Shown here in pieces: positions 1-64,000 of a stretch of DNA of 64,000 nucleotides. The notes beneath the pieces are model-generated. The model did no database searches. It saw nothing but the letters and a program-made list of their open reading frames with translations, and was not told the origin of the DNA. Numbering within the stretch: the stretch's first letter is position 1; every line of letters begins with the position of its first letter. Made by a program: the position numbers and the translations under genes. This stretch comes from Thermoanaerobaculia bacterium (lineage in GTDB: Bacteria > Acidobacteriota > Thermoanaerobaculia > Multivoradales > Multivoraceae). Location of the stretch: the NCBI GenBank assembly GCA_963666565.1, contig OY762911.1:2022797-2086796 (forward strand). The letters run 5' to 3'.

Positions 1-5
1 TCGCG

Positions 6-563
6 TTGATGGTGGTCTGCGGCCTCGGCTACGCCGTTCCCTGGGGGGTGGTCACGGTCCACGGCCGGCTGCACCTCCAGGACATGGGCTTCGGCGTCGA
101 TGCCGCGGCGGGTCTGATCGGGCTGATGATCCTCCTGAGCACCTTCGGACGGTTGTCGGGCGCGCTTGGCGACAGGATCTCGCCGCCCCGGCTGCTCGGC
201 GTCGCCCTTGCGATGGAGGGAACGGGAACGGCCTTGTTCCTGTTCGCGGACACGACTTCGGCGGCCCGCGTTGCCCTGATCCTGCTGGGTCTCGGTTTCG
301 GCATGGCCTACATCAGTCAGGCCGCCACCTTCGCCCAGTTCTTCGGCCGCCGCGCCTTCGCCACGACGACGGGCGTCCGTTTCGCCATCGGCGCCGCGCC
401 CGGCGCGGCGATGCCCTGGGTCTCCGGCTGGGTGTTCGACACGCAGGGCAGCTACGCGATTCCCTTCCTGGCCATCGCGGCGGTGTCGCTGGTCGGTTCG
501 GTGGTCGCGTTCTTCCTCAAGCCGCCGCGGAAGAAGGACGCGGCGCAAGCGGCGCCGGCCTGA
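6..563 (+). CDS. MFS transporter, C-terminal portion (5' end outside window)
   Basis: Multiple hydrophobic helices and MFS-like loop motifs; the ORF is open to the window edge. Confidence 0.55.
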   Translation: MMVVCGLGYAVPWGVVTVHGRLHLQDMGFGVDAAAGLIGLMILLSTFGRLSGALGDRISPPRLLGVALAMEGTGTALFLFADTTSAARVALILLGLGFGMAYISQAATFAQFFGRRAFATTTGVRFAIGAAPGAAMPWVSGWVFDTQGSYAIPFLAIAAVSLVGSVVAFFLKPPRKKDAAQAAPA

Positions 564-564
564 C

Positions 565-584
565 GGCCGGCACTGCTGCCGGGA
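565..584. terminator. GC hairpin CCGGC-N6-GCCGG between convergent MFS and photolyase genes (no U-tract)
   Basis: Inverted repeat directly after the MFS stop and before the photolyase stop on the opposite strand; coordinates approximate. Confidence 0.25.
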
Positions 585-597
585 AACCCGCGCCGCG

Positions 598-2049
598 TTA
601 CGGCGACCTTGTCCTTATCCCCCGGACGTGGCTTCGCCAGGCGTCGAGAGCCCGCAGCCGTGCCTCCGCGTGGTCGACCATCGGCAGCGGGTACGTCTCG
701 CCGAGCCGGACGCCGGCTGCGGCGAGGACGCCGTCGGCAGCCAGCCACGGCGCGTGGATCGCGCGATCGGGCAGGCGCCGCAGTTCGGGAATCCACCTTC
801 GCAGATAGTCGCCGGAGGCGTCGTAGCGTCGCGACTGGGCGGCCGGATTGAAGATCCGGAAGTACGGCGCGGCGTCGGCGCCGCTGCCCGCGGTCCACTG
901 CCAGCCGGCGCTGTTGTTCGCCCAGTCCGCGTCGACGAGGGTGTCCCAGAACCACTCCGCGCCGTGCCGCCAGTCGATCAGCAGGTGCTTGGTCAGGAAG
1001 GAGGCGACGAGCATCCGCACCCGGTTGTGCATCCAGCCAGTGGTCCGGAGTTCGCGCATCCCGGCGTCGATGATCGGGTAGCCGGTCTCGGCCCGTTGCC
1101 AGCGGCGGAGATCGCCGGGGGCGCGCCGCCAGGGCATGCGGTCGAACTCCAGCCGGAGGTTGCGGTCGCCCATCTGCGGGTTGTGGGCAAGGAGATGGTG
1201 GCTGAACTCCCGCCAGCCGATCTCGCGCAGGAACGCGTCGCGCCCTGGCCCCGGCGGTAGCGCCGACGCTCCTGCGGCTACCTGGCGGGGGCCGACCTCG
1301 CCGAAGTGCAGGTGCGGCGACAGCCGGCTGGTTGCTTCGACTCCCGGCCGGTCGCGCTCCTGGTCGTACTGTTCGGCCGGGCCGGCGAGGAAGGCCCGGA
1401 GGCGGCGCCGCGCGCCCTCTTCGCCGGGTTGCCAGACCTCGCGGAAGCCCGCCGCCCAGTCCGGCTCGCGGCATCGCAGGTTCCAGCTTTCGAGATCGTC
1501 GCCGGGCGGCCAGACGGCGGGCGAGGCGGGTGGCGGCGGAGCGGGAGCCGGACGGGCGAACGCGTGTTCCAGGCACTTCCGCCAGAACGGCGTGAACACC
1601 CGGTACGGCAGGCCGCTGCCGGAACGGATGTCCCACGGCTCGAAGAGGAGTCCGGCCTGAAAGGTCCGTGTCTCGAGGCCGGCTTCGGCGCAGCGCTCCT
1701 CGATCGCGTCGTCGCGCTGAGCGTTCGCCGGTTCGTAGAGCCGGTTCCAGACGATGGCCGAGGCGCCGGTTTCCCCGGCCAGTTCGGCGATTGCCTGGCG
1801 GGCTGATCCGCGGCGAAGGACGAGCCGGCTGCCCTGGCGGCGCAGTGCCCGGTCCAGCGCCTCAAGGCTGCCGTGCAGCCACCACCGCGAAGCGCCTCCG
1901 AGCGGCCTGTGGCCCTCTTCCTCGTCCAGCACGAACGCCGGGATCGCGGGCCGGCCGGCTTCGACGGCCCACGACCAGGCGGGGTTGTCGGCCAGACGGA
2001 GATCGTGCCGGAACCAGACGAGGACGGGCGATTCAGCGGAACGAGGCAT
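598..2049 (-). CDS. phr: Deoxyribodipyrimidine photolyase / cryptochrome family (FAD-binding)
   Basis: Photolyase N-terminal fold motifs (VWFRHDLRLADNPAW) and the FAD-binding C-terminal domain (TGYPIIDAGMRELRTTGWMHNRVRMLVASFL, WANNSAGWQW). Start moved to the internal Met that gives a roughly 484 aa protein. Confidence 0.85.
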   Translation of the reverse strand: MPRSAESPVLVWFRHDLRLADNPAWSWAVEAGRPAIPAFVLDEEEGHRPLGGASRWWLHGSLEALDRALRRQGSRLVLRRGSARQAIAELAGETGASAIVWNRLYEPANAQRDDAIEERCAEAGLETRTFQAGLLFEPWDIRSGSGLPYRVFTPFWRKCLEHAFARPAPAPPPPASPAVWPPGDDLESWNLRCREPDWAAGFREVWQPGEEGARRRLRAFLAGPAEQYDQERDRPGVEATSRLSPHLHFGEVGPRQVAAGASALPPGPGRDAFLREIGWREFSHHLLAHNPQMGDRNLRLEFDRMPWRRAPGDLRRWQRAETGYPIIDAGMRELRTTGWMHNRVRMLVASFLTKHLLIDWRHGAEWFWDTLVDADWANNSAGWQWTAGSGADAAPYFRIFNPAAQSRRYDASGDYLRRWIPELRRLPDRAIHAPWLAADGVLAAAGVRLGETYPLPMVDHAEARLRALDAWRSHVRGIRTRSP

Positions 2050-2227
2050 CGGGGCTGACGGTATCTTCCCGGACGGAACCGGGGCGGTCGGCCGCCAGCC
2101 AGCCGGACGAGACGTTGGGTTCCCGCTTCCGCTTGCCGGGCAGGCAGGGAGCGCCGCGGGTCTTCTCCGCAACGCAGTGCCGCACGGGTTGACGGAACAG
2201 GCCGTCGCGTCGCAGAGTGTCAGCGCG

Positions 2228-3499
2228 ATGAAAGAACCCCTCTTGGGAACGGCTGGCCGCTGGCGGTCGGTTCCGGTCGCCGCGGTACTGGCCGGACTCG
2301 CGGTTTCGGGCGGCGCGGCAGCCGACGACTGGCCGCAGTGGCGCGGACCGCAGCGCGACGGCGTCTCGATGGAGACCGGCCTTGCCGGCCGCTGGCCGTC
2401 CGGGGGGCCTCCGCTGCTGTGGCGCATCGACGGCCTGGGCGAGGGCTACGGTTCGGTGTCGGCGGTCGGCGGCGCTCTCTACGTGCAGGGAACCCGCGGC
2501 GGCCGCAGCCTCGTGTTCGCCCTCGATGCGTCGGACGGCGACGTCCGCTGGGAACGCGAACTCGGCTCGCGGCTTCGGGACGGCCGGGGCAATGGCCCCC
2601 GCGGCACGCCGACGGTGGCTGGCGACGCGCTCTACGCGCTGACCGGCGTGGGAGAACTGGCGCGCATCCGTCTCGCTGACGGGAGCGTGGCGTGGCGGCG
2701 AAACATCCTCCGCGACTTCGGCCAGCGGAACATCAGTTGGGGGATCAGCGAGTCCCCTTTGATCGAGGGCGGCCGGGTGGTCGTGATGCCGGGAGGAGAG
2801 GGCGGCGCGATCGCGGCCCTCGACCGGGAGACGGGCGGCACGGTGTGGACCAGCACCGGCCTGACCGACCGGGCCGGCTACTCGTCTCTCATCGCCGTCG
2901 ACCTGGAGGACGGCGGCGAGCCGCTGCGGGCGATCGTCGGCTTCACGGCGCGGGCCGGCGTGGGCGTGCGGGCCTCGGACGGCGAACTGCTCTGGCACTA
3001 CCGGGAGCCGGCCAACCGCACGGCGAACGCGGCGACGCCGATCTACTCGGGCGGCCTCGTCTTCTACGCCTCGGACTACGGCACGGGAGGCGGCGCGCTC
3101 CGGGTGCGGGTGGCTGGCGACAACGTGAGCAGCGGCCAGGCGTGGTTCGAGTCGCGCCTGCGCAACCATCACGGCGGCGTCGTGCTCCACGAAGGACATC
3201 TCTACGGGTTCTTCGGCAGCGCGCTCGCCTGCGTGGACTTCGCAACCGGCGAGACCGTGTGGAGGGACCGCAGCGTCGGCAAGGGTTCGCTCACTCTCGC
3301 CGACGGCAAGCTGTTCCTGCTCGGCGAGAGGCACCTCGCCGGCCTGGCGGAAGCGACGCCCGATGGCTACGTCGAGCTGGGCCGCTTCGACGTGGACAAC
3401 CGCGGCCGCCCGAGCTGGGCGCATCCCGTGGTAAGCAACGGCGTGCTGTACCTCCGCAACTGGGACGAACTGCTGGCGTACGACGTCGCGGACCGGTAG
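2228..3499 (+). CDS. PQQ-like beta-propeller repeat protein (BamB-like), secreted
   Basis: Signal peptide, then repeated 'G.LYA/V..DG.L.A.D..TG...W' PQQ-type repeats. Start chosen at the MKEPLL Met downstream of the divergent photolyase. Confidence 0.7.
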   Translation: MKEPLLGTAGRWRSVPVAAVLAGLAVSGGAAADDWPQWRGPQRDGVSMETGLAGRWPSGGPPLLWRIDGLGEGYGSVSAVGGALYVQGTRGGRSLVFALDASDGDVRWERELGSRLRDGRGNGPRGTPTVAGDALYALTGVGELARIRLADGSVAWRRNILRDFGQRNISWGISESPLIEGGRVVVMPGGEGGAIAALDRETGGTVWTSTGLTDRAGYSSLIAVDLEDGGEPLRAIVGFTARAGVGVRASDGELLWHYREPANRTANAATPIYSGGLVFYASDYGTGGGALRVRVAGDNVSSGQAWFESRLRNHHGGVVLHEGHLYGFFGSALACVDFATGETVWRDRSVGKGSLTLADGKLFLLGERHLAGLAEATPDGYVELGRFDVDNRGRPSWAHPVVSNGVLYLRNWDELLAYDVADR

Positions 3500-3550
3500 G
3501 GCGCGGGCTCAGGATTGGCGCCCGCGTCGGGGTGGCGTAGGGTAACGGCC

Positions 3551-3769
3551 ATGCGGACGAAGGTGGAGCTCGACGACGAACTCGTGGCCGAGGCGAGTCG
3601 CTACGCGAACCGAACGGGCCGGACTCTCGGGGCGCTGATCGAGGAGGGCCTGCGCCTCGTGGTCCCCCTTCGGCAGTCACGTGGACCTGCGGAACGGGTG
3701 GAGTTATTGACCGGCGGCAAGGGCGGATTGATGCCCGGCGTCAAGAAGGACGGCTTCAATCACCTCTGA
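3551..3769 (+). CDS. Ribbon-helix-helix / VapB-like type II antitoxin (orphan)
   Basis: MRTKVELDDELVAEASRYANRTGRTLGALIEEGLRLVV resembles VapB/RHH antitoxins; no cognate toxin downstream. Confidence 0.5.
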   Translation: MRTKVELDDELVAEASRYANRTGRTLGALIEEGLRLVVPLRQSRGPAERVELLTGGKGGLMPGVKKDGFNHL

Positions 3770-4423
3770 TCAGTCGCGCAAGGGGCCCGATCGCTCGCCG
3801 TCGGCAAACGCGCTCTGGAACTCCGGCCTGCCTTCGAGCCGGCCCATGTAGGCGACGGTGTTTGGGTACCTTTCGTCCAGTACGCCCAGCCGCTGCGCCA
3901 AGGCCAGCGAGTATCCCATCATGATGTCGGCGGCGGTCAGGTCGTCGCCGAGCAGGTAGTCGCGGCCTTCGAGTGTCGCTTCGACCGCGTCGAGGCAGAT
4001 CTCGGCGCGCTCGCGGCCGTCCTCGACGACGGCCGGGATGCGCTCCGGTGCCGGCTTGAGGATGCGGTGGTGGACCATGTCGCCGAGCGGACGCGCCAGG
4101 CTCGCCTCGGCGAACCAGGACCACTGAAGGAACAGCGCGCTTTCGGGGCTGCCCGCAGGCGGCTGCAGGCGGCCTTTCCCGTATCGCTCCAGGATGTAGT
4201 GGACCATCGCGCCGGACTCGATCATGGTGAAGGGCTTGCCCTTCTCGTCGACGTCCGTCATGGCCGGCACCTTGCCGATCGGGTTGAGCCGCCGCCATTC
4301 GGCCGACTTGCGGTACTCCGGGCTGAAGTCGACCGGGACGACTTCGTACGGGAGATCCAACTCCTCGCACAGCCAGATGACCCGTGCGGAGCGGGTCCGC
4401 GGCACGTGGTAGATCGTGATCAC
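3770..4423 (-). CDS. Glutathione S-transferase
   Basis: GST N-terminal thioredoxin-like domain (IYHVPRTRSARVIWLCEELDLPYE) and C-terminal helical domain. Confidence 0.85.
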   Translation of the reverse strand: MITIYHVPRTRSARVIWLCEELDLPYEVVPVDFSPEYRKSAEWRRLNPIGKVPAMTDVDEKGKPFTMIESGAMVHYILERYGKGRLQPPAGSPESALFLQWSWFAEASLARPLGDMVHHRILKPAPERIPAVVEDGRERAEICLDAVEATLEGRDYLLGDDLTAADIMMGYSLALAQRLGVLDERYPNTVAYMGRLEGRPEFQSAFADGERSGPLRD

Positions 4424-4456
4424 GTGCGAAGGGAGAACGTCGATAATCTGGTCGGT

Positions 4457-5323
4457 CTACGCCAGAGCGCGCTCGAACAGGGCGAGCAGTCGGCTCCACG
4501 CCCGCTCCGCCTGAGCCTCGTTGTAGACCGGCGTGTCCGGCGGGCACCAGCCGTGCATCGCGCCCTCGTAGACCTCGATCTCGGCCGGCAGGCCGGCGGC
4601 CTCGAACGTCTCGCGCAGCACGTCCTTGGCCTCGGGCTGGCGCTGGTCGTCGTTCTCGGCGATCGCGAACAGGTAGTGCGCCGTCATGTCCTTCACGAGG
4701 AGGTGTGGGCTGTCCGGCTGATCCGTGACGAGTCCGCCGCCGTGGAAGGAGGCGCCGGCGCCGATGCGGTCGGGCAGCGCGGCCGCCGTCCGCATCGTCA
4801 TCGGGCCGCCCATGCAGTAGCCCATCGTTCCCATCTTCCGGTCGCTGTCGACGGACGACTGGCCGTCCAGGAAGCTCACGAAGGCCTTCGCGTCCGTCAC
4901 GTTGGTCTCGGGACTCAGCGAACCCATCAGCGGCCGCAGCGTCTCGCGCAAGGCGGCGAAGTCGGTGCCGTCCGCGATGGGCGCCTTCTTCGACCGGTAG
5001 TACTGGTTGACGGCCAGGACGGAGTAGCCCGATTCCGCGAGGCGCGTCGCCATCTGCCGCATCGCCGGCCGCAGGCCGAACGCGTCCGGCCAGATGAGGA
5101 CGCCCGGATGGGCGCCGTTCGCCGGGTGGACGAAGTAGCTGTCGCAGACGCCGTCGGGTGTCGTGATCTCGATCTCGGAGTCGGTGACGTTCAGGGCGTT
5201 CGCCGCCCGCGGCAGCAGGATCGTCAGGCCCGCGCCGGCCGAGACGGCGCCGAACTCCCGACGGGTCAGCCGCTTCCCTTGCAGGTACCGGGCGTTCTCG
5301 GCATCGGTTCTGTCGTCACACAT
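4457..5323 (-). CDS. Dienelactone hydrolase family protein, TAT signal
   Basis: RREFGAVSAGAGL twin-arginine signal; DLH-like motifs GYCMGG and an HGG region. Confidence 0.8.
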   Translation of the reverse strand: MCDDRTDAENARYLQGKRLTRREFGAVSAGAGLTILLPRAANALNVTDSEIEITTPDGVCDSYFVHPANGAHPGVLIWPDAFGLRPAMRQMATRLAESGYSVLAVNQYYRSKKAPIADGTDFAALRETLRPLMGSLSPETNVTDAKAFVSFLDGQSSVDSDRKMGTMGYCMGGPMTMRTAAALPDRIGAGASFHGGGLVTDQPDSPHLLVKDMTAHYLFAIAENDDQRQPEAKDVLRETFEAAGLPAEIEVYEGAMHGWCPPDTPVYNEAQAERAWSRLLALFERALA

Positions 5324-5356
5324 GGGGTCCTCCCGGGTCTGGGTTTCAGGCGTCCC

Positions 5357-5512
5357 TCAGGCCGCTTCATGGATGGTCCGTCCCTCGCCCCGCGCCGCCG
5401 AGCCGAAGAGGATGATCTTCTCCGGCTGGGCAACGTCCACGATGCACCGGACGATCTTGTCCAGGAGGTCGGGGTCGAGGGGGCGTGTGCCGGTTTGCGG
5501 CGGCTCGGTCAT
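5357..5512 (-). pseudogene. Nucleotidyltransferase (MNT-like) domain fragment
   Basis: IILFGSAARGEG nucleotidyltransferase motif, but only about 50 aa precede the stop; probably a truncated remnant. Confidence 0.3.
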
Positions 5513-5610
5513 TGGAACGAGTCTACAGGCCGCCGTTCCGTTTCGGGCCGTTCGGCGCACGCCCGCACGACGGGACGGGGTACCGGCGGCACTTCCATCG
5601 TGTGCTTCTG

Positions 5611-5640
5611 TTGCAATGGACTAATCGATGGTCCAGAATG
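5611..5640 (+). promoter_or_regulatory. Putative promoter/operator of the phd-vapC operon (TTGCAA-N17-CAGAAT with imperfect palindrome GGACTAATCGATGGTCC)
   Basis: A -35/-10-like pair overlapping a palindrome about 40-60 bp upstream of the antitoxin ATG. Type II TA operons are usually autoregulated at such operators. Coordinates approximate. Confidence 0.3.
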
Positions 5641-5674
5641 GGCGAGCCGAGTCCAATGACCTGAGGCCGTTCCC

Positions 5675-5932
5675 ATGCAAATCTCCGTATCCGAGGCCAA
5701 GGCCAAGCTGACTGAACTCGTCCGGCGCGCCGAAGCCGGACACGACGTGGTACTTACTCGTCATGGCCGGGCAACGGTCGCCCTGGTTCCCGTTCGGGCG
5801 CGGCGCGATCCCGAGGCGCGACGGGCCGTGATCGCCTCCGTGCGCGCCGCCGCCGCGGGCAAGGCGGAGATCGGCGCCAGCGCCGCCCGGAGCCAGGACT
5901 TTCTCTACGGCGACAGCGGTCTGCCAGAGTGA
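5675..5932 (+). CDS. Phd/YefM-family type II antitoxin
   Basis: MQISVSEAKAKLTELVRRAEAGHDVVLTRHGRATVALVP is a canonical Phd/YefM N-terminus; 4-nt overlap (GTGA) with the downstream PIN gene. Confidence 0.75.
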   Translation: MQISVSEAKAKLTELVRRAEAGHDVVLTRHGRATVALVPVRARRDPEARRAVIASVRAAAAGKAEIGASAARSQDFLYGDSGLPE

Positions 5933-6309
5933 TTGCCGTAGACACGTCCGCCCTGATGGCCGTTCTGCTGGACGAGCCGACCGCGGGAGATTGTGCTGAG
6001 GTGCTGGCGAGCGAGCGCTGCGCGATTTCCGCGGCTACGGTCGCCGAAGCGTTGATCGTGGCCGATCGCCGAGGCTTGCGTTCGGAGATGGCCGGCTTGA
6101 TCGACGGCCTGGGCCTTGAGGTCGTCAGCGTGTCGGCGGCGGCAGCCCGCCGGGTTGCTGACGCTTATGCGCGATGGGGTAAGGGCGTGCATGCCTCCGC
6201 ACTGAACTTCGGCGATTGCTTCGCCTACGACCTGGCCAAGACCAATGATTGCCCCTTGCTCTACGTTGGGCTGGATTTCGGACGGACCGACGTTGACGCT
6301 GCCATGTAG
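5929..6309 (+). CDS. vapC: VapC-family PIN-domain toxin
   Basis: IAVDTSALMAVLLDEP PIN N-terminus with conserved acidic residues; translationally coupled to phd. Confidence 0.8.
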   Translation: MIAVDTSALMAVLLDEPTAGDCAEVLASERCAISAATVAEALIVADRRGLRSEMAGLIDGLGLEVVSVSAAAARRVADAYARWGKGVHASALNFGDCFAYDLAKTNDCPLLYVGLDFGRTDVDAAM

Positions 6310-6349
6310 GCGATGCCCGGACATGGCACGCTGTTCGCCTCCAACTGCC

Positions 6350-6826
6350 TTAGCCCCACCACACGCCGCAGTCCCTCGCCTGGAGTTCCCGTGCCAACGC
6401 CCTCTCCATGTCTTTGGCCTGATCGGCTGACACGGAGGCTGAACCCACTAGAGGACGCTTGCCGAAGTCTCTGACGAACCCCTTGCCGGCTTGGTAGTTC
6501 CTCTTGTGTCGCTTGAAACGACGCTCGGGCTTGAGTCCGGTTTCGCCCACGTAAAAGAACTGCTTACGGTTCTCCTCCCGGTAGTGAGGGTTCTTCTCCC
6601 GGAACTTCGCTTTCTCCCGCCACACAGACCGGTCAAGGAGAACCACGTAGAGGTTCCGCTCCCGTCCCCCCGGCGGGACCGCGGGGTACCGGCTCAGCAC
6701 GGAGTCGATGGCCTCGCGGACCAACTGGGTCGCTGGCCGAGCCCGCCGCCTTCGGATGAGCTCTATGGCCGCATAGGTGGCTGCTGCGCCAGCGCCAACT
6801 GCGATGGGAATGAGGGGGACGGCCAC
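6350..6826 (-). CDS. Membrane-anchored GIY-YIG-like nuclease family protein (putative)
   Basis: N-terminal TM helix; NLYVVLLD...FFYVGETGLKPERRFKRHKRN resembles the GIY-YIG core; local GC lower (about 58 percent). Confidence 0.4.
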   Translation of the reverse strand: MAVPLIPIAVGAGAAATYAAIELIRRRRARPATQLVREAIDSVLSRYPAVPPGGRERNLYVVLLDRSVWREKAKFREKNPHYREENRKQFFYVGETGLKPERRFKRHKRNYQAGKGFVRDFGKRPLVGSASVSADQAKDMERALARELQARDCGVWWG

Positions 6827-6854
6827 TCTTCGCTGCTCCTATCGTTACACGCTG

Positions 6855-7487
6855 CTACACGTGGCTCTCGCCGGGCTCGTGCTGGCAGCCACGGAAACGC
6901 TCGACGCGGACCCGGTCGGGCAGCCCTAGCGCTTCCGTGCGTCCGACCTTCGAGGTGTAGAAGGCGAACAGCGTACGCCGCTTCAGGTCGCTGAAGAAAG
7001 CGGCGCCGGCGAGCAGTTCCGGCGCGTGTTCCTCGTGCTCGTCGCTGATCTCGCGCAGCATGTCGAGTTGGCGAGCCGCGTCGAGTGCGACGAAGGACGA
7101 GCCGTGCACCTCCGCCGCGCGCCGGTCGATCCAGTCCAGGCCGCCGAGCGCGGCCAACTGCTCGTCGCCGTCGGCGAGCGAGAGTTCGAGGTCGATGAAC
7201 TCGTGGACGGCGGCGTCTCGGGCGCCGGGAGTGTCCGTGCGCGGCAGGATGTGCTCGCAGAGCACGGCGAGCAGTTCGCCCTGGGCCTGCGTCAGCAGCC
7301 GGGGCGTCCAGCCGGCGCCCTCGGCCTGGTAGGCGGCCACCGCCGGGATCGCGGCCCGAATCGGTTCGGCCTGCAGCGTGGCGTAGCCGAAGGCGCCCGC
7401 GCCGGCCGCCAGGACCTTCCGTCTCGTGGTCCGTCCGCCCGCGCTTGCCCCCGCGGCGGTGGTCGCGCCGTTCGTCGGCTTGTTCAT
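6855..7487 (-). CDS. Gluconate 2-dehydrogenase subunit 3 family protein (TAT signal)
   Basis: TRRKVLAAGAGAFGYATL twin-arginine signal; small-subunit partner of GMC dehydrogenases; start overlaps the GMC stop (ATGA). Confidence 0.65.
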   Translation of the reverse strand: MNKPTNGATTAAGASAGGRTTRRKVLAAGAGAFGYATLQAEPIRAAIPAVAAYQAEGAGWTPRLLTQAQGELLAVLCEHILPRTDTPGARDAAVHEFIDLELSLADGDEQLAALGGLDWIDRRAAEVHGSSFVALDAARQLDMLREISDEHEEHAPELLAGAAFFSDLKRRTLFAFYTSKVGRTEALGLPDRVRVERFRGCQHEPGESHV

Positions 7488-9178
7488 GCGAGTTCTCCGC
7501 GCTTGTGCCGCTCGACGACGTACTCGGACGAGCGCAGCGCCAGCGCCATCATGGTCAAGGTCGGGTTGACGCAGCCGATGCTGACGTAGCAGGAGCCGTC
7601 CATGACGAACAGGTTCTTCACGGTGTGGGACTGCTGGTACTGGTTCATCCAGGAGGTCTTCGGATCGTCGCCCATGCGGGCCGTGCCGACCTCGTGGATG
7701 CCCGATCCCAGCGGCGCCGGCTCCGTGTTCTGGGTGATGTTCGTGCAGCCGAGCGCCTCCAGCATGGCCCGGCCTTCCGCGATGATGTCCTGGACCATCG
7801 CGTACTCGTTGCTGCCGAGGGTGCAGTTCATCCGGAGCACGGGCACGCCCCACTTGTCGGTCACGTCCGCGTCGAGCGCGACGCGGTTCTCGGCCCGCGG
7901 CAGGATCTCGCCGAAGCCGCCGAGGCCGATCGTCGAGACGGTGCTCGATTCGACCATCCGCTTGAAGTCGGCGCCGAAGCCGGGAATGCCGTTGCCGTGC
8001 TGCCAGGTGGTGATGTTCTCGCCGCCCTGGTAGCCGTAGCCGCGGATGAAGTTCGGGTTCTTCGTTGCCGCGTCCTTCAGGTTCTGGAAGCGGGGTACGT
8101 AGATCCCGTTCGGTCGATTCGCGCGCTCCGGTTGAGCGCCGGCCCGCGCCTCCAGGACGCCGCGTACTCCGGTCGCGTAGATGTGGTCCATCACGTAGCG
8201 GCCCAGGCAGTCGCTGTCGTTGGCGAGGCCGCCCTCGGCCGAGTTGAGCAGGATGCGGGTCGAAGCGAGGGTCGAGGCGCAGAGCACGACGACGTCGGCC
8301 TTGGCTTCCCGGGTCAGGTCCGTGTTCTTGTCGACGTAGGTGACGCCCGAGGCCAGGTCGCCGGCCTTCATGTCGACCTTGATGACGGCGGCGTCCGGGA
8401 CCAGGGTGAACCGGCCGGTCGCCTCGCAGTCGACGAGGGTCGTCTGCGGCGAGTTGAAGTAGGAGTTCGTCCGGCAGCCGTAGTGGCAGGGGCCGCAGTA
8501 GTGGCACATGTCGCGGCCGTTGTGCCGGCGGGTGAGGACGGCGTTGCGGCCGATCGTCATCGGCCGGTTGAACTTCTCGGCCAGGGTCTCCTTCAGCATC
8601 GCCTCGCCGCACGTGAAGGCCATCGGCGGCAGGAAGTCGCCGTCCGGCAGGATCTCCAGACCCTCCTTGCGGCCGTTGACGCCGATGTAGCGTTCGATCC
8701 GGTCGTAGTACGGCGCCAGGTCGGCGTAGCCGATCGGCCAGTCCATGCCGTAGCCATCGAGGCTGGCCGCCTTGAAGTCGTAGTCGCTCATCCGGTACGA
8801 CTGCCGCGCCCACATGATCGAGCGGCCGCCGACGACGTTGCCCTGGATCCAGTTGAAGTGGGTGCCGGGGGCCTCGGTGTAGGGGTTGTCGACGTCGTCG
8901 ATGAAGAAGTCCGCGTTGACCTCGGTGCAGGCGTAGCAGTACGACTGGCGGTGCCGCCGCTGGAGCAGTTCGTTGCGCGGGTCGGGGCGGCCGCGGAGTT
9001 CCATGTCGTGCGGCAGGGTGTGCTCGCGGAAGTCGTTCTCGGGGTCGAAGGCGCGGCCGGCCTCGAGCATCAGCACGTCCATCCCGGCTTCGGTGAGGAC
9101 CTTGGCGGCCCAGCCGCCGGTGGCGCCGGAGCCGACGACGATGGCGTCCCAGGTCTTCGTGTCGGACGTCTGTTTCAT
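7484..9178 (-). CDS. GMC family FAD-dependent oxidoreductase (gluconate 2-dehydrogenase flavoprotein-like)
   Basis: WDAIVVGSGATGGWAAKVL Rossmann motif; GMC C-terminal HEVGTARMG and CVNPTLTMMALA motifs. Confidence 0.9.
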   Translation of the reverse strand: MKQTSDTKTWDAIVVGSGATGGWAAKVLTEAGMDVLMLEAGRAFDPENDFREHTLPHDMELRGRPDPRNELLQRRHRQSYCYACTEVNADFFIDDVDNPYTEAPGTHFNWIQGNVVGGRSIMWARQSYRMSDYDFKAASLDGYGMDWPIGYADLAPYYDRIERYIGVNGRKEGLEILPDGDFLPPMAFTCGEAMLKETLAEKFNRPMTIGRNAVLTRRHNGRDMCHYCGPCHYGCRTNSYFNSPQTTLVDCEATGRFTLVPDAAVIKVDMKAGDLASGVTYVDKNTDLTREAKADVVVLCASTLASTRILLNSAEGGLANDSDCLGRYVMDHIYATGVRGVLEARAGAQPERANRPNGIYVPRFQNLKDAATKNPNFIRGYGYQGGENITTWQHGNGIPGFGADFKRMVESSTVSTIGLGGFGEILPRAENRVALDADVTDKWGVPVLRMNCTLGSNEYAMVQDIIAEGRAMLEALGCTNITQNTEPAPLGSGIHEVGTARMGDDPKTSWMNQYQQSHTVKNLFVMDGSCYVSIGCVNPTLTMMALALRSSEYVVERHKRGELA

Positions 9179-9200
9179 GCGGGAGGGTCCTCGGCTGGAG

Positions 9201-10256
9201 CTAGCGGACGACCGCCTCGGTCGACGCCTCGACGTTGTACGGCAGGGCGTCGTCGCCCTCGAGGCCCAGCCGCTCGTTGATCGCCAGCAGGTGGTGGTCG
9301 ACGCCGATCTCGGCGCCGGGGCGGAAACCGGGCACGGTGATGACCTGCGCCAGCACGCCGCCCAGGCCGCGGTGGATCACGCCGCGCGGCAGGTAGATCA
9401 GGTCGCCGGCGCGGACGTCGTGAACGTCGAAGAGCTGCCCGGCGAGCTCGGGGGTCATCGTCTCGGGGGACTCGATTGCCTCGGCGCGGTAGCTCGTGAG
9501 GAGTTGGTCCTCGTCGTTGCTCATCTGCACCAGGTAGAACTCGTCGAAGCCCGTGTCCACGGGGTGGTAGTGGGTGAAGGAGTCCGTGATCCGCACGCGG
9601 TGCGCGTTCAGGCCGTGGAAGGTGTAGGGCCCGTTGTCGTTGAGCCAGGTGAGCAGGATGCGACGGTAGGCGCCGGTCTCCGTGGCGCAGCCGCCGGGGA
9701 CGTCCGTGATGTTCGGATCCCAGTCGGGCCGGATCGCCGCCGGCACGTTCTCGTCCGGTGCGTCGGGAACGTCGAACACGAGCGCGGCGATCGCGGGTTC
9801 GACCGTCAGCCGTTCGCCGGGGCGGAGCACCGCGATGTCGCCTACATGGAGCTCGGTCCTGGTTGTGCCCGAGGCGGTGTGGATCTCGGCCGTCGCGGGC
9901 GCCTCCTCGACCGGCGTCTGAACGAAGACGAGCCGGCTCGACGCGTCCGCGGCGATCTCGGTGGCCGCGGCCAGGAACGTCATCGCGTAGCCGGGGTTCG
10001 CCGCCTCGAAGGCCTCCCGGACCCGCGCGAAGGCGGCTTGGCCCTCGGCGTCGTCGTCGAAGAGGTGGGCGCGGACGACTTCAGCCGGACTTCCTACGCT
10101 CTTGAGTTCGGCATCCTCCCCGCCCGGGTCGGCATCGACCTCGCTGGAGATGCAGGCACAGAGCGTGAGCGAGGCCAAGAACGTTGCTGCCGTCGCAGAC
10201 GCGAGCGGTACCGGGCACCTTCGGAATCTCACCGGCGAAACGGTACCACGCGGCAA
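9201..10256 (-). CDS. Cupin-domain lipoprotein (hypothetical)
   Basis: Lipobox-like LTLCAC in the N-terminal signal; C-terminal GDLIYLPRGVIHRG cupin-like motif; start uncertain. Confidence 0.45.
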   Translation of the reverse strand: MPRGTVSPVRFRRCPVPLASATAATFLASLTLCACISSEVDADPGGEDAELKSVGSPAEVVRAHLFDDDAEGQAAFARVREAFEAANPGYAMTFLAAATEIAADASSRLVFVQTPVEEAPATAEIHTASGTTRTELHVGDIAVLRPGERLTVEPAIAALVFDVPDAPDENVPAAIRPDWDPNITDVPGGCATETGAYRRILLTWLNDNGPYTFHGLNAHRVRITDSFTHYHPVDTGFDEFYLVQMSNDEDQLLTSYRAEAIESPETMTPELAGQLFDVHDVRAGDLIYLPRGVIHRGLGGVLAQVITVPGFRPGAEIGVDHHLLAINERLGLEGDDALPYNVEASTEAVVR

Positions 10257-10272
10257 AGGTCGGGCTCGCCCT

Positions 10273-11067
10273 TCAGCTACCCCGATCGTGTCGCTCCTGG
10301 AATCTGGCGTGGAGCTCCAAGTCGAACAGTCTGGCGGATCGGATCTCCGAGAGTGGAAGGATCACACGCATGTCCTCCAGGGACGTGCTCCGGTCTGCTC
10401 CTGGGTGGTGTCTTCGGATCTCGTTGTAGTAGCGGCCGTAGGAAGTAGTCAGCTTGAGTTCCTGCGTGTCCTTGTCGCGGTAGCCGCTGACTACTGGGAG
10501 GAGAGCTATGTCGGGCTCGGTGGCGTCCCTCTGGAAGATGCCGCTGACCGTGGCATAGCCGATGTAGGTCTTGCCGCTGTTGAGTGCGATCTCGACAGTG
10601 GTGGGGCGTTGAGCCGAGTCCTGCAGAGTCAACTCGATGAGATCGCCCCTCTCCGCCGCTGCTCTGCGGGCGCCTTCGAGATCCGTACAGCGGAGACGGC
10701 GCCGCCAGGATAGCGGCGTCTCGGTGTCCACTGCCTCGTGTTCTGCGTCTGTCTCTTTCTTCCGCCGGTTGAGTCCGTACGGAAGAGCGAACCCGCTGAG
10801 AGTTCCGATGCCGACGGCCGCCTGAACCAGGGTGAGCGGCTCCGACAAACGTAGCCAGCCCTTGAGGTCTACGCCGAGGTCCGGAACTGCATACGAGAGA
10901 GCTAGAAGCGGCAGGTATGCGATGGCCGAGAGCAGGCCCCCCAGGCAGGCCGACCGGAAGACCAGGTGGTAGCCCGACTCGCGCAGAGCGCCGTACTTCC
11001 AGCAGTTTGCCCGCGTGAGGGCCCAGTACCCGCCGAGGGCCGGCAGGAGAAGAAGCCCGAGACCCAT
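10273..11067 (-). CDS. Hypothetical membrane protein (3 predicted TM helices + cytoplasmic domain)
   Basis: ORF in a lower-GC (about 58 percent) islet; hydrophobic N-terminus; no recognisable family. Confidence 0.4.
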   Translation of the reverse strand: MGLGLLLLPALGGYWALTRANCWKYGALRESGYHLVFRSACLGGLLSAIAYLPLLALSYAVPDLGVDLKGWLRLSEPLTLVQAAVGIGTLSGFALPYGLNRRKKETDAEHEAVDTETPLSWRRRLRCTDLEGARRAAAERGDLIELTLQDSAQRPTTVEIALNSGKTYIGYATVSGIFQRDATEPDIALLPVVSGYRDKDTQELKLTTSYGRYYNEIRRHHPGADRSTSLEDMRVILPLSEIRSARLFDLELHARFQERHDRGS

Positions 11068-11085
11068 CTGGCTGAGCCGACCGGT

Positions 11086-11292
11086 CTAGCCGGAGTGTGC
11101 CGCCTTGCGATTCGGCGGTGGCGGGTCGACCTGCGCGTAGCGGTGTTCTCGCTCGATGATGGCGGTGCCGGCAGAAAAGGCGTCCGCAACTTCCGGCCTG
11201 CTCAGGAGATCGTCCATGTCGACTTGCCACGCGCCCTTGCTCGTGAAGTGGAGTCGCACCGGCCGGCTGCTCTCCTTGGTCTTGTCGGTCAT
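11086..11292 (-). CDS. Small hypothetical protein (about 68 aa)
   Basis: Short ORF starting MTDKTKESSRPV directly upstream of the membrane protein in the same islet. Confidence 0.3.
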   Translation of the reverse strand: MTDKTKESSRPVRLHFTSKGAWQVDMDDLLSRPEVADAFSAGTAIIEREHRYAQVDPPPPNRKAAHSG

Positions 11293-11488
11293 GACGCGCT
11301 CTTCCGGTTGCTGGCGGGCTCCCGACCACCCCACCTGAGACTCGACGCACAGCGTAGCAGAAGAGCCGACTTCCGTTTGCAGAGGACACGGCACCTGACA
11401 ATGCCGTCGCGAGCTCGGGCCGAACTGGCCCGCGAACGCCCCGTGGGATCCATGCAGAGCACGGTACCATGAGGGGCTCCGGCGAGAC

Positions 11489-12676
11489 GTGACGAAGAAT
11501 GAGGCCGGGGAAGAGGAGTCGACGATGGAACCCTCGACCGGTGGTGCCGAAAACGTCCAGTCCGGAAGGAGTGCGGCAGCGGTCGTGTCCGCTGGTAGGG
11601 CCCGATCCCGATGCTTGAGCGGGAGCCCGCTGGGTACGCAGCGGGTTCATGCCGCTATCCGCTGGCGATTGGCCTCCGTTTCCGGCGCCGCGTTCCTCAT
11701 GGCAACCGCGGCTGCTCATCCGGCTGCGACCGCGGACGAAGGCGGTCCGACGATCGATCTCGCGAAGCGAGCCGGCGCCCGCGTCCTGGTCACCGTCGAC
11801 GGCGAGCCCTTCACCGAGTACCGGCCCGGCGGCGAGGCCGATGGCGGCGGCCACCTGCCGTACCTGTACCCGGTCTACGGCCCCGGCGGGCAGGCGCTCA
11901 CCCGCAACTGGCCGATGGCCGAGGCGGAAGGCGAGGAGCGGGACCATCCGCATCACCGTTCCCTCTGGTTCGCTCACGGCGCCGTTGGCCCGGCCGACGG
12001 CTCGGAGCGCCACGACTTCTGGACCGGCCGCGACGGTTCGGCGATCGTCCACCGGGAGATCCTGGCCGCCGAGTCGGGCGCGGCCGGCGGCCCGGGCCTC
12101 CTGCGCACGGCCAACGTCTGGCTCGCACCCGGCGGCGCCGAGGTGCTTCGCGAGGAACGTGCGATGACCTTCCGCGCCGGCGCTTTCGACGGCGGCCAGG
12201 CCTGGCGCGCGATCGACTTCGACATCCGGCTTCGGGCCGGCGGCGCGGCCGTCGTCCTCGGCGACACGAAGGAAGGCACGATGGCCATCCGCGTCGCGCC
12301 GACTCTCCGCCACCAGGGCGAGCGCGCCGCCGGCGCCATGCTGAACAGTGAAAGCGTCGAAAGCGCCGCCGTCTGGGGCAAGCGCGCCGCGTGGGTCCAC
12401 TACAGTGGCCCGGTCGACGGCAGGCCGGTCGGCATCGCGATCTTCGACCACCCCGGGAACTTCCGCCACCCGACCTGGTGGCACGCCCGCGCCTACGGCC
12501 TGTTCGCCGCCAACCCCTTCGGCGTCCACGACTTCGAGAAGGCGAAGAAGGGCACCGGCGCCTGGACGATTCCGGCGGGCGGCGAGCTGCGGTTGCGGTA
12601 CCGGCTGCTGTTTCACGACGGCGAGGTGGCTGCGGAACAGCTCGCTGGGGAACTGGCGCGCTACGGCTCTGAGTGA
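11489..12676 (+). CDS. PmoA-family (DUF6807-like) protein, probably secreted
   Basis: HPHHRSLWFAHG and the surrounding motifs are typical of the PmoA-like family common in Planctomycetes/Verrucomicrobia-type genomes; true start uncertain (the signal-like segment begins around residue 60 of the ORF). Confidence 0.6.
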   Translation: MTKNEAGEEESTMEPSTGGAENVQSGRSAAAVVSAGRARSRCLSGSPLGTQRVHAAIRWRLASVSGAAFLMATAAAHPAATADEGGPTIDLAKRAGARVLVTVDGEPFTEYRPGGEADGGGHLPYLYPVYGPGGQALTRNWPMAEAEGEERDHPHHRSLWFAHGAVGPADGSERHDFWTGRDGSAIVHREILAAESGAAGGPGLLRTANVWLAPGGAEVLREERAMTFRAGAFDGGQAWRAIDFDIRLRAGGAAVVLGDTKEGTMAIRVAPTLRHQGERAAGAMLNSESVESAAVWGKRAAWVHYSGPVDGRPVGIAIFDHPGNFRHPTWWHARAYGLFAANPFGVHDFEKAKKGTGAWTIPAGGELRLRYRLLFHDGEVAAEQLAGELARYGSE

Positions 12677-12795
12677 CGGCGCACGGGCGATGATCGTGTG
12701 CGGACGGCGTGGTTCGTCTCGAACCCGACCGGCGAGTTGTCACAAGAACTTGTCTTTCTGGCAGAGATTCGCGCGCTTGGGCTAAGGTCCGCCAC

Positions 12796-12880
12796 AATGA
12801 TCCTCAACGCGCAGCAGCTTCGGCAGGCCGTTTCACCAGCTCGCCGAGCCGACCGAGAAGCCCTGCGACGGCCCGTCTCC
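12796..12880 (+). pseudogene. Degenerate internally deleted partial copy of the downstream dCTP-deaminase-like gene (start plus C-terminal piece)
   Basis: ATGATCCTCAACGCGCAGCAG.. and ..CAGCTCGCCGAGCCGACCGAGAAGCC match 13353-13385 and about 13760-13790; the upstream promoter-like segment is also duplicated. Confidence 0.5.
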
Positions 12881-12986
12881 CCTGCGGGATCGCCGAAGAG
12901 CAGGCGGATTATCGGTCCGGTCGTATGCTCCGTCCGGGTTCCAGAGGCGCCCGCCCGTCGACGATGGGAGTGAGGATCCGTACACG

Positions 12987-13208
12987 ATGAGCCGTACGAT
13001 TGGCGCCACGCAGTTCAGGAAACAGTGCCTCGCGATTCTCGATCAGGTGGACCGCGACGGCATCGTGATCACGAAACACGGGCACCCGGTGGCGAAGCTG
13101 ATACCAGTCAAGGGTACTTCCGGGCACTTGATCGGCTGCCTTCGGGGGAAACTGCGGCCTGCGGGCGACACGATGAGCACAGGCGTCAGGTGGGATGCTG
13201 AACACTGA
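12987..13208 (+). CDS. Phd/YefM-family type II antitoxin
   Basis: ATQFRKQCLAILDQVDRDGIVITKHGHPVAKLIP is Phd/YefM-like. Confidence 0.7.
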   Translation: MSRTIGATQFRKQCLAILDQVDRDGIVITKHGHPVAKLIPVKGTSGHLIGCLRGKLRPAGDTMSTGVRWDAEH

Positions 13209-13257
13209 CTCCGACATCCTCGTCGACGCCCTGGAAGGAGAGGCGAGACCGGCGTAG
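13195..13257 (+). pseudogene. Remnant of a VapC/PIN toxin gene (about 20 codons, then stop)
   Basis: MLNTDSDILVDALEGEARPA* overlaps the antitoxin stop in the classic TA arrangement and resembles a PIN N-terminus, but is truncated. Coordinates approximate. Confidence 0.35.
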
Positions 13258-13352
13258 CGAAGCAGCGGCTTGTTGTGGTTCGACCGAGCGGAGCGTCCGA
13301 AGATCTTGCCCGTTTCGTGGAAGTTCGGCGGCTTGCGCTAGGGTCGCGGCAG

Positions 13353-14036
13353 ATGATCCTCAACGCGCAGCAAATCCGGCGGGCTGTGGAGGGCGGTGAC
13401 ATTCGGATCGAGCCGTACGACGAGGATCAGTTGCAGGCGGCCACCTACGACCTGCGGGTCGGTGCGCAGGGCGCGACGACCAGCACGAAGAAGGTGTTGG
13501 ACCTCCGTTCAACCGGCTATCTCTCCATCGAGCCTGGCGACTTCGCGGTCGTCACCGTGCGCGAGGAGATTGCGCTGGGGCCGCAGCACGCCGGACGCTT
13601 CGGGCTGCGCTCGAAGTACGCCCGCAAGGGCCTCATTGCAACGACGGGGCCACAGATCGACCCCGGCTTCCACGGACGGCTGATCCTCGGCCTCACGAAC
13701 CTGACGCCCAAGGCCATCACGCTCTCGCACGACGACGACCTCGTGTCGGTCGAGTTTCACCAACTCGCCGAGCCGACCGAGAAGCCGTACGACGGTCCGT
13801 TCCAGGGGAAGACGAAGCTCGGTCCCGAGGAAATCGAGATGATCACCGAGAGTTCCGGGGGCATGGCCTTCTCGGAGGTGCTGACCACGCTCAGCTCGCT
13901 GAGCAAGAACGTGGCGACCCTCTCAAGGGACGTGCACGAACTTTCGGCCTCGATGAAGACGCAGCGCTGGCTCGTGCCCGTGCTCTTCGGATTCGTCGCG
14001 CTGCTGATCGCGGTGTTCGGGTTCCTCGGCGGCTGA
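13353..14036 (+). CDS. dCTP deaminase (Dcd/dUTPase-fold)-like domain fused to a C-terminal TM-anchored domain
   Basis: MILNAQQIRRAVEGGDIRIEPYDEDQLQAATYDLRVG and IDPGFHGRLILGLTNLTPKAITLSHDDDLVSVEFHQL match the Dcd fold; about 90 extra C-terminal residues ending in a hydrophobic helix WLVPVLFGFVALLIAVFGFLGG. Confidence 0.6.
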   Translation: MILNAQQIRRAVEGGDIRIEPYDEDQLQAATYDLRVGAQGATTSTKKVLDLRSTGYLSIEPGDFAVVTVREEIALGPQHAGRFGLRSKYARKGLIATTGPQIDPGFHGRLILGLTNLTPKAITLSHDDDLVSVEFHQLAEPTEKPYDGPFQGKTKLGPEEIEMITESSGGMAFSEVLTTLSSLSKNVATLSRDVHELSASMKTQRWLVPVLFGFVALLIAVFGFLGG

Positions 14037-14063
14037 CGCCAGAGCTTGGCGGCCCGGCGCTCG

Positions 14064-14621
14064 CTACCGCAAGCGCGCCGGATCGAACATCGCGTAGATG
14101 CGGGTGTCCCGCAGTTCGCCCGCGTTGTCGAGGGCATCGTTCCTGAGCGTCGCTTCCCACTCGAAGCCGAGCCGCTCCGCCACGGCCCAACTGGGCTCGT
14201 TGCGGTCGTCCATCGTGATCTGAACGCGCTTCGCGCCGAGGGTCTCGAAGGCGAGGCCGATCAGCGCGCGGGCGGACTCGGAAGCGTAGCCGTGGCCGAC
14301 GAAAGCGGAGAGCAACCAGTAGCCGATCTCGAACTTGGGCACGTCCCAGTTCGCGAACAGCGAGGAGCCGCCGACGATGCGCCCGGAGGACTTGAGCGCC
14401 AGCAGGACGTGGTACGCGGCTTCTTCTTCCAGTTCGGTCTGGGCCAACTTCAGGTAGGCCGCGAATTCGTCTTCGCCGTATGGCTTCTTTGCCCACGGCA
14501 TCCACTCGGTCAGTTCGGCGAAGGACGCCGCTATCGCGGCGATCAGTTCCTGGCCGTCCGCCGGCGTGGGCGGGCGGAGGATCAGCCGGTCGGTTTCGAG
14601 TTGGTCGGGGAAGCGGGACAT
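14064..14621 (-). CDS. GNAT family N-acetyltransferase (RimJ/RimL-like)
   Basis: ETDRLILRPPTPADGQEL; acetyl-CoA binding region; GNAT fold motifs. Confidence 0.8.
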   Translation of the reverse strand: MSRFPDQLETDRLILRPPTPADGQELIAAIAASFAELTEWMPWAKKPYGEDEFAAYLKLAQTELEEEAAYHVLLALKSSGRIVGGSSLFANWDVPKFEIGYWLLSAFVGHGYASESARALIGLAFETLGAKRVQITMDDRNEPSWAVAERLGFEWEATLRNDALDNAGELRDTRIYAMFDPARLR

Positions 14622-14647
14622 TGGAGTCGACTGCCCGTTTCGGCTTC

Positions 14648-15661
14648 TCAGTCGGCTTCGGGCGGAAGGTACTCGTCGCCTACGGTGCGCCCGCCGTTGC
14701 CGTTCGGGCGGTTCAACCGGCCCGACAGGGCATCCCGGGCAATCTGGACCGCGCTCAGGATGGTCTCCGTCGAGCGGACGCCGACGTAGTCGGAGAACGC
14801 CTTCAGGTTTCCCTCGTCAGCGGCTTCGAGTGCCCGGATGTACGCGGGTTTGCCCTCGGCGGTCACCACGGGAGGCGGCAGGTGCCGCTTCACGTAGGCC
14901 CACGCCATGAGCAGCCGCGAAACCCGTCCGTTGCCGTCCTGGAACGGGTGGGTGCGAACGAAGCGGTGATGCAGCCAGGCGGCCTCCACGTTGACTGGAT
15001 AGCTCCGTTCGCGGATGTCGTCGTCGTACAGGGCGAGGAAGCGGCGCATCTCCGGGTCCACCTGCTCCGGCGGGCAGTACTCGTGAACGAGCCCGTCGGC
15101 GCGGCGCGGGTTGTTGGGCCTCGTCTTCCACTCGCCCTTGCCGCGGAACTCGACCTGAACGCGCCGGCCCTGGAGGTCGAGGCCCGTGATTGTCTCCTGG
15201 TGCCGCGTCAGCAGGGCGTGCCAACTTTTCATCATGTACACCGACAGGGGGCGGCCGCTGGCGACATCCTCGAACATCATGTCGTAGGCGGCCTCCTGGT
15301 CCCGCAGCAGGCCCCGCAGAGTGCGGTCCTCGATCCCCTCGAGAGTGTGCGCCCCCACCGCGCCGGCGAAGCCCTCCGCGATGAACTGCTCGGTGACGCC
15401 CCGCCGCAGCGTGTACAGCCCCTCGATCTGGCCGGTCTCCAGGGCGAAGGCGCGCACCCGCTCCCGCAGCCAGCCGTTCAGGAAGCGCGACTCGGGGGAG
15501 CCGTCCTTGATCCCGCCCAGGCATTCGTTCCACTCGGCCTCGAGGTCGGCGTAGCCGGGCATCGTCCAGCCTTCCGCGCCGTCCGGCATGCCGGTCAGTG
15601 GCTTCCACTGCTCGGGGGCCTGCGCGGCCACTGCCAAACTCCCGTTGCGTCTTCGGTCCAT
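14648..15661 (-). CDS. Fic/DOC family protein (AMPylation-type fold)
   Basis: Canonical Fic motif HPFQDGNGRVSRLL. Confidence 0.85.
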   Translation of the reverse strand: MDRRRNGSLAVAAQAPEQWKPLTGMPDGAEGWTMPGYADLEAEWNECLGGIKDGSPESRFLNGWLRERVRAFALETGQIEGLYTLRRGVTEQFIAEGFAGAVGAHTLEGIEDRTLRGLLRDQEAAYDMMFEDVASGRPLSVYMMKSWHALLTRHQETITGLDLQGRRVQVEFRGKGEWKTRPNNPRRADGLVHEYCPPEQVDPEMRRFLALYDDDIRERSYPVNVEAAWLHHRFVRTHPFQDGNGRVSRLLMAWAYVKRHLPPPVVTAEGKPAYIRALEAADEGNLKAFSDYVGVRSTETILSAVQIARDALSGRLNRPNGNGGRTVGDEYLPPEAD

Positions 15662-15744
15662 CCGGCCGCGATGCTACTACTGGGCCGGCGGTCTCGGCCG
15701 TCCATCGTGACCTGAACGCGCTTGGCGCCGCGCGGCGCAAGCTC

Positions 15745-16512
15745 CTAGTCGAACGCGGGTCTGACCGGCTTCTTCGTCTCCGGCGCCCAGATTCGGATCT
15801 GGCTGAAGCGGCCGGTGTCGTCGAACGACCCGAAGCCGACGCGGCCCCAGCCGAGCGGGTCGCGGTCGGCCGAGACGGTCGGCTGCTTCTCGTCGTCGAA
15901 GTAGACCCGTAGCGAGCCGTCCTGGCGTTCGACGCGCACGCGCTTCCAGCCGCGGCCCCAGTCGACGCCTTCGTCCGGGATCGCGCCCATCGGCGTCCGG
16001 TCGGCGTTGTCGACCAGGAAGATGTTGTGGGCACGGTCGTCCGGCTCGGTGGCGAGGTGGGCGTAGTAGTAGCGGTTCGGTCCCTCGAAGCCGAAGAAGA
16101 GGCTGAGGTCGCGGTGACCGTACTCGCGGCCGGTCTGCCAGGCCTCGGCTTCGAGGACGAAGTCGGCGAGCAGGAGATCGTCGATCAGGGCGATGTTGAG
16201 CGGCGAGCGGTGTTTCGGCTTGTACTTGCTGCCGCCCTTGAGGTCGAGGTAGCCGCGCCAGTCTCCCGCGCCGTACGCCCACGCTCGCCGGTCGCTGAAC
16301 GTGAAGTCGTCGAGCGCGGAGGCCTCGGTGAAGTCCTGGGAGTAGACGAGTTCGTAGCCTTCCGGGACGTCGGACTGGGCGTGGAGGCCGCCGGCGGTGG
16401 CGACGGCAGTCAATGCGGCCAGACTCAGCCAAACCGGCGCTTTGCGCCGGATGCCGGCGAGGGCGCCGGCGCACCCGGTGGGGCGCATCGCGAGACTGCG
16501 AACCGGGCCCAT
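15745..16512 (-). CDS. Secreted DUF1080-like (3-keto-disaccharide hydrolase family) protein
   Basis: Signal peptide; domain often found next to Gfo/Idh/MocA oxidoreductases; start overlaps the upstream stop by 1 nt (alternative Met at 16488). Confidence 0.5.
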   Translation of the reverse strand: MGPVRSLAMRPTGCAGALAGIRRKAPVWLSLAALTAVATAGGLHAQSDVPEGYELVYSQDFTEASALDDFTFSDRRAWAYGAGDWRGYLDLKGGSKYKPKHRSPLNIALIDDLLLADFVLEAEAWQTGREYGHRDLSLFFGFEGPNRYYYAHLATEPDDRAHNIFLVDNADRTPMGAIPDEGVDWGRGWKRVRVERQDGSLRVYFDDEKQPTVSADRDPLGWGRVGFGSFDDTGRFSQIRIWAPETKKPVRPAFD

Positions 16513-17984
16513 CAGACGGTCCGCGGGACGACGAAGGGTTCCCGGTACTCGCGAGTGAGCATCCTGTTCGCCTCCGGGTCGCCTTCGATCGTCTCGGTGT
16601 CCGGGTCGATCTCGAGCCAGGGCCCGACGATCGGCTGCTCGATCTCGAGGTCGACGCCGTTCCTGGCCAGGTGGTCGAGGAAGCGGTCCGGGGTGTCGCC
16701 GGCGTGGCGGAGCTTCGAGGCGATCTTCGACACCTTGGCGGGCCCCCCGGCTTCGCCGCGCAGGTAGGAGATGTTGCCGAGGTGGCAGAGCGCGCTCGAC
16801 AGGTGGCCGTCCTCGATCGAGGCGGTCAGGTTGGCGGCGCGCCGGCTGCGCACAGCGTCCACGAAGTTCGCGTAGTGGTTGGCGCCGCCCTTCCAGGACT
16901 CCAGCTTCTTGCCCTTCTTGTCGTAGGCTGCGGCCTGCGTGTAGCTCGGGATCTGCACGTGGCCGCCCTCGCAGTGGACGATGACGCCGATGCTGGCGCC
17001 CAGGTAATCGTCCATGCCGTCGCGCCACTTGCCGGCCTGCGCCTTGGCGTCGCGCGGCAGGCCGCGGACCTCGAACAGCAGCGGCGCCCGCTCGTAGTCG
17101 TGGTACACGAACTGCGTGTTCGGGGTGTTGCCGTCGTCGACGTAGCCGAACCGGCCGCCGACGCTGATCGTTCGCGGCGGCAACGCGGGCTCGCCCAGCG
17201 CCCAGCGCGCGATGTCCATCTGGTGGATGCCCTGGTTGCCCAGGTCGCCGTTGCCGGTGTCGAAGACCCAGTGCCAGTCGTAGTGCAGGCGCTCCCGCAT
17301 CAGCGGCTTCTTCGGCGCCGGGCCGCACCACAGGTCGTAGTCGACGGCGGGATCGATCTTCTGCGCGCCTTCCACCCGGCCGATGCTCTCGCGCGGCTTG
17401 TAGCAGAGGCCGCGGGCGAGCTGGATCTCGCCGATGTGCCCTTCGTTGACCCAGGCCAGGGCCTCCCGGATCGAGGGCGACGAGCGGATCTGGGTGCCGG
17501 TCTGGACGATGCGGTCGTACTTGGCGGCCGCGTGGACGATCTGGCGGCCCTCCCAGACGTTGTGGGACACGGGTTTCTCCAGGTACACGTCCTTGCCGGC
17601 CTGGCACGCCCACACGGCCTGCAGCGCGTGCCAGTGGTTCGGCGTCGCGATGGAAACCGCGTCGATGTCGTCGCGCTCCAGGAGTTCCCGGTAGTCGACG
17701 AAGGTCATCGGAGCGGTCGCGCCGGCCTCGATCGCCTTGGCCTTGGCCGCTTCGAGCACGTTGCTGTCGACGTCGCAGAGGGCGGCGACTTCGACGCCGG
17801 GCAGCTTGGCGAACTGGTTGACGTGGTCCCGGCCGCGTCCGCGCAGGCCGACGACGGCGACGCGAAGCTGTTGGTTGGGACTCGCGGCTGTGGCCGTGCC
17901 GGCCGAAGCGCGGCATCCCAGAGTCGTCGTGGCGGCGGCAGCGGCGGCCGAGCCGAGGAAGACGCGGCGGGTGATGGCGGACAT
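16512..17984 (-). CDS. Gfo/Idh/MocA family oxidoreductase, TAT signal
   Basis: MSAITRRVFLGSAAAAAA twin-arginine signal; LRVAVVGLRGRGRDHV Rossmann motif; EKP motif. Confidence 0.85.
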   Translation of the reverse strand: MSAITRRVFLGSAAAAAATTTLGCRASAGTATAASPNQQLRVAVVGLRGRGRDHVNQFAKLPGVEVAALCDVDSNVLEAAKAKAIEAGATAPMTFVDYRELLERDDIDAVSIATPNHWHALQAVWACQAGKDVYLEKPVSHNVWEGRQIVHAAAKYDRIVQTGTQIRSSPSIREALAWVNEGHIGEIQLARGLCYKPRESIGRVEGAQKIDPAVDYDLWCGPAPKKPLMRERLHYDWHWVFDTGNGDLGNQGIHQMDIARWALGEPALPPRTISVGGRFGYVDDGNTPNTQFVYHDYERAPLLFEVRGLPRDAKAQAGKWRDGMDDYLGASIGVIVHCEGGHVQIPSYTQAAAYDKKGKKLESWKGGANHYANFVDAVRSRRAANLTASIEDGHLSSALCHLGNISYLRGEAGGPAKVSKIASKLRHAGDTPDRFLDHLARNGVDLEIEQPIVGPWLEIDPDTETIEGDPEANRMLTREYREPFVVPRTV

Positions 17985-18060
17985 GTCGTTTCTCCCAGAG
18001 TCGGAAGCTGGCCCGTAGGCGGCTTCCGATTGTAGCGCCGCGGCTCCATACGAGACTGGC

Positions 18061-18100
18061 CGCCCGCTGGGTGCGCGGGTCTTCCGACCCGCTGCCGCCG
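18061..18100. repeat. REP-like hairpin element (core GCGGGTC TTCC GACCCGC)
   Basis: Member of a dispersed repeat family; paired in inverted orientation with 18235-18273 in the oxidoreductase/sulfatase divergent intergenic region. Confidence 0.6.
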
Positions 18101-18234
18101 GAGGCGGCCGGAGAGACGCGCCGGCCGGAGGCTGCCTCCGCTCCAGCGCCGGCCGCGCCGGCCGCGGCTGGTGCGGTCGCCGGGCGTTCGCCAGCGGCCC
18201 TTCGTCCGGGCTGCACCGCTCCGCGGCGCCGCCC

Positions 18235-18273
18235 GTGGGCGGGTCGGAAGACCCGCGCACCCAGCGGGCGGCC
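18235..18273. repeat. REP-like hairpin element (inverted partner)
   Basis: GGGTCGGAAGACCCGCGCACCCAGCGG. Confidence 0.6.
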
Positions 18274-18315
18274 CATGCCCGTCAGCGCCGCGCCGGCTGC
18301 TACCGTGGCCGGCGG

Positions 18316-19899
18316 ATGAAGTCGGTCGGACATCGGGGACCGTTTGCCGTTCTCGCTTCGGCGGGTCTAGCCGCCTGCTTCGTCGGATGCGTCGCCGACA
18401 TGCCCGCCGAGCCCGCGGCGGCCCCCAACATCGTCTTCCTGCTGGTCGACGACCTGGGCGCCATGGACATCGGTGCCTTCAACCCGGACACCTTCTACGA
18501 GACGCCGAACATCGACCGGCTCGCGGCCGGCGGGGTGCGCTTCACCCGAGGCTACGCCGCGAATCCGGTGTGCAGCCCAACCCGCTTCAGCATCATGACC
18601 GGCCGGTACCCGACCCGGGTGGGCGCGACGAACTACTTCGCGGGCCGGCGGCAGGAGAAGTACGCGCCCGCTCCGCTCAACGACCGGATGCCGCTCGCGG
18701 AGTACACGCTCGCCGAGGCGCTGCGCGACGGCGGCTACCGCACGGCATTCCTGGGCAAGTGGCACCTGGGGCCGACGGAGGAGTTCTGGCCGCTCGCCCA
18801 GGGCTTCGACGTGAATGTCGGCGGCCATCGGGGCGGCATGCCGCGGAGCTACTTTTCGCCCTACTCGAACCCGACGCTTCAGGACGGCCCCGAGGACGAG
18901 CACCTGACGGCGCGGCTGACCGACGAGGCGCTCGCCCTGCTCGACGGCTACGCGGCGGACGAGGAGGGCAGGCGCTTCCTGCTCTACCTTTCGTACTACA
19001 CGGTCCACACACCGCTCGTGGCGCCGGCGGACCTGATCGCGAAGTACGCCGCCAAGGCAGGCGTCGAGGTCGGCGTGTCGGAGAAGCCGCCGGGCCGCGT
19101 GGCCGGCTATCCCGCCGACCCCGCCGATTTCGGCGACGAGGAGCAGATCTGGCCGCGCGACGAGCCGCGCCGGGTGCGCGAGGTGCAGAACCACGCGGTC
19201 TACGCGGCGATGGTGGAGACGCTGGACACGAGCGTCGGCCGCATCCTCGACCGCCTCGACGCCCTGGGTCTGGCCGAGAACACGATCGTCGTCTTCTTCT
19301 CCGACAACGGCGGCCTGTCCACCGCGGAGGGGGCGCCGACCTCGAACCTGCCGCTCCGCGGCGGCAAGGGCTGGCTCTACGAGGGCGGCATCCGCGAGCC
19401 GACGATCGTCCGCTGGCCTGCCGTGGCCCCGGCGGGCGCCGCGACGGCGGCCCCCGTCATCAGCATCGACTTCTACCCGACCTTGCTGGAGGCGGCCGGC
19501 GTCGACCAGCCGGCCGGCGTCGAGATCGACGGCGTGAGCTTCGTGGACGTGCTCCGCGGCGGCGACGCGGGTACGGCGGCTGCCGCCGCGGCCGCCGAGC
19601 GCGACCTGTTCTGGCACTACCCGCACTACGGCAACCAGGGAGGCTTCCCCGGCGGCGCGATCTCACGGGGTCGCTACAAGCTGATCGAGCGCTACGAGGA
19701 CGGCCAGGTCCACCTCTACGACCTGGAGAACGACGTTGGTGAACGGAAGGACCTGGCCGCCGAGCAGCCCGAGCGGGTCGCCGAGATGCGAGCGCGGCTC
19801 CACGCCTGGTACGGCGAAGTCGGCGCCGAGTTCCTGAGCGCCCTGCCGGATGGCCCGGGACCCTGGCAACCGTCGGTGCAGGCCGGGGACGGCGGTTGA
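18316..19899 (+). CDS. Sulfatase (arylsulfatase family), lipoprotein signal
   Basis: NIVFLLVDDLG and CSPTRFSIMTGRYP (the Cys target of formylglycine modification); GKWHLG motif. Confidence 0.85.
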   Translation: MKSVGHRGPFAVLASAGLAACFVGCVADMPAEPAAAPNIVFLLVDDLGAMDIGAFNPDTFYETPNIDRLAAGGVRFTRGYAANPVCSPTRFSIMTGRYPTRVGATNYFAGRRQEKYAPAPLNDRMPLAEYTLAEALRDGGYRTAFLGKWHLGPTEEFWPLAQGFDVNVGGHRGGMPRSYFSPYSNPTLQDGPEDEHLTARLTDEALALLDGYAADEEGRRFLLYLSYYTVHTPLVAPADLIAKYAAKAGVEVGVSEKPPGRVAGYPADPADFGDEEQIWPRDEPRRVREVQNHAVYAAMVETLDTSVGRILDRLDALGLAENTIVVFFSDNGGLSTAEGAPTSNLPLRGGKGWLYEGGIREPTIVRWPAVAPAGAATAAPVISIDFYPTLLEAAGVDQPAGVEIDGVSFVDVLRGGDAGTAAAAAAAERDLFWHYPHYGNQGGFPGGAISRGRYKLIERYEDGQVHLYDLENDVGERKDLAAEQPERVAEMRARLHAWYGEVGAEFLSALPDGPGPWQPSVQAGDGG

Positions 19900-21524
19900 G
19901 CCGGCGCTACACGCCTCCGGGCCACCATCGCACCGTCGGGGCTTTCCGGGAGCATCTGCACGGCCTCGACACCGCGTTCGACTGTGCCGGCGAGTTGCTA
20001 GGCCCGGATGGGCCGCTGGCGAAGCCGCTCACAGTGTTCGGCCGCGAAGTCGGGAACCGGTTCGCGATCCATCCGATGGAGGGCTGGGACGGCAAACGGG
20101 ACGGCAGCCCGAGCGATCTGACTCTGCGGCGCTGGCGGCGGTTCGGGCTGAGCGGGGCGAAGCTGGTCTGGGGCGGGGAGGCGGTGGCGGTGGTCCCGGA
20201 AGGGCGCGCGAATCCGAACCAGCTCTTCATCGACGGCGAACGGCTGGCCGACTGCGTTGCTTGGCTTGAGACGCTTCGCCGGGAGATCCTGGCGGGGCAC
20301 GAAGAGAGCGGCGCCGGCGGCGAGCGGCCGGTCGTCGGCCTCCAGTTGACCCACTCGGGGCGTCTTTCCCGTCCCGATCCGCCGCCCGCGCCGCCGCGGC
20401 CGTTGCGGGCGCAGGTCCATCCCGTGCTCGACGCGCGGCTGGGCGAGGCCGCGAACCGGCCCCTCGTGACCGACGAGCAACTGGAGAAGATCGCCGGCGC
20501 CTACGTGCGGGCGGCGCGCTGCGCCGAGCGGGCAGGGTACGACTTCGTCGACGTCAAGTGCTGCCACGGCTATCTGCTGCACGAACTGCTCGGCGCTCGC
20601 ACCCGGCCGGGCCGCTACGGCGGGGCGTTCGAGAACCGGGTGCGGCTGCCGCTTGAAATCGTCGCGGCGGTGCGCGCCGAGTGTCCCGGTCTTGGGGTCG
20701 GCGTCCGTCTGTCGGTCGGAGACGTGGCGCCGTTCGTTGCGGACGAGAGCGGCGTCGGGATCCCGCAAGAACCGGGAGCGCCGAGCCGCGAAGTCGCACC
20801 CGGCGTCGCGGAGGGATTGTCGCCGCTTCGCGGCGCGTCTCCGTCAGAAGCCGGCGGGGACGCCGGCGCACCCGGTGTGAGGCGCATGGATCAGGGCCGG
20901 AACGCTGACCCCACGGCAGGTGCATCCGGTCCGGCGGCCGCGCTACCTGCTGCCGGCCTGGGCTTCGGCATCGACCGCTCGAACTGCGCTTTGCCCGAAG
21001 CCACCTGCGCCGAGGCGATTCGCTACATTGACCTGCTGATCGAGGCTGGAGTCGAAGTGGTCAACGTGACGATGGGTTCGCCCTATAGTTGCCCGCACCT
21101 GTCGCGACCGTTCACGTATCCGGCGTCGGACAGCTATCTGCCGCCGGAGGATCCGCTGCGTTCGGTGCTGCGTCAACTCGCCGCCGTGCGCACGGTGCGC
21201 ACGGCGTTCCCGCGACTCCCCCTGGTGGGGACGGGCTACAGCTACCTGCAGGAGTGGCTGCCCTACGTCGCCGAGGCGGAGGTCGGGGCCGGTCACGTCG
21301 ACTTCGTCGGCCTGGGCCGGATGGTGCTGGCCTACCCGCGCCTGCCGGCCGACGTTCTGGCGGGCCGGCCGCTCGAGCGGCGCCGGATTTGCCGGACCTT
21401 CAGCGACTGCACCACGGGACCGCGCAACAACATGGTCAGCGGCTGCTACCCGCTGGACGAGCGCTACCGGGAGTCCCCCGAGTTCGCCCGGATCAAGGAG
21501 ATCAAGAAGGCGGTGGCCTCGTGA
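19896..21524 (+). CDS. NADH:flavin oxidoreductase (Old Yellow Enzyme family) with about 80 aa low-complexity insertion
   Basis: CCHGYLLHELLG active-site region and TIM-barrel OYE motifs; the inserted Pro/Gly/Ala-rich segment (about residues 285-365) contains a REP-like sequence. Confidence 0.7.
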   Translation: MSRRYTPPGHHRTVGAFREHLHGLDTAFDCAGELLGPDGPLAKPLTVFGREVGNRFAIHPMEGWDGKRDGSPSDLTLRRWRRFGLSGAKLVWGGEAVAVVPEGRANPNQLFIDGERLADCVAWLETLRREILAGHEESGAGGERPVVGLQLTHSGRLSRPDPPPAPPRPLRAQVHPVLDARLGEAANRPLVTDEQLEKIAGAYVRAARCAERAGYDFVDVKCCHGYLLHELLGARTRPGRYGGAFENRVRLPLEIVAAVRAECPGLGVGVRLSVGDVAPFVADESGVGIPQEPGAPSREVAPGVAEGLSPLRGASPSEAGGDAGAPGVRRMDQGRNADPTAGASGPAAALPAAGLGFGIDRSNCALPEATCAEAIRYIDLLIEAGVEVVNVTMGSPYSCPHLSRPFTYPASDSYLPPEDPLRSVLRQLAAVRTVRTAFPRLPLVGTGYSYLQEWLPYVAEAEVGAGHVDFVGLGRMVLAYPRLPADVLAGRPLERRRICRTFSDCTTGPRNNMVSGCYPLDERYRESPEFARIKEIKKAVAS

Positions 21525-22684
21525 CGGCCGCCGCCGAACGGACGGGCGCCGCCGAACGGACGGGCGCCATCGGCCGGACAGGCACAGCCGGCCGCCCCGC
21601 CGTTCCGCCGCTGCCGAGGCTCTGTTTCGCCGCACTTCACGTCGTCGTGCGCGACGGCTACGCCCAGGCTGGCCACTCGCTCGAACAGCCCGGCTCGCCG
21701 CAGGAGATCGAACACTGGATCGACTGGAAGGCGACCGCCGGGCTGCGCCGCCACGTCGACTCGCTCGGATTCGGCGTCGCGGAGGCGATGGATACGGCCC
21801 AGCGTTTCGAGATCGGCTGGCCCAGCGCGCGGCGGTTGATCGAACTCTGCGCCTCGCTCGAACTCCGCAACGGCTTCGTCGCCGGGGCCGGCAGCGACCA
21901 GTTCGATGCCGTCGACAGCAACGCGAAACTGGTGGACGCGGTGGTGGAACAGGCGGAGTTCATCGACGGGCTGGGCGGAGTCCCGGTCCTGCTGCCGATG
22001 CCGCGGCTGACGGAGACCGGGGCCTCGGAGCGCGAGTACGTCGACGTCTACGGCGCGATCATCGACCAGCTCGAGGGGCCGCTGTTCCTCCACTGGCTGG
22101 GCGAGATGTTCCACCCGGCGATGCGCGGCTACTTCCCGGGCAACAGCCTGGAGCGCATCCTCGCCCGTCACGACGACAAGGTGCGCGGCGTCAAGCTCTC
22201 GCTGCTGGACGAGGAGTTCGAGGTGCGCCTTCGACGTCGCCTCGCCATGCGCGGCCAGATCGTCCTGACAGGGGACGACTACCACTTCGCCAGCCTGCTG
22301 GAGGGGCAGCCGGCGGCCAGGGGGTCGAGGCTCGGCGGCACGTTCGAACTGATGGGCCGCGGAGTGGCCATGGGCGACTTCAGCCACGCGCTGCTCGGCG
22401 CCTTCGACGCGGTAGCCGAGCCGGCGGCCGAGGCGCTTCGCGCCCTCGGCGACGGTGACGTCGGCCGCTATCGCGAACTGATGGGCCCGGCGGAAGAGCT
22501 CGCCCGCTTCATCTTCCAGCCGCCGACGCGCCACTACAAAGCCGGACTCGCCTACCACGCCTGGCTGCGCGGTCTGCAGGACAACCCGATGCTGGTCAAT
22601 CGGGAGGATCTGGCGCGGGACGAGGCGCACTACCGCGGAGTCGCGTCTCTCGCGCGGCGCGCGGGCACGTTGGGCGACGGCTGA
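21521..22684 (+). CDS. DUF993-like TIM-barrel family protein (putative)
   Basis: FAALHVVVRDGYAQ N-region; GTG start overlapping the upstream stop; N-terminal hexapeptide repeats AAERTG x2-3; true start uncertain. Confidence 0.45.
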   Translation: MTAAAERTGAAERTGAIGRTGTAGRPAVPPLPRLCFAALHVVVRDGYAQAGHSLEQPGSPQEIEHWIDWKATAGLRRHVDSLGFGVAEAMDTAQRFEIGWPSARRLIELCASLELRNGFVAGAGSDQFDAVDSNAKLVDAVVEQAEFIDGLGGVPVLLPMPRLTETGASEREYVDVYGAIIDQLEGPLFLHWLGEMFHPAMRGYFPGNSLERILARHDDKVRGVKLSLLDEEFEVRLRRRLAMRGQIVLTGDDYHFASLLEGQPAARGSRLGGTFELMGRGVAMGDFSHALLGAFDAVAEPAAEALRALGDGDVGRYRELMGPAEELARFIFQPPTRHYKAGLAYHAWLRGLQDNPMLVNREDLARDEAHYRGVASLARRAGTLGDG

Positions 22685-22734
22685 CCGGCGCCTCACCGAC
22701 AGTCACGCGATGTGCGAGAGTTCGCGCGGGCGGG

Positions 22735-25713
22735 ATGGCGATCGTGACGAGAACCGAGAACGGGACGGGCGGCGGCCCCGGCGGTGGACGACCGGGCCGG
22801 ATTGGCGCCGCGTCCCTGGCTGTTGCGCTGCTGCTTTGCGCCCACGCCGCGACAGCCCAGCAGACCGGGCGCATCGAAGGAACGGTGACGCTGCGCGGCG
22901 CCGCCTCGCCGGACGGCATCGCCGTTCTGGCCGAGACCGGCGCCGTGCCCCGGCCAAGGTCGACCGTTGTCGACGCGTCCGGCCGCTACGCGCTGCCGCG
23001 GCTCTACCCGGGCCGCTATCGGGTCACGTTCACGACCCCGGCGGGAGCGAGCCGCACCGTCGAGGCCCGGGTCCTGCTCGGCCAGACGACGACCCTGGAC
23101 CTGGAACTCGACGCCGCCGCCGCTTTCAGCGAGGAACTCGTCGTGGTCGGAGAGCGGGTCGCCGTCCGCGGCCGTGCCGCAGTAGCCAGCGCCATCGACG
23201 GCGAAGCGGTGCGGGACATGCCTCTCGGTCCCGACTATCGCAGCCTCGTCCGGCTCGCTCCGGGCGTCCAGGTGACGCAGGACGGCGTGCGGGGACCGGC
23301 CAGCGGCGGCAGCGGTCAGGACAACGTGTACCGATTCGACGGCGTCGACGTGTCGCTGCCGATGTTCGGCACGCTGTCGGCCGAACTCTCGAGCCACGAC
23401 GTCGACCAGGTGACCTTCGAGCGCGCCGGCGCCACGGCGGTGGGCTTCAACCGTAGCGGCGGGTTCACGATGGACTCGACGGCGAGATCGGGTACGAACG
23501 CCTTCACGGGCAGCGTCGAGTACACCGTGGAGCCGCCCGATCTTCAGGCGGAGCCCGAGACGGTCCTGGAGTCCGCGGCTGGACACGACACGGACCGCCA
23601 GCGCGCCGTCGCCACCTTCGGCGGCCCGATCGTTCCGTCGCGGCTCTTCTTCTTCGCTTCCGCTTTCCGGCCCACGGAAGAGCGGACGAACGCGGCCACG
23701 GCCTACGGACCGGTCAAGGACTACGAGAACACGCGCCGCGAGTTCTACGGCAGGCTGACGCACGCGCCGTCGGACCGGGTGCTGCTCAACGCCGGCTACC
23801 GTGCCTCGCGGCGCGAGGAGAACGGCGTCTCGGTCGGGCCGTACGAAGCCGATTCGGTATCGCTCGGCGGCAGGGCGGACCAGCGAGTCGCGAACGTCGA
23901 CGGCGTCTGGCAGACACGCCTGGGCGCCCTCTCGTTCCGGCTCAGCGATTACGAACTCGAGGGCTCTTCCCGGCCCGACGTGGGGCTGGCCGTCCAGCCG
24001 GCGCTCGACGGCGCCCTGGACGTGGACAATCTGGACCGGATGGGCTACTTCAGCGTCCCCGAGTACGTGGACGGCGCCGATGCCTACAACGCCGCGGTCG
24101 GGCCCCTGGTGGAGCGCTACGGCTACGCGGACGAGCAGGGCGTGCGCCGGGGAGGCGGCGCCGTCGGCGCGCACCCGTCGATCAACGACCAGGCGTTCTA
24201 CCGGCGGAGCTTCGAACTGACGTTCGATCGCGAGTTCGACCGGGGCGCGATCGGCCACGACGTCCACTTCGGGTTGCGGGCCGCCGAGGCGCGCGAGACG
24301 CTGAGCCGTGAATCGAACGGCTGGGGCGCCATCGAGGCGCCGGGCGGCGTCGACCTGGCCGCGGCCGGAACGCCGGTCTTCTACGTCGCCACGGTGCAGC
24401 AGATGAGCCTCCGGCGCCCGGACGGCACGGTGGTTTCGCCCATCGACTCCTTCACGGAGACGATGTCCCTGGGGGTGCACGACCGCGTGACCGCGGGCGA
24501 CTTCACCTTCGACGCTGGCGTGCTGCTGAGCCGGGACGTTCTGTACGGGCAGGGTCTAAGAGCGGCGCCGGGGACGGTGTCCGGCTACGCCCTGGCGCCG
24601 GGCGAGAAGTACAGGATGTACACGATCGACTGGCGAGACATGATTCAGCCGCGTCTCGGCGTAACGTGGTCCTGGCGGGCGGAGGGCACGGTCTTCGCGA
24701 ACTACGCCCGCTACCACCCGGAGGCGTCCTCGCTGGCGCGCGCGGCCTCCTGGGACCGGAACACCCGCGCCAGCCTCCGCGTGCTGTTCGACGAAGGCGG
24801 CCGCGTCATTGCCCACGAGCCGTACCCGGGATCTTCCGGCAAGGTGTTCCAGGACGGCATGAAGCCCCGCCGCATCGACGAGTGGACGCTCGGCGCGACC
24901 CGGACGTTGTCGCGGGGACTGTCGCTCAGCGCTCACCTGCGCCGCCGGGAGGGCGGGAACTTCTGGGAGGACACATGGAACGGATCCCGGGGTTACGACA
25001 GCGCCCCCGCCCACATCGCCGCCCGCGGTCTCTACGTGCCGGGTCTCGATGCCGTGCGAGCGGAAATCGGCGGTTCGAGCTACGTGATCGCGGAACTCGA
25101 CGGCGCTTACACTGAGTACTCGGAGGCTGCGGTCGAACTGGTGTGGCGGGGCGAGCGCGGCTACCTGAACGCCTCGTACGTGCGGAGCCGCTACACCGGC
25201 AACTTCGATCAGGACAACACGAGCTGGAACAACGACGCCAACCTGTTCATCGGCTCGTCCAATCTCGCCGACGGCTATGGCCGGCAGCTATGGGACAACA
25301 AGGACGGGACGCTGCGCGGGGACCGGCCGCATCTCGCGAAGGTGTTCGGCCGTCTCGACCTGCCGTGGCGGGCGAGCGTCGGCGCGTTCGTCTTCTTCCA
25401 GTCCGGGCAGCCGTGGGAAGCGTGGGACTCGGTCGCCTACGGGCTACCCTCCTACTTCTCGTCGACCAACCGTTACGCGGAGCAGGCCGGCAGCAGGCGC
25501 AGTCCGAGCCACTGGCAACTGGACCTGGGCTACACGCAGCACTTCCTCCTGCCGACGGACCTGGGCCTTCGGCTGCGCGTCGATCTCTTCAACCTCTTCG
25601 ACCGCCAGACCGGCTACAACATGAATCCGTTCCGGCGCGACGCCGCTTTCGGGGAACCCCGCGACCGCTTCGATCCGCGCCGGGTGCAGATCTCCCTGAG
25701 CGTCGAGTTCTGA
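22735..25713 (+). CDS. TonB-dependent receptor with N-terminal carboxypeptidase-regulatory-like domain
   Basis: Signal peptide; CarbopepD-reg-like GRYALPRLYPGRYRVTF; plug domain; terminal aromatic residue (..LSVEF). Confidence 0.8.
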   Translation: MAIVTRTENGTGGGPGGGRPGRIGAASLAVALLLCAHAATAQQTGRIEGTVTLRGAASPDGIAVLAETGAVPRPRSTVVDASGRYALPRLYPGRYRVTFTTPAGASRTVEARVLLGQTTTLDLELDAAAAFSEELVVVGERVAVRGRAAVASAIDGEAVRDMPLGPDYRSLVRLAPGVQVTQDGVRGPASGGSGQDNVYRFDGVDVSLPMFGTLSAELSSHDVDQVTFERAGATAVGFNRSGGFTMDSTARSGTNAFTGSVEYTVEPPDLQAEPETVLESAAGHDTDRQRAVATFGGPIVPSRLFFFASAFRPTEERTNAATAYGPVKDYENTRREFYGRLTHAPSDRVLLNAGYRASRREENGVSVGPYEADSVSLGGRADQRVANVDGVWQTRLGALSFRLSDYELEGSSRPDVGLAVQPALDGALDVDNLDRMGYFSVPEYVDGADAYNAAVGPLVERYGYADEQGVRRGGGAVGAHPSINDQAFYRRSFELTFDREFDRGAIGHDVHFGLRAAEARETLSRESNGWGAIEAPGGVDLAAAGTPVFYVATVQQMSLRRPDGTVVSPIDSFTETMSLGVHDRVTAGDFTFDAGVLLSRDVLYGQGLRAAPGTVSGYALAPGEKYRMYTIDWRDMIQPRLGVTWSWRAEGTVFANYARYHPEASSLARAASWDRNTRASLRVLFDEGGRVIAHEPYPGSSGKVFQDGMKPRRIDEWTLGATRTLSRGLSLSAHLRRREGGNFWEDTWNGSRGYDSAPAHIAARGLYVPGLDAVRAEIGGSSYVIAELDGAYTEYSEAAVELVWRGERGYLNASYVRSRYTGNFDQDNTSWNNDANLFIGSSNLADGYGRQLWDNKDGTLRGDRPHLAKVFGRLDLPWRASVGAFVFFQSGQPWEAWDSVAYGLPSYFSSTNRYAEQAGSRRSPSHWQLDLGYTQHFLLPTDLGLRLRVDLFNLFDRQTGYNMNPFRRDAAFGEPRDRFDPRRVQISLSVEF

Positions 25714-25717
25714 TCCG

Positions 25718-26968
25718 TTGCCTCGGAACGTCGCGGATGCCGTTTCGGCGGGAGCTCGCCGGGCCGAGATCACGGTCCGGGACGCGCGCCGTCTGGCGCT
25801 GGCCCGCGCGGGGCTGCTGAAGCCCGAGTGGACCGGCCTGCCGCGTTCGGCTTCCGGCCGCGGCGTGCGGGCGCGCCGGGCGCTCCACGCACTGATCGAG
25901 CGCTTCGGCTACCTCCAGCTCGACACGATCTCGGTCGCGGGGGCCCGCACCCACGCGCTGGTGCCGTTGTCGCGCTGGCCCGGAATCGACCGGAACCTGC
26001 CGGAGGAACTCCTGCAGCCCGGCGAGCCGATCTTCGAGTACTGGGGCCACGAAGCGAGCTGGATCCCGATCGACCTCTACCCGGCGTTCGGCTTCCGCCG
26101 GGACGAGTACCGAAGCGGCAGGACCTGGCACAGCCGCGGGATCCGCGATCACCCGGACGTGGCGAACGCGATCCTCCGCCAGGTCGAGGCCGAGGGGCCC
26201 CTCCGGTCGCTCGATCTCAAGGGGCCGATGATGGGCGAGATGTGGCGCTCGAAGCGAGAGCGGTGGGTCGCCTACTCGCTGTGGTCGACCGGCGAACTCG
26301 CCATCCGTTCGCGGCACAACTTCCAGCGAACGTTCGACTTGCCCGAGCGGGTGATCCCCGAGCGTTGGCGGAGCGAGGAATGGCGCCTGGAGGAGGGGAT
26401 CCGGGCGCTGATCCTGCGCGCCCTCGAGGGTCACGGCTGGGCGACGATCGGCGCGCTCGCCGACACCTTCCGGCTCAAGAACGTGCGCCCGCAGATCGGG
26501 ACCGCGCTGGAGGAACTGGCCGCGGCGGGGGAGGCGGCCCCGTGCGACGTGATCGCGGCCGGCGGCAAGAGGCGGTCGGGATGGGTGCGCCCCGCCGACC
26601 TCGAACTCGCCGCCCGGTTGCGCCGCGTGCGCCCGGCGCCCGACCGGGGCGTGCTGCTGTCGCCGTTCGATCCGGTGCTGTGGCGGCGGAACCGGGTGGC
26701 GCATCTGTTCGGTTTCGACCAGATCCTGGAGATCTTCAAGCCGGCCTCGCAGCGGCGCTACGGCTACTACTGCATGCCGGTGCTCGCCGGCGACCGGCTG
26801 GCGGCGCGCTACGACCTGAAGGCGCACCGGCGCGAGGGCCGGCTGGAGGTGCTGGCGCTCCACTACGAGGCGGACGGTCCGAAGCCTCCCGCAGCCGACC
26901 GGGCGGCCGCGAAGAGCGCGTTGGCGAGATTCGCGGAGTCGGTGGAGCTGGCTGTCGACCAGGAGTAG
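25718..26968 (+). CDS. Winged-helix DNA glycosylase YcaQ/AlkZ family (DUF1006) protein
   Basis: FDPVLWRRNRVAHLFGFDQILEIFKPASQRRYGYYCMPVL is typical of YcaQ-like crosslink-repair glycosylases. Confidence 0.65.
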   Translation: MPRNVADAVSAGARRAEITVRDARRLALARAGLLKPEWTGLPRSASGRGVRARRALHALIERFGYLQLDTISVAGARTHALVPLSRWPGIDRNLPEELLQPGEPIFEYWGHEASWIPIDLYPAFGFRRDEYRSGRTWHSRGIRDHPDVANAILRQVEAEGPLRSLDLKGPMMGEMWRSKRERWVAYSLWSTGELAIRSRHNFQRTFDLPERVIPERWRSEEWRLEEGIRALILRALEGHGWATIGALADTFRLKNVRPQIGTALEELAAAGEAAPCDVIAAGGKRRSGWVRPADLELAARLRRVRPAPDRGVLLSPFDPVLWRRNRVAHLFGFDQILEIFKPASQRRYGYYCMPVLAGDRLAARYDLKAHRREGRLEVLALHYEADGPKPPAADRAAAKSALARFAESVELAVDQE

Positions 26969-27012
26969 TCGCAGCCGCGAGAGGCTGTGCTGGCGCGCGT
27001 GGAATGGCCAGT

Positions 27013-27070
27013 GCGGGTCGGAAGACCCGCGCACCCAGCGGAAGCCGGCGCACCCGGTGTGCGGCGAGTC
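27013..27070. repeat. REP-like hairpin element plus GCCGGCGCACCCGGTGTGCGGCG submotif
   Basis: GCGGGTCGGAAGACCCGCGCACCCAGCGG followed by a second recurring motif also seen at about 20850 and 16445. Confidence 0.55.
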
Positions 27071-27087
27071 CAGTACGCTGCAGCGCG

Positions 27088-28035
27088 ATGAGAAACACGC
27101 ATCTTTGCCGGACCGTCCCGGTCCTGCTCTTCGCCGTATCGCTGACGGTCGGGTGCGCCGCCGAAGGCCCAAGCGACGAAGCCGACGCGCGGCCGCGGGT
27201 CGCGCTGGTCATGAAGTCGCTCGCCAACGAGTTCTTCGAGACGATGGCCGAGGGCGCGCGGGCGCACCATGAGGCGAATGCCGACGACTACGACCTTGTC
27301 GTCAACGGCACGCGGAACGAGAGCGACCTCGCCCAGCAGGTCGCCCTGGTCGAGCAGATGGTGGCCTCCGGGAGCGACGCGATCGTCATCGCGCCGGCGG
27401 ACTCGAAGGCCCTGGCGCCGGCGCTCGCGCGGGCGCAGGCTGCCGGGGTCGTCGTCGTCAACATCGACAACCGCCTCGATGCCGAGGTGGCGGCCGACAC
27501 GGGTCTCGACGCGCCCTTCGTGGGCCCCGACAACCGCGACGGCGCCCGACGGGTCGGCGAGGCCCTGGCCGCGCACCTCGAGCCCGGCGACCGGGTGGCG
27601 ATCGTCGGCGGCATTCCGACCGCCTTCAACGCGCAGCAGCGGCAGGCCGGCTTCGAGGACGCGATGAACGCGGCCGGCGCCGAGATCGTCGACACGCAAA
27701 GCGGCGGCTGGGAGCAGGCGCAGGCGAACGCGGTGGCGGCGGCGATGCTGCGCGAGCACCCGGATCTGCGGGCGCTGCTCTGCGCCAACGACAACATGGC
27801 GCTCGGCGCGCTGGCGGCCAGGCGCCAGAGCGGGCGCGACGACGTGGCGATCGTCGGCTTCGACAACATCGACGCGGTCGCGGACCTGGTGGCCCGGGGC
27901 GAGATCCTGGCGACCGCCGACCAGCACGCGGACCGGCTCGCCGTGTTCGGGATCGAGGCGGCGCTCGAGATCCTGCGCGGCGGCGAGGCGAAGGACCGCC
28001 AGACGCCGGTCGACGTGATCGTCGCGCCCGACTGA
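27088..28035 (+). CDS. Sugar ABC transporter substrate-binding protein (RbsB-like), lipoprotein
   Basis: Periplasmic-binding fold type I motifs; lipobox LTVGC. Confidence 0.8.
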   Translation: MRNTHLCRTVPVLLFAVSLTVGCAAEGPSDEADARPRVALVMKSLANEFFETMAEGARAHHEANADDYDLVVNGTRNESDLAQQVALVEQMVASGSDAIVIAPADSKALAPALARAQAAGVVVVNIDNRLDAEVAADTGLDAPFVGPDNRDGARRVGEALAAHLEPGDRVAIVGGIPTAFNAQQRQAGFEDAMNAAGAEIVDTQSGGWEQAQANAVAAAMLREHPDLRALLCANDNMALGALAARRQSGRDDVAIVGFDNIDAVADLVARGEILATADQHADRLAVFGIEAALEILRGGEAKDRQTPVDVIVAPD

Positions 28036-28036
28036 A

Positions 28037-28075
28037 CCCGCTGGGTGCGCGGGTCTTCTGACCCGCCTTCGGTGA
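28037..28075. repeat. REP-like hairpin element
   Basis: CCCGCTGGGTGCGCGGGTCTTCTGACCCGCC; inverted partner at 28180-28215. Confidence 0.55.
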
Positions 28076-28179
28076 AGCCCCGAAGCGGCGCAGTCCGTAT
28101 GACGGGGCGGCCGGCCGCAGGCCGGCGACAATCGCGGAGCCGGCCTTGGGGGCCGGCGCGTTCTTCTGGCCGCCTCCGG

Positions 28180-28215
28180 CGGCAGCGGGTCGGAAGACCC
28201 GCGCACCCAGCGGAC
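28180..28215. repeat. REP-like hairpin element
   Basis: GCAGCGGGTCGGAAGACCCGCGCACCCAGCGG. Confidence 0.55.
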
Positions 28216-29016
28216 TCAGGGCAGCTTCGTTACGAGGGCTTGGCCCGTCGGCAGCGCGAGCGGGGCCTCGGGCCGGCCGGCGAAGAACTCGTCCACGGCC
28301 TCCTTCTCGCCGCGTGCGGCGGGGAAGCCGTAGTCGTCGAAGACGACGACCGCGCCGGCGGCGAGGCGCGGGTAGAAGTAGTCCAGGCAGTCGAGGGTCG
28401 AGCGGTAGAGGTCGACGTCGATGTGGACGAAGGCGAAGCGCGAGTCCTCCAGGCCCTCGAACGTCGACGGGATGAAGCCCTCGTGGATCCGGAGGCTGCC
28501 CGGGAAGCGGCCGAGAAGCCGCTCGACGTCCCGCGCCGAGGTGGCCCGGAAGACGCCCTCTTCCAGGTCCGGGTCCCGCTCCGGATCGGGCGCCGGGAGC
28601 CCCTCGAAGCTGTCGAAGAGATGAAGGGCCTTGCCGCTTCCTTTCAGCACCCTGGAGAGGAGGAGCGCCGTGCCGCCGCGGTACACGCCGCACTCCGCGA
28701 AGTCGCCCGCGACGGACAGCGCCTGGCGGCCGAGGCGGTAGAGCACCTGGCAGCGGTCGGCGGAGACCACCGTGTACGGCTCGACGCCGTCGTACGCCTC
28801 CCGGAAGTCCGGTTCGCCGCGCCAGGGGGCCCAGATCGGCGATGGGGAGCGCCACTCGCGGTAGAAATCCCCGGAGGCGTCCGCCATTGCGGTCGAGTCC
28901 CGGCGGGACCGGGGAAAGACCTCGAAGTCGTAGCCGAAGCGGCGCAGGAGGCCCTTCGTCAGCCGGTATGCAGCGGCCCTCGCGTCGCCGCGGAGCCTGC
29001 GAACGAGAGAGAGCAT
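28216..29016 (-). CDS. TylF/MycF-type class I SAM-dependent O-methyltransferase
   Basis: Macrocin-O-methyltransferase-like motifs (VFDSFEGLP, ECGVYRGG, VVVFDDYG); start chosen at MLSLVRRL. Confidence 0.65.
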   Translation of the reverse strand: MLSLVRRLRGDARAAAYRLTKGLLRRFGYDFEVFPRSRRDSTAMADASGDFYREWRSPSPIWAPWRGEPDFREAYDGVEPYTVVSADRCQVLYRLGRQALSVAGDFAECGVYRGGTALLLSRVLKGSGKALHLFDSFEGLPAPDPERDPDLEEGVFRATSARDVERLLGRFPGSLRIHEGFIPSTFEGLEDSRFAFVHIDVDLYRSTLDCLDYFYPRLAAGAVVVFDDYGFPAARGEKEAVDEFFAGRPEAPLALPTGQALVTKLP

Positions 29017-29070
29017 CGGCGCCGGTCGCGACTGTATCCTCGGCTCGATGCTCGGCGGGGGTTTTGATCG

Positions 29071-30036
29071 ATGACGCTGGCGGCTGCCGGCTGGCGCCGC
29101 GCCCTCGCTCCGGGCTATCGGAGCGGACTCGTCCTGGTGCTCCTCGGCCTGTGCGTGGTCTTCGGACTCGTAACCGACCACTTCTGGAGCGCGCTGACCT
29201 TCCGCACGCTGGCGAACCAGTTGCCGCCGCTGGTGGTGGCGTCGGCCGGACTGACCCTGGTGCTGATCGCCGGCGGCATCGACCTCTCGGTCGGCTCCGT
29301 GCTGGCGCTGGCGGCGGCGGTTCTGGGCGTGCTGACGGTCGATCAGGGGCTGCCGCTGGTGGCGGCGGCGCTGGTTGCGCTCGTCGTCGGCGCGCTCTGC
29401 GGCGCGATCAACGGCGCCCTCGTGGCGCGCTGGTCCATTCCGTCCTTCCTGGTCACGCTCGGCATGCTGGAGATCGCCCGCGGCTCGACCTATCTCGTCA
29501 CCGCGTCGCGGACGAGCTACCTGGGCGACCGCGTCTCGGTTCTCGGCGCGGCGACGCCGGTGCTCGGGCTCTCCGCGGCGTTCATCGGCTCGCTCGCGCT
29601 GGTCGGCGCGCTGCAGTTCGTCCTCTCGCGCACGGCCTTCGGGCGATGGGTGTTCGCGGTGGGCGGCAACCGGGAGGCCCTGCGGCGTTGCGGCGTTCGC
29701 CCCGCGCGCGTCCAGTTCGCGGTGTTCACGCTCGCCGGTTTGCTGGCGGCCGTCGCCGGGCTGTGCCAGGTCGGCTACCTGCAGTCGGCCGATCCGAACG
29801 CGGCCATCGGAATGGAACTGTCGGCCATCGCCGCGGTCGTCATCGGCGGCACGTCGCTCATGGGCGGGCGGGGGTCCGTCGCGGGCACCTTGCTCGGCGT
29901 GCTCGTGATCGCCGTGCTGCAGACGGGCCTCGCCCAGGCCGGCGCCACGGAGCCGACGAAGCGGATCATTACCGGCGCCGCGATCCTGCTGGCGGTGGCT
30001 ACGGACATGTGGCGGCGCCGCCGCGTGCGGCGGTAA
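29071..30036 (+). CDS. Sugar ABC transporter permease (RbsC-like)
   Basis: 8-10 TM helices and the ribose/branched-chain permease family signature. Confidence 0.85.
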   Translation: MTLAAAGWRRALAPGYRSGLVLVLLGLCVVFGLVTDHFWSALTFRTLANQLPPLVVASAGLTLVLIAGGIDLSVGSVLALAAAVLGVLTVDQGLPLVAAALVALVVGALCGAINGALVARWSIPSFLVTLGMLEIARGSTYLVTASRTSYLGDRVSVLGAATPVLGLSAAFIGSLALVGALQFVLSRTAFGRWVFAVGGNREALRRCGVRPARVQFAVFTLAGLLAAVAGLCQVGYLQSADPNAAIGMELSAIAAVVIGGTSLMGGRGSVAGTLLGVLVIAVLQTGLAQAGATEPTKRIITGAAILLAVATDMWRRRRVRR

Positions 30037-30165
30037 GGTCGCCGCTCCGCGGCGCGTTCTCTCAAGGCGGGTCGGAAGACCCGCGCACCCGGCGGCGGTA
30101 AGGCCGTCGCTTCGCGGTGCGTTTTCTCAAGCGGGTCGGAAGACCCGCGCACCCGGCGGCCGTTC
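30033..30165. repeat. Tandem duplication (about 62 bp x2) carrying two REP-like hairpins
   Basis: GGTAAGGnCGnCGCTnCGCGGnGCGTTnTCTCAAGnCGGGTCGGAAGACCCGCGCACCCGGCGGC repeated head-to-tail. Confidence 0.6.
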
Positions 30166-30240
30166 CGCAGCCGGGGCGGCTATTCTGGGTGCCGCGGACG
30201 TACTCGCGCCCGGAGCAGCCCGACCGATGAGGAGGCCGAC

Positions 30241-31440
30241 ATGAAGAACCGATCCACCATCCGCAGTCTGACCCTCGCCGCCGCGACGCTGGCCGTGGCG
30301 GTCGCGCCGCTCGCCGCCCAGGAGCGGGCGATCGAGTTCCCCGACGTCGACGGCTATCGGACCTTCGCCGTCGACCTGCACACCCACTCCGTCTTCTCCG
30401 ACGGCATGGTCTGGCCGATCATCCGCATGCAGGAGTCCGAACGCGACGGCCTCGCGTTGATGGCCGTCACCGAACACCTGGAGTACCAGCCGCGGATGCA
30501 GGACATCCCGCACCCGGACCGGAATCGCTCCTACGTCGTCGCCAGCGAGTACGTCGCGGAGGCGGGGCTGGACGCGATGGTGGTCAACGGCGCCGAGATC
30601 ACGCGCAGCATGCCGCCGGGCCACGTCAACGCCGTGTTCATCGAGGACGCGAACGCGCTCCTCGTGCAGACCAGCGGCGCGGACTACATGACTCGGCTTC
30701 GTCCCTCCACACCGGAGGAGCAGGCCGCGAGCGAGCGGGAGGCGCGGCGGGCGATCGAGGCGGCCAACGCGCAGAACGCCTTCGTCTTCTGGAATCACCC
30801 GAACTGGCCGCGCCAGCGGCCCGACGGCGTCGCCAGGCTGACCGACATGCACCGCGATCTCATCGCCGAGGGCCTGCTGCACGGCATCGAGGTGGCGAAC
30901 GGGGACTTCTACTCGGCCGAGTCGCTCCAGATCGCGCTCGACAACGACCTGGCGATCCTCGGCGTCTCCGACGTCCACTACCTGATCGACTGGGACTACC
31001 TGCCCCATGCCGGCGGCCACCGCACGGTGACTCTCGTCTTCGCCGAAGAACGGACCGCCGAGTCGATCAAGGAGGCGCTGCACGCGAACCGCACGGTCGC
31101 CTGGCTGGCCAACTGGCTGATCGGCCGCGAAGACGCGCTGATGCCGCTGCTCGAGGCGTCGCTGCTGCTGACGAAGGTCGAACGCAGCGATGGCGACGAA
31201 CTGATCGACATCCGGCTCTCGAACGTCTCGGACGCCGCCTTCGACCTGCGGGTGACGAGCGGGCACCGCTTCAACGGCCCGCCGTCGACGATGCGGGTCG
31301 AGCCGCACAGCGACATCGACCTGGCGATCAGCGGCGAAACGCGCTCCAGCTTCGAGATGGCCTTCGAGGTTCTGAACGCCATCACGGCGCCGGAGACGCA
31401 CCCGACGCTGCGGCTGCCGGTCGAGCTGCCGCCGCAGTAG
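30241..31440 (+). CDS. Secreted PHP-domain (polymerase/histidinol-phosphatase-like) metal-dependent phosphoesterase
   Basis: Signal peptide; DLHTHSVFSDG PHP motif. Confidence 0.55.
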   Translation: MKNRSTIRSLTLAAATLAVAVAPLAAQERAIEFPDVDGYRTFAVDLHTHSVFSDGMVWPIIRMQESERDGLALMAVTEHLEYQPRMQDIPHPDRNRSYVVASEYVAEAGLDAMVVNGAEITRSMPPGHVNAVFIEDANALLVQTSGADYMTRLRPSTPEEQAASEREARRAIEAANAQNAFVFWNHPNWPRQRPDGVARLTDMHRDLIAEGLLHGIEVANGDFYSAESLQIALDNDLAILGVSDVHYLIDWDYLPHAGGHRTVTLVFAEERTAESIKEALHANRTVAWLANWLIGREDALMPLLEASLLLTKVERSDGDELIDIRLSNVSDAAFDLRVTSGHRFNGPPSTMRVEPHSDIDLAISGETRSSFEMAFEVLNAITAPETHPTLRLPVELPPQ

Positions 31441-31560
31441 CAAGACTGGGTGCGCGGGTCTGCCATCCGTGCGCCCGATGACGGCCGCACGGACCGGTTC
31501 ACGGCTGGCGCGGTTCGCGCCACCCGGGTGCCTGGCCCGCTGCCGGGTGCCTGACCCGCT
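31441..31560. repeat. Composite REP-like element (degenerate hairpin plus CCATCCGTGCGCCCGATGACGnnCGCACGGA submotif)
   Basis: Shares an extended composite with 35176-35340; located between convergent genes. Confidence 0.5.
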
Positions 31561-31571
31561 GCCGGTGGCGC

Positions 31572-32669
31572 TCAGTCCCGTTCGCCGCGGCGCTGGCGCT
31601 CGACGATCCGGCGCACCGAATCCACGTCGGGCGCCCAGTACCGTTCCCGGTCTTCGACCGGCGGTTCGGCCAGCGGCCGTACGACGCGGAAGCCCAGGAA
31701 GCGGGCGTTCGTGTGGTACCAGACGCTCTGCGGGATCTGGGGATCCATCCGCTTCCACGAGAGGTCCGATCCGCGGCGGGCGGCGCAGCGAAGGTCGGCC
31801 GGCTCGTCCCGCCAGGAGCCGCCGCGGACGCTGCGCGGGTACTCCCTCTCCGGCCAGGCGATCGGGTCGACGAGAACCTCGCCCTCGCCGAGTTCCGCGT
31901 AGGCGGCCCAGGCGTCGAGGGTCCACTCGGCGACGTTGCCGTGCAAGTCGAAGAGTCCCCAGGCGTTCGGTTTCAGCCGGGCGATCTCGCGGTAGCGGCG
32001 GCCGCTGTTGCCGGCGTGCCAGGCGAAGCGGTCGATCTCCGCCGGGGCGTCGCCGAACGACCATGCCGTGTCCGCGCCGGCGCGGCAGGCGCGTTCCCAC
32101 TCGGCCTCGGTCGGCAGCCGGTAGAAACGGCCGGTCTTCATCGACAGCCACTTGGTGAAGTGGCGAGCCGCGAACTGGGTCATCGAGATGGCCGGGAATC
32201 CCTCGACGCCCATGCCGAAGTCCATCGGCCGGTAGGGCGGCGTCGGCCGGCTCACCGCGTCCGCCCAGGCGGCCGCAGGTTCCTCGCCGCCGCGGTCCAT
32301 GTCGAACATGAAGACGCGGTACAGGGCCCAGGTCGTCTCGTGGGTCGCCATCCAGAACGGGCCGACTCGCACCCGGAGGCGCGGGGATTCCAGTTCGCCG
32401 CGTCCGGGTTCCGTGTCCGGGCTGCCGAGCAGGAACTCGCCGCCCGGAACCGGCGTCATGTCGAGGTGAAGCTCTCCGCCTTCGACGCCGGCGCCGACGC
32501 CGACGATCCGCTCCCGGTAGGGCCGCATGTCGGCCTCCGCGGCCGCGACGGCGGCCGGCACTTCCACCGGCGGCGGTTCGCCGGGAGGCATGTCCGGGTA
32601 GCGGCTCGCTCCTGGCTCTTGCGCCGCGGCCAGGAACAGCGCTCCTGCGAGCGCCGGCCCCCTCAGCAT
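31572..32669 (-). CDS. Formylglycine-generating enzyme (FGE/SUMF1 family)
   Basis: FGE-sulfatase domain motifs (RGGSW, RCAARRG, YRLPTEAEWE). Confidence 0.85.
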   Translation of the reverse strand: MLRGPALAGALFLAAAQEPGASRYPDMPPGEPPPVEVPAAVAAAEADMRPYRERIVGVGAGVEGGELHLDMTPVPGGEFLLGSPDTEPGRGELESPRLRVRVGPFWMATHETTWALYRVFMFDMDRGGEEPAAAWADAVSRPTPPYRPMDFGMGVEGFPAISMTQFAARHFTKWLSMKTGRFYRLPTEAEWERACRAGADTAWSFGDAPAEIDRFAWHAGNSGRRYREIARLKPNAWGLFDLHGNVAEWTLDAWAAYAELGEGEVLVDPIAWPEREYPRSVRGGSWRDEPADLRCAARRGSDLSWKRMDPQIPQSVWYHTNARFLGFRVVRPLAEPPVEDRERYWAPDVDSVRRIVERQRRGERD

Positions 32670-32678
32670 TTCCTCTGA

Positions 32679-32795
32679 GTGCGCGGGTCCTCCGACCCGC
32701 CGCCGCCGAAGGCGGCCTCCGAACCGTACATCCGCTGGGTGCGCGGGTCTTCCGACCCGCTGCCGCCGAAGGCGGCCTCCGAACCATCGCCGGCT
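32679..32795. repeat. Two tandem REP-like elements
   Basis: GTGCGCGGGTC(C/T)TCCGACCCGC(C/T)GCCGCCGAAGGCGGCCTCCGAACC x2. Confidence 0.6.
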
Positions 32796-32859
32796 CTGCC
32801 GGCGTCCGCACTGTTCAGCACGCCGCCGTCACCCATGCGTCAGCGCTGCGACCACTCGC

Positions 32860-33651
32860 CTAACGTCCCTTGAAGACCGGCCGCCGCTTCTCCAGGAAGG
32901 CCGCGATGCCTTCCGCCGCGTCTTCGGTGCGGGCGGCGTCGGCGATCGCCTGCGACTCGAACTCCATCTGGGACTCCAGGTCCTCGGAGAAGGACTGCAG
33001 AACGAGTTCCCTCGCCCTGCCGAAGGCCCACGTCGGCCCCGCGGCGAGCTGCTTCGCCAGCGCCTCCGCCCGCGCATCGAGATCTTCCGGCGCCACGACT
33101 TCGGTCACCAAGCCCCAGTCCAGGGCCTCGGCAGCCGAGAGCGCCCGGTTCGTCAGGATGAGCTCGAGCGTGCGGTGACGCCCCAGGAGCCTCGGCAGGA
33201 ACCAGGTCGAACTGCCGTCCGGCGTCAGGCCGGCGGCCGTGTAGGCCATCGTGAACCTCGCCTTCTCCGAGGCGACGACCAGGTCGGCGGCGCAGGCCAT
33301 CGAGAAGCCGGCGCCGGCCGCCGCCCCCTGCACCGCGGCGACGATCGGCGCCCGCCCGCGGACCAGCCGCGTCAGCGACGCGTGAAGGAAAGCCGTCATC
33401 TCCTTGAGCACCTTGGGCAGCGAGTCGCCGGCGGCGTTGAACGCCGCCACGTCGCCGCCGCCGCAGAACATCGGCCCCGTGCTTCGCAGCAGGATCGCCC
33501 GGACCTCGGGGTTCTCGTCGCACTCGATCCCGATCTGGAGCAGCTCCCGCGCCATCTGCGGGCTGATCGTGTTTGCCGCTTCGGGCCGGTTCAGCGTGAT
33601 CCGGGCGACGCCGTCCCGGAGGTCGAGGGTCACGGTGCTCGTGTCGTTCAT
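32860..33651 (-). CDS. Enoyl-CoA hydratase/isomerase family protein
   Basis: Crotonase fold motifs (FCGGGD, AAVQGAAAGAG). Confidence 0.85.
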   Translation of the reverse strand: MNDTSTVTLDLRDGVARITLNRPEAANTISPQMARELLQIGIECDENPEVRAILLRSTGPMFCGGGDVAAFNAAGDSLPKVLKEMTAFLHASLTRLVRGRAPIVAAVQGAAAGAGFSMACAADLVVASEKARFTMAYTAAGLTPDGSSTWFLPRLLGRHRTLELILTNRALSAAEALDWGLVTEVVAPEDLDARAEALAKQLAAGPTWAFGRARELVLQSFSEDLESQMEFESQAIADAARTEDAAEGIAAFLEKRRPVFKGR

Positions 33652-33841
33652 GGCGGCGATGGTAGCGGAGGCTGACGGTGGCGCCAGCGTCCGAGACGCC
33701 TCGCAGGCTCGGCGCTTCGGCCCATCCGGTCCTCGCTCGGGAGCTTGAGCCGCGAACTCGCTACACTGCGTTCCGCGGCGCAAGCTACTAGACTAGGACG
33801 ACCGGAGACGAAGACGGCACCTGGCGGTGCGGGGAGACACG

Positions 33842-35173
33842 ATGGACGGAACCTCTCGACGCAGTTTCATCACCGGGGCCTCGGCGGCCCTGCTGGCAGG
33901 CGGAGTCGGCGGCCGCGCGGCGGCGGCCGCGAACGCGGACCCCGACGTGGGCCGCGCCCGCGGCGACGACACGCTCCGCATCGGCCTGATCGGCTGCGGC
34001 GGCCGCGGCACCGGCGCCGCGGCGCAGGCGCTCTCGACTTCGGGGCCGGTCGAACTGGTGGCGATGGCCGACGCCTTCGAGGACCGGGTCGAGAACTGCT
34101 ACGCGCGGCTCGCCGAGATGGGCGAGGAAGGCTCGTTCGAGAACGGCAAGCGCCTCCAGGTGCCGGCCGAGAACCGCTACGTGGGCTTCGACGCCTACCG
34201 CAGGGTGATCGACTCCGGCGTCGACGTCGTCGTCCACGCGACGCCGCCGGGCTTCCGGCCCGAGCATTTCGAGTACGCGGTCGAGCAGGGCAAGCACGTC
34301 TTCATGGAGAAGCCGGTCGCGGTCGACGCGCCGGGCGTGCGGCGCGTGCTCAAGGCCGCCAAGCTGGCGAAGGAGAAGGACCTCAAGGTCGGCGTCGGCC
34401 TGCAGCGGCACCACAGCGCGATGTACAACGCGACGATCGACCGGGTCCACGACGGCGCCATCGGCGACGTGGTCGCGCTTCGCGTCTACTGGAACGGCGC
34501 CGGCCTCTGGGTGCGGGAGCGCCAGCCCGGCCAGACCGAGATGGAGTACCAGATGCGCAACTGGTACTACTTCAACTGGCTCTGCGGCGACCACATCGTC
34601 GAACAGCACATCCACAACATCGACGTCGGCAACTGGGTCAAGGGCGGGCACCCCGTCGAAGCCCAGGGCCAGGGCGGCCGCCAGTGGCGGAACGGCCCCG
34701 ACCACGGCGAGATCTTCGACCACCACTTCGTCGAGTACACCTACGACGACGGCGCCGTCATGCTGAGCCAGTGCCGCCACATCCAGAACTGCTGGGACCA
34801 GGTCGCCGAGTTCGCGCACGGCACCAAGGGCAAGGCGGCCCTGGCCGCCGGCGTGATCAAGGCGCCGGGCGGCTGGAAGCACCGCGAACCGGAGGACGAG
34901 AAGAGCCCGTACCAGGTCGAGCACGACCGCCTGTTCGAGGCCATCCGCGAAGGCAAGCCCTTCAACGAGGCGAAGAACGGCGCCATCGCCACGATGACCG
35001 CCGTCATGGGCCGCATGGCCACCTACTCCGGCAAGAAGATCACCTGGGACGAGGCGCTCAAGTCGGACGTGTCCTTCGAGCCGGCGAAGTACGCCTGGGA
35101 CGCCGCGCCGCCGACGGTGCCGGACGAGCACGGCCGGTACACCGTGGCGGTGCCGGGAGTGACGAAGGCGTAG
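33842..35173 (+). CDS. Gfo/Idh/MocA family oxidoreductase, TAT signal
   Basis: SRRSFITGASAALLAGG twin-arginine signal; LRIGLIGCGGRG Rossmann motif; EKP motif. Confidence 0.85.
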   Translation: MDGTSRRSFITGASAALLAGGVGGRAAAAANADPDVGRARGDDTLRIGLIGCGGRGTGAAAQALSTSGPVELVAMADAFEDRVENCYARLAEMGEEGSFENGKRLQVPAENRYVGFDAYRRVIDSGVDVVVHATPPGFRPEHFEYAVEQGKHVFMEKPVAVDAPGVRRVLKAAKLAKEKDLKVGVGLQRHHSAMYNATIDRVHDGAIGDVVALRVYWNGAGLWVRERQPGQTEMEYQMRNWYYFNWLCGDHIVEQHIHNIDVGNWVKGGHPVEAQGQGGRQWRNGPDHGEIFDHHFVEYTYDDGAVMLSQCRHIQNCWDQVAEFAHGTKGKAALAAGVIKAPGGWKHREPEDEKSPYQVEHDRLFEAIREGKPFNEAKNGAIATMTAVMGRMATYSGKKITWDEALKSDVSFEPAKYAWDAAPPTVPDEHGRYTVAVPGVTKA

Positions 35174-35175
35174 AC

Positions 35176-35340
35176 AAGTCTGACGCCAGTCACTGGGTGC
35201 GCGCGGGTCGTCTGACCCGCTGCCGCCGAACACTGGGTGCGCCGGGGTGCCATCCGTGCGCCCGATGACGAGCGCACGGATGGCTCGCGCGTGGCGCGGG
35301 CCGCGCCACCCGGGTTCTCGCCAGTTTCCGAAGAAACGCG
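35176..35340. repeat. Composite REP-like element (two degenerate hairpins plus shared CCATCCGTGCGCCCGATGACG..GCGCCACCCGGG tail)
   Basis: Homologous to 31441-31560; between convergent genes. Confidence 0.5.
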
Positions 35341-35367
35341 CCGCGAAGCGGCGGCCGTTGTGCCGCG

Positions 35368-36024
35368 CTACGGCGCGGCCTCGAATGCGGCGAGGAACTG
35401 GTGATCGCCCCAGGCGATCCTCAACACCGCGCCCGGTTCGACCTCCAGGAACTCGATCGTCAGCTTCTCGGTCGGCTCGTCGGCCGTGGAGTGCTCGAGC
35501 GGCACCTCGACGGCGTCGGCCGCCGGGGCGCGCTGACTGCCCCAGATGTCGGCGTCGCCGTTGAAGACGAGGTTCCAGCCGTCGGCGGTGCGCTTCGGCC
35601 ACAGGCTGTAGACGCCCGGGTAGTCGGGGGAGGCGTTGCCTTGCGGCACGACGACTCCGCCGAAGGAGAGCGAGACGCCGGTGAGCAGCTTGAGCGCCCG
35701 GCCGCTGTTCCAGACGGCAACCTGGCCGGGTTCGAGATTCTCGAATGCGCGGTAGTCGTCGCTGTCCGCCAGGAGATCCGGATAGGAGATTCGGAGCTGC
35801 TTGCCGCCGAGTTCGAGTTCGGCGAGGTTGCCGTAGCGCAGGCGTCGCAACCGCTCGCGGCGGGCGGCGGCCCTGGCGGCGGCGTCGCCGTCGTCGGCCT
35901 GGGCGGTGGCCGGGGCGGGGTCGGAGCGGCTTGAGCCAGCCGGTTCCTGGGCGGTGATCGGCGCCGCTTCGAGGAGCAGGGCGGAAAGGAGGGCGAGGGC
36001 GGCGATGGCGGTCGTCGTTCTCAC
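35368..36024 (-). CDS. Secreted DUF2911-like protein
   Basis: Signal peptide; family commonly found in high-GC environmental genomes. Confidence 0.5.
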   Translation of the reverse strand: MRTTTAIAALALLSALLLEAAPITAQEPAGSSRSDPAPATAQADDGDAAARAAARRERLRRLRYGNLAELELGGKQLRISYPDLLADSDDYRAFENLEPGQVAVWNSGRALKLLTGVSLSFGGVVVPQGNASPDYPGVYSLWPKRTADGWNLVFNGDADIWGSQRAPAADAVEVPLEHSTADEPTEKLTIEFLEVEPGAVLRIAWGDHQFLAAFEAAP

Positions 36025-36154
36025 GGCGAGCTCCGGTAGAGGTTGCGGAAGGAAGGGGCGGTCGTGGCCGCTCGGCGGAGCTTACAGGCCGGAGTGACCG
36101 CTTGCGGCTCGGCGGTAGACTCGGCGAAGGCGCTTGCCGCCCGGAGACCGCTCC

Positions 36155-39100
36155 ATGACGACGCCCGAACAGGATCCGCGGATCCGCCTCGCCGAAGACG
36201 CCAGCCCGCTCCGGTTCGTGACGGCGGCGTCGCTCTTCGACGGGCACGACGCGGCGATCCACATCATGCGGCGCATGATCCAGGACCGCGGGGCCGAGGT
36301 GATCCACCTGGGCCACAACCGCGGCGTCGACGAGATCGTCCGCGCCGCGGTGCAGGAGGACGCCGACGCCATCGCGGTCAGTTCCTACCAGGGAGGCCAC
36401 ATCGAGTTCTTCCGCTACATGATCGACCGGCTGGCGGAGGAGGGCAGGGAAGACGTTCTCGTGTTCGGCGGCGGCGGCGGCACGATCACGCCGGAGGAGA
36501 TCGCGGAACTTGAGGCCTACGGCGTCGAGCGGATCTACCACCCCGACGACGGCCTGAAGATGGGTCTGCCGGCGATGATCGACGACGTCGTCGAGCGGGC
36601 GCACGCGAAGCGCCGGCCGGCGGCCGCCGAGCCGCGGTTCCGGGCGCGGATGGCGGCGGATCCCGGCGGCGACATCGAGCTCTCGGGGCTGTTGTCGGCG
36701 ATCGAGCGAGGCGCGCTGGACGAAGCCGAACTGCGCCGGCTACGCAAGGAGTGGCGCCTCGCCGGCGCCGGCGTGCCGGTCGTGGGCCTCACCGGCACCG
36801 GCGGCGCGGGCAAGAGCAGCGTCGCCGACGAACTGCTGAATCGCTTCCTCGATTCCATGCCGGAGGCCGCCTCTGAGATGCGGATCGCCCTGCTGGCGGT
36901 CGACCCGACCCGGCGGCGCACTGGCGGCGCGTTGCTCGGCGACCGCATCCGCATGAACAGCCTGCGCAGCGACCGCGCCTTCATGCGCTCGATGGCGACC
37001 CGCCGGCAGCACCGCGCCACCAGCGAGGTGCTGGGCGACGCGATCGCCCTGCTCAAGGCGTCCGGGTTCTCCATGGTCCTCGTGGAGACCGCCGGCATCG
37101 GCCAGAGCGACAGCGAGATCGTCGACCTGGTGGACCTCTCGATCTACGTGATGACCTCGGACTACGGCGCGGCCAGCCAGCTCGAGAAGATCGACATGCT
37201 CGACTTCGCCGACGTGATCGTGCTGAACAAGTTCGACCGGCGCGGCGGCCGGGACGCGCTGCGCGACATCCGCAAGCAGTGGCGTCGCAACCGCCTGGCC
37301 TTCCAGACCGCGGACGAGGACGTGCCGGTCTACCCGACGATCGCGAGCCAGTTCCAGGATCCCGGCGTCAACTGGATGTTCTGGAACGTCTGCCGGCTGC
37401 TGCAGGAGCGGCTCGACCTGGACGAGGAGGCGTGGACGCCGGAGATCGCACTGGACGAGCGCGAACCGAGCGCGGCGGCGCTGATCCCGGACAGCCGCAG
37501 CCGCTACCTCGCCGAGATCGCCGAGGCGAGCCGGGCCGCCGAGGCCGAGGCGGAGCGGCGCGCCGCCGCGGCGTCCAGGGCGCACGCCTGCTACCGGGCG
37601 CTGGCGGAACTCGACGACCCGGAGCTTCCCGAACCGCTCGCCGCGTACGCTGAGTCGGCGCTGGAGACGGCCCGCGGCGCCGGCGCCGAGTCGCCCGCTG
37701 GCGCAGGCGGGGAGACCGGCACGGGCGCGGCCGCCCGCGCCGCCACTCCCGACGTCGCCCGCGCCGCCGCGCCCTCCGGCACGGCCCCCGCCGCCGCTCT
37801 CGGCACGACCGCCGACGAGACCCTCTTGCGCCTGCGCCGGAGCTACCAGCAGGCGCTGGCGGAAGTGGGCGCCGGCGCGGCGGCACTCCTCCGCGCCTGG
37901 CCGGCCCGCGCCGCGGCCGCGCGTGCGGACCGGTACAGCTACCCGGTCCGCGGCCGCGAGGTCACCGGCGACAACTACGTCACGACGCTCAGCCACCTGC
38001 GGATGCCGAAGCTGGCCCTGCCCGAGTACTCGGACTGGGGCGACCTGCTGCGCTTCCTGCTGAAGCACAACCTGCCCGGCGCTTGGCCCTACACCGCCGG
38101 CGTTTACCCCTACCGTCGCCGCGGCGAGGAGCCGACGCGGATGTTCGCCGGCGAGGGGATCGCGGAGCGCACGAACCGACGGTTCCACTTCGTCTCGCGC
38201 GGCCAGCCCGCGAACCGCCTGTCCACCGCCTTCGACTCGGTCACCCTCTACGGCTCGGACCCCGGCGAGCGGCCCGACATCTGGGGCAAGGTCGGCAACT
38301 CGGGCGTCTCCATCGCCACGGTCGACGACATGAAGCGGCTTTACTCGGGCTTCGACCTGTGCGACCCCGCGACCTCCGTGTCGATGACGATCAACGGCCC
38401 GGCGCCGACCATCCTCGCCTTCTTCATGAACGCCGCCATCGACCAGCAGGTCGAACTGCACCTGCGCGAGACCGGCGGCTTGGAGCGGGCGCGGGCCGAG
38501 ATCGACCGGCTGTCAGGCGGCGACGTGCCGGTCTACCGCGGCGAACTGCCGGAGGAGAACGACGGCCTGGGACTGGCACTGCTTGGCATCTCGGGCGACC
38601 GGGTCGTCGAGCGCGAGGTCTACGAGCGCATCCGCGCCGACGCCCTGAGCCGGGTTCGGGGCACGGTGCAGGCCGACATCCTGAAGGAGGACCAAGCCCA
38701 GAACACATGCATCTTCTCGACCGAGTTCTCGTTGCGGACGATGGGCGACGTCCAGCAGTTCTTCATCGACGAGAACGTCCGCAACTACTACAGCGCCTCG
38801 GTCAGCGGCTACCACATCGCCGAAGCCGGCGCGAACCCGATCACGCAACTCGCGTTCACGCTCGCCAACGGCTTCACGATCGTCGAGTACTACCTCGCGC
38901 GCGGCATGGCGATCGACGACTTCGCTCCCAACCTGTCGTTCTTCTTCTCGAACGGGATGGACCCGGAGTACGCCGTGATCGGGCGGGTCGCCCGCCGCAT
39001 CTGGGCGCGCGCGATGCGCGAGCGCTACGGCGCCTCGGCGCGCAGCCAGATGCTCAAGTACCACATCCAGACCTCCGGCCGTTCGCTGCACGCGCAGGAG

Positions 39101-39760
39101 ATCCAGTTCAACGACATCCGCACCACGCTGCAGGCGCTCTACGGAATCCTCGACCGCTGCAACTCCCTGCACACGAACGCCTTCGACGAGGCGATCACGA
39201 CCCCGACCGAGCAGTCCGTCCGGCGCGCGCTGGCGATCCAGTTGATCATCAACCGCGAGTTCGGCCTCAACCGGAGCGAGAACCCCTGGCAGGGCTCGTT
39301 CGCCCTCGACCAGTTGACCGACGCCGTGGAGGAGGCCGTCTACCTGGAGTTCGAGCGCCTGTCCGAGCGGGGCGGCGTGCTGGCGGCGATGGACACGATG
39401 TACCAGCGCTCGAAGATCCAGGACGAGAGCATGGAGTACGAGGCGAAGAAGCACGACGGCAGCCTGCCGGTGGTCGGCGTCAACACCTTCCTCGCCGAGG
39501 GGCAGGAGCACGCCGAGACGGTCGAGGCGGAACTCATCCGCTCGACCGACGAGGAGAAGCGGCAGCAGATCGAGAGTCTGGCCTCCTTCCACCGCCGGCA
39601 CGCCGGCCACTCCGAGGCGTGTCTCGAACGCCTACAGGACGTCGCGCGGCGGCGGGGCAACGTCTTCGAGGAACTGATGGAGACGGTCAAGCACTGCTCG
39701 CTCGGCCAGATCTCGGACGCGCTCTACCGCGTCGGCGGCGAGTACCGGCGCAGCATGTAG
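36155..39760 (+). CDS. icmF: Fused isobutyryl-CoA mutase IcmF (B12-binding domain + MeaB-like GTPase + mutase catalytic domain)
   Basis: N-terminal B12-binding (DGHD), central G-protein (GLTGTGGAGKSS), C-terminal methylmalonyl-CoA-mutase-like barrel. Confidence 0.85.
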   Translation: MTTPEQDPRIRLAEDASPLRFVTAASLFDGHDAAIHIMRRMIQDRGAEVIHLGHNRGVDEIVRAAVQEDADAIAVSSYQGGHIEFFRYMIDRLAEEGREDVLVFGGGGGTITPEEIAELEAYGVERIYHPDDGLKMGLPAMIDDVVERAHAKRRPAAAEPRFRARMAADPGGDIELSGLLSAIERGALDEAELRRLRKEWRLAGAGVPVVGLTGTGGAGKSSVADELLNRFLDSMPEAASEMRIALLAVDPTRRRTGGALLGDRIRMNSLRSDRAFMRSMATRRQHRATSEVLGDAIALLKASGFSMVLVETAGIGQSDSEIVDLVDLSIYVMTSDYGAASQLEKIDMLDFADVIVLNKFDRRGGRDALRDIRKQWRRNRLAFQTADEDVPVYPTIASQFQDPGVNWMFWNVCRLLQERLDLDEEAWTPEIALDEREPSAAALIPDSRSRYLAEIAEASRAAEAEAERRAAAASRAHACYRALAELDDPELPEPLAAYAESALETARGAGAESPAGAGGETGTGAAARAATPDVARAAAPSGTAPAAALGTTADETLLRLRRSYQQALAEVGAGAAALLRAWPARAAAARADRYSYPVRGREVTGDNYVTTLSHLRMPKLALPEYSDWGDLLRFLLKHNLPGAWPYTAGVYPYRRRGEEPTRMFAGEGIAERTNRRFHFVSRGQPANRLSTAFDSVTLYGSDPGERPDIWGKVGNSGVSIATVDDMKRLYSGFDLCDPATSVSMTINGPAPTILAFFMNAAIDQQVELHLRETGGLERARAEIDRLSGGDVPVYRGELPEENDGLGLALLGISGDRVVEREVYERIRADALSRVRGTVQADILKEDQAQNTCIFSTEFSLRTMGDVQQFFIDENVRNYYSASVSGYHIAEAGANPITQLAFTLANGFTIVEYYLARGMAIDDFAPNLSFFFSNGMDPEYAVIGRVARRIWARAMRERYGASARSQMLKYHIQTSGRSLHAQEIQFNDIRTTLQALYGILDRCNSLHTNAFDEAITTPTEQSVRRALAIQLIINREFGLNRSENPWQGSFALDQLTDAVEEAVYLEFERLSERGGVLAAMDTMYQRSKIQDESMEYEAKKHDGSLPVVGVNTFLAEGQEHAETVEAELIRSTDEEKRQQIESLASFHRRHAGHSEACLERLQDVARRRGNVFEELMETVKHCSLGQISDALYRVGGEYRRSM

Positions 39761-39890
39761 CGCCGCCGACCGCCGCGCATGCCGGGTCCGTTGACGGCGA
39801 AGAACTGCGGCATATCTGCGCTCGCCAATGCTCAGGCCGAGCTACCAGTCATGCGCCAGGTTCCAGCCAGCTCCAGCGAGTCGTAGTCCT

Positions 39891-40877
39891 TCATCGCCTG
39901 GCCCGAAGCGGCCTGAAGAACAACTCCAGTTCGTTGACCTTCTCCTTGCGGGGCAACCTGAGTGTTCCACTGTCCAGGATACTCCCGGTGACCTCGATCG
40001 CGTAGACGCCGAACACATCGTCGTCTTCGACGTCGATGTCAACCACACTGATCAAGAGCGTGTCGCCTTCGTAGACCTTCACGAGCGTGCCGGACCGACG
40101 GAAGTTGTACCGGCCTGACTTCCTGGATCGCTCGGGTGTTCGCCCCCGGACAAGCCGCTCGACGCAGGCCAGTTCTAGCCTGTACCGTCCTGAGGCCGCG
40201 TTCAACATGGATTGCTGAATCGGTATCTCGTACCTTCGAGCCCTCTCGGCATCGGACAGCGGTGGGCTTGGCTTGCGCTTGCTGGCCTCATCCTTCGCTT
40301 CGAGCTCGGTGAGTTCCGTTTCGCGTAACGACACTTCGGCGGAGCTGAGTTGCAGCCTGCCTTCCGAGTACGCCTGCGTTTCGGACTTCAGTTGGTTCAT
40401 CCGCGTGCGCTCGCTCTCGGTTAGTGGCAGCTTCGGCTTTGACAGCTCGTCCTTCTGGACGAGTGCCGACAGCTCGGCCTGGAGGCGCTCCACCCTTGCG
40501 GCGATCTCCGCCAGACCGGTGCCGAGGTCGTCGACCAGCCCTTCCATCCTCAGGTCCTGGCGTTCCACGCGCACCTGGACGTCGGCCCCACTCAGGAAGT
40601 CCATCGCGCTTTGGCCTGAAACGCTGAGAGCGCCAACGCCCAGGCCATGGGCGCGGCTGGTTGGCAGGAGGTCGGAAGCCGACTCGCAAGAAGGCGGATC
40701 GAGCGGCACCGGCTCTTGTTGCAGAGACCAGGCTGGACCGCCAGCGAGAACTCCAAGACTGACCGCGATGAGGAACCGCGCCGGATCGACCGACCGCCAA
40801 GCTGCGACTGCCGGAGCGCCCCGGTGGCGGCTCCGCACCCGCTGTCGCGCACTCTCTTTCCCCATTCTGGCGGTCAC
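39891..40877 (-). CDS. Hypothetical coiled-coil protein with PL(S/T)(D/E)xExxR repeats and a conserved C-terminal VYEGD...FRP domain (paralog of 43199-44629)
   Basis: Lower-GC region; clear similarity to the downstream paralog in the coiled-coil, repeat and C-terminal roughly 65 aa regions. Confidence 0.5.
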   Translation of the reverse strand: MTARMGKESARQRVRSRHRGAPAVAAWRSVDPARFLIAVSLGVLAGGPAWSLQQEPVPLDPPSCESASDLLPTSRAHGLGVGALSVSGQSAMDFLSGADVQVRVERQDLRMEGLVDDLGTGLAEIAARVERLQAELSALVQKDELSKPKLPLTESERTRMNQLKSETQAYSEGRLQLSSAEVSLRETELTELEAKDEASKRKPSPPLSDAERARRYEIPIQQSMLNAASGRYRLELACVERLVRGRTPERSRKSGRYNFRRSGTLVKVYEGDTLLISVVDIDVEDDDVFGVYAIEVTGSILDSGTLRLPRKEKVNELELFFRPLRARR

Positions 40878-41035
40878 GACTCTTCTGTCTCCTCGGCCTT
40901 GAGCGGCGCCGAGATGCGGAGAACAGCGGCGCCGGTGTCGTCCGTTGTCTCAACCTCGCATCTGGTGGGCGTTGCATCGGCTGAGGCAAGGCTGATTGTC
41001 GATCCCATGGAGAGATCACTCTAACCTGAGAACGG

Positions 41036-41067
41036 GCTTGTAGTAGCGAGCAAGAACGTGTAGCTGG
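41036..41067 (-). promoter_or_regulatory. Conserved upstream motif CTTGTAGT-N14-ACGTGTAGC (copy 1)
   Basis: About 80 percent identical to 49099-49130; both lie about 150-200 bp upstream of minus-strand gene starts in the accessory cluster; coordinates approximate. Confidence 0.35.
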
Positions 41068-41158
41068 CCGATCGGCCTGGGTCGCTCAAGGGTCTCGTCC
41101 GGGATCGTGACCTTCCCCCGGCGAAGCTAGGGGAACGCGTGCGCGGGGAACGGGTCGC

Positions 41159-41503
41159 CTACTGGCACGGAAACGCCGTGATGTCCGACTTCGTGGTGGC
41201 GGTCGCGCCCTGCGGGTTGCCGTGCGTCCAGCGGCTGCCGTCGGGTCCCGTAATCCACAGGTTGAAGTCCAGGGTCGTCACCGGCGCCACGAACGCCCAG
41301 CGGTGGCCGTTGACTTGGCAACCGTCGAGCACCTTGACGAGAACCTCGGGGTTGTTGCGGCCGAAGAACCACAGAATGCCGGCCTCGCTGGACCAGGCTT
41401 CGGCCTTGACCGGGCCCGACTCGCCCTCTTGCGTGACGTAGCACATGCTGACCTCGAAGCCGCCGTCGAAGCGGAGGGCCACGGTCGTGGGCGTGCAGGT
41501 GCC
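41159..41503 (-). repeat. Dispersed about 340 bp repeat copy 1 (encodes the shared four-Cys domain)
   Basis: About 80 percent nucleotide identity to 44893-45231 and 48054-48392. Confidence 0.7.
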
Positions 41504-43060
41504 GACGGGATCCTCGGCCGGTCCGGAATCCGGGTCCGGGTCGGGGTCCGGATCCGGATCGGGCGAAGGCGTTCGCGGGCGTCTGTCGGCGAAACCGTCC
41601 TTGATCCAGTCGAACACCTTCGTGTTGGCCACGGTGCCGCGCACGTTCTCCGACGTGCGGCCGACCGCGTAGATCATCACGTCTTCGCCGGCGTGGGTCT
41701 CCAGGAACAGCGGGACCGTCGCCTCCTGCCGATATGCCGTGTGGCTGGTGCTCGTGGGAACGGCGCCGCCGCGGCCCGGCGTCCTGTCGCTGTTCGGATT
41801 GACCCGCGAACCGCTCCGGTGGCCCGGCCCGTTGGCGTAGCCCAGGATGGTGTAGGGAATGCCCCCCGAGTCGCCGCTCTCCGAGATCGTGCCGCCGCTG
41901 TCTATGTCGTGAACCGTTCCCAGGATGCCGTTGTGCGGCTGGTTGCGGAACGACGCGGGCACCGAGCGGGGGCTGTAGCGCAGGTCGCCGAGCGGCCGCA
42001 TCGGGTAGCCGGCGATCGTGAAGACGTGGCTGTGGTCCGCGGTCGCGAGGATCAGCGTCCTGTTGAGATTGACGCTCCGCTGCGCGGCGGCGATCGCTCG
42101 ATCGAACATCCGGGTGTCGGTGAAGGCGCGATAGGCGTTCCCCTCGTGGTGCGCGTGGTCGATCCGTCCCCCTTCGACCATCAGGAAGTACGGCTTTCCC
42201 GTGGCGGCGAGAATCTGGATCGCCTTCCTCGTCATCTCCTCCAGGCTCGGCTCGCCGCTGTCCCGGTCCGTTTCGTACTCCAGATGACTCGACGCGAACA
42301 GGCCGATCGCGCGGCCGGAACCGCCCAGCGAGTTGAGTCCCTGCCGGTTCCAGACGTAGCGGTAGCCCCGCTCTCGCAGTTCGTTTCGCAGATCGCGGCC
42401 GTCCGATCGGCTCCCTGGAAGTCCCTCGTCGTCCGATGCGGAAGTGGGAAGGAAGTGCCGTCGGCCGCCTCCGAAGACGACGTGGAGGCCCTGTCCGAGG
42501 CGGTCGTTGTATCCGCCGCCGCCCGGCGTCATCTGCCTGGCGATCTCGTTCTCCAGGTTGCGGTCGTTGACGTGCCCGAAAACGGCCGCCGGCGTCGCGT
42601 GGGTGACCCGCGTCGTCGTCACGATGCCCACTGCGTAGCCCATCGATATGGCCAGTTCGCCGATGTTGGTCAGCCTCGCGCTGTTGCCGTTGCCGTTGAA
42701 GTCCGCGTACTCGGTGGCCGGGCCGTAGCCGATCACGCCCGTGTTCGTGTTGACGCCGGTCATCATCGCCGACATCGTGGCGGCGCTGTCGGGGGTGATG
42801 TAGTCGGCCGACGCCGTGCGCGAGATGGCGGTGTAGGGCATGCGGTCGAGCGCCAGTTGCCCGTCGACGCCGACCGTCGCGATGCGGGTGGACGTGACGG
42901 TCGACACCCCCATGCCGTCGCCGACGAACAGGATGACGTTGTTCCTCTGCGCGGCCGCGGGCAGTGCCGCCGCCAGCAGGAGTGCGATGGTTGAGAGAGT
43001 GCTCAACGACGGGACGAGATTTCCGCGCACGCTTCCGATCTGCACGACACGACTCTTCAT
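41159..43060 (-). CDS. Alkaline phosphatase (PhoA family) fused via a (PD)n linker to a C-terminal roughly 114 aa four-cysteine domain
   Basis: Signal peptide; PhoA motifs (VGDGMG, TDSAATMSA, DHAHHEGN, ADHSH); linker PSPDPDPDPDPDPD; C-terminal domain shared with two neighbouring genes. Confidence 0.8.
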   Translation of the reverse strand: MKSRVVQIGSVRGNLVPSLSTLSTIALLLAAALPAAAQRNNVILFVGDGMGVSTVTSTRIATVGVDGQLALDRMPYTAISRTASADYITPDSAATMSAMMTGVNTNTGVIGYGPATEYADFNGNGNSARLTNIGELAISMGYAVGIVTTTRVTHATPAAVFGHVNDRNLENEIARQMTPGGGGYNDRLGQGLHVVFGGGRRHFLPTSASDDEGLPGSRSDGRDLRNELRERGYRYVWNRQGLNSLGGSGRAIGLFASSHLEYETDRDSGEPSLEEMTRKAIQILAATGKPYFLMVEGGRIDHAHHEGNAYRAFTDTRMFDRAIAAAQRSVNLNRTLILATADHSHVFTIAGYPMRPLGDLRYSPRSVPASFRNQPHNGILGTVHDIDSGGTISESGDSGGIPYTILGYANGPGHRSGSRVNPNSDRTPGRGGAVPTSTSHTAYRQEATVPLFLETHAGEDVMIYAVGRTSENVRGTVANTKVFDWIKDGFADRRPRTPSPDPDPDPDPDPDSGPAEDPVGTCTPTTVALRFDGGFEVSMCYVTQEGESGPVKAEAWSSEAGILWFFGRNNPEVLVKVLDGCQVNGHRWAFVAPVTTLDFNLWITGPDGSRWTHGNPQGATATTKSDITAFPCQ

Positions 43061-43198
43061 GGCCCAGACCCTCCTTCGTTGGTGCCCGGCCCCGGCAAGG
43101 GGCTTCATCGTCGGGATCGCGCCGCTCTTCAGCCGACCCGATGCCGACTCTTCCAACGATGGTAGTGGACTTGGCCTCAATCGGAGACTCGGCGGCCC

Positions 43199-44629
43199 CT
43201 ACCGAAGAGCGCCGGGCCGGAACTTCAACTCCACGTACTCCACGTCCGTCATGCGGGCGCGGAGAACTCCCTCTTCAAGCGTCCGACGATCGAGGACGAC
43301 CGTCGTCCTGCCGTAGAGGTCGTCGTACAAGACGTCCGCGTCCCAGACCTCGACGTCCAGTTCGTCTCCCTCGTAGACGGTGAGGATCTCGCGGTCGCCG
43401 AAGTTCACCACGGGACTCGACGTCTCCACCTTGCGCGTCCGAGCCGAGAGCAGGGCATCGAGCCGAGCCTGCTCCTCCTGCGCTTCGGCCCTCTCCTGCT
43501 GCAGGGTGCCGAGGTTCGCGGTCAGAGCCGTGAGGCGGACGGACTCCGACTCGGTCAGCGGGTCACCGGGAACGACTTCGCTTTCCGCCTTCCGCTCGGT
43601 CAGGTACTCAAGTTCGCGGCACATCGCGCACCGTGGGCAGGGATCCCGTTCGTCGAACGGGCTGCACGCCGCGCAGGCGGTCTCCGTGTAGACGGCGCAC
43701 GAGTGCGACACTTCGGCATCGAGTTCCCGCAGCCGTGCCAACTGGGTGTCGCTGAGAGGATCGCCGACAGCGACCTTGCTGGCCGTGTCCCTGGCCTCGA
43801 GTACTTCCAGTTCCGCCACGACCGCAGCTTGTTCCTCGGCCAACTCCGCCACCCTGCCGCCCAGCCAGTCCATAGCTCCCTGGATCTCGGGAACGTGCCG
43901 CCGGACCTGCACGAACGGATCGGGGTCCGAACTGGAGTCCTGGCGGTGCTTCCTGACGCGCATGACGCCGACGGAAAGGATGTACGGCGCCCGGCGATCC
44001 GGGCTGGCCACGCCCGGGCCACACGCCTTCTCTCCCTCGGTCGCGGGGTGCAGAGTCGAAGCGTGAACCCATCCGCGAGTGATGGGATCGTCGCCCAGAC
44101 GGGCCGAGGACGGTGCCGGATTCCGCGGCCCATGGTGTGCGGCATACAGCCAGCAGTTCCGCCTTTCGCGGACGTACACGAGTTGATCGTTGGAGGCTTG
44201 GAAGTCCATGGCGGCCGCGGCATGAGCCGGCGCTCGCCGGAAAGGCGCGCCCTCGCTCAGCATGCCGATGCGTAGCCATTCGTGGCGTTGTTTCAACTCC
44301 GCGGACAAGCCGCTGGTGTCCAGCACGCTTCGGCAGCCGGGCAACTCGTCCCGAGCGAACCGCAGATGGACACGCTCGCCGAGGAACTCAAGGACGCCCG
44401 AGGCTTCGCTCTCGCCCCGGGAAAGTGCTTCGGGATCGGACGACGCTTCGATCCGGAAACGTGGCGTCCGGCCTCGTCTCGTTTCCTCGCCAGCGAAGAA
44501 AAAGGAGCAGCCGAACTGCGGAAACGATGCCGAGCCGTTGCCGATCCGGAACTGCTCGTGGTAGCCCGTCAGCGAGCCGCTGGCCGGGTCGAAGGCGATC
44601 ACGGTGTCTCCGTCGTTACCCGGCACCAC
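43199..44629 (-). CDS. Hypothetical protein: N-terminal unknown domain, CxxC/CPRC zinc-ribbon-like motif, coiled coil, PL(S/T)(D/E) repeats, C-terminal VYEGD...FRP domain
   Basis: Paralog of 39891-40877; GTG start per the ORF track; no signal peptide evident. Confidence 0.5.
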   Translation of the reverse strand: MVPGNDGDTVIAFDPASGSLTGYHEQFRIGNGSASFPQFGCSFFFAGEETRRGRTPRFRIEASSDPEALSRGESEASGVLEFLGERVHLRFARDELPGCRSVLDTSGLSAELKQRHEWLRIGMLSEGAPFRRAPAHAAAAMDFQASNDQLVYVRERRNCWLYAAHHGPRNPAPSSARLGDDPITRGWVHASTLHPATEGEKACGPGVASPDRRAPYILSVGVMRVRKHRQDSSSDPDPFVQVRRHVPEIQGAMDWLGGRVAELAEEQAAVVAELEVLEARDTASKVAVGDPLSDTQLARLRELDAEVSHSCAVYTETACAACSPFDERDPCPRCAMCRELEYLTERKAESEVVPGDPLTESESVRLTALTANLGTLQQERAEAQEEQARLDALLSARTRKVETSSPVVNFGDREILTVYEGDELDVEVWDADVLYDDLYGRTTVVLDRRTLEEGVLRARMTDVEYVELKFRPGALR

Positions 44630-44766
44630 CTGCGCCCACGAGGGCGCCGCGAACGGCAGTGCCGAAGCGAAGAGGGCAAGGAACCCGCGCCAGACTGAAC
44701 GGCCGTACTCGGAGCCAGTGAACGTGCTTGACGGCCGCGGTCGGTCGTGGTGGTTGTCCGGGAGTA

Positions 44767-47340
44767 TCAGGGCACTCTCTCCCCTCGTTCCGACTGCGCC
44801 GAGATGCGAAGAACCGCGGCGCCGGTGTTGCCCGTCACATCCACTTTCCCGTCATCATCGCCGTCCCCGTCGTCGTCATCATCCTCGTTCGCGCACTGGA
44901 ACGCGTTCGTGTCGCTCCTGGTCGAGGCCGTCTGGCCTTGCCGATTGCCGTGCGTCCACCGGGTGCCGTCCGGGCCCGTTATCAAGAGATTGAACTCCAG
45001 GGTCGTGACCGGCGCCACGAACGCCCAGCGGTGTCCGTTGTGCTTGCAGCCGTCGAGCACCTTGACCAGAACTTCCGCGTTGCCCCGGTCGAAGAACCAC
45101 AGGATGCCGGACTGGCCGGATGCCCAGACGCCGGACCTGGCCTGGCCCCCGTCTCCGTCGGGCGTGCGGTAGCACATGCTGACCTTGTAGCCGCCGTCGA
45201 ACTGAAGCGCGGTCGTCGTCGGCCTGCAGCCCATGGTCGGCGGAGCTGGGCGGTCACCTTCCCGAACCACGCGGATGTCGTGACCGGAAGGCGCCAGCAC
45301 CAACTCGTAGCGGTTGCCCCGCCAGGTGAACGGCCTGTCGGGGAGGAGCGCACCAGGCCTCGTCCTGTTTCCGTCCACGTCTTCGGTGAAGTCGCACTCG
45401 TTCAGCCAGCCGTTCCGGTCGAGGTCGAGGCAGACGAAGTCCTTGTCGTCCTCGGGCAGCGCGTCAGATGGGGAGTCGAACCGTCCGTCGCCGTTCCCAT
45501 CGACAGCCAGCGCCAGCAGCCGCCCTCCCGACGGCAGCTCGACTTCGCCCCTCCAGACGCTGGACGGGCCGTACACGAGACCGTTCGACAAGTCGCCGCG
45601 CTGGGCGGACATCGTAATGGCGTAGGGCAGGACCAGCCCCGACGCATAGGGCACTTCCAGAACCGCCCCGGTTGTCCCCACAGCCCACGGACGCTCCGTG
45701 TTCCACGCCGTGAGCAGCGGCGGTCCGTCGTCGGTGAGATTTCGGTTCCTGTTCCGATCAACCCAAACGCGGATGAACCGGTTCTGGAAGTACGACGAGT
45801 AGTACCCACTCGCCGCGAACCGTTCGACATCGCAAAGCTGAGGCAGGAGCACCGTCGGGCAGGACTCGGGTCTCCTATGGCTGTCGACGAGGATCTCGAA
45901 CCGGCCTCCCGCGTCTCCAAGCTCAAGAAACTGGTAGGACGCCGAGTCTCCCCGAACTGCCGGATAGACCACGTCGGATGGCCGACTTGCATGAACCTGT
46001 ACCCGCTGAGTGATGTGGAGGCCGGTGTAGCCGCTCAGCCTGCCGTTTCGGCTCACGAAGGCGAGTCCGCGGCCGTCCGTGTTGTCGTCCATCCGGTCCC
46101 CGATGCCGTCGCCGTCCGTGTCCCGCTGCTCCCGCGGGTTCAGAGGGAAGGCGTCCGCGGCGTTACTCACGCCGTCGCCGTCGGCGTCCCGGTCCAGTGC
46201 GTCGGCGATGCCGTCACCGTCCGTATCGCGCCAGTCTCGGTGGTCCAGAGGCAGAGCGTCGATGAAGTCCGGTGCTCCGTCGCCGTCGTCGTCAAGGTCG
46301 GTCCGATTCGGCGTGCCGTCGCCGTCAGTGTCGTTCGCGGTCCCTGGGCGCGCCAGCGCGGCGCCGGACGACAGCCACTCGAAGATCTCTCTCGGGGGCG
46401 TGTCGCCAGACGAGCAGTGACCGCCGGGCGCATCCAGATCCGCGCGGGTTTCCAGGCCCAGCCAGTCTGAGTAGTACCTCGCCATCGACTCGGCGTCCTG
46501 ATGCAGGAAGTCTCCCGTCGTGGCTTCCACGAACACGCGAAAGCGCTCCCTCACGAACTGGGCGGCGAATGGGGTCCACTGAAACGAGGGCCTCCACGGT
46601 GCGTGGTGGAACGGCGGAGCGACGGCGTAGGTGTCGTGCGAGGCGTCGCCGTCGAAATCCAGCCAGAAGCACCCGCAATGCGCGTGAAAGCCACCGCCGT
46701 AGCTGCCGCCGTAGAACTCCATGAACTGCGCCAGGAAGCAAGTGCCCTGGGAGCCGCCGGCGAAGACGATTCGGTCGTGGTCGAGAGCAAGCCGCGACTT
46801 CAGGTTGTTCTGGAGCAGTTCATGGATCAGGCGCGCGTCTTCGCCTTGCCAGAACCGGGTTCCTCCCGCGCCGACTGCTTCGGGGAGCAACGTGCGTTCA
46901 CCGAATGAGATCTCCTCCGGCACCGAGTTGGGAGACGCCGGCACGATCAGCGCCAGCCCAAGATCCAGAGCCGTATCGACGTGCTGGTACCTGGGCTGCC
47001 GCAGCTCCTCGGCCGTTCCCCTGTTGTTCCCGTGGAAGAAAACGACCGCTCCGCGAGGCGTCGTCGGATCCCAGCCGCTCCTCACCCAGTACCGGTAGAG
47101 GAGAGTCCGGCCGGTGGAATCGGTGAACGAGTCATCGTGCCATACCGTGGACTGCCCTTGGACGGCGCCGGAAGCGGCGAGGAGCGCAACTGTCAGCGCC
47201 CAACGTCGTCGTCCGAGTCTCCGAGTCAGCGCCTGCCGGGAGAGTCGCATCAGTTCTGCACAGTCCGCCAGGGTCGTCCCCATCGCTTGTTCTCTCACCT
47301 TTTGCCGCCCTTCGATGGATGCACGGGATTCAACTCGCAC
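44767..47340 (-). CDS. Secreted multidomain protein: alpha/beta-hydrolase (GGSQG serine esterase), thrombospondin type-3 Ca-binding repeats, unknown middle region, shared four-Cys domain, acidic tail
   Basis: Signal peptide; VVFFHGNN...FAGGSQGTCF; DTDGDGxxD TSP3 repeats x4-5; C-terminal domain about 90 percent identical to that of 47388-48953. Confidence 0.65.
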   Translation of the reverse strand: MRVESRASIEGRQKVREQAMGTTLADCAELMRLSRQALTRRLGRRRWALTVALLAASGAVQGQSTVWHDDSFTDSTGRTLLYRYWVRSGWDPTTPRGAVVFFHGNNRGTAEELRQPRYQHVDTALDLGLALIVPASPNSVPEEISFGERTLLPEAVGAGGTRFWQGEDARLIHELLQNNLKSRLALDHDRIVFAGGSQGTCFLAQFMEFYGGSYGGGFHAHCGCFWLDFDGDASHDTYAVAPPFHHAPWRPSFQWTPFAAQFVRERFRVFVEATTGDFLHQDAESMARYYSDWLGLETRADLDAPGGHCSSGDTPPREIFEWLSSGAALARPGTANDTDGDGTPNRTDLDDDGDGAPDFIDALPLDHRDWRDTDGDGIADALDRDADGDGVSNAADAFPLNPREQRDTDGDGIGDRMDDNTDGRGLAFVSRNGRLSGYTGLHITQRVQVHASRPSDVVYPAVRGDSASYQFLELGDAGGRFEILVDSHRRPESCPTVLLPQLCDVERFAASGYYSSYFQNRFIRVWVDRNRNRNLTDDGPPLLTAWNTERPWAVGTTGAVLEVPYASGLVLPYAITMSAQRGDLSNGLVYGPSSVWRGEVELPSGGRLLALAVDGNGDGRFDSPSDALPEDDKDFVCLDLDRNGWLNECDFTEDVDGNRTRPGALLPDRPFTWRGNRYELVLAPSGHDIRVVREGDRPAPPTMGCRPTTTALQFDGGYKVSMCYRTPDGDGGQARSGVWASGQSGILWFFDRGNAEVLVKVLDGCKHNGHRWAFVAPVTTLEFNLLITGPDGTRWTHGNRQGQTASTRSDTNAFQCANEDDDDDGDGDDDGKVDVTGNTGAAVLRISAQSERGERVP
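44893..45231 (-). repeat. Dispersed about 340 bp repeat copy 2
   Basis: About 95 percent nucleotide identity to 48054-48392. Confidence 0.75.
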
Positions 47341-47387
47341 AGAGCCTCTGTCGGGTCGTCGTCATGCGGCGGCTCCCTCGCGGCCCT

Positions 47388-48953
47388 CTACCTCCTGGTC
47401 TCTACCCAGGTACCGGCCGTAACCGTTCTCCCTTCGATCCGGCAGGTGCTCGCGTCGCATGTGTACCGATAGGGACGCCTCTCGACGTAGCCGTTCCGAG
47501 AACAGCGCACGTTCGTTTTGCCACCGGAGTTGCTGAGGGAACACCTCGACAACCCGCCGTTGAGGCTCCACGAATCCGAGGGCAACGTCGTAATGACGTC
47601 ACCGACGTTGTACCTGGTTCCCGACCCGCCGCCGCCGCTGACCGTCACGCGGACGCCGCTGGAACAGTTGTTGCCGGTGTTCGATTCGCCCGACACGGAA
47701 TCCACGCAGGCGCCGTAGTAGTACGTGCCCGCGCTGGACGGCGCCGTCAGGCTGATCGACTCGGCACTGGAGCTCGAGGCGGAGAGGACACCGACCGAAT
47801 CCGTGCCGACCTGCGTGTCGGAGGTGCCGATGCTGGAGTTCGACGAGCGGTAGTAGCGCAGCGTCGTGGCGGCGGAGCGACCGTCGCCCTGGTTGCGCAC
47901 CGTGGCGCGGAGCGTGAAGCGGTCGCCCGCGCTGAGGCTGCTGTCGCTGACCGACGGGCTCGACACCACGAGGTCGGGCGCCGACGTTGGTTCGTCATCG
48001 TCCCCGTCATCATCACTGTCGTCCCCGTCATTGTCGTCATCACCATCGGTCGCGCAAGCGAACGCTCTGTTGTCGCTCTTGGTCGAAGCCGTCTGGCCTT
48101 GCCGGTTGCTGTGCGTCCACCGCTTGCCGTCCGGTCCCGTGATCCAGAGGTTGAACTCCAGGGTCGTGACCGGCGCCACGAACGCCCAGCGGTGTCCGTT
48201 GTGTGTGCAACCGTCGAGCACTTTGACCAGAACTTCCGCGTTGCCCCGGTCGAAGAACCACAGGATGCCGGACTGGCCGGATGCCCAGACGCCGGACTTC
48301 GCCTGGCCCACGTCCCCAGCGGGCGTGCGGTAGCACATGCTGACGTCGTAGCCGCCGTCGAAGCGGAGCGCCGTTGTCGTGGGCCTGCAGCCTGCGGTTG
48401 GCGGGGGGTCGGGATCGGGATCCGGCGGCTGACTTTCTTCGGACGTTGCGCGCACTTCGCATCCGGTGGGCGTTGCTCCAGAGACCGTCCCGGTCATGTG
48501 GAAGGTCCTGGTCTGGTTGGCCTCCATCCTCCCGAGGAGCTGATTGCCTATCTGGCGCCGCCCCGGCTCGATATAGCCCCGTACCCTGACGTTCCTGACG
48601 GACCGTTGGGCCGTCACGCTCCCGCCGATGGTCGCGTTCCAGGTGCTGCCGGCGGTCTGGTCAGCCCTGCAGGTCGTGACGCGGCCGGTCAAGGCCGGGC
48701 CGGACGCTGCTGCATGGACGGATTCGGTGTCACCGGCGGCGGCATTGACGAACACCGTGCTCGGTGCGGCGTGCAGAGGCACTTCCCAGGCAACAAGTTC
48801 CCGGTCCTGCTGAGCGGCCGATGGCGCCGAAACGGCCATGGTCAACGCCATCAGCGTCAGCAGGACGGCGGGTCGAGGAACGCGAACGCCTCCGGCTCCG
48901 TTCCCTCCGCGGGTCTGGCGCTTCTGGCTCGGGCCGATCATTGTGTTGTTCAT
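47388..48953 (-). CDS. Secreted multidomain protein: unknown N-domain, PDPDPD linker, shared four-Cys domain, poly-acidic linker, CARDB-like domain, Cys-containing C-terminal domain
   Basis: Signal peptide; CARDB-like region LVVSSPSVSDSSLSAGDRFTLRATVRNQGDG; shared domain GCRPTTTALRFDGGYDVSMCY...AFAC. Confidence 0.6.
   Translation of the reverse strand: MNNTMIGPSQKRQTRGGNGAGGVRVPRPAVLLTLMALTMAVSAPSAAQQDRELVAWEVPLHAAPSTVFVNAAAGDTESVHAAASGPALTGRVTTCRADQTAGSTWNATIGGSVTAQRSVRNVRVRGYIEPGRRQIGNQLLGRMEANQTRTFHMTGTVSGATPTGCEVRATSEESQPPDPDPDPPPTAGCRPTTTALRFDGGYDVSMCYRTPAGDVGQAKSGVWASGQSGILWFFDRGNAEVLVKVLDGCTHNGHRWAFVAPVTTLEFNLWITGPDGKRWTHSNRQGQTASTKSDNRAFACATDGDDDNDGDDSDDDGDDDEPTSAPDLVVSSPSVSDSSLSAGDRFTLRATVRNQGDGRSAATTLRYYRSSNSSIGTSDTQVGTDSVGVLSASSSSAESISLTAPSSAGTYYYGACVDSVSGESNTGNNCSSGVRVTVSGGGGSGTRYNVGDVITTLPSDSWSLNGGLSRCSLSNSGGKTNVRCSRNGYVERRPYRYTCDASTCRIEGRTVTAGTWVETRR
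48054..48392 (-). repeat. Dispersed about 340 bp repeat copy 3
   Basis: See copies 1 and 2. Confidence 0.75.
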
Positions 48954-49098
48954 GGTGACCGTGTCTCCTTGGTCCGGTTGGCCGCCAGGTCTCCTGCCCT
49001 TCCGCCGTCAACACCCGGCGATTTGCCGCGACGGACGCGCGCTTCGCGTTTACCGAAGACGCGCTCTTCATCATGCTCGTCAGCCTACGACGGACGCG

Positions 49099-49130
49099 GC
49101 TTGTAGTGCCGAGGAGAAACGTGTAGCCGG
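49099..49130 (-). promoter_or_regulatory. Conserved upstream motif CTTGTAGT-N14-ACGTGTAGC (copy 2)
   Basis: Upstream of the first gene of the minus-strand cluster (start 48953); see copy 1. Confidence 0.35.
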
Positions 49131-49151
49131 TCGCGGTGGCGCGGCAGCCGG

Positions 49152-51845
49152 TCAGGAGTCGCCGGGGATCAGGCCCATGTCCCAGGCCCGCCGGACGGCC
49201 TCCGCCCGATTGCGGGTGCCGAGCTTGGCGAAGATGCTCCGCAGGTTGTACCTCACGCCATGCGTCGTCAGACCCAGTTCGGCGGCGATCTCCTTGTCGC
49301 GGCGACCCGGCAACCGGTGCAGCACTTCAAGTTCGCGCTCGCTGAGCGACGGCGCCGAACCATCGTCCGCGTCGCACATCGCCAGGAGCGAACGGGCGGC
49401 TGGCCGGTGGGAGGCGTCCGCGCCGAGCTCGAGGTACATCCGCAACGCGTCCGCGCAGGTTGCCTGGTCCCGCACCAGGGGCCAGGCGTAGGGCGACTCG
49501 ACGAACAGCCTTAGGTACTCCGTCAGATGCCGCAGGCTCGCCTGGGTGTCGCCGGCCTGCTGTTCCAGCGAGACGGACAGCGCCAGGGCGCGCATCTCGA
49601 CGGTGCGGAGGCCCAGCTCGGCCGCAACCGAGCGTAGCCGGCGCAGCAACGAGCGCCCTTCCTCCCACCGTCGGCCCGCGATCGACAATCGGGCGCGAGC
49701 TTCCGAAACGGCCTCCATTTCCCTCCAGCTCTGAGCCGTCAGATCCACGCAGTCCTCAGGCTCCTCCGGCAACGCCTCCCGCCGCCAGGCGCGCTCGGCT
49801 TCCGTCGTGCGGCCGGCGATCGCCAGCACCGATATCCGGAGCGCGACGATCAGTCTCAGGAAGGCGGTCAATCCGGCCCTGCGTGAACGAAGCACCAGCT
49901 TGTCTGCCACGGCGAGAGCCTCTTCGACCTGTCCGGACCCGAGTCTGGCGCCGATCAACACGTTGCTGGCCGTTGCGAAGTACGAGAAGGGCACGCCGTG
50001 GCGCGTCAACACGCTCAGTACGCCGGGCGGGTTGGCGGCTGCCGAAGCCGGGTTGCATTCCAGGGCGATTTCGTGCCGCACGAGATCGCAGCTCGTGGTC
50101 GCCGTGGGATCGAGCATGAAGCACTTCCTGGCAATCCGCCGTGCTCTGCGGCAGTGTGCCCGGGCGTCCCGTGGCCGGCCCCTCACGAAGTCGATCTGGC
50201 CATGCAGGATTCCTCCGTACAGCGCGATGTAGTCGGTACCGGTGGACTCGAGCGCCGCGGAGAGCGTGTCGAGAGCGTCGGCGAACTCTCCCTTCAGAAA
50301 GTGGAGGATGCACAGCCCGTACTCGAACCCGCCGCGCTTGGCCGGGGCCAGATCCGCATCCGCCGTCAGCCGGGCGATGTCGCGAAGCAGGGCCTCCGAC
50401 GAGTCCGACCCGACGGGAGATATCCCGTACAGGGCCAGGCAGAAGCGAGCGGTGAGATGCTCCAGGCGGTAGCGGAAGTCGTCCTCGTCGTCGCTGGCGG
50501 GGACAGGACGGGGACACGTCCGGTAGAGATCCCGAGCTTGGTCGCCACGTCCGGTAAGCGCCAGCGTGACGCATCTGAGGAGCTTGAGTCGCGGCGATTC
50601 GGCGACGACAGCCTCGCTCAACAGGCGGTTCGCTTGCTGCAACTCCGGGACGCCGTTGCGCATCCACAAGCGTACCCCGCCCGCCTGTTCGGCAATCCGA
50701 CCGGCGAGGAACGGATCGCGCCCCTCGATCGCGTGGCGCATGGCCGCTATCGTCTCGCGGCGTTTCGCCAGGGCGGCGGCGATGCGCCGATGGATGGCGG
50801 CGAAGCGTTCCGGGTCTTCGCGAAGCCGCCTGGCGGCGCAGTGCTCTCGCACCAGCGGATGCAGCCGCCAGCGCCGGGTTTCGCCGTCGCTCAGCGGCTC
50901 AAGCAGCCCGGTCAGCGCGGCCATCGACTCGAAGCGGCGCATCGAGTCGTTTCGTTGCAGGACTTCGTCCAACAGCGCCGCGTCGGTCCAGTCGAGCAGG
51001 GACATGTCCAGAACGAAGTCCCGGTCGCCGCGCCCGAGAGGCGCGAACAGGCGGGACTCGATCCAGTTTCCGAGGAAGCCATGCCCACTGTCGCGGTCGT
51101 CGTGCGCTTCGTGTTGCATACCGTTGCGGGCAATGCGCAGTGCGACCGGCCATCCGGCTGAACGGTCGATCTCTCTCGCCAGGGCTCGGCGGGAAAGGCG
51201 GAGACCGAAGAACCTGGCCACCTCCGCTCGGGAGAACCTCAGGTCTTCGGTTTCCACGGCCTCCGCGTGGCCCGCCAGCAGGGGACTGGCCACATCGAGG
51301 CCGTCCGGGATCTCCCGGCCCGCCAAAGCCAGGTGCAGATTGGAGGGGCCGCGTTGCAGGAGCAACGTCAGGAGCGGGACGGAGGCGGGATTCAGACGCT
51401 CCAGCTCGTCGAACGCAATGACGAAGGGTCTTCCGAGGGACTCGATTCCGTGCAGAACGGTGCCGATCCGGCTCGCCGGTCCAGCGCGCGTTTCCCTCAC
51501 GGGCGGCACGTCGCCCAGGTTCAACCCGGCCTCGGCGCAGGCGAAGGCGATGTAAACGTCGAGTACGCCGGGCTCGTCGTTCTCGTCCAGCGAAATCCAG
51601 GCCGTGGCGACCCCGTCCCGGCGGACTCGGCGGCAGCACTCCGCCATCAGGGTCGTCTTCCCGAAACCGCCGGAGGCCCTCAGCACCGAGAGCTTGCGGC
51701 GCGTGGGCAGCGCCCGCTTCTCGAGTTCCGGCCGGCTGAGGTAGCCGGCCACCCTGTCCGGGATCGCGACCTTCCGCCGCAGCAGCCAAGGGAACGCGCG
51801 CGCGGGGAAGGACTCCGCGGGCATTCCTCGCGACGCTCCGGTCAT
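49152..51845 (-). CDS. Large ATP-binding LuxR-family transcriptional regulator (LAL / MalT-like)
   Basis: N-terminal P-loop (GGFGKTTL), long helical/TPR-like middle, C-terminal LuxR HTH (LSERELEVLHRLPGRRDKEIAAELGLTTHGVRYNLRSIFAKLG). Confidence 0.8.
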   Translation of the reverse strand: MTGASRGMPAESFPARAFPWLLRRKVAIPDRVAGYLSRPELEKRALPTRRKLSVLRASGGFGKTTLMAECCRRVRRDGVATAWISLDENDEPGVLDVYIAFACAEAGLNLGDVPPVRETRAGPASRIGTVLHGIESLGRPFVIAFDELERLNPASVPLLTLLLQRGPSNLHLALAGREIPDGLDVASPLLAGHAEAVETEDLRFSRAEVARFFGLRLSRRALAREIDRSAGWPVALRIARNGMQHEAHDDRDSGHGFLGNWIESRLFAPLGRGDRDFVLDMSLLDWTDAALLDEVLQRNDSMRRFESMAALTGLLEPLSDGETRRWRLHPLVREHCAARRLREDPERFAAIHRRIAAALAKRRETIAAMRHAIEGRDPFLAGRIAEQAGGVRLWMRNGVPELQQANRLLSEAVVAESPRLKLLRCVTLALTGRGDQARDLYRTCPRPVPASDDEDDFRYRLEHLTARFCLALYGISPVGSDSSEALLRDIARLTADADLAPAKRGGFEYGLCILHFLKGEFADALDTLSAALESTGTDYIALYGGILHGQIDFVRGRPRDARAHCRRARRIARKCFMLDPTATTSCDLVRHEIALECNPASAAANPPGVLSVLTRHGVPFSYFATASNVLIGARLGSGQVEEALAVADKLVLRSRRAGLTAFLRLIVALRISVLAIAGRTTEAERAWRREALPEEPEDCVDLTAQSWREMEAVSEARARLSIAGRRWEEGRSLLRRLRSVAAELGLRTVEMRALALSVSLEQQAGDTQASLRHLTEYLRLFVESPYAWPLVRDQATCADALRMYLELGADASHRPAARSLLAMCDADDGSAPSLSERELEVLHRLPGRRDKEIAAELGLTTHGVRYNLRSIFAKLGTRNRAEAVRRAWDMGLIPGDS

Positions 51846-51888
51846 TCGGCGATCTTACCGGGGACGCCTACTGCTAGATTGCCCGCCC

Positions 51889-53559
51889 ATGAGCGACTGG
51901 CATCACGCGGACATTCTCGAAGCGATCGCCCGGCACCAGCCGGAGGCGCCGGCGCAAGCCTTCGTCGATCCCCTGGGCGGCGAACCGGCGCGCCGCTACT
52001 CGCAGGCCGAGCTGCACCGTCGCGCGAACGGCGTCGCGGCGACGCTGATCGCGCGCGGCGCGAAGCGCCAGGACAAGGTTGCACAGTACCTCTACAACGT
52101 GCCGGAGTACCTGGAGTCCGTCCTCGCCTGCTTCAAGGCGTCGCTGGTGCCGGTGAACACGAACTACCGCTACGTGGAGAGCGAGCTCCTCTACCTGTGG
52201 GACAACGCCGACGTCGTGGCGGTTGTCTTCCACGGCTGCTTCGCCTCGCGGATCGCGGACCTGCGGGCGAAGATGCCGGCGATCCACACTTGGCTGTGGG
52301 TCGACGACGGCTCGGGTCCCTGCCCCGAGTGGGCGATCCCCTACGAGCAGGCGGCCGCCGCGGCGTCCGGCGAGCCCGGCGACTCGCTGGCCTTCGAGGC
52401 GCCTTGGCCGCGCAGCGGCGACGATCTGTGGCTGCTCTACACCGGCGGCACGACCGGCATGCCGAAGGGCGTCATGTGGCGGCTCGACGACCTCTGGCTG
52501 CTCGGCAACGAAGGCCGGCCCGAGCCGTTCGACCTCTCGGGCGGCGTCGAGGGCCTCGTGCCCCAGTTCGACGAACTCCTCATGCGGCGCGTCTCGCTTC
52601 CCGCCTGCCCGCTGATGCACGGCACCGGCTTCCTCACCGCGCTCGGCGGCATGTTGAACGGCGGCACGGTGATCACCCTGGCCAACCGCCGCTTCGACGC
52701 GGTCGCGACCCTCGAGGCGATCACCGGCGAGAAGATCAACGGGATGGCGATCGTCGGCGACGCGTTCGCCAGGCCGATGGTGCGGGCGCTGGAGGCGGAA
52801 CCGGACCGCTTCGATCTCTCCAGCCTGGAGGCCGTCGTCTCCTCCGGCGCGATGTGGAGCGCCGAGGTCAAGCGGGCCTTCCTGCGGTTCTGCCCGCCGG
52901 AGACGATCCTGACGGACAGCCTCGGGTCGTCCGAGTCGATCGGCATGGGCCGTTCGGACTCGACCGCCGGCGAGGAGAGCGAAACGGCCTCCTTCGTGCT
53001 CGGCGACAACGCCTGCGTCATCGACGACGACGGCAACAAGGTCGAACCGGGCTCGGGCGTGCTCGGCCGCATCGCCGTGACCGGTCACATCCCGCTCGGC
53101 TACTACAAGGACCCCGAGAAGACCGCGGCCATATTCACCGAAGTCGACGGCGTCCGCTACTCGATGGCGGGCGACTACGCCACCGTCGAGGCGGACGGCT
53201 CCCTCAAGCTCTACGGCCGCGGCTCCGTGTGCATCAACAGCGGCGGCGAGAAGATCTTCCCCGAGGAGGTCGAGGAAGTGCTGAAGACCCACCCTTCGGT
53301 CCGCGACGCGGTGTGCGTCGGCGTGCCGGACGAGCGCTTCGGTCAGGCGGTGACGGCGGTCGTCGAGCTGGACGACGCCGCCCGCTTCAGCGAGCCGGAC
53401 GTCATCGGCTGGGTCAAGCGGGAACTGGCGTCCTACAAGGCGCCCAAGCGCGTCCTGGTGCGGGACAGCGTGGGCCGGGCCGCGAACGGCAAGGCCGACT
53501 ACAACGGCCTGCGCGAGTGGGCGGTCGGCGAGCTCGCCGCGGGCGAGGCGGCGCCGTGA
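51889..53559 (+). CDS. Acyl-CoA synthetase (AMP-dependent synthetase/ligase)
   Basis: LYTGGTTGMPKGV AMP-binding motif; C-terminal GEKI and K..PK motifs. Confidence 0.85.
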   Translation: MSDWHHADILEAIARHQPEAPAQAFVDPLGGEPARRYSQAELHRRANGVAATLIARGAKRQDKVAQYLYNVPEYLESVLACFKASLVPVNTNYRYVESELLYLWDNADVVAVVFHGCFASRIADLRAKMPAIHTWLWVDDGSGPCPEWAIPYEQAAAAASGEPGDSLAFEAPWPRSGDDLWLLYTGGTTGMPKGVMWRLDDLWLLGNEGRPEPFDLSGGVEGLVPQFDELLMRRVSLPACPLMHGTGFLTALGGMLNGGTVITLANRRFDAVATLEAITGEKINGMAIVGDAFARPMVRALEAEPDRFDLSSLEAVVSSGAMWSAEVKRAFLRFCPPETILTDSLGSSESIGMGRSDSTAGEESETASFVLGDNACVIDDDGNKVEPGSGVLGRIAVTGHIPLGYYKDPEKTAAIFTEVDGVRYSMAGDYATVEADGSLKLYGRGSVCINSGGEKIFPEEVEEVLKTHPSVRDAVCVGVPDERFGQAVTAVVELDDAARFSEPDVIGWVKRELASYKAPKRVLVRDSVGRAANGKADYNGLREWAVGELAAGEAAP

Positions 53560-54620
53560 ACCGGACCTCCAGGCGGAAGGTCGTCGTTCAGCTTCCCGCG
53601 ATCGCCAAGGCCGCGGCCTCGGTCGACACCCGCTACTCCTTCGAGCTCGAGGCGCTGCTTCCGGTGGCGGACCTGGTCGAGGTCGCCGCGACCTCGGAGG
53701 AGGAGTTCCTGGCCGAGGCGTCGGACGCGGCCGCCGTCATCACCTCCTGGGGCTTCCGCATCGGCCGCTCGGTGATCGCCGGTCTCGACGAGTGCATCGT
53801 CATCGGCGTCGGCAGCGTCGGCGTCGACATGGTCGACGTCGAGGCGGCGACGGAGGCGGGCATCGTCGTCACCAACGTCCCGGACGTGTTCATCGAGGAG
53901 GTGGCCGACCACACGATGGCGCTGCTCCTCGCCGGCGCGCGGCGGATGCGCGAGATGGACTCCATGGTCCGCCGCGGCGACTGGTTCCAGGGGCGGCCGC
54001 TGCTGAACGAGGTGCCGCGGCTGTGGGGCCAGACCCTGGGGCTCGTCTCGTTCGGCAACGTGGCTCGGGCGGTGGCGCGGCGGGCGAAGCCCTTCGGCAT
54101 CCACGTCATCGCGCACGACCCGTACGTCAGCGAGCTGAAGATGACGGGAGAGGGCGTCGAGCCGGTCAGTTTCGACGAACTTCTGGAGCGCTCCGACTAC
54201 CTCTCCATGCACGCGCCGCTCAACGCGGAGACCCGGCACATGCTCTCGGGGCCGGAGTTCGCGGCGATGAAGGAGACCGCGGTGGTGATCAACGCCGGCC
54301 GCGGACCGACGATCGACGAGGCGGCCATGATCGAAGCGCTCGAGTCGGGCGGCATCGCCGGCGCCGCCCTCGACGTGCTGGAACGGGAGCCGCCGGCCGA
54401 AGACAACCCGCTCCTCGGCATGGACAACGTGATCCTGACCCCGCACGTCGCCTCGGCGACGACGCGCATGAGGCCCGTGACCCGGCGCCGCGTGGGCCGC
54501 GAGGTCGCCCTGGCCCTCTCCGGCCGCTGGCCGATGAGCTGCGTCAACCCGACCGTGCTGCCGCGGGTCGAACTCGAACGCTGGCAGCCGGTGCCGATGG
54601 AGCGCGGCCCGAACCGCTGA
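53556..54620 (+). CDS. D-isomer-specific 2-hydroxyacid dehydrogenase family protein
   Basis: NAD-binding GLVSFGNVARAVA; catalytic R/E/H triad region; GTG start overlapping the upstream stop. Confidence 0.8.
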   Translation: MNRTSRRKVVVQLPAIAKAAASVDTRYSFELEALLPVADLVEVAATSEEEFLAEASDAAAVITSWGFRIGRSVIAGLDECIVIGVGSVGVDMVDVEAATEAGIVVTNVPDVFIEEVADHTMALLLAGARRMREMDSMVRRGDWFQGRPLLNEVPRLWGQTLGLVSFGNVARAVARRAKPFGIHVIAHDPYVSELKMTGEGVEPVSFDELLERSDYLSMHAPLNAETRHMLSGPEFAAMKETAVVINAGRGPTIDEAAMIEALESGGIAGAALDVLEREPPAEDNPLLGMDNVILTPHVASATTRMRPVTRRRVGREVALALSGRWPMSCVNPTVLPRVELERWQPVPMERGPNR

Positions 54621-54622
54621 CG

Positions 54623-55144
54623 CTACCCGGCCCGTTTCGGCGTGCTGAACCAGTCCAGCCGGCCGGAGTACGGCTCGATCTCGCTCCAGGACGCGACGTC
54701 GAGGTGTACGCAGGCCGCCGCCGCGGTGACGAACCGGGGCGGCTCGTCGCCGGTGAGCCGCCGGACCAGTTCCGCGCAGGTCGGCTGGTGGCCGACGATG
54801 AGGATCGAGTGCGCGTCGTCGGACTGCCCGCCGAGCAGGTCGATCGCGGCGCCCGGCGAGGCGAGGTAGAGCGCCGGTTCCAGGATCGTCGTGCGGTTCC
54901 AGTCCCCGGCGGCGACCGCCAGATCGATCGTCTGCCGTGTGCGCACCGCCGTCGAACAGAGGATTCGGTCGGGCACGGCCTGCCGCTCCGCGAACCGGCG
55001 GCCCATCTTCCGGGCCGCCTTGACGCCCCGGGCGTTCAGCGGCCGCTCGTGGTCGACCCCGCCGTAGGCGGCGGTCCAGTCCGACTTCGCATGCCGCAGC
55101 ACGTAGAGGACCCGCACCGGGCCACGGTAGCAGCGTTCGCGCAT
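54623..55144 (-). CDS. Histidine phosphatase family protein (SixA-like)
   Basis: LYVLRHAKS RHG motif; short phosphohistidine-phosphatase-like fold. Confidence 0.7.
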   Translation of the reverse strand: MRERCYRGPVRVLYVLRHAKSDWTAAYGGVDHERPLNARGVKAARKMGRRFAERQAVPDRILCSTAVRTRQTIDLAVAAGDWNRTTILEPALYLASPGAAIDLLGGQSDDAHSILIVGHQPTCAELVRRLTGDEPPRFVTAAAACVHLDVASWSEIEPYSGRLDWFSTPKRAG

Positions 55145-55177
55145 GGAACGGCTCGCTGCTCTCCCTCCGCCTCCGGC

Positions 55178-55215
55178 GGGAGCGGGTCAGAAGACCCGCG
55201 CACCCAGCCTGTGGC
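55178..55215. repeat. REP-like hairpin element
   Basis: GCGGGTCAGAAGACCCGCGCACCCAGCC in a divergent intergenic region. Confidence 0.5.
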
Positions 55216-55226
55216 ATTCTCCTGCC

Positions 55227-56762
55227 ATGCAGAGGGCGGATCGATGGTGGCGGGCCGAGTGGTTCGTCCTTCTCGGTTTGGCGGCAGCGGCGACGGCAGC
55301 GGCGCAGCCACCGCGCCAGCCGGCCGACTCCGCCGCGAATCCCAGCCTGGAGACCTTCGACTTCGCCTGGCAGAGGATCGCCGACACCTTCTGGGACGAA
55401 GACATGGCCGGCGTCGACTGGCACGCCGTGCGCGACGAGCTGCGGCCGCTCGCCCGCGACGCCGGCGGCGCCGACGAACTCCGGCCCGTGCTGCGGGACA
55501 TGCTCTCGCGGCTCGGCCAGTCCCACTTCGGCGTGCTGCCGGGGCCCGGTTCGGCGGCGAGCCGCGAGGGCTCGCCCGCCGGGTCGGGCGCCGGCGGCGG
55601 GGCGCTCCACGTCTGTACGCCCGCTCTCGCGCGCGCCGTGGCCGGCGGCGGCGGATCGCCCCTCTCCGACGCCGGCCCCGGCTTCGACTTCCGCTTCCTC
55701 GACTCGGCCGCCGTGGTCACCCGCGTCGAGCCCGGTTCCGCCGCGGAGCGCGCGGGCCTCGCCGCCGGCCTGGAGGTCGTGCGCGTCGGGGACCAGGACC
55801 TGGCGCCGCTGGCCCGCTGCCTGGGCCTCGAGTCCGCGGACGGGCCGGTCGCCGCGACGCTGCGCTCTCGAGTCGTGGAGGGCCTGCTGTACGGCCGCGC
55901 CGGCGAGCCGGTGACGGTCGAGTTCGCGGACCGCGACGGCAGCCGGCGCCTGCTCGAACTCGAGCGGCACCACCGCCCGGACGCGGTCGAGATCGCCTTC
56001 GGGAACCTGCCGCCGGTGCGCTATCGGTTCGAGAGCGAGGTCGTCGAGACCCCGGCGGGCCGCGTGCTGGCGGTGCGCTTCAACGTCTGGATGCTGCCCG
56101 TCGTGCAGGCCTTCGGCGCCGCCCTCTACGGCGACCCGCCCGCCGGCACGGCGCCGTTCGACGGCGTGCTCATCGATCTGCGCGGCAACCCGGGCGGCGT
56201 CGGCGGCACGGCCATCGGCGTCGCCGGCTACCTCCTGGACGAGCCGGCCGAACTGGGCCGGATGGTGAACCGGGGCAGCGACTTCCGCTTCCGGGTCACG
56301 CCGCGCCGATCGTCGAGCGGCGGTCGGAGATTGACGCCGTTCGCCGGCCCGGTGGCCGTGCTCGTCGACGGCGGCAGCGCCAGCACGAGCGAGATCTTCG
56401 CGGCCGGACTCCAGGATCACGGCCGCGCCCGCATCTTCGGCCAGCCGACGATGGCCGCGGCCCTTCCCTCGGTGATCGAGAGGATGCCGAACGGCGACCT
56501 GCTGATGCGGGCCGTCGCCGACTTCGTGCGCCCGAACGGCGAGCGGGTCGAGGGCCGGCCCATCGCGCCCGATTCACCCCATCCTCTGACCCGCGAGGGG
56601 CTGGCGGCGGGCCGGGACGAGCCGCGCGAGGCGGCCCTGGCCTGGATCGTCTCCGAATTGGACGGGACGGCGCCGCCGGCCGCCAGTCCCGGAGAGTCCG
56701 GGGCGGAAGGGCGCGGAGAGTCCAGTGCGGGCGGCCGCGGAGAGTCCGGGGCGGAAGGATAG
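55227..56762 (+). CDS. S41 family peptidase (C-terminal processing protease) with Gly/Glu/Ser repeat tail
   Basis: Signal peptide; PDZ-like region; IDLRGNPGG and VLVDGGSASTSEIFA catalytic motifs; C-terminal GESGAEGRGESSAGGRGESGAEG repeats. Confidence 0.75.
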   Translation: MQRADRWWRAEWFVLLGLAAAATAAAQPPRQPADSAANPSLETFDFAWQRIADTFWDEDMAGVDWHAVRDELRPLARDAGGADELRPVLRDMLSRLGQSHFGVLPGPGSAASREGSPAGSGAGGGALHVCTPALARAVAGGGGSPLSDAGPGFDFRFLDSAAVVTRVEPGSAAERAGLAAGLEVVRVGDQDLAPLARCLGLESADGPVAATLRSRVVEGLLYGRAGEPVTVEFADRDGSRRLLELERHHRPDAVEIAFGNLPPVRYRFESEVVETPAGRVLAVRFNVWMLPVVQAFGAALYGDPPAGTAPFDGVLIDLRGNPGGVGGTAIGVAGYLLDEPAELGRMVNRGSDFRFRVTPRRSSSGGRRLTPFAGPVAVLVDGGSASTSEIFAAGLQDHGRARIFGQPTMAAALPSVIERMPNGDLLMRAVADFVRPNGERVEGRPIAPDSPHPLTREGLAAGRDEPREAALAWIVSELDGTAPPAASPGESGAEGRGESSAGGRGESGAEG

Positions 56763-56768
56763 GCGCGG

Positions 56769-57362
56769 GTGGACTGGCGCCTCTGGAGCGACGGAGTCAG
56801 CCTCGGCCGGTTCGGCGACGAGGGCGCTCTGGGTCCGCCCTGGTTGTGGATCGTCGCCGGTCTGCTGTTGCTGTTCCTGGGGCGCCGGCTCTACACGGCG
56901 CTGATCGGCCTCGTCGGCTTCTTCGTCGTCTACGGCGTTCCCGAGGACGTGCTGACCCTGCCGGACGAGATGCGGCTGATGGTCGCCGTCGGCGTCGGCG
57001 TGCTGGCCGCGCTGCTCGCCTTCATCGTGCGCAAGGTGGCGGTGGCGCTCGCCGGGGCCCTCCTGGGCGCCGGCGCGGCGCTGTGGGCGATCAGCTTCTT
57101 CGGCGTCGAGTGGGAGGTCCTCTGGTGGATCGTGGTCGCGGTGGCCGCGGTGCTCGGCGCGCTCGTGCTGCGCGCCGTCTTCGAGACGGCGCTGATCGTC
57201 GTCTCGTCGTTCGTCGGCGCGCTGCTGATCATGGCGGCCACCGGCCTCGAAGGGCTGCCGGCCCACGTCGGCGTCGCGTTGCTGATCGTGGTCGGCGTGA
57301 CCTTCCAGTTGGGACGCCGGCGCGCCGCGGACAAGGACGCGAAGAAGAAGTCCGCCGGCTAG
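56769..57362 (+). CDS. Integral membrane protein (4-5 TM helices), hypothetical
   Basis: Strongly hydrophobic ORF with GTG start 7 nt after the peptidase stop. Confidence 0.5.
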   Translation: MDWRLWSDGVSLGRFGDEGALGPPWLWIVAGLLLLFLGRRLYTALIGLVGFFVVYGVPEDVLTLPDEMRLMVAVGVGVLAALLAFIVRKVAVALAGALLGAGAALWAISFFGVEWEVLWWIVVAVAAVLGALVLRAVFETALIVVSSFVGALLIMAATGLEGLPAHVGVALLIVVGVTFQLGRRRAADKDAKKKSAG

Positions 57363-58903
57363 CGGTTCGGCATCGTCACGGCGACCTTGCCGGCGCCGGC
57401 CGCGGCAACCGAACGGGCGGCGGCGGGCAGGAGCGCTGCCTGACCGGGGCGCAGGCGGACCTCGCCGGAGAGGTTGCCGACCTCGATGTCGCCTTCGAGA
57501 GCGAGGGCGATTCGCGGGCCATCGTCTCCCGGCAGCGGCGCCGCCGCGTGCTCCGCGACCTCGAGAATCTCCAGCCGGAAGTCTGCCACCGGCGGCGTGA
57601 AGCGGGTGCGCCGGCCCCAGGGCGGTTCCTCGACTTCGGTCTCCAGGCCGGGGTCTCCCAGTGTCCTGTAGTGGAGGATGTCGAGGAACGCGTCGGCGTC
57701 GACCGGCTTGGACGTCAGGCCGAAGCGGAGCACGTTGTCGGAGCTCGCCATGACCTCGACGCCCGAGCCCTCCAGGTAGCTGTGAGGCACGCCGGGTCCC
57801 GTGAACAGGACCTCGCCAGGTTCGAGGTGAACGAGCCGGAGGAACAGGGGCGCGACGACCAGCGGGTCTTCGGGATGGTGGTCGGCGATGCGGACGATCC
57901 AGCGCAGCGCCTCCCTGGTGGCGGCGCTGGCGTTGGCCAAGACGGTCACGGCGCGCCACGCGGCCGCGACGGCTCGCTCGGCGAGGCCGTTGCCCGCCGG
58001 CCCACGCAGCGCCGAGAGCAGACGCGCGTACGCGGCGGCGCCTTCCTTTCTCAAGTGCCGGACGTGCGGCCGGAGTTCGTCGAGGTTGAGAGCGGCCAGC
58101 AGCCGCGCGGCCTCCGCGGCCGGCCGGAATCCGGACATGGCCTCGAAAGGCGTCAGCGCGTAGATCAGCTCCGGCTTGTGGTTCGGATCGCGGTAGATGC
58201 GACCCTCGGCGGCAGACCCGCGCGCGCCGCCGTCCGTCTCGGCGGCGAAGCCTCGCTCCGCCTGCTCTCGGTCGGGATGGGCCTGGATCGACAGCGGCCG
58301 GTCGGCGGAGAGGATCTTCGTCAGGAAGGGCAGGGCGGCGCGGGCCTCCCCGGCTCCGCCGGCCCCGAGAATCTCCGCCGGGCGGCCGGCGATCAGGCGG
58401 TCGAAGGGAATCGCGCCGGGTCGGGAGGCGGCCGGCGCCTCGGCCCGTGCGGCGCCGCGTTCGCCGTCGGGGCCGTGGGGCCCGCCCCCGGAACCCGCTT
58501 CGAGGACGACGCTGGCGGGCGCGTCCGGGTGGGCGCCGAACCAGAGCTCGGCTTCCGGCTCGTCCGACGGCTCGCGGCCGAGCAGCCTGGGAATGAAGTC
58601 GCGGGTGCCCCAGTCGTAGCGGCGAACCCGGGGCAGCAGCCGCAACGGACGGTCGAGTGCGCCCGGTTCGACGCGGCCGCCCGCCGGGCCGCGGCTCGTC
58701 CGCTTCGGCGCCCTCTCCGGCCTGCCCGGACCGCTCACGTTCGCGCCCGCCCGAAGGTCCACGACCGGGCCTCCGCCTCGGTGTCGATGTCGCGCAGCGG
58801 CAGCGCCGAGTCCAGTTCGACCTGGGCGACCTGCCCGTCCAGACGGTTCAGGAGCGGCCGGGCGCCTCGGTCGCCGCGCAGCCGTTCCAGATCCCCGAAC
58901 CAC
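57359..58903 (-). CDS. manA: Mannose-6-phosphate isomerase class I (ManA); true start probably downstream of the ORF's first start
   Basis: RYDWGTRDF, ELWFGAHP, PLSIQAHPD, YRDPNHKPELIYALTPF, VMASSDNVLRFGLT match class I PMI; the N-terminal roughly 80 ORF residues are RG-rich and overlap the upstream gene. Confidence 0.7.
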   Translation of the reverse strand: MVRGSGTAARRPRRPAAPEPSGRAGRPGRTGLGAAAARHRHRGGGPVVDLRAGANVSGPGRPERAPKRTSRGPAGGRVEPGALDRPLRLLPRVRRYDWGTRDFIPRLLGREPSDEPEAELWFGAHPDAPASVVLEAGSGGGPHGPDGERGAARAEAPAASRPGAIPFDRLIAGRPAEILGAGGAGEARAALPFLTKILSADRPLSIQAHPDREQAERGFAAETDGGARGSAAEGRIYRDPNHKPELIYALTPFEAMSGFRPAAEAARLLAALNLDELRPHVRHLRKEGAAAYARLLSALRGPAGNGLAERAVAAAWRAVTVLANASAATREALRWIVRIADHHPEDPLVVAPLFLRLVHLEPGEVLFTGPGVPHSYLEGSGVEVMASSDNVLRFGLTSKPVDADAFLDILHYRTLGDPGLETEVEEPPWGRRTRFTPPVADFRLEILEVAEHAAAPLPGDDGPRIALALEGDIEVGNLSGEVRLRPGQAALLPAAARSVAAAGAGKVAVTMPNR

Positions 58904-59478
58904 CGCCGCCCGAAGGTGACCGGGGCGCCGCGGCGGCCCCGGAAGGCGGGCGCCACGATGGAGTCCGGCCCGCGGAACCCGCCGAGCAGCCGGTCGATGA
59001 CGGCGGCGTCGAGCCCCGGCTGGTCCGCCGGCAGGAACATCGCGCCGTCGGCCCGGTCCGACACGGCGGCCAGCCCCGCGCGCACCGAGCCGCTCTGGCC
59101 CTGCTCGTAGTCCGGGTTGTGGACCGCTCGCAGGTCGAGATCGGCAACCTCCGCTTCAACCTGGCGCCGCGCGTGGCCGGTGACGAGGACGACCTCCGCC
59201 AGCCCGGAAGCGAGCGCCGCGCGGCAGACGCGCCGAACGAGGCTCTCGCCGTCGATTCGGTAGAGCTGCTTCGGCTGTGCCGCGGCGCCGCCGTCCATTT
59301 CGGTACGGCGGCCCGTCCCGCCGCGGCGGTCCATGAGGCCACGGCTGTTCGTTCCGGCACGGCGGTCCGTGCCGGCGCCGGCGTCCGTTCCCGCACCGCC
59401 GGCGTTTCGGCCTCTTCCGGCGACGAACCGGGTCGACAGCCCGGCGGCGAGCACGACGCCTGAGACCCGCCCGGTCAT
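58735..59478 (-). CDS. MobA-like NTP transferase domain protein (molybdenum cofactor cytidylyltransferase MocA-like) with low-complexity insertion
   Basis: VVLAAGLSTRF and LPADQP motifs; start overlaps the XdhC stop; inserted AG(T/D)-rich repeat segment. Confidence 0.65.
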   Translation of the reverse strand: MTGRVSGVVLAAGLSTRFVAGRGRNAGGAGTDAGAGTDRRAGTNSRGLMDRRGGTGRRTEMDGGAAAQPKQLYRIDGESLVRRVCRAALASGLAEVVLVTGHARRQVEAEVADLDLRAVHNPDYEQGQSGSVRAGLAAVSDRADGAMFLPADQPGLDAAVIDRLLGGFRGPDSIVAPAFRGRRGAPVTFGRRWFGDLERLRGDRGARPLLNRLDGQVAQVELDSALPLRDIDTEAEARSWTFGRART

Positions 59479-60203
59479 CGCTTCCCGGCGGCCTGCCGGC
59501 CGTTTCGCACGGCGACCAGTTCCGCGGCGATGGCCATCGCGATCTCCTCGGGCCTGCGGCCGCCGAGGTCGAGGCCGATCGGCGCGTGGATCCGGTCGAT
59601 CAGTTCGTCCGGCAGGCCGGCCTCGCGAAGCGACGCGGCCCGCTTCGCGTGCGTGCGCGACGAGCCCAGGGCGCCGGCGTAGCGGACCCCGGCCTCCAGC
59701 GCGACCCGGAGCGCCGGGTTGTCCAGCTTCTCGTCGTGGGTGAGGAACACGCAGTACGCGTTGGCGTGGAGCGGCGCACGGGCCAGGTAGGCGGCCGGCC
59801 ACTCGACGACCAGTTCGTCGGCGTGGGGAAAGCGCTCGGCGGTGGCGAAGGCCGAGCGCGCATCGACGACCACCGTGCGGAACCCGAGCCGCCGCGCGAA
59901 GTGGACCAGATGGATCGCGACGTGGACCGCGCCGACGACGAACAGTTGCGGCAGCGGCTCGAACGTCTCGACGAACACCTCGACGCCCTCGATCTCGCGC
60001 AGGCCGGTGGCCGGCAGCGCGTCCGCGGTGGCCAGGTCGAGTGCTTCCCGGTCGAGGCCGGCGTCGTTCAGCGTCCCTTCCGCCCGGCCGTCCGTCCATG
60101 CCAGCAGGCGCGCTCCGAGTTCGGCGCCGTCGGCGCGGGTGAACGCGACCACGGGTTCGCCCGCGAGCAGCGACCGGCGGAGGGACTCGAACCGGGATTC
60201 CAT
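59475..60203 (-). CDS. XdhC/CoxI family molybdoenzyme maturation protein (Rossmann-like C-terminal domain)
   Basis: LFVVGAVHVAIHLVHFARRLGFRTVVVD; XdhC_C-like. Confidence 0.7.
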   Translation of the reverse strand: MESRFESLRRSLLAGEPVVAFTRADGAELGARLLAWTDGRAEGTLNDAGLDREALDLATADALPATGLREIEGVEVFVETFEPLPQLFVVGAVHVAIHLVHFARRLGFRTVVVDARSAFATAERFPHADELVVEWPAAYLARAPLHANAYCVFLTHDEKLDNPALRVALEAGVRYAGALGSSRTHAKRAASLREAGLPDELIDRIHAPIGLDLGGRRPEEIAMAIAAELVAVRNGRQAAGKR

Positions 60204-60229
60204 CGGTACGCGCGTCCGGCCGGCGGGCC

Positions 60230-60544
60230 TCAACCATCGATGCGTTCGACCAGCACCTCGACCTCGCCGCCGCAGGTCAGCCCGACGGACCATGCCTGCT
60301 CGTCCGAGATGCCGTAGCGGCGCCGCTTCGGCCGGCCGTCCTCCAGTACGGACTGCGCCTCCTCGATCACCGCGCCTTCGATGCAGCCGCCGCTGACCGA
60401 GCCGGCGATGCTCCCCGCGTCGGACACGGCCATCTTCGAGCCGAGGGGCCGGGGCGAGGAACCGACGGTGCGGATCACGGTCGCGACGGCCACGCGCCGG
60501 CCGTCCGCGCGCCAGCGATCCACGTCGCTGAGAATGTCCAGCAC
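60230..60544 (-). CDS. XdhC/CoxI N-terminal domain protein (separate ORF or frameshifted N-part of xdhC)
   Basis: VAVATVIRTVGSSPRPLGSKMAVSDAGSIAGSVSGGCIEG...GLTCGGEVEVLVERI; GTG start inferred. Confidence 0.4.
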   Translation of the reverse strand: MLDILSDVDRWRADGRRVAVATVIRTVGSSPRPLGSKMAVSDAGSIAGSVSGGCIEGAVIEEAQSVLEDGRPKRRRYGISDEQAWSVGLTCGGEVEVLVERIDG

Positions 60545-60592
60545 GGCGGCAAGTCTACCGCCAGAGGCGGAGGGGCGTAGACTCCGGGCTGG

Positions 60593-63007
60593 ATGAAGGG
60601 TGTCGATCGCAGGCCGGTGGCGTGGATGGCGCTCCTGTTGGCCGCCTGGGCGGGTACCCCGGCGGCGCGGGGGCAGGCCGGCGCCGAGGACTCCGGCGAC
60701 GCGGACGCGGACGAGACGCCGGCCGTGATGGAGACGCTGACCGTCGTCGCCGAGGCGCCGCGGACCTTCGCGACGAACGTGGTCGCCGAGCCGATGCTCG
60801 AGCAGCAGTCGGCGATCACCAGCGTCCTCGCCACGGTCGACAACCTGCCCGGCGTCTCGGTGCAGGAGGGCGACACCTACGGCTTCGACGCCTGGAGCAC
60901 CAGCATCACGATGCGCGGCTTCCAGCAGCTCCAGGACGAGTCGCAGATAGGCACCACGATCGACGGCATCCCGAACGGCACCTCCGACTACTGGAGCGGC
61001 GGCTCGAACGCGAACCGCTTCGTCGACTCGATCAACCTCGGCGGCGTCGACGTGTCGCAGGGCACGGCCGACATCGCATCGCGCTCGGTGGAGGCGCTGG
61101 GCGGCACGCTGAACTTCACCACCGACGCGCCCCTGCCGGAGCGGGCCTACACGCTGGAGCTCTCGTTCGGCGCCCACGACGGCCAGCGCCAGGCGATGCG
61201 GGTCGACACCGGGCCGCTGTTCGGCGGCGGTACGCTCGCCTGGTTCTCCGTTTCGCGCCGGCAGGCGACGGACTGGGTCCAGGGCGCGGCCCGCAACGAG
61301 CGCGAGCACGTCGCGGGCAAGGTCGAGTCGCGGGTCGGCCGGGTGGACCTCGTCGGCTACTTCTCGTACGACGACGCCCACGAAGAGGACTACGCGCGCC
61401 TCTTCTCGGAGGCCGAGTTCGAGAGCAACCCGCGCTGGGACCGGCTGATCGCCGACTGGACGGACACGCCCTGGGTCAACCAGGTCTACCGCCGCGGCTG
61501 GAAGACGCCGCGCGCCAACACGTTCGGCTACCTGAAGGCGAAGTTCGAGCCGAAGCCGGGCCTGACCTTCGACGCCGCCGGCTACTACCACCGGCTGAGC
61601 GGCATCGGCACCTGGCTGCCGCCGTATCTGCTCGACGTGACAGACGACGGCGGCGGCCCCGAGTCGGAGCTCGGCGGCGGCGCCGCGCCGCGCGGCGGAT
61701 CGCCCCTGGGCCGCCTGTACTTCGTGGATCCGAACGGCGTCGCCCTCGCCCCCGCGGCCGGCTGCGAGTCGTCGCTCGGCTTCCCGTACGGCGGCGGCGG
61801 TGCCGAGTACGACCCGGGCTGCTACCCGGCGAACGCGATTCCGGTGCAGACCCTCCGCATGGCGCACTACGGCAAGGAGCGCTTCGGCTTCTCGCTCGAC
61901 CAGGAGTGGCTGACCGCCATCGGCTCGTCCGGCCGGATCGGCAACACCCTGCGGGCCGGCGTCTGGCACGAGGACGCCCGCCGCCGCCTGGGCAGGGACT
62001 GGCACAAGGTGATCGACGCGCGGTTCAGCGTCCAGTGGGACCGGGCGCCGTACTGGCGGCAGTACGACTGGGACTTCCCGAAGCGGGTCTTCAAGTGGTA
62101 TGTCGAGGACACCGTGGACGCCGGCGACTTCGCCTTCACCGCCGGCGTGAAGCAGTTCCTCGTCGACCTGGAGCGGGTGGATCGGTTCGGCGCCACGGAC
62201 GCCTTCGCGGTGGACTCCGACTCGGAGATCCTGTTCTCCGGCGGCGTGACCTGGGACGCGCCCGTGGACGGCCTGGAGCTGTTCGCCGGCTACGCCGAGA
62301 ACTTCCGGGCGTTCTCGCCGCGGGTGCTGGAGGTGCCGGGCCGCAGCCTCGACGAACTCGAACCGGAGGCGGCCGCCAACGTCGACTTCGGCGTCCGCTT
62401 CGCCGGCGAGCGGCTGTCGATGACGGCGACCTGGTACGACATCGACTTCGACAACCGGGTCTTCTTCCTGTCGCCGCAGACGGCGGCGGGGCCGGACTAC
62501 GTCATCGCGGGCGGCGGCTCGTACTTCAACGCCGGCGGCATCGACTCGACCGGCATCGAGATCGCCGGCACGCTGCGGCTCGGCGAGGCGACCTCGCTCT
62601 ACGCCGCCTACACGCGGAACGACGCCGAGTACGCCGGCGCCGGCGACCCGCTGGTCGACGCGGCGCAGGGGATCGTGCCCGGCATGGCGGTCACCGGCGT
62701 GCCGGAGACGCTGCTCGTCGTGTCGCTCGACCACGCCGGCGAGGTCCTCTCCGCCGGCGCCTCGGCGAAGTACACGGACTCCCGCTCCGTGACCCTGGAC
62801 GAGTCCTGGATCGCTCCCGACTACTGGCTGGCGGACGCCTACCTGACCTTCGCCCTCGACGCCTTGCACGAGCGCCTCGCCGGCGCCGAGGTCTCCCTCG
62901 TCGCGAACAACCTGCTCGACGAGTCCTACCTGTCCACCATCAGCGCCCAGGGCGCGTTCCTGGGCGCGCCCCGCACCGTCTCGCTCAACCTGACCGTCTC
63001 CTTCTGA
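60593..63007 (+). CDS. TonB-dependent receptor
   Basis: Signal peptide; plug domain (ETLTVVAEA, SITMRGF); 22-strand barrel; terminal F. Confidence 0.8.
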   Translation: MKGVDRRPVAWMALLLAAWAGTPAARGQAGAEDSGDADADETPAVMETLTVVAEAPRTFATNVVAEPMLEQQSAITSVLATVDNLPGVSVQEGDTYGFDAWSTSITMRGFQQLQDESQIGTTIDGIPNGTSDYWSGGSNANRFVDSINLGGVDVSQGTADIASRSVEALGGTLNFTTDAPLPERAYTLELSFGAHDGQRQAMRVDTGPLFGGGTLAWFSVSRRQATDWVQGAARNEREHVAGKVESRVGRVDLVGYFSYDDAHEEDYARLFSEAEFESNPRWDRLIADWTDTPWVNQVYRRGWKTPRANTFGYLKAKFEPKPGLTFDAAGYYHRLSGIGTWLPPYLLDVTDDGGGPESELGGGAAPRGGSPLGRLYFVDPNGVALAPAAGCESSLGFPYGGGGAEYDPGCYPANAIPVQTLRMAHYGKERFGFSLDQEWLTAIGSSGRIGNTLRAGVWHEDARRRLGRDWHKVIDARFSVQWDRAPYWRQYDWDFPKRVFKWYVEDTVDAGDFAFTAGVKQFLVDLERVDRFGATDAFAVDSDSEILFSGGVTWDAPVDGLELFAGYAENFRAFSPRVLEVPGRSLDELEPEAAANVDFGVRFAGERLSMTATWYDIDFDNRVFFLSPQTAAGPDYVIAGGGSYFNAGGIDSTGIEIAGTLRLGEATSLYAAYTRNDAEYAGAGDPLVDAAQGIVPGMAVTGVPETLLVVSLDHAGEVLSAGASAKYTDSRSVTLDESWIAPDYWLADAYLTFALDALHERLAGAEVSLVANNLLDESYLSTISAQGAFLGAPRTVSLNLTVSF

Positions 63008-63045
63008 CTCGCCGGGTGCGCTGGGTGCGCGGGTCTTCCGACCCG
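63008..63045. repeat. REP-like hairpin element
   Basis: GCTGGGTGCGCGGGTCTTCCGACCCGCATCCGG. Confidence 0.55.
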
Positions 63046-63099
63046 CATCCGGGCCAAGCCGCGGAGCGGCGTCGGTCGCTGCCGCCCGGACGGGGAGCG

Positions 63100-63180
63100 G
63101 AGGGAGGGTCCCATCGGCCGCGGCATCCGGGCGTCCGCCAGCGGACGCCCGGGCTGCGACGCATGTGGCGCGGGGACGCG
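63100..63180. repeat. Two additional perfect palindromes (CCGGGCGTCCGC-CAG-CGGACGCCCGG and CATGTGGCGCG-GGGA-CGCGCCACATG)
   Basis: Stem-loops visible in a repeat-rich intergenic region. Confidence 0.5.
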
Positions 63181-63280
63181 CCACATGGGTGCGCGCTTTC
63201 CCGGTAGAGGGAAAGCTGGCGCTCGCTTCGGTCGACTGCGCTCCGCCGCGTCGGCGGTCGATGGAAGGTCATTGGCAGTC

Positions 63281-63378
63281 GCTTGTCTTCAGCCCGCCGG
63301 GACCCTCCCCCCGGACTCCCGTCGCAGACTGGGCTGTGGTGGGCGTCGCTTGCCTCCAGCCCGCTGGGACCCTCCCTC
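63281..63378. repeat. About 30 bp direct repeat x2 (CGCTTGyCTyCAGCCCGCyGGGACCCTCCC)
   Basis: Direct repeats separated by about 36 bp. Confidence 0.5.
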
Positions 63379-63419
63379 CGCTCCCCGTCCGGGCTGGACG
63401 CCGGCTGGGTGCCTGGGTA

Positions 63420-63470
63420 CGCGGGCCGCTGGGTGCGCGGGTCTTCTGACCCGCCCCCCGGGGCGACGCC
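63420..63470. repeat. REP-like hairpin element
   Basis: GCTGGGTGCGCGGGTCTTCTGACCCGCC. Confidence 0.55.
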
Positions 63471-63549
63471 GCGGAGCGGCGGCGTCCAGGGAAGCGGCGA
63501 GGCGAAGCCTCGCTCCGAAATGGCGCCACATGAAACACTGCGGCGACTC

Positions 63550-64000
63550 ATGAACGGTCTCGCGCGCTGCTTCGCAACTGTCATGTTCCTGGCCACGGCC
63601 GCATTTGCGGAAGTGCGGCTGCTCGACACGCCGGCGGCGGACAGGAGCGGCAGCTATGCCCTGAACGCGGGGCCCGACGGCACGACCGTTCTCAGTTGGG
63701 TCGAGCCCCTGGACGACGGCGGCCACGCGCTACGGTTCGCCGAACTGCACGGAGACGAGTGGAGCGACCCGGCGACGGTGGCCTCGGGCGAAGGCTGGTT
63801 CGTCAACTGGATCGACCATCCGGCCGTCGCGCCCCTGGGCGGTGGCCGCGTGGTGGCGCACTGGCTGGTCCACGACCAGGACCGGGAGGGCGACTACGGC
63901 TACGGCATCCGCTTGGCGTTCTCGGACGACCGGGGCGCCACCTGGCGAGAGGCGTTTCGGGCAAGCGGCGAAGGCGCTGACGGTTACGCCGGGTTCGTCG
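63550..64000 (+). CDS. BNR/Asp-box repeat (sialidase-like) protein, 3' end outside window
   Basis: Signal peptide; Asp-box SDDRGATW; the ORF is open to the window end; start coordinate approximate. Confidence 0.45.
   Translation, partial: MNGLARCFATVMFLATAAFAEVRLLDTPAADRSGSYALNAGPDGTTVLSWVEPLDDGGHALRFAELHGDEWSDPATVASGEGWFVNWIDHPAVAPLGGGRVVAHWLVHDQDREGDYGYGIRLAFSDDRGATWREAFRASGEGADGYAGFV

Follow-up and report, generated by a model that had tools for sequence, protein, structure and literature searches.

An alkaline phosphatase joined by a Pro/Asp-rich linker to a four-cysteine domain that recurs in many proteins of uncultured Acidobacteriota

Results

The stretch of DNA analysed here (the window) comprises 64,000 nucleotides of a Thermoanaerobaculia genome (contig OY762911.1). 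It encodes an alkaline phosphatase in one single reading frame with no internal stop (Table 1). The longest possible version of this open reading frame (ORF) starts at a TTG at 43180, but we preferred the ATG at 43060 because of the GGAGG found 9 nt upstream of it and because the closest ortholog, P0121, is 634 aa long. The N terminus reads as a signal peptide, with the hydrophobic core LSTIALLLAAALPAAA (Kyte-Doolittle value of 2.4 over a 12-residue window) followed by a cleavage-type site between A-A-A and Q, suggesting that the phosphatase is exported via a Sec-type signal peptide.

Table 1. Features of the phosphatase gene and of the two other domain-carrying ORFs, in window coordinates
Feature	Coordinates	Strand	Residues	Basis or detail
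Phosphatase ORF	41159..43060	-	633 aa
TAG stop codon	41159-41161	-
Shine-Dalgarno GGAGG	43070..43074	-		direct sequence reading
Putative signal peptide	42950..43060	-	1-37	sequence reading
Alkaline phosphatase catalytic core	41585..42949	-	38-492	PF00245 match, PDB relatives
Pro/Asp-rich linker, predicted disordered	41504..41584	-	493-519	AlphaFold2 pLDDT, sequence
(Pro-Asp)6 tract in linker	41528-41563
Hexanucleotide tandem repeat	41518-41560			TRF
Four-Cys domain, predicted all-beta	41162..41503	-	520-633	AlphaFold2, tblastn; motif WFF..N.E..VKVLDGC..N...W.F
857-aa ORF	44767-47340		857 aa
Second domain copy, in 857-aa ORF	44893..45240	-		tblastn, 67% identity, E 5e-52
521-aa ORF	47388-48953		521 aa
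CARDB domain, in 521-aa ORF	47658-47981		325-432	PF07705, E 2.6e-13
Third domain copy, in 521-aa ORF	48054..48389	-		tblastn, 71% identity, E 2e-53
PDPDPD tract, in 521-aa ORF	48408-48425

An ordinary phosphatase core. Residues 40 to 486 matched the Pfam family Alk_phosphatase (PF00245) with an E value of 8.8e-102 and 341.6 bits against a cut-off of 24.4, and the match spans profile positions 2 to 417 of 423, that is, the whole catalytic domain. The nearest solved relatives of the core are the placental, intestinal, and tissue-nonspecific alkaline phosphatases (E values of 1.7e-73 to ~3e-65), the best one being the placental enzyme 1zeb (E = 1.7e-73), while E. coli PhoA is far more distant (E values of ~1e-27 to 1e-29). 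Nucleophile and ligand positions were assigned by aligning the protein to 1zeb, the human placental enzyme. The serine nucleophile S92, located in TPDSAAT (D-S-x-x-T motif), aligns to Ser92 of the placental enzyme, the guanidinium arginine R167 aligns to its Arg166, and the set of two-zinc and magnesium ligands is complete (D48, T156, E296, D301, H305, D342, H343, and H456). Since all these catalytic residues are present and are invariant across 42 aligned homologs, the core is apparently complete, and the phosphatase appears to be a catalytically competent PhoA-family member from the placental-like branch. The preliminary description of this locus, made from the sequence alone, had proposed a full PhoA-family enzyme with its metal and serine ligands, and this holds; the phosphatase part is an ordinary member of PF00245.

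A disordered linker followed by a separate beta unit. The last helix of the core (aa 480 to 490) is followed by the linker sequence RRPRTPSPDPDPDPDPDPDSGPAEDP, which contains the (Pro-Asp)6 tract PSPDPDPDPDPDPDS. The full-length AlphaFold2 model, only moderate overall (mean pLDDT of 68), gave pLDDT values below 50 for aa 493 to 517, and the next 114 residues formed a separate beta unit. The predicted structure of the fusion hence agrees with the earlier proposal that the enzyme is extended by the PSPDPDPDPDPDPDS tract and a four-Cys domain, a discrete domain lying behind a disordered stretch that separates it from the core. The DNA that encodes the Pro-Asp tract is a tandem repeat of a hexanucleotide (TRF period of 6, ~7 copies), and this fits the variation of the linker in sequence and length among orthologs, where its identity ranged from 33 to 96% over 18 to 27 aligned linker positions.

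The domain itself harbors Cys522, Cys540, Cys581, and Cys632 within its 114 aa. When modelled alone with AlphaFold2 on an alignment of 36 sequences, it reached a pLDDT of 96.8 and a pTM of 0.89, with about 10 consecutive beta strands connected by short turns and one short helix. The model thus predicts that the domain folds independently, as a compact all-beta module. Among 36 diverse members, including the three copies of the window, residues F49, F50, N54, E56, K60, V61, L62, G64, C65, and W72 (domain numbering) are invariant, and conservation reaches at least 90% at D63, N68, F74, T79, D110, A113, F114, and C116. The conserved core therefore consists of F-F, N-x-E, K-V-L-(D)-G-C, and a tryptophan, plus the C-terminal A-F-x-C.

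A census of 583 unique copies revealed two main cysteine layouts, CC.CC (313 copies) and C.CCC (185 copies), which are mutually exclusive, the second cysteine occupying alternative columns. The window copies have the minority layout, with the second cysteine on strand 2 instead of strand 1. Mean-field covariation on the same 583 copies was swamped by gap and shift artefacts, and the sole usable pair, which is also the strongest long-range one, was Cys65-Cys116 (domain numbering), i.e., the cysteine of the DGC motif and the C-terminal cysteine. We infer from these patterns that the domain of the phosphatase probably contains two disulfides, Cys581-Cys632 and Cys522-Cys540.

The domain matches no family in the libraries searched. 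We compared the domain with Pfam-A 2025, NCBIfam 20.0, and the sequences and folds of the PDB. No Pfam match was found at an E value of ≤10, scanning the three window carriers against NCBIfam (E ≤ 1) left the domain without a match, and the same was true of Pfam and NCBIfam for the domain region of distant, typical family members. In particular, neither the Por_Secre_tail models (PF18962 and TIGR04183) nor any other sorting-signal model matched in the Pfam and NCBIfam scans; PPC (PF04151) or another propeptide was not detected over the domain in Pfam, and no carbohydrate-binding, PPC, or Ig-like family of Pfam or NCBIfam covers the window copies or the distant members. The best hit of a PDB sequence profile search had an E value of only 0.22, and Foldseek found nothing below 0.35 in the PDB. 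The source annotations of the carriers name other domains only or read "hypothetical," and a literature search returned nothing relevant on the KVLDGC motif or the candidate genus Candidatus Multivorans. The domain had previously been called novel, which is in agreement with its being named by none of these libraries. One might consider that it is a small-molecule- or lipid-binding beta-meander or barrel that enters or binds the outer membrane or delivers substrate. The similarities to solved folds were all below significance, and we regard this as improbable.

Three carriers in a variable island. By tblastn, the domain was found three times within 7 kb, in three different proteins, all of which have an N-terminal hydrophobic segment. 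The second copy lies near the C terminus of an 857-aa protein, where it is followed by an acidic tail; this protein combines an alpha/beta-hydrolase-like N terminus, with weak matches of the polyhydroxyalkanoate (PHA)-depolymerase type, with thrombospondin type-3 repeats (TSP_3). The third copy lies inside a 521-aa protein, with a PDPDPD tract on its N-terminal side and an Asp-rich tract and a CARDB domain on its C-terminal side.

The phosphatase gene of the closest relative (L080) and of four species genomes has as its immediate neighbors, one on each side, the genes of an acyl-CoA synthetase and of a fused isobutyryl-/methylmalonyl-CoA mutase. In the window, ~10 kb of extra genes occupy this slot, namely, two paralogous proteins of unknown function on either side of the phosphatase, the two other domain carriers, and a MalT/LuxR-type regulator. 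Different subsets of the slot genes are found in other genomes. Carriers of the four-Cys module are enriched in this slot, which is a variable island. We found no support for a recent gene conversion between the copies of the window: their mean DNA identity is only ~83% per column, the linkers are unalignable, and, in our reading, the paralogs do not consistently share the 6 residues by which the domain departs from that of the closest ortholog.

The Pro-Asp tract is probably not part of the module. In all six frames of the window, PD repeats of at least 3 units occur only twice, each directly upstream of a domain copy, one in the phosphatase and one in the CARDB protein. The earlier observation that the same type of linker precedes the domain in the CARDB protein was therefore correct, but the shuffling of a linker-plus-domain cassette that had been read from it is only partly supported; the domain is found with many partners. 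The linker does not seem to be an inherited part of the module, since the DNA of the two PD linkers is unalignable outside the repeat itself, since the copy in the 857-aa protein has no PD linker, and since a PD/PE repeat lies upstream of just 24 of 181 domain copies in related genomes. The tract seems to be a linker that is typical of the lineage, prone to slippage, and frequently found ahead of single C-terminal copies.

The fusion is conserved in close orthologs. The Pro/Asp-rich linker and the domain are present in ~35 ortholog clusters at 78 to 96% identity (620 to 644 aa) and in one further cluster at 67% identity, and 10 species-representative genomes encode the same phosphatase-linker-domain architecture. 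The next homologs (64 to 67% identity, ~500 aa) end directly after the catalytic core; nearly all more distant homologs listed likewise lack the extension and are mostly ~490 to 515 aa long. Because the fusion is conserved in close orthologs and absent from the next homologs, we consider that it is real and that it was gained at the base of the clade and kept. This comparison with PhoA homologs lacking the extension, which the preliminary description had called for, indicates that the fusion was acquired and is not ancestral. The same description had reckoned with orthologs that uniformly carry the extension as an annotated, known binding module: its presence in the close orthologs is indeed uniform, but such an annotation is found in none.

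In one related genome, a frameshift divides the gene into P0157 and P0001, two ORFs that could speak for the fusion being an artefact, be it a frameshift, a chimera of the assembly, or two genes read through as one. Nevertheless, the window gene is a single uninterrupted ORF, its domain is under purifying selection (see below), and the continuous architecture recurs in these ~35 independent clusters and 10 genomes, which stem from different studies. We thus excluded an artefact, for which we see next to no chance.

The core of close orthologs shared 89 to 93% identity with the window protein, compared with 62 to 95% for the domain. We computed Nei-Gojobori estimates of dN/dS against the window gene and compared amino acid differences between core and domain by Fisher tests. 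Overall, the domain dN/dS ranged from 0.10 to 0.47. In six orthologs (L001-L006), with a core dN of 0.04 to 0.07 and a core dS of 0.32 to 0.39, the domain dS was 0.23 to 0.29 and its dN/dS was 0.10 to 0.33, which indicates clear purifying selection on the domain. In three others (L007, L008, and L012), the core was similar (dN of 0.06 to 0.07, dS of 0.33 to 0.40), and the domain reached a dN of 0.21 to 0.23 and a dS of 0.49 to 0.70 (Fisher P of 4e-4 to 3e-5). Even in L080, 6 of 114 domain residues differ, compared with 2 of 455 in the core (P = 0.001). The raised dN and dS of the domain in L007, L008, and L012 point either to faster evolution or to a paralog having taken the place of the module in one lineage. 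A neighbor-joining tree suggested two clades of phosphatase-attached domains, hinting at replacement, with a bootstrap of ~13% for either topology. Taken together, purifying selection acts on the module of the phosphatase, but its rate of evolution is not coupled to that of the catalytic core.

A large family with many partners. We searched 1.84 billion cluster representatives exhaustively with a profile and recovered 10,309 proteins at an E value of ≤1e-3 and 5,261 at ≤1e-30, the former number counting clusters at 50% identity. Among the top 150 representatives, 145 harbor two copies and 5 harbor four, in a score-ranked list that favors multicopy proteins. Such tandem copies recall avidity-type binding modules. 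In this same score-ranked set, the tandem pair is located at the extreme C terminus in 123 proteins and just after the N terminus in 22, the latter being followed by 750 to 1,000 aa, and at many loci only 0 to 2 residues lie beyond the last cysteine of the domain. This preference for the extreme C terminus fits a sorting signal too.

The partners identified in 49 carriers include seven-bladed lactonase propellers, fn3, PKD, beta-helix, subtilases (S8), M10 and M12 metallopeptidases, sortilin/BNR, and laminin-G, and other carriers contain M23, Calx-beta, or MG2. An N-terminal hydrophobic segment was present in 108 of 135 full-length representatives. The domain also occurs as stand-alone small proteins; that it would be merely such a protein, as matches of ≤207 aa could suggest, is ruled out by the multidomain carriers of the exhaustive search. 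The modularity asserted at the outset is thus borne out, by three different proteins in the window and by thousands of architectures elsewhere.

The presence of the domain on secreted proteases (S8, M10, M12, and M23) and other hydrolases, with a flexible linker ahead of it, would be consistent with an intramolecular chaperone, a propeptide, or an oligomerization module, comparable to the pre-peptidase C-terminal domain, that is later removed or dispensable. The domain is found as well on nonenzymatic PKD, fn3, and CARDB proteins and on its own, it resembles no propeptide family in the searches above, and in the phosphatase clade the purifying selection acting on it is comparable to that on the core, which by itself does not favor a disposable part. 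Such a function hence seems to us a poor candidate.

A scan of one genome per species detected at least 562 encoded copies, of which the best 80 were all from metagenome-assembled genomes (MAGs) of Acidobacteriota, labelled as Candidatus Multivorans, Thermoanaerobaculia, Holophagales, and Vicinamibacteraceae; a genome frequently had several such loci, and a locus several copies. The domain family is heavily expanded in the uncultured Acidobacteriota MAGs recovered.

Discussion

We propose that the four-Cys domain is a noncatalytic, position-independent binding or retention module for exoenzymes, a reading that we derive from its architecture and to which we give an even chance. The preliminary description had suggested that the domain may target the enzyme to the cell surface or to a substrate, which we find plausible. 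It follows from the module being apparently exported, disulfide stabilized, tolerant of position, often duplicated, flexibly linked, and combined, as a single copy or a tandem pair, with many unrelated partners, which comprise exoenzymes and adhesin-like proteins. For the phosphatase, a Sec-exported core would be joined via a flexible, slippage-prone Pro/Asp linker to a disulfide-held beta module. This module would have no catalytic role and would keep the enzyme attached to the cell envelope or to a polymer outside the cell, belonging either to the cell's own matrix or to that of a host, so that phosphate is released and captured near the cell by virtue of the enzyme being retained.

The main rival to binding or retention is that the domain acts as a C-terminal secretion or surface attachment signal, analogous to the C-terminal domain (CTD) of type IX substrates, which would be recognized by a machinery for export or attachment and possibly cleaved. 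The strong C-terminal bias of the representatives, with next to no residues after the last cysteine in many copies, the very wide range of cargo enzymes, and the lineage-restricted expansion with many copies per genome would all be expected of such a signal. The pairs that sit just behind the N terminus with hundreds of residues to follow, the internal copy of the CARDB protein, the fact that tandem pairs are the rule in all of the top representatives, and the absence of any match to a sorting-signal model in Pfam and NCBIfam argue against it. We therefore find a sorting signal rather unlikely, and we retain binding or retention as our working model.

Mammalian alkaline phosphatases are tethered to the outer face of the membrane through a glycosylphosphatidylinositol (GPI) anchor at their C terminus. 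They are the best solved relatives of the core (1zeb), with an identical nucleophile and metal-ligand set, and C-terminal tethering would be a further likeness, which for the window phosphatase is a proposal only. Unlike them, the window phosphatase has no GPI signal but a predicted folded, disulfide-containing domain of 114 aa behind a Pro/Asp linker, together with a putative Sec-type signal peptide. E. coli PhoA and the bacterial PF00245 enzymes belong to the same family, share the catalytic residues, and are periplasmic or exported, but E. coli PhoA lacks a C-terminal accessory module. The type IX CTD (Por_Secre_tail) is, like the four-Cys domain, a small beta domain that, within a single phylum, forms the very C terminus of many secreted enzymes and adhesins otherwise unrelated to each other. 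However, the four-Cys domain has no sequence match to it, also occurs at N-terminal and internal positions, is usually in tandem, and comes from Acidobacteriota rather than Bacteroidota. There is a parallel in design with carbohydrate-binding (CBM), PPC, PKD, and fn3 accessory modules, which are likewise separated by linkers, tolerant of position, often duplicated, and attached to many catalytic partners. The four-Cys domain co-occurs with PKD, fn3, and CARDB; in our searches, it matched none of the CBM, PPC, PKD, and fn3 families by sequence and gave no significant fold match in the PDB.

A bolder view would be that Thermoanaerobaculia and Holophagales display exoenzymes on the cell surface by a system specific to their lineage, in which the domain serves for recognition or attachment. 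It would be a functional counterpart of the type IX CTD or of S-layer-homology anchoring, its fold would be one not seen before, its members would number more than 10,000 at the cluster level, and it would evolve fast where it faces the host or the environment. We consider this speculative and quite unlikely.

An enzyme with an accessory module is a familiar design, and secreted enzymes with such modules are commonplace. What deserves attention here is the module, a large family unnamed in the searched libraries and without a solved structural analogue there. If the domain were named and its ligand found, thousands of "hypothetical" exoproteins would be annotated in one step, and it would become clear how these uncultured bacteria retain phosphatases, proteases, and lactonases on their surface or within the host matrix, with a bearing on phosphorus scavenging and on host interaction.

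As to the origin of the genomes, the isolate labels RHO, COS, and SB06xx resemble the naming of MAGs from the sponges Rhopaloeides, Coscinoderma, and Aplysina. These labels are probably tied to a study in which these three sponges were sampled and 97 Acidobacteriota MAGs were recovered (PMC8163846).

A variable island around the phosphatase

We compared which genes lie between the acyl-CoA synthetase gene and the CoA-mutase fusion gene, using the window and loci L001 to L009, L012, and L080 of related genomes, and found that this slot is a variable island. The phosphatase is its sole content in five loci (L002, L005, L006, L009, and L080, the closest relative), while the window, L001, L003, L004, and L008 have, in addition, a MalT/LuxR-type regulator and further carriers of the four-Cys domain, in an order that differs among these loci. 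In the window, the gene for the 897-aa regulator adjoins the three carriers of the domain, the phosphatase among them. Because this type of regulator accompanies domain carriers in several genomes (L001, L003, L004, and L008), it may control the island.

Features of the slot in the window
Feature	Position	Strand	Remark
Slot	39800-51900		Gene-content comparison
Paralogue, 328 aa	39891-40877	-	Flanks phosphatase
Paralogue, 476 aa	43199-44629	-	Flanks phosphatase
Four-Cys-domain carrier, 857 aa	44767-47340	-	
Asp-rich tract DDDDDGDGDDDG	44850-44888		Directly after four-Cys domain, 857-aa protein
Asp-rich tract DGDDDNDGDDSDDDGDDDE	48005-48042		Directly after four-Cys domain, 521-aa protein
Regulator, 897 aa	49152-51845	-	AAA_16, MalT-like TPR region, LuxR-type HTH

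The two proteins encoded on either side of the phosphatase are paralogous (30% identity, E 5e-17) and share coiled-coil-like repeats ("PLSD/E..R") as well as a C-terminal "V.V.D.DV..DD..G" segment, the pattern of which recalls a C2-type beta domain. No Pfam or NCBIfam match was obtained for either protein, and both are absent from the phosphatase locus of L080.

In one related genome (contig OZ244782, 3.7 Mb), the phosphatase is divided into two ORFs, represented by the homologues P0157 and P0001. The first encodes 461 aa with a frameshifted tail, and the second encodes 164 aa, in which the last part of the core is followed by the linker and the four-Cys domain. Either the gene has become a pseudogene or the long-read assembly contains an indel at this point.

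Cysteines, linkers, and partners of the four-Cys domain

The second cysteine of the domain occupies one of two mutually exclusive sites (HMM columns 18 and 29), lying on strand 1 in 313 copies and on strand 2 in 185. The minority site is used by the window copies (Cys540 in the phosphatase) and by sponge-type copies. It looks as if the disulfide has been moved to the adjacent strand.

The 857-aa carrier has a long middle region, assigned to no family, preceding the domain, thrombospondin type-3 calcium-binding repeats, and a GGSQG-type alpha/beta-hydrolase region that weakly resembles extracellular PHA-depolymerase type 1 (E 0.0055). The Asp-rich tracts of this protein and of the 521-aa CARDB protein, whose coding sequences are imperfect tandem repeats with units of 12 and 15 nt, constitute a second type of low-complexity acidic linker and possibly bind cations.

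In five further loci (L019, L023, L025, L030, and L059), a lone C-terminal copy lies downstream of a "...DDRAAVRYLYP" motif, of the kind with which catalytic domains of matrixins (M10) typically end, and is also preceded by a recurring "...AYFIRLGVDHGG" domain. The linker to these copies is often a very long (PD)n, reaching about 12 units.
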